Shown: piece after piece, positions 1 through 29,123 of the stretch
How the letters are laid out: each line of letters begins with the position of its first letter
Numbering within the stretch: the stretch's first letter is position 1
Assembly (NCBI GenBank): GCA_964604065.1
Contig: CAZRXQ010000002.1
Span: 1-29,123 of the forward strand
DNA: 29,123 nt
Source: an uncultured Eubacteriales bacterium
GTDB lineage: Bacteria > Bacillota > Clostridia > Oscillospirales > Acutalibacteraceae
Direction: 5' to 3'
Program-made: the position numbers and the translations under genes
The notes under the pieces: model-generated
What the model was told of the DNA's origin: nothing
The model's database searches: none
Seen by the model: the letters and a program-made list of their open reading frames with translations, nothing else

Positions 1-18
1 TTTTTTGAAGGTGAAAAT

Positions 19-1842
19 GTGAGTAAAAGAGAAGACATAAGAAACGTTGCCATTATAGCGCACGTTGACCACGGCAAAACAACACTTGTTGACCAGCTTC
101 TTCGTCAGAGCGGTATTTTCCGTTCGAACGAGCAGGTTGAAGAGCGCGTTATGGACTCTAACGACCTTGAAAGAGAGCGCGGTATTACAATTCTTTCAAA
201 GAATACCGGCATTCATTACAAGGATGTTAAAATCAACATAGTGGACACTCCCGGTCACGCGGATTTCGGCGGCGAGGTTGAACGTATAATGATGATGGTT
301 GACGGCGTTCTTCTTCTTGTCGATGCGTTCGAGGGCTGTATGCCGCAGACGCGCTTTGTTCTTAAAAAAGCGCTTGCCTTAGGCAAAAAGGCTATTGTCG
401 TAATTAACAAAATCGACCGTCCCGGCGCACGTCCGAAGGAGGTTATAGACGAGGTTTTGGACCTTTTCATAGAGCTCGGCGCAAACGACGACCAGATAGA
501 TTTTCCCGTTGTTTTCGCATCTGCCAGAGACGGCTATTCGTCTTTAGAGCCCGACGCTCGCGAGGGTGATATGAGACCGCTTCTTGATTCCATTCTCGAA
601 AATATCGAGCCACCCTGCGGAGATGCGGACGGCGATCTTCAGCTTCTTTTCTCAAGCCTTGATTATGACGATTACCTCGGAAGAATTGGCGTGGGCAGAG
701 TTGAGCGCGGCGGTGTTAAAGAGGGCGAAACAGTTACTCTTTGCAAGCAGGACGGAACAATTGAAAACGTAAAGGTAGTTAAGCTTTATCAGTTTGAGGG
801 CTTAAAGCGCGTTGAGTGCGAATCCGCGAAAATGGGTGACCTTGTTGCGGTTTCGGGTATTGCCGACCTTAACATCGGCGAGACGGCTTGCTCTCTCGGA
901 AAGCCCGATCCGCTTCCCTTTGTAAAGATAGACGAGCCTACCATTTCAATGAACTTTATGGTAAACGACAGCCCCTTCGCGGGACGTGAGGGCAAGTTCG
1001 TTACCTCGAGAAACATTCGCGCAAGACTTTTCAAAGAGGTTGAAACAAACGTAAGTATGCGCGTTGAAGAAACGGAAACGACCGATGCCTTCAAGGTTTC
1101 CGGCAGAGGCGAGCTTCACATATCAATACTTATCGAAACAATGCGCCGCCAAGGGTATGAATTCCAGGTATCCAACCCGAAGGTTATTTACAAGCGCGAC
1201 GAGAACGGTCAGCTTTTAGAGCCGATGGAGCTTCTTATTGTAGAGGTACCGCAGGATTACGTCGGCGCGGTTATGGAGAAAATAGGCTCAAGAAAGGGCG
1301 AGCTTGAAAATATGGACGTCCGCGACGGCGGCTCTACGCATATTGAATTCAAGATTCCCGCAAGAGGACTTATAGGCTACAGAAGCGAGTTTATGACAGA
1401 CACGAACGGTAACGGCATTATGAACAACCTTTTCGCGGGCTACGAGCCGTATAAGGGCGACATTCAAATGAGAGAGCGCGGTTCGATTATCGCGCACGAA
1501 ACAGGCGAGAGCACGGGCTACGGACTTTTCAATACACAGGACAGAGGCAGACTTTTCATAGGTCCCGGTGTTGAGGTGTATGAGGGTATGATAGTCGGCG
1601 AATCCTCTAAAAACGAGGACCTTGTTTGCAATGTCTGCAAGAAAAAGCAGATGACAAACACGCGTGCTTCGGGAAGTGACGAGGCGTTAAGACTTGTTCC
1701 GCACACCGTTTTAAGCCTTGAGCAGTCGCTTGAGTTTATCGGTGACGACGAGCTTGTTGAGGTCACCCCCAAGAGCATAAGAATGAGAAAGAAAATTCTT
1801 TCGAAAGAACAGCGTATGAAACAGCAGTTCAAAAAGAATTAA
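19..1842 (+). CDS. typA: Translational GTPase TypA/BipA
   Basis: G1 AHVDHGKT, RERGITI, G3 DTPGHADF, G4 NKID; C-terminal CKKKQMTNTRASGSDE and EFIGDDELVEVTP; GTG start after GAAGGTG. Confidence 0.98.
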   Translation: MSKREDIRNVAIIAHVDHGKTTLVDQLLRQSGIFRSNEQVEERVMDSNDLERERGITILSKNTGIHYKDVKINIVDTPGHADFGGEVERIMMMVDGVLLLVDAFEGCMPQTRFVLKKALALGKKAIVVINKIDRPGARPKEVIDEVLDLFIELGANDDQIDFPVVFASARDGYSSLEPDAREGDMRPLLDSILENIEPPCGDADGDLQLLFSSLDYDDYLGRIGVGRVERGGVKEGETVTLCKQDGTIENVKVVKLYQFEGLKRVECESAKMGDLVAVSGIADLNIGETACSLGKPDPLPFVKIDEPTISMNFMVNDSPFAGREGKFVTSRNIRARLFKEVETNVSMRVEETETTDAFKVSGRGELHISILIETMRRQGYEFQVSNPKVIYKRDENGQLLEPMELLIVEVPQDYVGAVMEKIGSRKGELENMDVRDGGSTHIEFKIPARGLIGYRSEFMTDTNGNGIMNNLFAGYEPYKGDIQMRERGSIIAHETGESTGYGLFNTQDRGRLFIGPGVEVYEGMIVGESSKNEDLVCNVCKKKQMTNTRASGSDEALRLVPHTVLSLEQSLEFIGDDELVEVTPKSIRMRKKILSKEQRMKQQFKKN

Positions 1843-1849
1843 TCGGTTT

Positions 1850-1885
1850 TCCCTCGATTGCAAAAGCAGTCGGGGGATTAAATTT
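1850..1885 (+). terminator. Probable intrinsic terminator after typA
   Basis: 12-bp stem tccctcgattgc/gcagtcggggga (2 G-U pairs), aaaa loop, AT-rich tail. Confidence 0.65.
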
Positions 1886-1931
1886 AATTTGTTAAATTTC
1901 GGTAACGGTTCGTTTTTTTCGCCGCGGTTTA

Positions 1932-1960
1932 TTGAAAAAAGCGAGCTGTTGTGTTATTAT
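1932..1960 (+). promoter_or_regulatory. Sigma-A-type promoter for the murE pair
   Basis: TTGAAA-17 bp-TATTAT. Confidence 0.6.
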
Positions 1961-2090
1961 ATTCCGGAGGAATTTCAAAATTTTTCCTTATGAATGCAAC
2001 GAAACGGCTGTATTTGTTGTCTGTTTTAACAGTAGGCTATGCCGAAATTAAAACACGCCGTTTGAGGTGAGTAATAAAGGATGTGTGGCT

Positions 2091-3503
2091 TTGAAAAAAT
2101 TAAGTGATATTTACGCCGGTGCGCCCGATGTTCCGGTTAAAGACGTTAAAATAAATTCGAAAGAGGTAACCCCCGGGGACATATTTATTTGCACGAAGGG
2201 CGTTACCGCGGACAGGCACGATTTTATTGCGGATGCCGTAAAAAACGGCGCCGCTGCCGTTGTTGTAAGTAAAAAGGTCGAAGACCCGGGCGTTCCCGTT
2301 ATTACCGTCGAAAATACAAACAAGGAGCTTTATCATTTGGCGGGTGAGCTGTATTCGTATCCGCAAAACGAGCTTTCGATGATAGGCGTTACGGGGACAA
2401 ACGGCAAAACCTCGGTAGCGGAAATGGTTTATGCTGTTTTGGGTGATGAGTGCGCATATCTCGGTACAAACGGCAAAAAATATAAAAACCACTCGGAGAG
2501 GATTCGCAACACCACGCCCGACGTGGACAGGTCTTACAAATATTTCAGAGAGTTTTCGGATGCCGGATGTGACACCTGCGTTACGGAGGTTTCAAGCGAG
2601 GCAATGCTCAGACACCGCCTTGACGAGGTTCGGTTTGATGCATTCGTTCTTACGAACATTACGGAGGACCACCTCGACAAGCACGGAACGATTGAGAATT
2701 ACATTGAGTGTAAAGCAAACGCCTTTACACTTGTAAAGGACAATGGCTTTACAATCCTTAACAGCGGAAGCAATCACCTTGATAAAATCAAAGAAAAAGC
2801 CAAAGGCACTGTTTTAACCTACGGTTTTAACGAGGATGACGATTTGTATATTTCCCGTTGCGATTTCGGAAAGACGCTTTCGTTCGATTTTGTATATAAA
2901 AACAAAAAGTACACCGCAAACACAAGGCTTCACGGTAAATTTAACGCTTTGAACCTTGCGGCGGCATTCCTTGTGTGCGTAAGTCGCGGGATGTCTCCCG
3001 AAGAGATTTTGAAAAAAGCCGAGCTTTTAGAGCCCGTTGAAGGACGGTGCGAGTACCTCGATTTCGGGCAAAGCTTTGACATTGTTCTCGATTACGCCCA
3101 CACGGTGGATGCGCTCGAAAAGGTTCTCGACGAGCTTTCTCTTGCAAAGCGCGGACGTATTGTTACCGTCACGGGCTCTGCCGGCGGCAGAGAAAAAGAA
3201 AAGCGCCCGCTTATGGGAAAGACTGTTCTCGAAAAATCCGATTTTGTTATTTTTACGGAGGATGACCCGAGAAACGAGAGCGTGTATACGATTATTCGCG
3301 ATATGCTAAAGGGCGCACAGGGCAAAAGCAATTATACGGTAATAGGCAAGCGCGAGGATGCTATTCGCTACGCCGTTTTGACCGCCAGAAAAAACGACAC
3401 GATACTTATTGCAGGCAAGGGGCGCGACGAATATATGGCAATAGGCGACGAATATGTGCCGTATTGCGATTACGATGTAATTAAAAAATGCTTTAAAAAG
3501 TAA
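2091..3503 (+). CDS. murE: MurE-family UDP-MurNAc-dipeptide amino acid ligase, copy 1 (specificity loop DDPR)
   Basis: GVTGTNGKTS P-loop, TTPD, EVSSEA, TNITEDHLDKH, DYAHT, GGREKEKRPLMG, IAGKG. TTG 2091 preferred over GTG 2067 because it aligns with the copy 2 start (MKKLSDIY vs MKSLSEIY) and follows AAAGGA. Confidence 0.9.
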   Translation: MKKLSDIYAGAPDVPVKDVKINSKEVTPGDIFICTKGVTADRHDFIADAVKNGAAAVVVSKKVEDPGVPVITVENTNKELYHLAGELYSYPQNELSMIGVTGTNGKTSVAEMVYAVLGDECAYLGTNGKKYKNHSERIRNTTPDVDRSYKYFREFSDAGCDTCVTEVSSEAMLRHRLDEVRFDAFVLTNITEDHLDKHGTIENYIECKANAFTLVKDNGFTILNSGSNHLDKIKEKAKGTVLTYGFNEDDDLYISRCDFGKTLSFDFVYKNKKYTANTRLHGKFNALNLAAAFLVCVSRGMSPEEILKKAELLEPVEGRCEYLDFGQSFDIVLDYAHTVDALEKVLDELSLAKRGRIVTVTGSAGGREKEKRPLMGKTVLEKSDFVIFTEDDPRNESVYTIIRDMLKGAQGKSNYTVIGKREDAIRYAVLTARKNDTILIAGKGRDEYMAIGDEYVPYCDYDVIKKCFKK

Positions 3504-3574
3504 AAGTAATTTTAAATACAATTTCAATCTTTCGGGGGGATAATAAACTCAGTTGTATGTAAAGGAAGTTTGTT

Positions 3575-4996
3575 ATGAAAAGCCTAAGCGAGATTTATCC
3601 CGGCGCACCCGAGGTTAGTATAAAGGATGTTAAAATTAATTCAAAGGATGTAACACCCGGAGACATTTTTCTTTGCACAAAGGGCGTTACCGCCGACAGG
3701 CACGCATTCATTTTCGATGCGGTAAAAAACGGTGCAGCCGCCGTTGTCGTAAGCAAAAAGGTCGAAGACCCCGGTGTTCCCGTTATTACCGTTGAAGATA
3801 CGAATAAAGAGCTTTTTCATTTGGCGGGTGAGTTGTATTACTACCCGCAAAGAGAGCTTTCCATGATAGGCGTTACCGGCACAAACGGCAAAACCTCGGT
3901 AGCCGAAATGATTTATTCTTTTTTGGGCGAGGCTTGCGCGTATCTCGGCACGAACGGCAAAAAATGGAAGGGCAAATGTGAGCACGTCAGGAACACAACA
4001 CCCGACGTTGACAGGGCATACAAATATTTCAGAGAATATTTGGACTGCGGCTGTGACACCTGCGTTGCGGAAATTTCAAGTGAAGCAATGCTCAGGCACA
4101 GATTCGACGATATTTTGCTTGACGCGTGCGTGCTGACGAATATCACGGAGGATCATCTCGACAAGCACGGCTCACTCGATAATTATATTGAGTGTAAAGC
4201 AAATGCCTTCACACTTGTAAAGGATGATGGCTTTACAGTTCTCAACAGCGGCAGTAAGTACTTCGACCGCGTAAAAGAAAAGGCAAACGGAACTGTTTTA
4301 ACGTACGGCTTTAAAAAGACCGACGATATTTACATTTGTCGTTGCGAGCTTAAGGACAAGCTTTCCTTCGATTTTATTTACAAAGGGAAAAAGTACACCG
4401 TGAATACAAAATTAAGAGGCGACTTTAACGCGCTTAATCTTGCGGCGTCGTTTCTTGTTTGCTTAACACGCGGCAAAAGCCTTGAAGAGCTTATAGAAAA
4501 AGCGGAGGCGCTTGAGCCTGTTGAAGGAAGATTCGAATATCTCGATTTCGGGCAGGATTTTGAAATAGTTCTCGATTACGCCCACACGGAGGATGCGCTC
4601 GTAAAGGTTCTCGATGAGCTTTTAAGAACAAAAAAGGGGAGAATTATTACCGTAACAGGTGCGGCGGGCGGCAGAGAAAAAGAGAAAAGACCGCGAATGG
4701 GCAAAGCGGTTTTGTCAAGATCCGATTTTGTTGTGTTTACGGAGGAAAATTCGCGCAACGAAAAAACGGAGGACATTATAGACAGCCTTTTGTCGGATTC
4801 CGCGGAATACACGAATTACGCGGTTATTCCCAAAAGAAGCCTTGCGATAAATTATGCGCTTTCGACGGCGAAAGAAGGCGATACCGTTCTTATTGCGGGC
4901 AAAGGGCGTGACACTTATATGGCAGTAGGCGACGAGTATTTGTATTATTGCGATTACGACGAAATAGAAAAACACTTCGCAAACGGCGTGAAGTGA
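3575..4996 (+). CDS. murE: MurE-family ligase, copy 2 (specificity loop ENSR)
   Basis: Same Mur ligase motifs as copy 1; AAAGGA ribosome-binding site before ATG. Confidence 0.88.
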   Translation: MKSLSEIYPGAPEVSIKDVKINSKDVTPGDIFLCTKGVTADRHAFIFDAVKNGAAAVVVSKKVEDPGVPVITVEDTNKELFHLAGELYYYPQRELSMIGVTGTNGKTSVAEMIYSFLGEACAYLGTNGKKWKGKCEHVRNTTPDVDRAYKYFREYLDCGCDTCVAEISSEAMLRHRFDDILLDACVLTNITEDHLDKHGSLDNYIECKANAFTLVKDDGFTVLNSGSKYFDRVKEKANGTVLTYGFKKTDDIYICRCELKDKLSFDFIYKGKKYTVNTKLRGDFNALNLAASFLVCLTRGKSLEELIEKAEALEPVEGRFEYLDFGQDFEIVLDYAHTEDALVKVLDELLRTKKGRIITVTGAAGGREKEKRPRMGKAVLSRSDFVVFTEENSRNEKTEDIIDSLLSDSAEYTNYAVIPKRSLAINYALSTAKEGDTVLIAGKGRDTYMAVGDEYLYYCDYDEIEKHFANGVK

Positions 4997-5042
4997 AATT
5001 TATTTAACAAATGTTTACAATTAGGCGTCTGTTTGGGCTCTC

Positions 5043-5077
5043 TTGCACTTGACAACACCGCTGAAATATAATAAAAT
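5043..5077 (+). promoter_or_regulatory. Sigma-A promoter(s) for the acyl-CoA ligase
   Basis: TTGACA(5049)-17-TAAAAT(5072), with overlapping TTGCAC(5043)-18-TATAAT(5067). Confidence 0.7.
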
Positions 5078-5183
5078 GTTGTTTTGGTTGAATCGTCTGC
5101 GAGAGAACCGAAACAACGGTTTGCAGACGGCTTAGGACTTATTACCTTTGCCGTCCTCTTACTTTTTTGAAGGGAGTTTAAAG

Positions 5184-6890
5184 ATGCTCAGACCCTCAAA
5201 TCAAAGCTGTTATCTTTATTTTAAGCAGTGCACGCAAGATTTCGGCTCTTATTTTGTTGCCGAAAGCTTCGGTAATATGATAACACGCAAAAGATTTCTT
5301 CACGATGTTGACGCTATTGCGGGCTATCTCGATAAAAGTAATATTAAAAAAGGCGACGTCGTAACGATTTTTTTGCCGACGGTGGTTCAAAGCTTTGCCG
5401 CGTTTTACGCCGTAAACAAAATCGGTGCAATTGCGAATATTGTTCATCCGTTGACACCTGCGAATGTTTTGGGGGAAATGCTCGACGAAACGAATTCGAA
5501 AGCGATTTTCCTTCTTGATATTTTAAGCGAGCCTTATAAAGACACGCTCGAAAAAAGAAATATTCTTACAATTATGTGCTCTAATTCCGACTATGTCGGA
5601 GGACTTGTAAAGCCCGTATTTAAGATTTACGAGAAAACAAAGGTAAGAGCAGACATTAAAGTAAGCAAAATTATATCTTACAGCACCGTTACCCACTTAA
5701 GCTTTATTGCGAAGGCAGTGGAAAATAACGGCTCGGACGATGCCGTGTATCTTCACGGCGGCGGAACTACGGGAAAAAGCAAAACAATAAGGATTTCTTC
5801 GAATAACCTTAACGCGCTTGCTTTTAAGCTCAGCTTTTTCGATTCGCCGCACGCGCCGGGCGAGGAGTTTTCGCTTATTGTGCTTCCGCTGTTTCACGCC
5901 TTCGGGCTCGGCGTTGCAATGCACTTTTCAATGTGCGCGGGCTTTACCTGCATAGGTATGCCGAAGTTTACCGCGGACAAGGCGATAAAATATATTAAAA
6001 AATATAACGTAACCTACATTCTCGGCGTGCCGAATATGTTCAGAAAAATGCTTGACGATTCGTCGTTTGACGGTCCGCATCTTAAAAAGCTCAGGCTTTT
6101 GTGGGCAGGCGGAGATACCGTCAGCGAGAACTTTTTAAACACCTTTAACTCAAAGCTTCAAAAATGGGGCAGTAAGGGCAAGCTTTTAAGAGGCTACGGA
6201 CTTACCGAGGTAACCTCTGTTTGCACGGCTAACATTCCGAGTGCCTATAAGGAAAATTCCGTGGGACGACCGCTTGCGGAAATAGACGTTCAAATCTGGA
6301 ACGAAAAGAAAAAGCCGTTGCCGCCCAACACGATAGGCGAAATTGTCGTTTCCGGCGATACCGTTATGAACGGCTATTTCAACAGCGAGGACAGCGGCGT
6401 TTATACCGACAGAAAGGGCAAAAGATATGTGCTTTCGGGAGACCTCGGCTATCTTGACGAGGACGGATATCTTTACTTTACGGGAAGAAAAAAACGTCTT
6501 ATAATAATTTCGGGATATAATGTATATCCTAATGATATAGAGTCAAAGGTAACCGCTCTTCCTTATGTTGACGAGGCGTGCGCCGTGCAGGGGTACTTAG
6601 ACGGAAAGCCCATAGTAAAGCTTTTTGTATCCTTAAACGAGCCCGTTTTCAGCGAGGACGAGGTTGTGCTCAAGATAAAGGAATATTGTGACAGGACTCT
6701 TGAAAGATTCTCAAGACCTACATTTGTTACAATAATGGATAAGCTTCCGCGCACGGCAATGGGCAAGGTTGATTTTATGAAGCTTACCGATATGGCGCCG
6801 ACTCCGATGCCGAATAAAAAGGACATCGACCGCGAGGAAAAGAAGGCGCAAAAGGAACTTGAACGTTCCGAGAAAAACAGCGATAAATAA
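5184..6890 (+). CDS. AMP-binding acyl-CoA ligase (long-chain fatty acid-CoA ligase-like)
   Basis: GGGTTGKSK P-loop, PLFHAFG, GYGLTE, SGDLGYLDEDG, GRKKRLIIISGYNVYP, catalytic Lys in LPRTAMGK; ATG 5184 after AGGGAG. Confidence 0.88.
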   Translation: MLRPSNQSCYLYFKQCTQDFGSYFVAESFGNMITRKRFLHDVDAIAGYLDKSNIKKGDVVTIFLPTVVQSFAAFYAVNKIGAIANIVHPLTPANVLGEMLDETNSKAIFLLDILSEPYKDTLEKRNILTIMCSNSDYVGGLVKPVFKIYEKTKVRADIKVSKIISYSTVTHLSFIAKAVENNGSDDAVYLHGGGTTGKSKTIRISSNNLNALAFKLSFFDSPHAPGEEFSLIVLPLFHAFGLGVAMHFSMCAGFTCIGMPKFTADKAIKYIKKYNVTYILGVPNMFRKMLDDSSFDGPHLKKLRLLWAGGDTVSENFLNTFNSKLQKWGSKGKLLRGYGLTEVTSVCTANIPSAYKENSVGRPLAEIDVQIWNEKKKPLPPNTIGEIVVSGDTVMNGYFNSEDSGVYTDRKGKRYVLSGDLGYLDEDGYLYFTGRKKRLIIISGYNVYPNDIESKVTALPYVDEACAVQGYLDGKPIVKLFVSLNEPVFSEDEVVLKIKEYCDRTLERFSRPTFVTIMDKLPRTAMGKVDFMKLTDMAPTPMPNKKDIDREEKKAQKELERSEKNSDK

Positions 6891-6942
6891 AAAGAATTTA
6901 CGGTGTTGCCGTTTTAATTTACTGAATAAAGGATGATTGTCA

Positions 6943-8346
6943 ATGAAATACGATGTAGTTATTGTCGGTGCGGGTCCTGCCGGTATTTTTACCGCACTTG
7001 AGCTCATTAAAAAGGGCTGTGACAAAAAAATTATTATTGTGGAAAAAGGTCAGCCGATAGAAAAGCGCAGCTGCCCGAAGTCGAAAACAATGCATTGCGT
7101 AAGCTGTAAGCCGTATTGCCACATTACAACGGGCTTTTCGGGCGCGGGTGCGTTTTCGGACGGTAAGCTTTCCTTAAGTGCCGACGTAGGCGGCGATTTA
7201 CCGTCTCTTATCGGTGACGATTTCGCTCAGGAGCTTATCGACTATACCGATAAAATTTACCTTGAATTCGGCGCGGATACGCATATAGAAGGCATCAACA
7301 GCGGCGAAGAGGTTAAAGAAATCAGAAAGAGAGCGATTCAGGCGGGCTTGAGACTTGTTGACTGCCCCATTCGCCACCTCGGCACTGAAAAAGCACAGAC
7401 GCTTTACCTTGAAATAGAAAATTATCTCAGAGACAAGGGCGTTGAGATGATTTTCGGCTACGAGTGCACGGATATTTCCATTGAAAATAACGAATGCAAA
7501 AGCATTTACATAACAAACGGTAAGGACTCAAAAGAGATTTTCGGCGATAAGATAGTTATTGCCACCGGCAGACGCGGTGCTGATTGGCTTGAAAAGCTTT
7601 GCTCGGAGCACGGCGTTGAGCATCAGGCGGGAACTGTTGACATCGGCGTAAGAGTTGAGGTTCGTAACGAGGTTATGGAAAAGGTAAATGCCGCGCTTTA
7701 CGAATCAAAGCTTATAGGCTATCCGAAGCCGTTTAAGAACAAGGTAAGAACATTCTGCCAAAATCCCGGCGGCTTTGTAAGTCAGGAAAATTACGACAAC
7801 GACCTTGCCGTTGTTAACGGTCATTCATACAAAGAGAAAAAGTCGAACAACACAAACGTTGCCATTCTTTGCTCTCATAACTTTAACTATCCCTTTAATC
7901 AGCCTATCGAATACGCTCAAAAGGTAGGCGAGCTTACGAATATGCTCGGTGCGGGTCACATTCTCGTTCAGCGCTACGGCGACATTCTCGACGGTAAGCG
8001 CACCTGGCAGAAGGAGCTTGCACAGTCTAACCTTCGTCCGTCGCTTCCCGATGCGGTTGCGGGCGACATTACAGCCGCTATGCCTTACAGAGCTATGACG
8101 AATATTATCAACTTCATTCAGGCTGTAGACCACGTTGTACCGGGCTTTGCTTCGACCGAAACGCTTCTTTATTCGCCGGAGCTTAAGTTCTACAGCAACA
8201 AAATCAAAATGGATACAGACCTTAACACGAGCGTTAAGGGGCTTCACTGCCTCGGCGACTCTTCGGGCTGGACGAGGGGACTTATGATGGCATCCGTTAT
8301 GGGTGTTCTTATGGGAAGGAAAATTGCGGAAGATGCTGACAAGTAA
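6943..8346 (+). CDS. FAD-dependent oxidoreductase (COG2509-like, uncharacterised)
   Basis: N-terminal IVGAGPAG Rossmann motif, GAGAFSDGKL, RTFCQNPGG, C-terminal GDSSGWTRG; ATG 6943 after AAAGGA. Confidence 0.85.
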   Translation: MKYDVVIVGAGPAGIFTALELIKKGCDKKIIIVEKGQPIEKRSCPKSKTMHCVSCKPYCHITTGFSGAGAFSDGKLSLSADVGGDLPSLIGDDFAQELIDYTDKIYLEFGADTHIEGINSGEEVKEIRKRAIQAGLRLVDCPIRHLGTEKAQTLYLEIENYLRDKGVEMIFGYECTDISIENNECKSIYITNGKDSKEIFGDKIVIATGRRGADWLEKLCSEHGVEHQAGTVDIGVRVEVRNEVMEKVNAALYESKLIGYPKPFKNKVRTFCQNPGGFVSQENYDNDLAVVNGHSYKEKKSNNTNVAILCSHNFNYPFNQPIEYAQKVGELTNMLGAGHILVQRYGDILDGKRTWQKELAQSNLRPSLPDAVAGDITAAMPYRAMTNIINFIQAVDHVVPGFASTETLLYSPELKFYSNKIKMDTDLNTSVKGLHCLGDSSGWTRGLMMASVMGVLMGRKIAEDADK

Positions 8347-9514
8347 GCAGAAAAAGCAAAAAAGATTACAGGAGGCAGTGCTTATTACAGCACTGCTGCT
8401 CTTGCTTGTTGCCGTCGTTTTCGGCGTTTCCTTAGGTGTTAAGGCGCTTAAGAGCTTAGGAGAAAGCAATAAGAATAAAAATACCGAATCCACGGCTTTT
8501 GAAACAGAAAAGGAAACCGAGACCGAAACGACCTTAATAACGACAACCGAGCCTTTAGTGCCGAAGGGCGATATTTCCGACACCGTTTCGGGCGGTCACT
8601 TCAACAACAGCGTGCCGGCGTATTTTTCGGGTGCGGTGCTTGTGTGCGGAGACTATGCTCTGGAGCTTGTAAGCAGCTCTCCCTCGGAGCACTATGCACA
8701 GGTTGTGTCCGATTTTGCGAAAAAATATCCGAACGTAAACGTAAGCTGTACCATTATTCCGAAAAGCTCCGCGTTTTATATACCGCAAAGCGTTGGAGAA
8801 AGCGTGGGGGAAAGTATTCGCGAAAACATAGCAAGTCAGTTTCTTATTCAAAAAAGGTTTGTTGACGGAACGTACGGATATATGAGCCCGTCGGTTAATA
8901 AAATCGACGCCTTCGGGGAGCTTACGAAGCACAGCGGAGAATATACGTATTACAGAACGGATCACCACTGGAATTCTCTCGGGGCGTATTACGCATCGGT
9001 TGCATATTGCAATCAAAACAACATAACGCCGCGCTCGATTTACGATTACGAAACGGTGCGTGCGGGTGAATATGTCGGCTCTATGCAGACCTTTTGCAAG
9101 GATTATCAGGCGGTGCTTGACGAAAATCCCGATGTTACCATAGTCCGCCTGCCGAAATCCGAGGTGAGTGTAACCGTTACGGAGGACGGAGTCGAGCGCG
9201 AAGGAAAGCTTATTGACACCTCCGCGCCGCAGTATTGGACAGCGTTTTTGGGCGGTGATCATCCGCTTACGAAAATCGTGACGAATAATACAACGGGCAA
9301 AAAGCTTCTCATTTTCAAGGAGTCGTTCGGTAATGCGTTTGCCGTGTATATGGCTGATTATTATGATGAAATATATGTTGTCGATGTTCGCGAGGATGTG
9401 GAGAGCACCTATTCGCTTATTCAAAATAACGGCATTACGGATGTTCTTTTCATAAACAATATTTTCGCGGTAACGTCTCTTATTGACGATATAGAAGAAA
9501 AGGCGAATTCTTAA
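8333..9514 (+). CDS. Membrane-anchored DHHW-family (AlgX/AlgJ/PatB-like SGNH) protein
   Basis: N-terminal TM helix, Thr/Glu linker, YYRTDHHWNSLGAY, LIFKESFGN; ATG 8333 overlaps the upstream gene end. Confidence 0.8.
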   Translation: MLTSKQKKQKRLQEAVLITALLLLLVAVVFGVSLGVKALKSLGESNKNKNTESTAFETEKETETETTLITTTEPLVPKGDISDTVSGGHFNNSVPAYFSGAVLVCGDYALELVSSSPSEHYAQVVSDFAKKYPNVNVSCTIIPKSSAFYIPQSVGESVGESIRENIASQFLIQKRFVDGTYGYMSPSVNKIDAFGELTKHSGEYTYYRTDHHWNSLGAYYASVAYCNQNNITPRSIYDYETVRAGEYVGSMQTFCKDYQAVLDENPDVTIVRLPKSEVSVTVTEDGVEREGKLIDTSAPQYWTAFLGGDHPLTKIVTNNTTGKKLLIFKESFGNAFAVYMADYYDEIYVVDVREDVESTYSLIQNNGITDVLFINNIFAVTSLIDDIEEKANS

Positions 9515-9585
9515 AAGCCCTACGGCTTTTGCGAGCTTGCGCGAAAGCAGAGAAAGGCTTTAAATGCTTTATAAAAAATAATTTG

Positions 9586-9620
9586 TTCGGACGGCTCTTT
9601 TTGTCGCCCGAAATTTTTTA
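9586..9620 (+). terminator. Probable intrinsic terminator
   Basis: ttcggacggc/gtcgcccgaa stem followed by a-tttttt; a second hairpin lies at 9514-9561. Confidence 0.55.
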
Positions 9621-9650
9621 TTAAGAATTATCAAACTTTTGTATTTTTTA

Positions 9651-9679
9651 TTGACTGTTAATTAAATCGGTGATATCAT
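9651..9679 (+). promoter_or_regulatory. Sigma-A promoter with extended -10 for the SPFH operon
   Basis: TTGACT-17-TATCAT preceded by TGn. Confidence 0.7.
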
Positions 9680-9760
9680 AAAAATCGGAATAAAGCAATC
9701 GGTATGAAAAGCTTTCAGTGCTTTTTGTAACGGTGCTTATATGTGAAGGAGTTGTTATTT

Positions 9761-11056
9761 ATGGGACTTATTAAAGCGGGCATCGGTTCGGTAGGCGGTG
9801 TTCTTGCCGATCAGTGGAAGGAATTTTTCTATTGCGATTCTCTTTCAAAGGATGTTCTTGTTAAAAAGGGACAGAAGCGCGTAAGCGGCAGATCGTCGAA
9901 CACAAAAGCGAGCGATAATATTATTACGAGCGGTTCGGGCATTGCCGTTGCAGACGGTCAGTGTATGATAATCGTCGAGCAGGGCAAGGTTGTCGAGGTT
10001 TGCGCCGAGCCCGGTGAATTCACATACGACGCTTCTACCGAGCCTTCGATTTTTTCGGGCAGTCTCGGCTCGGGAATTAAAGCTACCTTTAAAACAATAG
10101 GCAAGCGCTTTACCTACGGCGGCGACACCGCAAAGGATCAAAGAGTTTACTACTTTAATACGAAAGAGCTTATCGACAATAAGTTCGGAACGCCCAATCC
10201 CGTTCCGTTCAGAGTTGTGGATTCGAAAATAGGGCTTGATATAGATGTTTCCGTGCGTTGCTCGGGTATTTACTCTTACAAAATAGCAGATCCGCTTCTT
10301 TTCTACACGAATGTTTGCGGCAATGTTGCCGAGGAATATTTGCGCTCGGAGCTTGAGGGTCAGCTTAAAGCGGAGTTTATAAGCGCGCTTCAGCCGGCGT
10401 TCGGTCGTCTTTCGGAGCTTGAAATGCGTCCGAATCAGATTGTAACTCACAATACCGAGCTTGAAGAAGCGATGAACACAGCGCTTTCTTCAAAGTGGGG
10501 CGAAACACGCGGCTTGAAGGTCGTGAGCATTGCCTTGGGCTCGGTTACACTTCCCGAGGACGATGCCGAGCTTATTAAGCAGGCACAGCGTACAGCGATT
10601 ATGCGCGACCCGACAATGGCGGCGGCAACGCTTGTGGGCGCTCAGGCAGACGCTATGAAGGCGGCGGCTTCAAACGAGGGCGGCGCTATGAACGGCTTTG
10701 TAGGTATGGGTATGGCAATGAATAACGGCGGCGTAGGCAATGTGCAAAATCTCTTTACCATGGGAAGCGGGAAAACCGAGTCTGTCGAAAACACTTGGAA
10801 ATGCCCCGCCTGCGGTAAGGAGGCAAGCGGTAAATTCTGCCCCGAATGCGGAGCGAAAAAGCCCGAGGCAGGCTGGAAGTGCTCTTGCGGCGCTGTGAAC
10901 AACGGCAAATTCTGCAGTGAATGCGGTACCAAAAAGCCCGACGGCGAGCACACATACCGTTGTGACAAATGCGGTTGGACTCCCGAAGACCCGAAGAATC
11001 CCCCTAAATTCTGCCCCGAATGCGGAGACAGATTCGATGACGGCGACAAGGTGTGA
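9761..11056 (+). CDS. SPFH-domain protein with C-terminal repeated zinc ribbons (YdjI-like)
   Basis: SPFH-like core (DQRVYYFNTKE, NKFGTPNPVPFR), Ala/Gly/Met-rich linker, CxxC pairs CPAC/CPEC/CSEC/CDKC/CPEC; ATG 9761 after AAGGAG. Confidence 0.85.
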   Translation: MGLIKAGIGSVGGVLADQWKEFFYCDSLSKDVLVKKGQKRVSGRSSNTKASDNIITSGSGIAVADGQCMIIVEQGKVVEVCAEPGEFTYDASTEPSIFSGSLGSGIKATFKTIGKRFTYGGDTAKDQRVYYFNTKELIDNKFGTPNPVPFRVVDSKIGLDIDVSVRCSGIYSYKIADPLLFYTNVCGNVAEEYLRSELEGQLKAEFISALQPAFGRLSELEMRPNQIVTHNTELEEAMNTALSSKWGETRGLKVVSIALGSVTLPEDDAELIKQAQRTAIMRDPTMAAATLVGAQADAMKAAASNEGGAMNGFVGMGMAMNNGGVGNVQNLFTMGSGKTESVENTWKCPACGKEASGKFCPECGAKKPEAGWKCSCGAVNNGKFCSECGTKKPDGEHTYRCDKCGWTPEDPKNPPKFCPECGDRFDDGDKV

Positions 11057-11064
11057 TTTAAGGT

Positions 11065-12162
11065 ATGTCGGAGATTATACAGGAATATAAATGCCCGTGC
11101 TGCGGCGGCGCTATTACATTTGACAGCACGCTTCAAAAGCTTAAATGCCCGTATTGCGATACGGAATTCGACGTTGAAACTCTTAAAGAGGTTGACGATA
11201 TTTTGAATTCCGAAGCGACGGACGACTTGAATTGGGAAAATACTGCGGGAAGCGAGTGGGAGGAAGGCGAGTGCGAAAACCTTCGCTCTTACATATGTAA
11301 CTCCTGCGGCGGCGAGATTATAGGCGACGAGAACACCGCTGCCACCTCGTGCCCGTATTGCGGCAACCCGGTCGTTGTTATGGGAAAGCTTACGGGCGAA
11401 TTAAAGCCCGACCTTGTAATACCCTTTAAGCTCTCGAAGGAGGACGCGAAAAAGGGTCTTACAAAGTATATTTCGGGAAAGCGGCTTTTGCCGAAGGTTT
11501 TTAAGGACAAAAACCATATTGACGAAATTAAGGGAATATATGTCCCGTTCTGGCTTTTCGATACGGACGTTTCGGCACAGCTTCGCTACAAGGCTACAAA
11601 AACGCGCTCGTGGAGCGACAGCAATTTTCACTATACGGAAACAAGTCATTATCTTGTTTACCGCGGCGGCAGAATGAGCTTTGAGCACATTCCCGTTGAC
11701 GGCTCAAAGAGAATGGCAGATGACCTTATGGAATCTATTGAGCCGTTTAATTTTGCGGAGGCGGTGGATTTCAGAACGGCGTATCTCGCAGGTTATTTTG
11801 CCGATAAATATGACGTTACGGCAAGTGAGAGCGAGGAACGCGCAAACACCCGCGTTAAAAAGTCGGTAGAAAGCGAGTTCGCGAAAACCGTTAACGGATA
11901 CGCTTCCGTTGTGCCCGAAAACGGCAATATTAGCCTTACGGGCGGCAAGGCGAAATACGCGCTGTACCCCGTGTGGATTCTTAATACCACCTGGAACGGA
12001 AACAAATATACATTCGCCATGAACGGTCAAACCGGAAAATTCGTAGGCGATTTGCCCGTTGACAAAAGTGCCGCTTTAAAGTGGTTTTTGGGTCTTACTG
12101 CGGGACTCAGTGTCGCGGCTTACGGCGGAATGTGGATTTTGAGCCTTTTAGGGCTGATGTAA
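11065..12162 (+). CDS. Zn-ribbon membrane protein (YdjG-like)
   Basis: CPCCGG, CPYCD, CNSCGG, CPYCG pairs; YVPFWLF, MNGQTGK; C-terminal TM helix. Confidence 0.8.
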   Translation: MSEIIQEYKCPCCGGAITFDSTLQKLKCPYCDTEFDVETLKEVDDILNSEATDDLNWENTAGSEWEEGECENLRSYICNSCGGEIIGDENTAATSCPYCGNPVVVMGKLTGELKPDLVIPFKLSKEDAKKGLTKYISGKRLLPKVFKDKNHIDEIKGIYVPFWLFDTDVSAQLRYKATKTRSWSDSNFHYTETSHYLVYRGGRMSFEHIPVDGSKRMADDLMESIEPFNFAEAVDFRTAYLAGYFADKYDVTASESEERANTRVKKSVESEFAKTVNGYASVVPENGNISLTGGKAKYALYPVWILNTTWNGNKYTFAMNGQTGKFVGDLPVDKSAALKWFLGLTAGLSVAAYGGMWILSLLGLM

Positions 12163-12174
12163 GGGGCGTGTGTT

Positions 12175-13074
12175 ATGTTAAAGAGAATTTTTACAGCTTT
12201 TGTCGCACTTCTTTTTGCGGTGCTTCTTGCGGTTCCCGTATTCGCTTCTTACGACGGCTTTACGGAAAACAATCCGCGACTTAACGATTCAGCCGACCTT
12301 TTAACAGAAAGCGAGGAAGAGGCTTTATTGTCGCGGCTTGACGAAATAAGTCACAGCTTCGGCTTTGATATAGTGATTTACACAACGCCCGACCTCGGTG
12401 AATACACGGACGTTGTTGCCTTTTCGGACGATTATTACGACTACGGCGAATTCGGCTACGGCGCGGACCGCGACGGCGTGCTTTTCGTTATAAGTATGGC
12501 AGAGCGCGACTGGTATATTTCCACCTGCGGCTACGGAATTACGCTTTTTCCCGATGATTACATTCAGTACATAGGAAGCGTTATCGTGTCCGACCTTTCC
12601 GCGGGTAATTATGCCGAGGCGTTCAATAAGTTCGTCGATATTTGCTACGGCGATTTGTCGAATCCCTCTCAAAGCGGCGACGGCTATTATTACGATGAGC
12701 CCGGTATTGATTATTTTTACGGCGAGGACGGCGCTTACAACAATTATTACGGTACGCAAAAAAAATCCGACCTTTTTTCCGTAAAGTACATTTTCATCGC
12801 TTTGGTGATAGGTGCGGTAGCTTCACTTATTATCGTTCTATTAATGAGAGGCAAGCTTAAAACGGTACGCTTTCAAAACAGCGCAAACAGCTACATTAAA
12901 AGCGGCAGTACCGTTTTAACGGATAAGCGCGATATTTACCTTTACAGAAATGTATCGAAAACGCCTATTCCGAAGGATAACAATTCCGGCTCGCACCATT
13001 CCGGCGGCTCGGGAAGCTCCGTTCACACCTCCTCGTCCGGCGTTTCGCACGGCGGAGGCGGCGGAAAGTTTTAA
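12175..13074 (+). CDS. TPM-domain membrane protein with Gly/Ser-rich tail (YdjH-like)
   Basis: Signal peptide, RLNDSADLL, DGVLFVISMAER, TM helix, tail SSSGVSHGGGGGKF. Confidence 0.85.
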   Translation: MLKRIFTAFVALLFAVLLAVPVFASYDGFTENNPRLNDSADLLTESEEEALLSRLDEISHSFGFDIVIYTTPDLGEYTDVVAFSDDYYDYGEFGYGADRDGVLFVISMAERDWYISTCGYGITLFPDDYIQYIGSVIVSDLSAGNYAEAFNKFVDICYGDLSNPSQSGDGYYYDEPGIDYFYGEDGAYNNYYGTQKKSDLFSVKYIFIALVIGAVASLIIVLLMRGKLKTVRFQNSANSYIKSGSTVLTDKRDIYLYRNVSKTPIPKDNNSGSHHSGGSGSSVHTSSSGVSHGGGGGKF

Positions 13075-13143
13075 AAAATTTAAGCTGAATTAATAAAGCT
13101 TAAAGCCCTCGGACGGGAGATAATAAGAATATTCAATTAAAAA

Positions 13144-13183
13144 AATGTGCTGTAAAAAAACAAGCGTTTTTTTACAGCACATT
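13144..13183. terminator. Bidirectional terminator between convergent operons
   Basis: Perfect 17-bp inverted repeat aatgtgctgtaaaaaaa/tttttttacagcacatt, 6-nt loop. Confidence 0.8.
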
Positions 13184-13189
13184 ATTCTA

Positions 13190-14266
13190 TTAAATCATAG
13201 TGCGCTTGGGGAGTTTTATTATGAATTCCGAGCCCACGCCTTCTTTGCTTTTAACGTCAATAGAGCCTTCGGAGAGTTCTGTTATTTTCTTTACAAGCGA
13301 AAGACCCAAGCCGTTGCCTTCGGAGGAGTGGGAGGTGTCGCCCTGGTAAAATTTGTCGAAAATATGGCGGCGTGTGTGCTCGCTCATACCGCAACCCGTA
13401 TCCTTAAGCGAGACCTCTATAAAGTCAAAGCCGGAGCTTTCCTTAAGCGTTATTTCTCCGCCCTCGGGCGTGAACTTTACGGCGTTTGAAAAGAGGTTCA
13501 TCCATATGGTGTAAATAAGCTCGGGGTCTGCGTAAATAAAGGCGCGCTCTTCTATGTTTACAGAAAGCTTAATGTTTTTCTTTTCGAGGATTTCGTCGTA
13601 AAAGAAAATACATTCGGCAAGCTGTTCGCAAAGGTCGTATTCCTTCGGTGCGGGGGAGAGGCTGTTGTTTTCGAGCTTATTAAGCTTTAGCATATTTGTA
13701 ATAAGGCTGTTCATACGGTTTAAGGCGTACATTATATTATCCACGCATTCCGCACGGCGCGCATCGTCTGTGTCGTCCTCTGCAAGATACTGCGCGTTGT
13801 TGCCTATTATGGTAAGCGGCGTTTTCATCTCGTGCGAAACATTCGAGAAAAAGTCGAATTTTAAGGTTTCTATGGAGGAAAGCTCCTCTGCCATTTTGTT
13901 AAAGTCGAGAATCATCAAATCGAGATAATTGTACTTTTTGGGGGAGGAGTGAATCGTTTCGAGCCTTATTGAAAAGTCGCCGTCCGCAACCTTTTTTGCC
14001 GCTTCGGCAAGGCGCATAAGCGGCTCATCGTACGCTTTTTTTACTATGTAACGCGAGGTGACATTGATTATTGCGGCAGACACAAACCAATAAATTAAAA
14101 TGAGTACAAGCTGAACATAGCCGCTTACACCCATTTTCGAGCACAACAGGGAAAGCCCGGTGTGAAGTCCGCCTACGACGAACAGCACAAGAAGTGCACC
14201 TCTGAAAAAGTGCGTAAAAAGAAGGGAGTTGCGCTTGTATTGCTTTTTGGGGCTTGTTTTTTTCAT
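13190..14266 (-). CDS. Sensor histidine kinase (2 TM, HAMP, HisKA, HATPase)
   Basis: H-box SHEMKTPL, N-box NLFSNAVKFT, DTGCGM, IFDKFYQ, GNGLGL. Confidence 0.95.
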   Translation of the reverse strand: MKKTSPKKQYKRNSLLFTHFFRGALLVLFVVGGLHTGLSLLCSKMGVSGYVQLVLILIYWFVSAAIINVTSRYIVKKAYDEPLMRLAEAAKKVADGDFSIRLETIHSSPKKYNYLDLMILDFNKMAEELSSIETLKFDFFSNVSHEMKTPLTIIGNNAQYLAEDDTDDARRAECVDNIMYALNRMNSLITNMLKLNKLENNSLSPAPKEYDLCEQLAECIFFYDEILEKKNIKLSVNIEERAFIYADPELIYTIWMNLFSNAVKFTPEGGEITLKESSGFDFIEVSLKDTGCGMSEHTRRHIFDKFYQGDTSHSSEGNGLGLSLVKKITELSEGSIDVKSKEGVGSEFIIKLPKRTMI

Positions 14267-14934
14267 TTTAAAACCGCCTTATAGCCCAAGCCGTGCACGG
14301 TGACTATTTCAAAATCCTCACAGGAGGCAAATTTACTTCTGAGCTTTGTGATGTAAACGTCTACCGAGCGAAGCGTGGTGCTGTTGTCAACTCCCCAGAA
14401 TTCATCAAGAAGCTTTGCTCTTGAAAATGTCATTTTGGGATACGACAGAAGCTTAAACAAAATATTGAATTCTCTTACGGTAATGGGAATGTTTTCGCCG
14501 TTCAAGGTTACGGAAAGCTCGTCCGCGTCAAGCGTAAGCGTTTTTAAAGCAATCTTTCTGCTTGACGAAATATTGGAACGCCTTAAAAGCGCTTTTACGC
14601 GCAAAAGGAGCTCTTCGAAATCGAACGGCTTTACCATAAAGTCGTCAATGCCGACTCTGAAGCCCTTTTCCTTTGCCGAAAAATCATCACGCGCCGTTAC
14701 GAACATAATCGGAATGGTGCTGTTTGTTTTTCTTATGTTTTCGGCAAACTCAAAGCCGTCCGTGCCGGGCATCATAATGTCCGAAATTATAAGGTCGTAT
14801 ATTGTGCCGTTGGAGGCATTGTATGCTTCCGCGGGGCAAGAGCACCCTATGGCATTGTAACCGTTCTTTGAAAGAAACGAGCAGAGAACGGAATTAAGCT
14901 TGGGGTCATCTTCAACAACAAGTATGTTTATCAT
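14263..14934 (-). CDS. OmpR-family response regulator
   Basis: VEDD, DIMMP phospho-Asp, KPF, winged-helix tail VDVYITKLR...TVHGLGYK; 4-bp overlap with the kinase. Confidence 0.95.
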   Translation of the reverse strand: MINILVVEDDPKLNSVLCSFLSKNGYNAIGCSCPAEAYNASNGTIYDLIISDIMMPGTDGFEFAENIRKTNSTIPIMFVTARDDFSAKEKGFRVGIDDFMVKPFDFEELLLRVKALLRRSNISSSRKIALKTLTLDADELSVTLNGENIPITVREFNILFKLLSYPKMTFSRAKLLDEFWGVDNSTTLRSVDVYITKLRSKFASCEDFEIVTVHGLGYKAVLK

Positions 14935-14952
14935 ATAACTTCACCTTCGGCT

Positions 14953-14981
14953 ATTATCGCATAAATGTTAAAACTTTTCAA
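14953..14981 (-). promoter_or_regulatory. Promoter of the two-component operon
   Basis: Minus strand TTGAAA-17-GATAAT with TGn, then a short leader with AAGGTGA. Confidence 0.55.
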
Positions 14982-14995
14982 GTGCCTTCTCTCTT

Positions 14996-15139
14996 TTAAC
15001 ATTTCTTTAACACGGAAAAAGCAATAAATTAACATATTCTTTGTAAAAACAATACAAAATGTCTTGACAATGCCGAAAACAAGTGGTGAAAACAGAGGTT
15101 TTAACATTACTTTAACAATCACCAAACAAAAATTAAACA
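14996..15139 (+). promoter_or_regulatory. Phased TTAACA direct repeats (OmpR/PhoP-type boxes)
   Basis: TTAACA at 14996, 15007, 15029, 15101, 15112; degenerate copies at 15123 and 15134; 11-bp periodicity within each cluster. Confidence 0.55.
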
Positions 15140-15164
15140 CCGAAAATTTATACTTACCGCTATA

Positions 15165-16268
15165 ATGGCACAGGACGGTGTAAGGGCTACGGAAAACGAA
15201 AAAATACAGTCAATGAAGGACTTGTTTGACGAGGCAGAGGAACGCGAGAAAAAAGAAAAAGCTGCTCGCGAGGATAAAAAAGATAATAAAAAATCAAAGG
15301 CGCCCACAGAAGAAAAGGTGAGCGACAAGGCGTATAAGCGCGTTATGGTTGTTTTAATTCCCGTTATTGTAATTCTTGCAATCGTAATGGTATTTATGGC
15401 GGCAAACCTTGTTAAGATGCTGAAAAAGCCCGCGAATAATAACGAGACAACGGGCTCGTATATTTACGGAACGGTGACGTATGCTCCGGAAAGCACGGCG
15501 TTTTATTTTAACGGTTCGGACTTTACGGAAAGCGTATTACCCGACACAACTTCAGGATATGTACCGAATACGGAAAACACAAAAGCACCTGTAGCAAACA
15601 CGACGGCGCCTTATACGGTAACCGAAGGCTCGGGCGACGACCCGCTTTCGTGGAGTAAGGCGAAAAAGCTTTCGTATCTTTCGGACGCGGTTAACAAAAC
15701 AAAAAAGCTCGGCGGCACATTTTCCGTTCACCACACCGAAAGCTTTACTGCGAATATCACGGAGTGCACGGGCGGCACAATAGGCAAGGCTGTTGCGAAT
15801 TCTCTTATGGGAATGGTTGTTAAGCCCGTTGACGAAACGCTTAATTTTTCCTCCGGTAAGGCTGTAAATTCCGAGGGCGAGCAAATAGAAATTCTTCTTC
15901 CGAAAAAAGGTGCGTTTTCAATAGATGAAGCGGGCGTTACAAAAGCCGTTGCATATAAAAGCGGAAGCGACACCGTAATAGAGGTAACCTTAAAAGAAGA
16001 GACAGTCGGTGTGTATGATGTTCCGAAATACAACGCCGGTGCGGTAGGCTACCTTGATGTGGAAAACTTCGACCTTATGGGAATAGAGATTACGGATGCT
16101 TCTATAGATTACAAGGGCACGGTGATTTCCGTTAAAATCGGAAGCGACGGCTACGTTAAAAGCGCGGAGTACACAATACCACTTCACGTCAGCGGCAAGG
16201 GCGCAAAGGGAAGCCTTTCGGGATATGCCGTGTTTGACGGCGAACAGCGCGAGACGTGGGAATTTTAA
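15165..16268 (+). CDS. Hypothetical single-pass membrane protein with Thr-rich linker and beta-rich extracellular domain
   Basis: 367-aa ORF; charged N-terminus, TM RVMVVLIPVIVILAIVMVFMAA. Start uncertain: TATAAT overlaps ATG 15165, so ATG 15213 is an alternative. Confidence 0.7.
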   Translation: MAQDGVRATENEKIQSMKDLFDEAEEREKKEKAAREDKKDNKKSKAPTEEKVSDKAYKRVMVVLIPVIVILAIVMVFMAANLVKMLKKPANNNETTGSYIYGTVTYAPESTAFYFNGSDFTESVLPDTTSGYVPNTENTKAPVANTTAPYTVTEGSGDDPLSWSKAKKLSYLSDAVNKTKKLGGTFSVHHTESFTANITECTGGTIGKAVANSLMGMVVKPVDETLNFSSGKAVNSEGEQIEILLPKKGAFSIDEAGVTKAVAYKSGSDTVIEVTLKEETVGVYDVPKYNAGAVGYLDVENFDLMGIEITDASIDYKGTVISVKIGSDGYVKSAEYTIPLHVSGKGAKGSLSGYAVFDGEQRETWEF

Positions 16269-16331
16269 AACAAAGGTACTAAAGGCAGTTGCCTTAAAAA
16301 TATTAATTAATTTGAAAAGGTGGTACACAAT

Positions 16332-17768
16332 ATGGGATTGAAACAGGCGGCAATGGGCATTACACTCAAAAAAGGCATTAAAGCCCTTAAGGAGGATTTT
16401 GACGGTAACTCGATTAAGTTCATTGATATGGGACTTAAGCTTTTTAAAGAGGACGACATCCGTTACAAATCGCTTATGCGCTTAAGACAGGGACTTACAA
16501 GACCCGGCAATATGTGGGCAGATTACATTAAGAAATTCTTTATGTACACCGACGCCGAGGTTTTAAGTAAGCTTACAAAGCCCTTTTTAAACGCGGTAAT
16601 TAACAGCTACGCTTTAAGAAAAGAAAATTCCGAAAAGTACGATTGCAACATTCCGTGGGCTATTCTTCTTGACCCCACAACGGCTTGCAATCTTCATTGC
16701 ACCGGCTGCTGGGCGGCAGACTACTCAAAGGCAACACAGCTTTCTTACGAGGATATTAACAAAATAGTAACAGAGGGCAAGGCTCTCGGTACATTCGTTT
16801 ACCTTTACACAGGCGGCGAGCCGCTTATGAAAAAGGACTTGCTTATAAGAATAGCAAAAGAAAATCCCGACTGCCTGTTTATGGCATTCACAAACGGTAC
16901 TCTCGTTGACGGTGCTTTTGCCGACGCACTTAAGGATGCGGGCAATATGTGGCCGATATTCTCCATTGAGGGTAACGAGGAAACAACCGATTCACGCCGC
17001 GGCGCAGGTACATACAAGGCTGTTCTTAACGGCATTAAGGAAGTAAGAGAACGCGGAGTTCCGTTCGGTGCATCTCTTTGCTACACAAAGGTTAATGCCG
17101 ATGTTATAGCCTCCGACGAAAACGCGGACTTCCTTATCGACCTCGGTGTTCTTTTCGCGTGGTTGTTCACATTTGTTCCCGTAGGTGTTGATTCCACACC
17201 CGAGCTTATGGCAACTCCCGAACAGCGCGAGCATATGTACAATCAGGTAAGAAAGTGGCGCTTTGAAGAAGGTAAGCAGAAGCCCATATTCACAATCGAC
17301 TTCTTCAACGACGGCGAATATGTAGGCGGATGTATTGCCGGCGGTAAGCAGTATTTCCACATTTCTCCCAACGGCGACTGCGAGCCCTGCGTATTTGCAC
17401 ACTATTCAACCGTTAATATTAAAGACGAAAACACTCATATGATAGACGTATTGAGAAGCCCGATGTTTATGGCTTACAGAAAGCGTCAGCCGTTCAGTGA
17501 CAATATGTTAAGACCGTGCCCCGTTATGGACCAGCCCGGTGCTCTTAAGAAAATGGTTCACGAAACAGGCGCTATGTCCACAGATTACAAGTGCCCCGAG
17601 AATGTTGACGACCTCTTTGCGAAAACCGTTAATACGGCGGCTAAGTGGAAGGAAACAGCAGACAGAATGGCAGACAAATACGGCTTTACAAAGGTTCGCT
17701 TAAGAAGTATCGCGCTTTACGACGATGCCGAAAGCCGCCACATTCACGACTTTAATGATTTCGAATAA
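16332..17768 (+). CDS. Radical SAM protein with SPASM/twitch-like C-terminal domain
   Basis: CNLHCTGC (CxxxCxxC), TGGEP, FTNG, GGCIAGG...DCEPC...RPCP; ATG 16332 after AAAAGGTGG. Confidence 0.9.
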   Translation: MGLKQAAMGITLKKGIKALKEDFDGNSIKFIDMGLKLFKEDDIRYKSLMRLRQGLTRPGNMWADYIKKFFMYTDAEVLSKLTKPFLNAVINSYALRKENSEKYDCNIPWAILLDPTTACNLHCTGCWAADYSKATQLSYEDINKIVTEGKALGTFVYLYTGGEPLMKKDLLIRIAKENPDCLFMAFTNGTLVDGAFADALKDAGNMWPIFSIEGNEETTDSRRGAGTYKAVLNGIKEVRERGVPFGASLCYTKVNADVIASDENADFLIDLGVLFAWLFTFVPVGVDSTPELMATPEQREHMYNQVRKWRFEEGKQKPIFTIDFFNDGEYVGGCIAGGKQYFHISPNGDCEPCVFAHYSTVNIKDENTHMIDVLRSPMFMAYRKRQPFSDNMLRPCPVMDQPGALKKMVHETGAMSTDYKCPENVDDLFAKTVNTAAKWKETADRMADKYGFTKVRLRSIALYDDAESRHIHDFNDFE

Positions 17769-19353
17769 ACAAAGCCCGAATATCCGCAGCACCCATCGCC
17801 TGCCGAGAATATCGGCGGGCGAGTGCGGCGTTTCTTTGAACGGGATAAATAATCTGTTAGAGGATTTTAAAAATAATAATGTAAGCCTGCACAGCTTTAT
17901 GCTTTTAAAAGACGGTGCGGTTGCCTTTGAATGCTATGCATATCCTTTTTCCGAAGACGACACGCATTCTGTTTATTCCGTAAGCAAAAGCATTTTGAGT
18001 ATAGCGCTTTCGTTTGCCTTAAACGAAGGACTTTTGTCGCTTGACACGCGCTTTGTTGATGTGTTCCCGAAATACAAAAGCACACGCGACAAATGCTTAA
18101 AAAAGCTTTCCGTGTACGACCTTATCTCAATGCGAAGCGGAAAGCGGCTTTCCGTTCTTATGAAAAAGAGCGACGACTGGGTAGATGATTTTGCGGGCGC
18201 TCCGTGGGATTTTGAGCCCGGGACGGATTTTCGCTATGTAAACGAAAACTATTACGTTCTTTCGGAGATGCTTTGCACGCTTTCGGGAATGTCGCTTACA
18301 GAATATCTTACGCCGCGACTTTATGAGCCGCTCGGAATAGAACCGCCCTTTTGGGAGACCTCTCCGAAAGGATACGAAGCGGGCGGGTGGGGAATTCACC
18401 TTAAAACAGAGGATATTGCAAAGCTTGTTTTGTGCTGTCAAAACGACGGAGTATACGAAGGCAAACAGGTAATCGACGCAGAATACATTAAAAAAGCAAC
18501 GTCGAAATTAAGCGAGACCTCGGGCTCTCAAAGAAAGCCCGACAGCAGAGCGGGCTACGGCTACGGCTTTTGGCAATGTGAAAATAAGTATGCGGATTTT
18601 CGCCTTGAAGGAATGTATTCGCAATATGCGATTTCTCTTAAGGCGTTTAATGCGTGCATCGTCACAACCTCTACCTGCGCCGATTTACAGCTTACGCTTG
18701 ACGTTTTGTGGAGACACCTTGAAGAGCTTTTTGAGGGCAAAAACGATACAAAAAAGTTTTTTGAGCTTCCTTCGGAATTACCCCTAAAAAGCGAAAGAAG
18801 AAAAGAAACGGAAGAAAGAATATCCGGTTCTCTGTATAAAATCAAAAGAAAGCGGTTTTTAAAAAGAATCGGACGCGAGGTTTCCGTTTTTCCGATGCAG
18901 ACAATATATTTTGCAAAGGAAAAGGGCGGAAACATCGACAATGTTCGTTTTGATTTTGAAAAGGACAGGCTTTATTTTTCGTGGAACGAGCACAAGGTGT
19001 TCGATAATAAAATCGCCTGCGGCTTAAACGGACAATGGGAAATTTCCGAAATGACGCTCGGCGAAGTGAAGCTTCGCGTTTACTCATATGCGCGCTGGCT
19101 TGACGACGAAAAGCTTGAAATAACGGTTTTACCCGTAGGCGAAGCCGCGTTAAGGCGGTTTGTGTTTAAATTCTCGGGCGACCGTATTACGTTTTATCCA
19201 GACGCAAAGCCGTCTCTTCGCGAAAATTCGAGGTCTGTGGGCGAAACGATTAAATGTGTTCTTCCGGGGGCGTATTTTAAAATGTGGGTAGACATTCTCG
19301 TGCCGAAGGTCACGTCCATTTTACAGCCGCCCCACAAAGGCAAAAAAATATAA
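17755..19353 (+). CDS. Serine hydrolase, beta-lactamase/PBP-like (class C/esterase family) with C-terminal extension
   Basis: YSVSKS (SxxK), FRYVN (YxN), LYEPLGI, GGWG, GYGYGFW; ATG 17755 overlaps the radical SAM stop. Confidence 0.85.
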   Translation: MISNKQSPNIRSTHRLPRISAGECGVSLNGINNLLEDFKNNNVSLHSFMLLKDGAVAFECYAYPFSEDDTHSVYSVSKSILSIALSFALNEGLLSLDTRFVDVFPKYKSTRDKCLKKLSVYDLISMRSGKRLSVLMKKSDDWVDDFAGAPWDFEPGTDFRYVNENYYVLSEMLCTLSGMSLTEYLTPRLYEPLGIEPPFWETSPKGYEAGGWGIHLKTEDIAKLVLCCQNDGVYEGKQVIDAEYIKKATSKLSETSGSQRKPDSRAGYGYGFWQCENKYADFRLEGMYSQYAISLKAFNACIVTTSTCADLQLTLDVLWRHLEELFEGKNDTKKFFELPSELPLKSERRKETEERISGSLYKIKRKRFLKRIGREVSVFPMQTIYFAKEKGGNIDNVRFDFEKDRLYFSWNEHKVFDNKIACGLNGQWEISEMTLGEVKLRVYSYARWLDDEKLEITVLPVGEAALRRFVFKFSGDRITFYPDAKPSLRENSRSVGETIKCVLPGAYFKMWVDILVPKVTSILQPPHKGKKI

Positions 19354-19355
19354 CA

Positions 19356-19398
19356 AAAAGGGGATGTAGAAAAACAGGCGTTTTTTACAGCCCCTTTT
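19356..19398. terminator. Bidirectional terminator
   Basis: aaaagggg-a-tgtagaaaaac / gttttttaca-g-cccctttt between convergent genes. Confidence 0.75.
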
Positions 19399-19404
19399 AA
19401 GAGG

Positions 19405-19755
19405 TTATATTATACCGAGACCGAAGCTCACCGAAAGAGCCTTGTTTATTCGGTCCATATCATCATCGGGCAAATTGCCCATACGTTCTTTAAGGCGTGT
19501 TTTATCAATCGTTCTTATTTGCTCCAAAAGGACAACGGAATCCTTCGAAAGACCGCATTCGTCTGCATTGACGCTTATGTGCGTGGGAAGGTTTGCTTTA
19601 AGCTTTTTGCTTGTAATCGCCGCGGCAATTACAGTCGGGCTGAATTTATTTCCGACGTCGTTTTGAACAATAAGTACGGGTCTTGTTCCGCCTTGTTCCG
19701 AGCCTACTACGGGGCTTAGGTCTGCGTAGTATATATCTCCTCGCTTTACACTCAC
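19405..19755 (-). CDS. mazF: MazF/PemK (NdoA-like) endoribonuclease toxin, 116 aa
   Basis: VKRGDIYYADLSPVVGSEQGGTRPVLIVQND, PTVIAAAITS, LLEQIRTIDK; GTG 19755 after GGAGAG. Confidence 0.95.
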   Translation of the reverse strand: MSVKRGDIYYADLSPVVGSEQGGTRPVLIVQNDVGNKFSPTVIAAAITSKKLKANLPTHISVNADECGLSKDSVVLLEQIRTIDKTRLKERMGNLPDDDMDRINKALSVSFGLGII

Positions 19756-19874
19756 GGTATCACTCTCCGTAAATTTATTTACATCGTTAGTATTGTCATT
19801 TTCGCTGTAAATAATCAAATTTTTTTGAGGAGCACTCGGTATTATAATATACAATATCGCCCAAAGTGTTATAC

Positions 19875-19903
19875 TTGACAATAATGTCGAAAAGGTGTAA
19901 TAT
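19875..19903 (+). promoter_or_regulatory. Promoter of metK
   Basis: TTGACA-17-TAATAT. Confidence 0.65.
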
Positions 19904-19943
19904 ATGCGGGTAATTATAAATGAAGCATTAGGAGCTGAAATTT

Positions 19944-21131
19944 ATGGCAAGAAGATTTTTTACTTCGGAATCGGTTACAGAGGGTCATCCCGATAAAATT
20001 TGCGACAATATTTCCGACGCCGTTCTCGATGCTATAATAGCACAGGACAAAAATGCGCGTGTTGCTTGCGAGACAACCTGCACAACAGGCGTTGTTACGG
20101 TTATGGGTGAAATTACCACAACCGCCTCGGTGGATATTCCGAAAATCGTAAGAGACGTTGTTTGCGACATCGGCTTTAACAACCCGTCTTACGGCTTTGA
20201 CGGCAATACCTGCGCCGTATTTACCACAATAGACAAGCAGTCCGCGGACATTTCCATGGGCGTTGAAAAGTCACTTGAGTTAAAGGACGGCGAAAGCGAT
20301 CCTTATAACCTCAGAGGTGCGGGCGACCAGGGTATGATGTTCGGCTTTGCGTGCGACGACACAGAAGAGCTTATGCCTCTTCCCATTTCACTTGCACACA
20401 AGCTTGCTCTTCGCCTTACAAAGGTAAGAAAAGACGGCACTCTTACATATTTAAGACCCGACGGAAAAAGCCAGGTTACAATTGAGTATGACGAAAATGA
20501 CAAGCCCGTAAGAGTAGATGCCGTTGTTATTTCGTCTCAGCACGACCCGATGGACATTTCCGTTTTAAGAAGTGATATAATCGAGCACGTTATTAAGCCG
20601 ATTATTCCCGCGGAATACATAGACGAAAATACAAAGTATTACGTTAACCCCACGGGTAATTTCGTGATCGGCGGACCGGCAGGCGACAGCGGACTTACCG
20701 GCAGAAAAATAATTGTCGATACATACGGCGGGTATTCACGTCACGGCGGCGGAGCTTTCTCCGGTAAAGACCCCACAAAGGTTGACCGCAGTGCCGCATA
20801 TGCCGCAAGATACGTTGCCAAAAACATTGTTGCGGCGGGACTTGCACACAAGTGCGAGCTTCAGCTTGCATATGCAATAGGCGTTGCGCATCCGCTTTCC
20901 GTAAGAGTTGACACCTTCGGAACGGGCGTTGTTTCCGATGATAAGCTTGAGGAGCTTGTTAATAAATATTTTGATTTGCGTCCTGCCGCGATTATCGAAA
21001 AACTTGACCTTTTGAAGCCGCAGTACAGAGCTCTTGCGGCGTACGGTCATATGGGCAGAACGGATCTTGATGTTGCGTGGGAAAAAACGGATATGGCACA
21101 AACACTTAAGGAAGCGGTAAAAGAGCTTTAA
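19944..21131 (+). CDS. metK: S-adenosylmethionine synthetase
   Basis: [49 protein letters not shown]. Confidence 0.99.
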
Positions 21132-21134
21132 AAA

Positions 21135-21851
21135 ATGGGCGGCGGCAGTAATACCGATAACAAAAACATTCACGCCGGGCACAGAGAGCGTGTGCGTGAA
21201 AATGTTACAACAAACGGGTATTCACAGCTCGAGGACCACAGACTCCTTGAGCTGTTGCTGTTTTATTCCATTCCACGCGGCGACACAAATGAAATCGCAC
21301 ACAACCTTATTGAAGAATGCGGCTCGTTATACAATGTTTTAAAAGCAGATCCCGAAAAATTAAAGCGTGTAAAGGGTATCGGAGATAACAGTACTGTTTT
21401 CATCGGAGCGCTTAATGAACTGTATGAACGGTTATCGGGTGAAGGGTGCGACGGTAAAACCACATACGGAAAGACCTTTGAATTGTCAAGGCTTGCAAGG
21501 TGCAAATTCCGTAATTTGAATGTAGAACAGATTCACTTATATTGCTTTGATAAGGCAATGCATCTTTTAAAAACCTTCCTTATAACCGAAGGTGATTTTA
21601 ATTCGGTCGAAATTGATTTAAAGCTTATAACTACATCTGCTATAAGTGTAGATGCGTCGTTTGTTGCGATAATGCACAACCATCCGCATTCAAGCGAATT
21701 GCCGTCTGTGAGCGACATTGACGCAACAAGACAGATTTCCGTTCATTTAAGAAAAATGGGAATTTTGCTTGCAGACCACATCATTATCGGACAAACGGGT
21801 AAGTGCTATTCCTTTAAATCCGACAAACGGTACGAGAATTTTCTTTTCTGA
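21135..21851 (+). CDS. radC: RadC/UPF0758 JAB-domain protein with HhH
   Basis: GHRERVR, LLELLLFYSIPRGDTN, VKGIG (HhH), HNHPHSSELPSVSD (JAMM), LADHIIIG. Confidence 0.9.
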   Translation: MGGGSNTDNKNIHAGHRERVRENVTTNGYSQLEDHRLLELLLFYSIPRGDTNEIAHNLIEECGSLYNVLKADPEKLKRVKGIGDNSTVFIGALNELYERLSGEGCDGKTTYGKTFELSRLARCKFRNLNVEQIHLYCFDKAMHLLKTFLITEGDFNSVEIDLKLITTSAISVDASFVAIMHNHPHSSELPSVSDIDATRQISVHLRKMGILLADHIIIGQTGKCYSFKSDKRYENFLF

Positions 21852-21887
21852 TTACATTCGATTAATCAATAAAATATTTTTGGACGC

Positions 21888-21917
21888 AGTGCAACCTTGA
21901 ACGTGGTTGCACTTTTG
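21888..21917 (+). terminator. Intrinsic terminator after radC
   Basis: agtgcaacc/ggttgcact 9-bp stem followed by T tract. Confidence 0.75.
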
Positions 21918-21967
21918 TCGGTTACGGCTGATAATGTGATTTTTTCGAAATGTTTTCGCGATAATTC

Positions 21968-22058
21968 GATATTATTCGGAACGATATCACGATATTTTTG
22001 ATGTTGTTCGGAATAATATCAAAATATTATTGACATTATTCCGAATCGGCGGTACAAT
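21968..22058 (+). promoter_or_regulatory. Promoter with 22-bp-arm inverted repeat and repeated ATTATTCSGAA operator-like motif
   Basis: Arms 21968-21989 and 21999-22020; third copy in the spacer of TTGACA(22030)-17-TACAAT(22053). Confidence 0.7.
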
Positions 22059-22088
22059 ATCGGTGTAATTTATTCTCGGAGGTATACT

Positions 22089-23948
22089 ATGGCTGATACT
22101 ATGCTTGTAAGAGATGCTGCAAAGCTTTGGAATATATCGGAAAGAAGAGTTTCGTATCTTTGCAAAAAAGGGCAAATCGAAGGTGCAGTAAAAAAAGGCA
22201 GAGCGTGGCTTATTCCGATTAACGCCGAAAAGCCTACAGACGGCAGAATAAAGTCGGGATCTTACACCAAATACGCCCGACCCGCAAACCTGCCTTTGCC
22301 GATAGGGATTTCCGATTACCGCTTAGCTTCTACCGAATATTATTACATTGATAAGACAATGATGATTAAGGATTTTATCGACGAACGTCCGATGGTGTCC
22401 TTGTTTACGCGCCCGAGAAGATTCGGTAAAACCCTGAATATGGATATGCTTCGCACTTTTTTCGAGAAAACCGACGAAGATACTTCCGTCTACTTCAAAG
22501 ATAAAGCAATTTGGTCTTGCGGTCAAAAATACCGCGCTTATCAAGGGCAGTATCCCGTCATTTTCGTTACGTTTAAGGATGTTAAGTGCGAAACCTGGGA
22601 AGCGACATACGACTTAATATATCAGATTTTGCGCGGTGAATTTGAAAGGCACAGTGAGCTTTTGGAAAGCTCGGCTTTAAGTTCGTACAGCAAGGAGTAT
22701 ATTCGAAAGGTGCTTGACTTCAAGGCGTCGGAGAATGATATGATGATATCGCTTTCGAAGCTGTCGCAAATACTTGAAGAGCATTATAACAAAAAAGCTA
22801 TTATTATCATCGACGAATACGATATTCCCATTCAGCAGGGCTATATGCAGGGCTTTTACGATAAGGTCATACTGTTTATGCGAAACCTTTTTTCGGGCGG
22901 CTTTAAGGATAATAAGCACCTGTCGTACGGCTTTTTGACGGGTATTTTGCGCGTTGCGAAGGAAAGCATATTCAGCGGACTGAATAACCTTACAATTTAC
23001 TCGGTTTTAGACAATAAATACAGCTCTTACTTCGGATTTACCGCAGATGAAATAAAGCAGATGGCGTCATATTACGGCGTTAGCGGTAAGTTCGACGAAT
23101 TATGCGAATGGTATGACGGCTACCGCTTCGGCAAGACGGAGATTTTCAATCCGTGGTCTGTTATCAACTACTTTCATAATGAGTGTGAGCCGAGAGCATT
23201 TTGGCAGTCTACGGGCAGTAACGATATTATCGGAGAGATTATTGCCGAAGCAGATAAAGAAATATACGAAAAGCTTACGTCTCTTGTTAACGGAGAGACC
23301 TTTACCACCTACATTGACACCGGTGTTATTTACCCGCAGATTAAAAGCAACCCCTCTACCGTTTACAGCTTTTTGCTTGTCGCGGGTTATTTGAAGGTGC
23401 TTAAAACAGCCCTCTCATTTAACGGGGATTTTATGTGCGAGGTTGCAATTCCCAACAGAGAGATATCCCTTGTATATCACAAGGAAATTCTGCAAAAGCT
23501 TGACAGTATTATTCCTCAGCCAACCGCGGTTTCCGTTCAGGAGGCAATTTTTTCCGGTGATAACGAAAAACTGAAAGTGTCAATTCAAACTCTTCTTACC
23601 CAGTCGGTAAGCTCGTTTGATACGGCAGGTGAAAATTTTTATCACGGATTTATGCTCGGTCTTTGTGCCTTGCTCGGCGGCTCTTTTGTGTCGTCAAACA
23701 GAGAATCGGGTGACGGCAGATATGATATTCAGTTAAAGCCCAACAGCAAAAAACTGCCCGGTATCTTAATTGAACTCAAAGCCGGAAAGAATTGCACCGA
23801 GGAACAGCTTAAAAAGCTTTCTGAAGCCGCACTCGTGCAAATCAACGATAAAAAATACGACACCGAGCTTTTTGCCGCGGGCGTTAAAACCGTTTATAAA
23901 TACGGTGTGGCATTCAGTGGTAAAAATGTTGAGGTTTCGGTGGGGTAA
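22089..23948 (+). CDS. AAA-ATPase-like / PD-(D/E)XK nuclease protein with N-terminal HTH
   Basis: HTH VRDAAKLWNISERRVSYLC...GRAWLIP; Walker A RPRRFGKT; Walker B IIIIDEYD; GRYDIQL...IELK nuclease motif; GGAGG RBS. Confidence 0.88.
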   Translation: MADTMLVRDAAKLWNISERRVSYLCKKGQIEGAVKKGRAWLIPINAEKPTDGRIKSGSYTKYARPANLPLPIGISDYRLASTEYYYIDKTMMIKDFIDERPMVSLFTRPRRFGKTLNMDMLRTFFEKTDEDTSVYFKDKAIWSCGQKYRAYQGQYPVIFVTFKDVKCETWEATYDLIYQILRGEFERHSELLESSALSSYSKEYIRKVLDFKASENDMMISLSKLSQILEEHYNKKAIIIIDEYDIPIQQGYMQGFYDKVILFMRNLFSGGFKDNKHLSYGFLTGILRVAKESIFSGLNNLTIYSVLDNKYSSYFGFTADEIKQMASYYGVSGKFDELCEWYDGYRFGKTEIFNPWSVINYFHNECEPRAFWQSTGSNDIIGEIIAEADKEIYEKLTSLVNGETFTTYIDTGVIYPQIKSNPSTVYSFLLVAGYLKVLKTALSFNGDFMCEVAIPNREISLVYHKEILQKLDSIIPQPTAVSVQEAIFSGDNEKLKVSIQTLLTQSVSSFDTAGENFYHGFMLGLCALLGGSFVSSNRESGDGRYDIQLKPNSKKLPGILIELKAGKNCTEEQLKKLSEAALVQINDKKYDTELFAAGVKTVYKYGVAFSGKNVEVSVG

Positions 23949-23980
23949 TATTTCGGCTTGATTGACCGATGTTTTCTCTT

Positions 23981-24499
23981 TTACCGCATAAAAAGTCTTA
24001 CCGCAACCGGTGAGAGAATATAGCTTATTATATCCGCACATGCGGCGCACGGTAATGTGTGCCGTGTGTTTTTTATTCCCGCAGAGCCGTAATAAAGCGT
24101 TATTGCGTAGAAGGTTGTTTCGGTTGAGCCCATAAGGACGCTTGCGCATTTTCCTGCGAAGGAATCCGGTCCGAAGTCCTTTAAAATGCTTTCGAACATC
24201 GTAACCGAGCCGCTTCCCGATATCGGCGAAAGAAGAGCAAGCGGCAGTACCTCCTTCGGAATACCCAGTACCTTTGCGACGGGTGAAAGAAGGCTTGTTA
24301 AGACCTCGAGTCCGCCCGAAGCTTTGAGCATTGAAACAGCCGTTAAAAGCGCTATGAGCGGGGGAGTTATGTCGAGAACGGTTTTAAAGCCGCTTTTTGC
24401 GCCCTCCGAAAAGCAGTCGAATACATTTATTCCCTTGACTGCCCCGAAAATGACAATTGACGTTGCAAGTGCGGGGAGAATCCAATCGGTAAAATTCAT
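23981..24499 (-). CDS. spmB: Spore maturation protein B
   Basis: FDCFSEGAKSG, LLSPISGSG, LMGSTETTFY, YYGSAGIKNTRH. Confidence 0.92.
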   Translation of the reverse strand: MNFTDWILPALATSIVIFGAVKGINVFDCFSEGAKSGFKTVLDITPPLIALLTAVSMLKASGGLEVLTSLLSPVAKVLGIPKEVLPLALLSPISGSGSVTMFESILKDFGPDSFAGKCASVLMGSTETTFYAITLYYGSAGIKNTRHTLPCAACADIISYILSPVAVRLFMR

Positions 24500-25095
24500 A
24501 TGCTGCCTCTTTTTCTTTCAAAAGGAAAAAGCTTTTCCAAAATAAATGCGAGAACAAGACTTATAAAAAGTGCCGAAAATGATGTGAAAAGACCCGGGAA
24601 AAGCGGCGCAAGCGGCGCGGAGCTCCCGTATTCTTTTCTTAAGAGTGCAACAGTAGTCGGCACAAGGTGAAGCGCCGCAGAATTCATAACAACGAATCTT
24701 ACGGTGTTGTTGCTTGCGGTGCTGTTTTTGCATTCGAGCGCGGAAAGCCTTTTCATAGCCTCAAGTCCGAACGGCGTGGCGGCACTGCCGAGTCCCAAAA
24801 AATTTGCCGTTATGTTCATAGCTATTGCGTTTTTTGCTTTTTTGTCGTGAAGTCCCGGGAAAATAAGCGATAAAAGCGGCGAAAAGCACCGACAAATTAT
24901 TTTTGTTAATCCGCTTTTTTCGGCGATATTCATAAGTCCGTTCCAAAAGCAGATTATTCCGAGAAGCTTAATTGCAAGCGTTACGCCCTCGCCGCCGCCG
25001 GAAATAACGGCATTTGACAGCTCGGCGGCATTTCCCGTGGCAACGGCGCAAAAAACAGAGAAAATCATCATAAGCGGCCATATATAGTTCATCAT
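24496..25095 (-). CDS. spmA: Spore maturation protein A
   Basis: MNYIW, FWNGLMNIAEKSG, NITANFLGLGSAATPFGLEAM; ATG 25095 (or 25092) after GGGAGG; 4-bp overlap with spmB. Confidence 0.92.
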   Translation of the reverse strand: MMNYIWPLMMIFSVFCAVATGNAAELSNAVISGGGEGVTLAIKLLGIICFWNGLMNIAEKSGLTKIICRCFSPLLSLIFPGLHDKKAKNAIAMNITANFLGLGSAATPFGLEAMKRLSALECKNSTASNNTVRFVVMNSAALHLVPTTVALLRKEYGSSAPLAPLFPGLFTSFSALFISLVLAFILEKLFPFERKRGSI

Positions 25096-25170
25096 AAAAA
25101 AGCCCTCCCGAAAAAGGATTATTCGGCTTTTTCGGGAAATATACATACGGGCGACATAGGAACACTGTTT

Positions 25171-25248
25171 TAAAAGAGTGAATTCCCACATTAAATTCCG
25201 CTTCAAATTCCACTGTGGAATTTACTTTGGGAATTCACTGCTCTTTTA
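25171..25248. repeat. Nested inverted-repeat element with five AATTCC half-sites
   Basis: taaaagag/ctctttta, gtgaattccca/tgggaattcac, inner aaattccac-t-gtggaattt. Confidence 0.7.
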
Positions 25249-25260
25249 CAAAGCCTGTTA

Positions 25261-25288
25261 TTGACAAAATCAAATTATGTGGTATTAT
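25261..25288 (+). promoter_or_regulatory. Promoter for FMN riboswitch-ribU
   Basis: TTGACA-16-TATTAT with TGn extension. Confidence 0.65.
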
Positions 25289-25298
25289 TAAATTGTGA

Positions 25299-25409
25299 AA
25301 GCTTCGGGGCGGGGTGAGATTCCCCACCGGCAGTAAAGTCTGCGAGCCGATTTTCGGCTGATCGGGTGAAATTCCCGAACCGACGGTAAAGTCCGGATGA
25401 TAGAAGCTG
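25299..25409 (+). ncRNA. FMN riboswitch (RFN element)
   Basis: agcttcGGGGCGGGGTGAGATTCCCcACCGGCAGTAAAGTCTGCGAGCC...TGATCGGGTGAAATTCCCGAACCGACGGTAAAGTCCGGATGatagaagct matches the RFN pattern; P1 agcttc/gaagct. Confidence 0.95.
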
Positions 25410-25427
25410 TAGGCAAAAGCCGTTTTT

Positions 25428-25458
25428 ATCGCCCCGAAAATTTCGGAGCGATTTTTTT
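25428..25458 (+). terminator. Riboswitch-controlled terminator (expression platform)
   Basis: atcgccccgaa/ttcggagcgat stem plus T6; its 5' arm cgccccgaa is complementary to ttcggggcg (25303-25311), giving an antiterminator. Confidence 0.85.
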
Positions 25459-25475
25459 ATAAAGGCGATGATGTT

Positions 25476-26033
25476 ATGTCAAAATCCACAACAAGGTCAA
25501 GGCTTATTAAGCTTACAACAGCGGCTGTTTTAACGGCGCTTTCGCTTGTATTTACGTTTACATTGCGTTTTCCGATGTTCACAAGCTTTTACGAAATGGA
25601 GTTTTCGGATTTTCCCGTGCTTGTAACAACATTTCTTTTAGGGCCTGTTTACGGAATTGTATCTCTTTTTACGGTTTGCCTTATTCAGGCAACAACCGTC
25701 AGCGCTTCAAGCGGTATAATAGGCTTTTTAATGCATTTTATATCATCGGGCGCTATGATTCTTATTGTGTATTTCATAAGAAAAAAGCTCGGCGGTATAA
25801 AGGGTGCGATAATATCGGGCATTCTCGGCGTAACGGTAATGGTTCTTATAATGATTCCGATGAATATTTGGCTTACAACCGTGTTTATGGGGCTTCCCGT
25901 GGGCGAATTCGTAAAGGGCTTTCTCGGCGTGTGTATCGGATTTAATCTGATAAAAGCATCCTCTAATGTGCTTATTTTTTCCTTTGCATACCCCACTTTA
26001 AACAAACAGTTCAAAAAGCTTTTAAAGCAGTAA
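25476..26033 (+). CDS. ribU: ECF transporter S component, riboflavin-specific (RibU-like)
   Basis: Six-TM pattern, FYEMEFSDFPVL, LGPVYG, GFLMHF, FNLIK; lies under an FMN riboswitch. Confidence 0.85.
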   Translation: MSKSTTRSRLIKLTTAAVLTALSLVFTFTLRFPMFTSFYEMEFSDFPVLVTTFLLGPVYGIVSLFTVCLIQATTVSASSGIIGFLMHFISSGAMILIVYFIRKKLGGIKGAIISGILGVTVMVLIMIPMNIWLTTVFMGLPVGEFVKGFLGVCIGFNLIKASSNVLIFSFAYPTLNKQFKKLLKQ

Positions 26034-26072
26034 ATAACATTTTCTATTCTCGGGTTACGGAGTGATAATATT

Positions 26073-26801
26073 ATGAAAACAAGTACATATAATCTTACAA
26101 ACGAGGGAGTAACTCTCACATCATATTTGCTCGATTATTCAAAAGAAATGAAAGGAAGCGAAAAACGTCCGTTTATGCTTCTTTTTCCGGGCGGTGCTTA
26201 CAAAATTTGCTCCGACCGTGAAGCAGAGCCTATAGCGATGCATTTTCTTTCAATGGGAATAGACGTGTTTATTTTGCGCTATTCACTGAACGAGAATTCG
26301 CTGTTTCCGAGACCGCTTGAAGATGCGAAGGAGGCGTTTTCGTTTATTTTAAGTAACGCGGACGAATTCGGTGTCGATGCTTCGCGCTCGGCTGTTTGCG
26401 GCTTTTCCGCGGGCGGACATCTTGCGGCGGCGTTTGCCTTAACGGGCGGTTTTGAAATCTCGGCAATGGTTTTGGGCTATCCGTGTATTACGGAGGATAT
26501 TTGCTCGTCGGACGTTTTGTATTCGAAAGTTCCGGCTCTCGATTCGTTTGTAACAAAGAATGCGCCGCCTGCGTTTATTTTTGCCGCCGCGGATGACAAA
26601 ACAGTGCCGCTTAAAAGCTCTTTAAAGCTTGCTTCGAAACTTTCCGAAAACGGTGTGCCGTATGAGCTTCATATATACGAAAACGGCGGTCACGGTTTTG
26701 CGACGGGGGATTATGTGACGAACGATATTGCCTGCGCTTTGGATGCGCAAAATTGGGTGACGCAATGCAAATCGTTTCTTAAAAGACGCTTTTTCTTCTA
26801 A
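26073..26801 (+). CDS. Alpha/beta-hydrolase (carboxylesterase-like)
   Basis: FPGGAY oxyanion motif, GFSAGG nucleophile elbow, DKTVP, HGF catalytic His. Confidence 0.88.
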   Translation: MKTSTYNLTNEGVTLTSYLLDYSKEMKGSEKRPFMLLFPGGAYKICSDREAEPIAMHFLSMGIDVFILRYSLNENSLFPRPLEDAKEAFSFILSNADEFGVDASRSAVCGFSAGGHLAAAFALTGGFEISAMVLGYPCITEDICSSDVLYSKVPALDSFVTKNAPPAFIFAAADDKTVPLKSSLKLASKLSENGVPYELHIYENGGHGFATGDYVTNDIACALDAQNWVTQCKSFLKRRFFF

Positions 26802-26806
26802 ACCTA

Positions 26807-26835
26807 TTGACAAACTACGGTAAAACAACTAAAAT
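26807..26835 (+). promoter_or_regulatory. Promoter for acpP-proS
   Basis: TTGACA-17-TAAAAT. Confidence 0.75.
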
Positions 26836-26875
26836 CATAAGTTGATGATAAACTTAATGAATTGGAGCTGTATTT

Positions 26876-27100
26876 ATGATTTTTGAAAGAATTAAAACAA
26901 TCATCAGTAATGAATTTGATATCAACGAAAACGAAATTACATTAAACACCTCGCTTTTCGACGAGCTTGATATTGACAGTCTCGATCTTGTGGATCTTGT
27001 TATGACTCTTGAAGATGAGTTTTCGATAGAGCTTCCGGACGAAGCGCTTGCCGATATGAAAACAGTCGGAGATGTTGTTAAATATATCGAAGAAAACTAA
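26876..27100 (+). CDS. acpP: Acyl carrier protein
   Basis: 74-aa acidic protein, LDIDSLDLVDLV phosphopantetheine Ser motif, TVGDVVKYI. Confidence 0.95.
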   Translation: MIFERIKTIISNEFDINENEITLNTSLFDELDIDSLDLVDLVMTLEDEFSIELPDEALADMKTVGDVVKYIEEN

Positions 27101-27118
27101 GAAAAGGAAATTTTAAAA

Positions 27119-28558
27119 ATGGCTGATCAGAAAAAAATGGTTGAAGCTATCACCTCCATGGAGGATGATTTTGCTCAATGGTATACGGATGTTGTAAAAA
27201 AAGCCGACCTTGTTGACTATTCAAGCGTTAAGGGCTGTATGATTATTCGTCCCTACGGCTATGCTATTTGGGAGAATATTCAGGCTATTCTCGACAGGCG
27301 CTTTAAGGAAACGGGTCACGAGAATGTTTATATGCCGATGTTTATTCCCGAAAGCCTTTTGCAAAAGGAAAAGGATCACGTTGAGGGGTTTGCGCCCGAA
27401 TGTGCCTGGGTAACACACGGCGGCAGTGAAAAGCTTGAGGAGCGTCTTTGCGTAAGACCCACCTCAGAGACGCTTTTCTGCGAGCACTATGCGAAAATAG
27501 TTCAGTCTCACAGAGATTTACCGAAGCTTTACAACCAGTGGTGCAACGTGGTTCGTTGGGAAAAAACAACGCGCCCCTTCCTTCGTACAAGAGAATTTTT
27601 GTGGCAGGAGGGTCACACCGTTCACGCAACTGCCGAGGAAGCAGTTGAAGAAACCGAGCGTATGCTTAACGTATATGCCGATTTTTGCGAGGATGCGCTT
27701 TGTATGCCCGTTATAAGAGGCAAAAAGACCGAAAGCGACAAGTTTGCCGGCGCTGTTGCAACATATGCAATTGAGGCTCTTATGCACGACGGCAAGGCGC
27801 TTCAGGCGGCAACCTCTCACTATTTCGGTGACGGCTTCGCAAGAGCCTTTAATATGACGTATCAGGATAAGGAAAACAAGCTTCAGTATGTTCATCAGAC
27901 CTCGTGGGGTTCAACCACAAGACTTATAGGTGCGCTTATAATGTCTCACGGTGACAATAACGGTCTTGTTCTTCCGCCCAAGGTAGCACCCGTACAGGTT
28001 GTTATTATTCCCGTTGCACAGCATAAGGAAGGCGTGCTTGACAAAGCGTTTGAGCTTCGCGATCGCCTTTCAAAGCAGTTCAGAGTTAAGGTGGATTCCT
28101 CCGAGCAGTCTGCCGGCTGGAAGTTTGCGGAGTACGAGATGAAGGGTGTTCCGCTTCGTCTTGAAATAGGTCCTAAGGATATTGAGAAAAATCAGTGCGT
28201 AATTGTTCGTCGCGACAACAGAGAGAAGCTTTTTGTTTCGCTTGACAATCTTGAAGGCTCAATCGAAACGGCTTTAAACGATTTTGCGAAGGCGATTTAC
28301 GACAAGGCAAAAACGAATCTTGAAAACAGAACCTACACCTGCACAAGCATTGACGAAATCAACGAAAAGCTTTTGTCGAACGGCGACGGCTTTGTTAAGG
28401 CAATGTGGTGCGGCGAGGAAGAGTGCGAGGACAAGGTTAAGGAGCTCACGGGTGTTGGCTCGCGTTGCATTCCCTTTAATCAGGAAAATCTTTCCGACAC
28501 CTGCGTTTGCTGCGGTAAGCCTGCAAAGTATATGGTTTATTGGGGTAAGGCGTATTAA
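27119..28558 (+). CDS. proS: Proline-tRNA ligase, archaeal/eukaryal type
   Basis: [47 protein letters not shown]-terminal Zn domain RCIPF...CVCCG. Confidence 0.97.
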
Positions 28559-28575
28559 TTCAAGAGAGGTAAATT

Positions 28576-29123
28576 ATGAAGACATCGCATAAAAGATTAT
28601 TATCCCTTATACTCGTTGCGGTAATGCTTTTCACCGTTTCCTTCCAGTCGCTTGCATTGGGCGGAGCTTCGTGGGATGACGTTTGGAGCACTGCCGACGC
28701 CGAAGCGGGCGTAATTATGTTTGTGGGCTCAAGCGAGAGCGAACGCAATTTTTCGTGGTATTCCGCAAGCGAGAGCGTTCCCACGGTAACGGTTTCGAAA
28801 TACAGAAGCCTTTTAGATGCAACCGTATTTAAGGGCTATTCCGTAAAAGCGCCCGACGGCGATTTTGCAAACAAGGTTACCGTTACGGGACTTGAGTACA
28901 ACACAAGGTATTATTACAGATGCGAAAGCGCGGGCTTTAAATCCGATGTTTACAGCTTTAAAACTGCGGACGACACGACCTTTTCCGCTATGTATGTTAC
29001 GGATATTCACATAACCCGTGACGACAGCGAAAATCCCGACAGCCTTAAGGACAGTGCGGAAAAGTTCAGCGGCGTTTTCGACGAAGCGCTTAGTAAAAAC
29101 AGCGATATTTCGCTTATTCTTTC
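28576..29123 (+). CDS. Secreted metallophosphoesterase with purple-acid-phosphatase-type FN3 N-terminal domain (partial, runs off the window)
   Basis: Manual translation: MKTSHKRLLSLILVAVMLFTVSFQSLA signal peptide, RNFSWY, VTVTGLEYNTRYYYR, YSFKT, MYVTDIH; open to the window end; GAGAGG RBS. Confidence 0.8.
   Translation, partial: MKTSHKRLLSLILVAVMLFTVSFQSLALGGASWDDVWSTADAEAGVIMFVGSSESERNFSWYSASESVPTVTVSKYRSLLDATVFKGYSVKAPDGDFANKVTVTGLEYNTRYYYRCESAGFKSDVYSFKTADDTTFSAMYVTDIHITRDDSENPDSLKDSAEKFSGVFDEALSKNSDISLIL

Follow-up and report, generated by a model that had tools for sequence, protein, structure and literature searches.

Introduction

The residue at position 3 of the peptidoglycan stem sets cross-link chemistry. 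It also determines whether the DAP-specific host sensor NOD1 recognizes the wall and how sensitive that wall is to many lysins and amidases.

In MurE, the distal carboxylate of DAP is contacted by the Asn and Arg of the DNPR loop (PMC3829189). The S. aureus MurE is an L-Lys ligase whose selectivity is partly due to the cytoplasmic lysine pool, and its A409R variant gained no DAP activity (PMC3829189). According to a passage in a preprint that cites Boniface 2006, DAP is an efficient in vitro substrate of the T. maritima MurE, which has a DDPR loop (bioRxiv 10.1101/2022.01.05.475093). A MurE that strictly adds Lys kills E. coli (PMC3829189), and therefore a DAP-type host may tolerate only DAP-compatible enzymes. 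Loop motifs are poor substrate predictors.

A search of the accessible literature for tandem murE paralogues in bacteria turned up none. The 'second murE' of Streptomycetaceae, considered as a parallel, is a DUF1727 (MurT-like) protein and was rejected.

Results

Two intact murE genes downstream of typA

The window, by which we mean the whole stretch of 29,123 nucleotides analysed here, carries two intact murE open reading frames on its plus strand, at 2067/2091-3503 and 3575-4996. Copy 1 (470 aa, DDPR/GKGRD type, 2091-3503) most likely starts at the TTG at 2091, behind AAAGGA; its reading frame opens with a GTG at 2067, and the N-terminus read from the TTG, MKKLSDIY, resembles those of relatives. 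Copy 2 (473 aa, ENSR/GKGRD type, 3575-4996), assigned from its reading frame, domains, family model and fold, starts at the ATG at 3575, which is preceded by AAAGGAAG. The two copies align without gaps over 468 residues at 73% identity.

Upstream of the pair lies typA and downstream are genes for an AMP-binding ligase, an FAD protein and a DHHW protein, while mraY, murD, murF and ftsI are all absent from the window. The reading frames, domains and neighbours thus agree with the initial annotation, which had described a tandem murE pair after typA with none of these four genes nearby. The pair is probably its own two-gene transcription unit. Pattern matches place a terminator-like stem-loop 3' of typA (1850-1877, plus strand) and a promoter-like site, TTGAAA-17-TATTAT with a TG before the second hexamer, 5' of copy 1 (1932-1960, plus strand). 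Likewise by pattern match, a second terminator-like stem-loop falls at the end of copy 2 (4973-4995, plus strand) and is followed by a strong promoter-like site ahead of the next gene (5049-5077). Upstream of the pair we found neither a lysine riboswitch nor a T-box. A search for evidence of transcription listed no sequencing run, either with both genes or with copy 2 by itself.

By domains, score and core residues, both copies are members of the MurE family. Each has the three Mur-ligase Pfam domains (PF01225, PF08245, PF02875), and the murE model TIGR01085 gives 417.5 bits for copy 1 and 389.8 for copy 2 against a cut-off of 257.3. In alignment to E. coli K-12 MurE, both share TGTNGKTS, EDHLD, DYAHT and the Arg of GGRE with the E. 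coli enzyme; the Lys of YIECKANAF aligns with its carbamylated Lys224, and the Glu of E-x-SS, the DHLD His and the Arg aligned to Arg389 are present in both, confirming the earlier claim of an intact catalytic core. The predicted model of copy 2 (pLDDT 93.9, pTM 0.92) is a complete MurE fold that superposes on MurE across its whole length, with Foldseek TM scores of 0.92 to S. aureus MurE (4C13) and 0.91 to E. coli MurE (1E8C) and lower scores to MurF and MurC.

Specificity loops of the two copies

Translation confirms the loops reported initially, namely DDPR in copy 1 (3261-3272, plus strand, encoded by GATGACCCGAGA) and ENSR in copy 2 (4745-4756, plus strand, encoded by GAAAATTCGCGC). In both copies, sequence and alignment place GKGRD where E. 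coli has GKGHE (copy 1 3414-3428, copy 2 4898-4912, both plus strand), so that neither has the Glu468 of meso-DAP enzymes. Neither has the DNPR loop; copy 1 keeps its Arg only, while copy 2 keeps Asn and Arg and replaces Asp by Glu and Pro by Ser. The L-Lys loop D(D/N)P(N/A), which has no Arg, is likewise found in neither copy, as both retain the Arg. The DDPR loop of the T. maritima type is present in copy 1 and absent from copy 2.

NF001126, the NCBIfam DAP-ligase equivalog, gives 438.6 bits for copy 1 and 405.1 for copy 2 against a cut-off of 373, but nothing about substrate can be read from its name because it also accepts DDPR-only and DDPH enzymes. NF010628, for L-Lys MurE of the S. aureus type, gives 310.9 and 292.8 bits, well below its cut-off of 536.

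ENSR, which the initial annotation could match to no characterised MurE, is unusual; it is unseen in 118 close relatives, 111 distant representatives and 103 MurEs of the donor order (see below).

The host has a native DNPR murE and makes meso-DAP

The host genome is a metagenome-assembled genome (MAG), 68% complete in 157 contigs, of an Acutalibacteraceae-like genus. A housekeeping DNPR murE linked to dcw had been suspected elsewhere in this genome. We searched for it and found it on a separate contig (C16), as a third murE of DNPR/GKGHE type in a full dcw cluster (mraZ-rsmH-ftsL-pbp-murE-murF-mraY-ftsW-murG...ftsZ). The accessory copies share only 33-35% identity with it.

The host synthesizes meso-DAP by the Ddh route. 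Ddh (meso-DAP dehydrogenase) occurs in 57 of 61 genomes of the genus, and dapA is present in G000. The low Ddh score in the host genome is due to a stretch of N in contig C68, and a degenerate Ddh was accordingly rejected. We also discarded dapF as a marker of host DAP synthesis in favour of Ddh, as only 8 of the 61 genomes have it. FemAB-type bridge enzymes were sought in the 68%-complete host genome and none was found.

The accessory type came from small-genome gut Bacilli

Tree and identity data indicate that the accessory type stems from one old horizontal transfer, in which uncultured gut Bacilli with small genomes were the source and a subclade of the genus, within Clostridia, the recipient. 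Identity is 52-62% to Bacilli MurEs compared to 33-37% to the genus's own MurEs, and in the tree the Acutalibacteraceae extra-murE clade (support 100/100) is nested within a Bacilli DDPR clade. The extra type occurs in 4 of 61 genus genomes, each time adjoining the same AMP-ligase gene; besides the host, three other species have one extra copy, and 57 genomes have none. The composition of the extra genes matches that of their flanks, so the transfer is old, and the flanking typA and AMP-ligase genes are 83-99% identical to those of genus members. A simple insertion site was also considered. Since gene order around the AMP-ligase gene differs in members without the extra gene, an empty site could not be shown.

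DDPR and GKGRD are not peculiar to this locus. A large clade of Bacilli has them as its usual signature, often in the sole murE of the genome (four of five genomes in one set and 13 of 73 in another). Judged by gene content, this donor enzyme is a genuine MurE; mraY is present in five Bacilli genomes whose sole murE is DDPR/GKGRD.

The donor order also shows recurrent duplication followed by loop change. Of 73 genomes sampled, 30 carry several MurE paralogues that differ in their loops, and odd loops include DDNN, EDPG and DHPG. Four Bacilli genomes with a sole DDPR MurE lack dapF, lysA and Ddh, and three of the four also lack dapA. We nevertheless dropped pathway absence as a sign of Lys use, because across 81 genomes of the order dapB occurs in only one, although 36 MurEs are of the DNPR/GKGHE type.

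Copy 2 changed rapidly after duplication and is now constrained

The tandem duplication is found in this species only and recurs in L101, a metagenome contig obtained independently from a different sample. L101 has the order typA-murE-murE-AMP-ligase, as in the window; because the gene order is identical, an assembly artefact is ruled out as the source of the pair.

After duplication, as the comparisons with relatives indicate, copy 2 changed in a burst that fell chiefly on the C-terminal domain, which binds the amino acid, and that turned DDPR into ENSR. Its stem branch is 0.31 compared to 0.063 for copy 1, about five times faster. Among 167 clade-conserved columns, 11 deviate from the consensus in copy 2 and 2 in copy 1; both of the columns that deviate in copy 1 do so in copy 2 as well, leaving 9 specific to copy 2. 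Six of these 9 fall within the C-terminal domain; among them are D391E, D392N and P393S, three consecutive loop changes at columns invariant in 118 relatives.

Since then, substitution rates point to strong purifying selection on both copies. Between the window and L101, dN/dS is 0.069 for copy 1 and 0.061 for copy 2, with dS of 0.54-0.65. Copy 2, at a dS of 0.65, has no stops or frameshifts, and ENSR is retained in L101.

Discussion

On balance, we lean towards a reading in which the accessory, foreign tandem MurE pair, with its rebuilt loop in copy 2, works alongside the dcw-encoded native DNPR MurE and the three enzymes differ at stem position 3. They would differ in amino-acid preference or in kinetics, and if so the cell could widen or switch the residue at this position. 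Stems whose third residue is not uniform may thus occur in this cell's peptidoglycan; the candidates for that residue would be meso-DAP, L-Lys or D-Lys, perhaps joined by some other diamino or DAP-like acid. The stronger claim of the initial annotation, that the pair inserts non-DAP residues, is not established, nor do the motifs imply it. The T. maritima DDPR enzyme takes DAP in vitro, according to the preprint passage cited above, ENSR keeps Asn and Arg, the host makes meso-DAP via Ddh, and the test of an absent DAP pathway did not discriminate.

The first three of these observations, with the Arg that copy 1 also keeps, lend some credit to a less probable reading, in which all three MurEs add meso-DAP in vivo and the extra copies serve flux, regulation or robustness as isozymes. 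Loop differences would then be neutral within DAP use, or a foreign enzyme would have re-adapted to a DAP-rich cytoplasm, with ENSR regaining the Asn of DNPR. A DNSR loop in one sole MurE placed among DNPR relatives is consistent with this, as are the NF001126 scores above cut-off, discounted as they are by what that model also passes. Plain redundancy is opposed by the presence of three constrained murE genes in roughly 1.8 Mb, and the burst in copy 2 falls on columns that its relatives hold invariant.

It is unlikely that one or both copies have left stem position 3 altogether and ligate an amino acid to another acceptor, such as a different polymer or, as happens in group-B peptidoglycan, the D-Glu alpha-carboxyl. 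MurT, CapB and cyanophycin synthetase are established cases in which the Mur-ligase fold serves a different ligation, and loops as odd as DDNN, EDPG and DHPG exist in the donor order; against this, both copies retain every core residue and the UDP-binding domain at the N-terminus, the same clade provides the only MurE of many mraY-bearing genomes, and the model of copy 2 superposes on full-length MurE. We give still less credence to copy 2 as a decaying or inactive duplicate, or to the pair as an assembly or binning artefact. The excess of conserved-site substitutions in copy 2 and the incomplete, fragmented MAG would fit such an account, but the low dN/dS, the uninterrupted frame and confident fold of copy 2, the identical tandem order in an independent sample and the close match of both flanks to genus members argue against it.

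Beyond this cell, we tentatively suggest, as a rather speculative generalization, that gut Firmicutes hold an undescribed 'MurE repertoire', in which duplication, loop rebuilding and interclass transfer provide two or three position-3 ligases per cell. If true, stems would be chemically mixed or switchable, altering what NOD1, lysins, amidases and cross-linking enzymes see, and the DDPR/ENSR pair with the DNPR enzyme would be a three-enzyme case. Annotation hides such loop types, as pipelines call all of them 'DAP ligase' and NF001126 passes DNPR, DDPR, DDPH and ENSR alike. A foreign, duplicated and loop-rebuilt yet selected MurE offers concrete enzymes for studying how MurE specificity evolves, and the window pair together with the 30 multi-MurE genomes of the donor order permits testing for mixed stems in single cells.

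Comparison with known MurE enzymes

Among solved structures, the S. aureus L-Lys ligase (PDB 4C12/4C13) is the best match (273 bits, TM 0.92). It shares with the window copies the Arg in K-G-R-[DE] and an acidic residue at the Asp406 position; it differs by its DNPA loop without Arg and by Glu460 where the window copies carry Asp. The T. maritima MurE (PDB 4BUB, sequence match of 260 bits) has the same family and fold, and its DDPR loop with the Arg is that of copy 1 and differs from ENSR. It has GRGHE compared to GKGRD in both window copies, and it is the sole MurE of its organism whereas the window type is accessory.

E. coli-type meso-DAP MurEs, including the host's own dcw enzyme, agree with the window copies in reaction chemistry, domains and core residues. 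The equivalent of E. coli Arg416 is kept in both window copies and that of Asn414 also in copy 2, but the loop is DDPR or ENSR and Asp replaces Glu468. Unlike the host's DNPR/GKGHE gene, the window genes lie outside dcw and are of foreign origin.

The Bacilli DDPR/GKGRD MurEs (Candidatus Onthousia, Scybalousia and Faecenecus, with further records under Clostridium sp. CAG:451 and 'uncultured Tenericutes/Bacilli') share DDPR with copy 1 and GKGRD with both copies. There the enzyme often stands as the sole MurE; here, in Clostridia, the type supplements a native DNPR enzyme, is duplicated, and has had one of its loops rebuilt.

Two murE genes with an intact core

Two extra murE genes lie in tandem on the + strand, with open reading frames at 2067/2091-3503 (copy 1) and 3575-4996 (copy 2). 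The most probable start of copy 1 is TTG 2091, nine bases downstream of AAAGGA, which would give an N-terminus (MKKLSDIY) matching its relatives; for copy 2 the start is ATG 3575, preceded by AAAGGAAG. The two proteins are 73% identical with zero gaps. Each contains the three Mur-ligase domains and passes the murE model TIGR01085 (417.5 bits for copy 1 and 389.8 for copy 2, cut-off 257.3). When aligned to E. coli K-12 MurE, both keep the P-loop, the Glu of E-x-SS, DHLD, DYAHT, the Arg of GGxR and a Lys at the carbamylated Lys224 position, confirming the initial annotation of a tandem pair with its core kept. The same alignment sets DDPR of copy 1 (3261-3272) and ENSR of copy 2 (4745-4756) against the E. 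coli specificity loop DNPR, and GKGRD of both copies against GKGHE, as had been read from the sequence. AlphaFold predicts the fold of copy 2 with confidence (pLDDT 93.9, pTM 0.92), and the model superposes on the MurE structures of S. aureus (4C13, TM 0.92, rmsd 2.2 A) and E. coli (1E8C, TM 0.91).

Pattern matching identifies a terminator-like hairpin after typA (1850-1877), a promoter-like site ahead of copy 1 (1932-1960), a hairpin at the end of copy 2 (4973-4995) and an 11-of-12 promoter-like site ahead of the following gene (5049-5077), and a pattern search found no terminator in the 71 bp separating copy 1 from copy 2. These matches would fit a separate two-gene transcription unit. No riboswitch or T-box was found upstream of the pair.

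No further mur or fts genes were found in the window, which bears out the absence first noted near the pair. A two-component system on the - strand (histidine kinase, 13190-14266; response regulator, 14263-14934) faces three + strand genes (region 13190-19353). The first encodes an unknown 367-aa protein and another a radical SAM enzyme (16320-17768, +); a 542-aa beta-lactamase/transpeptidase-family protein is encoded at 17725-19353 (+). The PemK/MazF-family toxin gene at 19405-19881 (-) encodes 158 aa compared to a domain of 109 residues, with the surplus at the N-terminus. At 25296-26033, an FMN riboswitch (117.5 bits) precedes the S component of an ECF transporter, probably a riboflavin importer.

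The host has its own murE and DAP route

The host genome (G000) is a MAG, 68% complete, that totals 1.24 Mb in 157 contigs, with the window as contig C2. Searching it located the dcw-linked DNPR housekeeping murE that had been suspected: the gene lies on contig C16 in a complete dcw cluster (mraZ, rsmH, ftsL, a PBP, murE, murF, mraY, ftsW, murG ... ftsZ) and has DNPR and GKGHE. The encoded protein shares 45-51% identity with the housekeeping MurEs of its congeners and about 33-35% with the window copies. In this genus meso-DAP is made via the dehydrogenase (Ddh) route, with Ddh above cut-off in 57 of 61 genomes and dapF in 8. The host has dapA. Its Ddh family score is low because a run of about 100 N interrupts the gene (contig C68, 4175-4957); as this run is the sole interruption, we rejected decay of Ddh.

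The pair originates from gut Bacilli

The best 120 database relatives of copy 2 are all proteins of about 470 aa; nearly all have GKGRD, and the loop is DDPR with the sole exception of an ENSR orthologue (P0003). Outside the genus, the closest relatives (52-62% identity) are found in named genome records of uncultured small-genome gut Bacilli, among them records titled Candidatus Onthousia, Scybalousia, Faecenecus, Clostridium sp. CAG:451 and 'uncultured Tenericutes/Bacilli'; for a few records the label is probably a binning error. A careful tree places the genus's extra MurEs in a single clade (support 100/100) nested inside the Bacilli DDPR clade, with the dcw MurE of the host far outside, and a 107-row tree of the order of these Bacilli (the donor order) agrees with this placement.

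Extra murE genes of this type occur in 4 of the 61 sampled genomes of the genus (G000, G020, G073 and G008). They adjoin the same AMP-binding ligase gene in all four and lie directly 3' of typA wherever the contig is long enough (G000, G008 and L101, an independent metagenome contig). The most similar AMP-ligase genes occur in these same four genomes, which fits one acquisition in a subclade. The G+C and GC3 of both copies equal the flanking values, so the transfer was not recent. By tree and composition, the pair is of foreign origin and an old acquisition. The AMP-ligase gene lies about 150 bp from the pair in the window and about 1.1 kb from the lone extra murE in G008 (L024:3136-4234).

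The DDPR type is the sole murE in four of five Bacilli genomes traced from loci and the only MurE in 13 of the 81 sampled donor-order genomes, and mraY is present in all five DDPR-only genomes examined. This gene content points to a true position-3 ligase.

Duplication followed by loop change

The tandem pair is seen solely in the host and L101. No MurE coding was found upstream of the single copy of G020 in the 297 bp to the contig end (L102:1-297); the contig ends in a short tandem repeat, which may explain the assembly break. The G073 contig ends inside the extra murE, and a second copy is possible there. Copy 1, copy 2, the G020 copy and P0006 form an unresolved fork in the tree, with a stem branch of 0.31 for copy 2 versus 0.063 for copy 1. 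Among 167 columns conserved in at least 95% of 118 clade members, 11 are changed in copy 2 and 2 in copy 1, and copy 2 shares both of the latter. Six of the nine departures specific to copy 2 (L177F, T200S, I222V, S363A, D391E, D392N, P393S, D404S and P457Y) fall in the C-terminal amino-acid-binding domain, and the three changed loop columns are 100% invariant among the 118 relatives. Between the window and L101 (dS 0.54-0.65), dN/dS is 0.069 for copy 1 and 0.061 for copy 2, close to the 0.066 of the neighbouring DHHW gene, and L101 also keeps ENSR. This pattern shows a duplication, then a burst in copy 2, then constraint on both copies.

Two or three MurE paralogues with differing loops are found in 30 of the 73 donor-order genomes having murE, most commonly DDPR+EDPR (7), DDPH+DNPR (4, in tandem), DDLH+DNPR (3) and DDPR+DNPR (3); among the rarer loops are DNSR, DNNR, DDNN, EDPG, EDPQ, DDPA, DDPF and DHPG. 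The donor-order tree has one clade of DNPR with nested DDPH/DDLH tandem duplicates, a second of DDPR/EDPR with the window pair within, and a third of odd loops. Tandem pairs of DNPR/GKGHE with DDPH or DDLH lie at L156:1408-4255 (G090), L161:110-2886 (G106) and L158:67-2835 (G103) and on L164 (G152) and L175 (G156), while on L227 (G115) EDPG adjoins DDPC. Such paralogues and their nesting indicate that duplication followed by loop change is a recurrent event, of which the window pair is one case, moved into another class. Our literature search found no papers on recurrent MurE duplication with loop change.

The amino acid at stem position 3

The NCBIfam DAP-ligase equivalog NF001126 (cut-off 373 bits) passes DNPR, DDPR, DDPH and ENSR enzymes alike, so that the name is uninformative on substrate and automatic annotation, by calling all such loop types DAP ligases, masks their diversity. 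Against the NCBIfam L-Lys model the pair scores 311 and 293 bits, far under the cut-off of 536. We rejected substrate assignment from missing pathways. While dapF, lysA and Ddh are absent from DDPR-only Bacilli genomes, dapB is found in just 1 of the 81 donor-order genomes, 36 of whose MurEs are DNPR/GKGHE; the donor order as a whole would seem to rely on an outside supply of wall diamino acid, and the test does not discriminate.

The interpretation first proposed for the pair is partly supported: they are real and selected accessory MurEs, one with a unique loop, while the addition of non-DAP residues is a candidate reading. We slightly favour a specialised amino-acid preference, the changes in copy 2 being concentrated in the amino-acid-binding domain. 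Decay or an artefact is very improbable; the low dN/dS of copy 2 and its retained ENSR rule out that it decays or drifts. Ligation to another acceptor appears unlikely for descendants of a probable position-3 ligase.

That both copies are DAP-adding isozymes is possible, if doubtful, in a genus that makes meso-DAP. The Asn and Arg of DNPR hold the distal carboxylate of DAP (Ruane et al., PMC3829189); ENSR has regained the Asn and retained the Arg; of the two, copy 2 could be the more DAP-like, not the less. In S. aureus MurE, Lys is held by Asp406 and Glu460, the A409R variant shows no DAP activity, and selectivity depends in part on the cytoplasmic lysine pool (PMC3829189). According to a preprint (10.1101/2022.01.05.475093, citing Boniface 2006), the DDPR enzyme of T. 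maritima adds L-Lys and D-Lys to the wall, yet takes DAP efficiently in vitro; copy 1, with DDPR and its Arg retained, may thus be broad in substrate. By sequence, the nearest solved enzymes are the MurEs of S. aureus (273 bits) and T. maritima (260), followed by that of E. coli (229).
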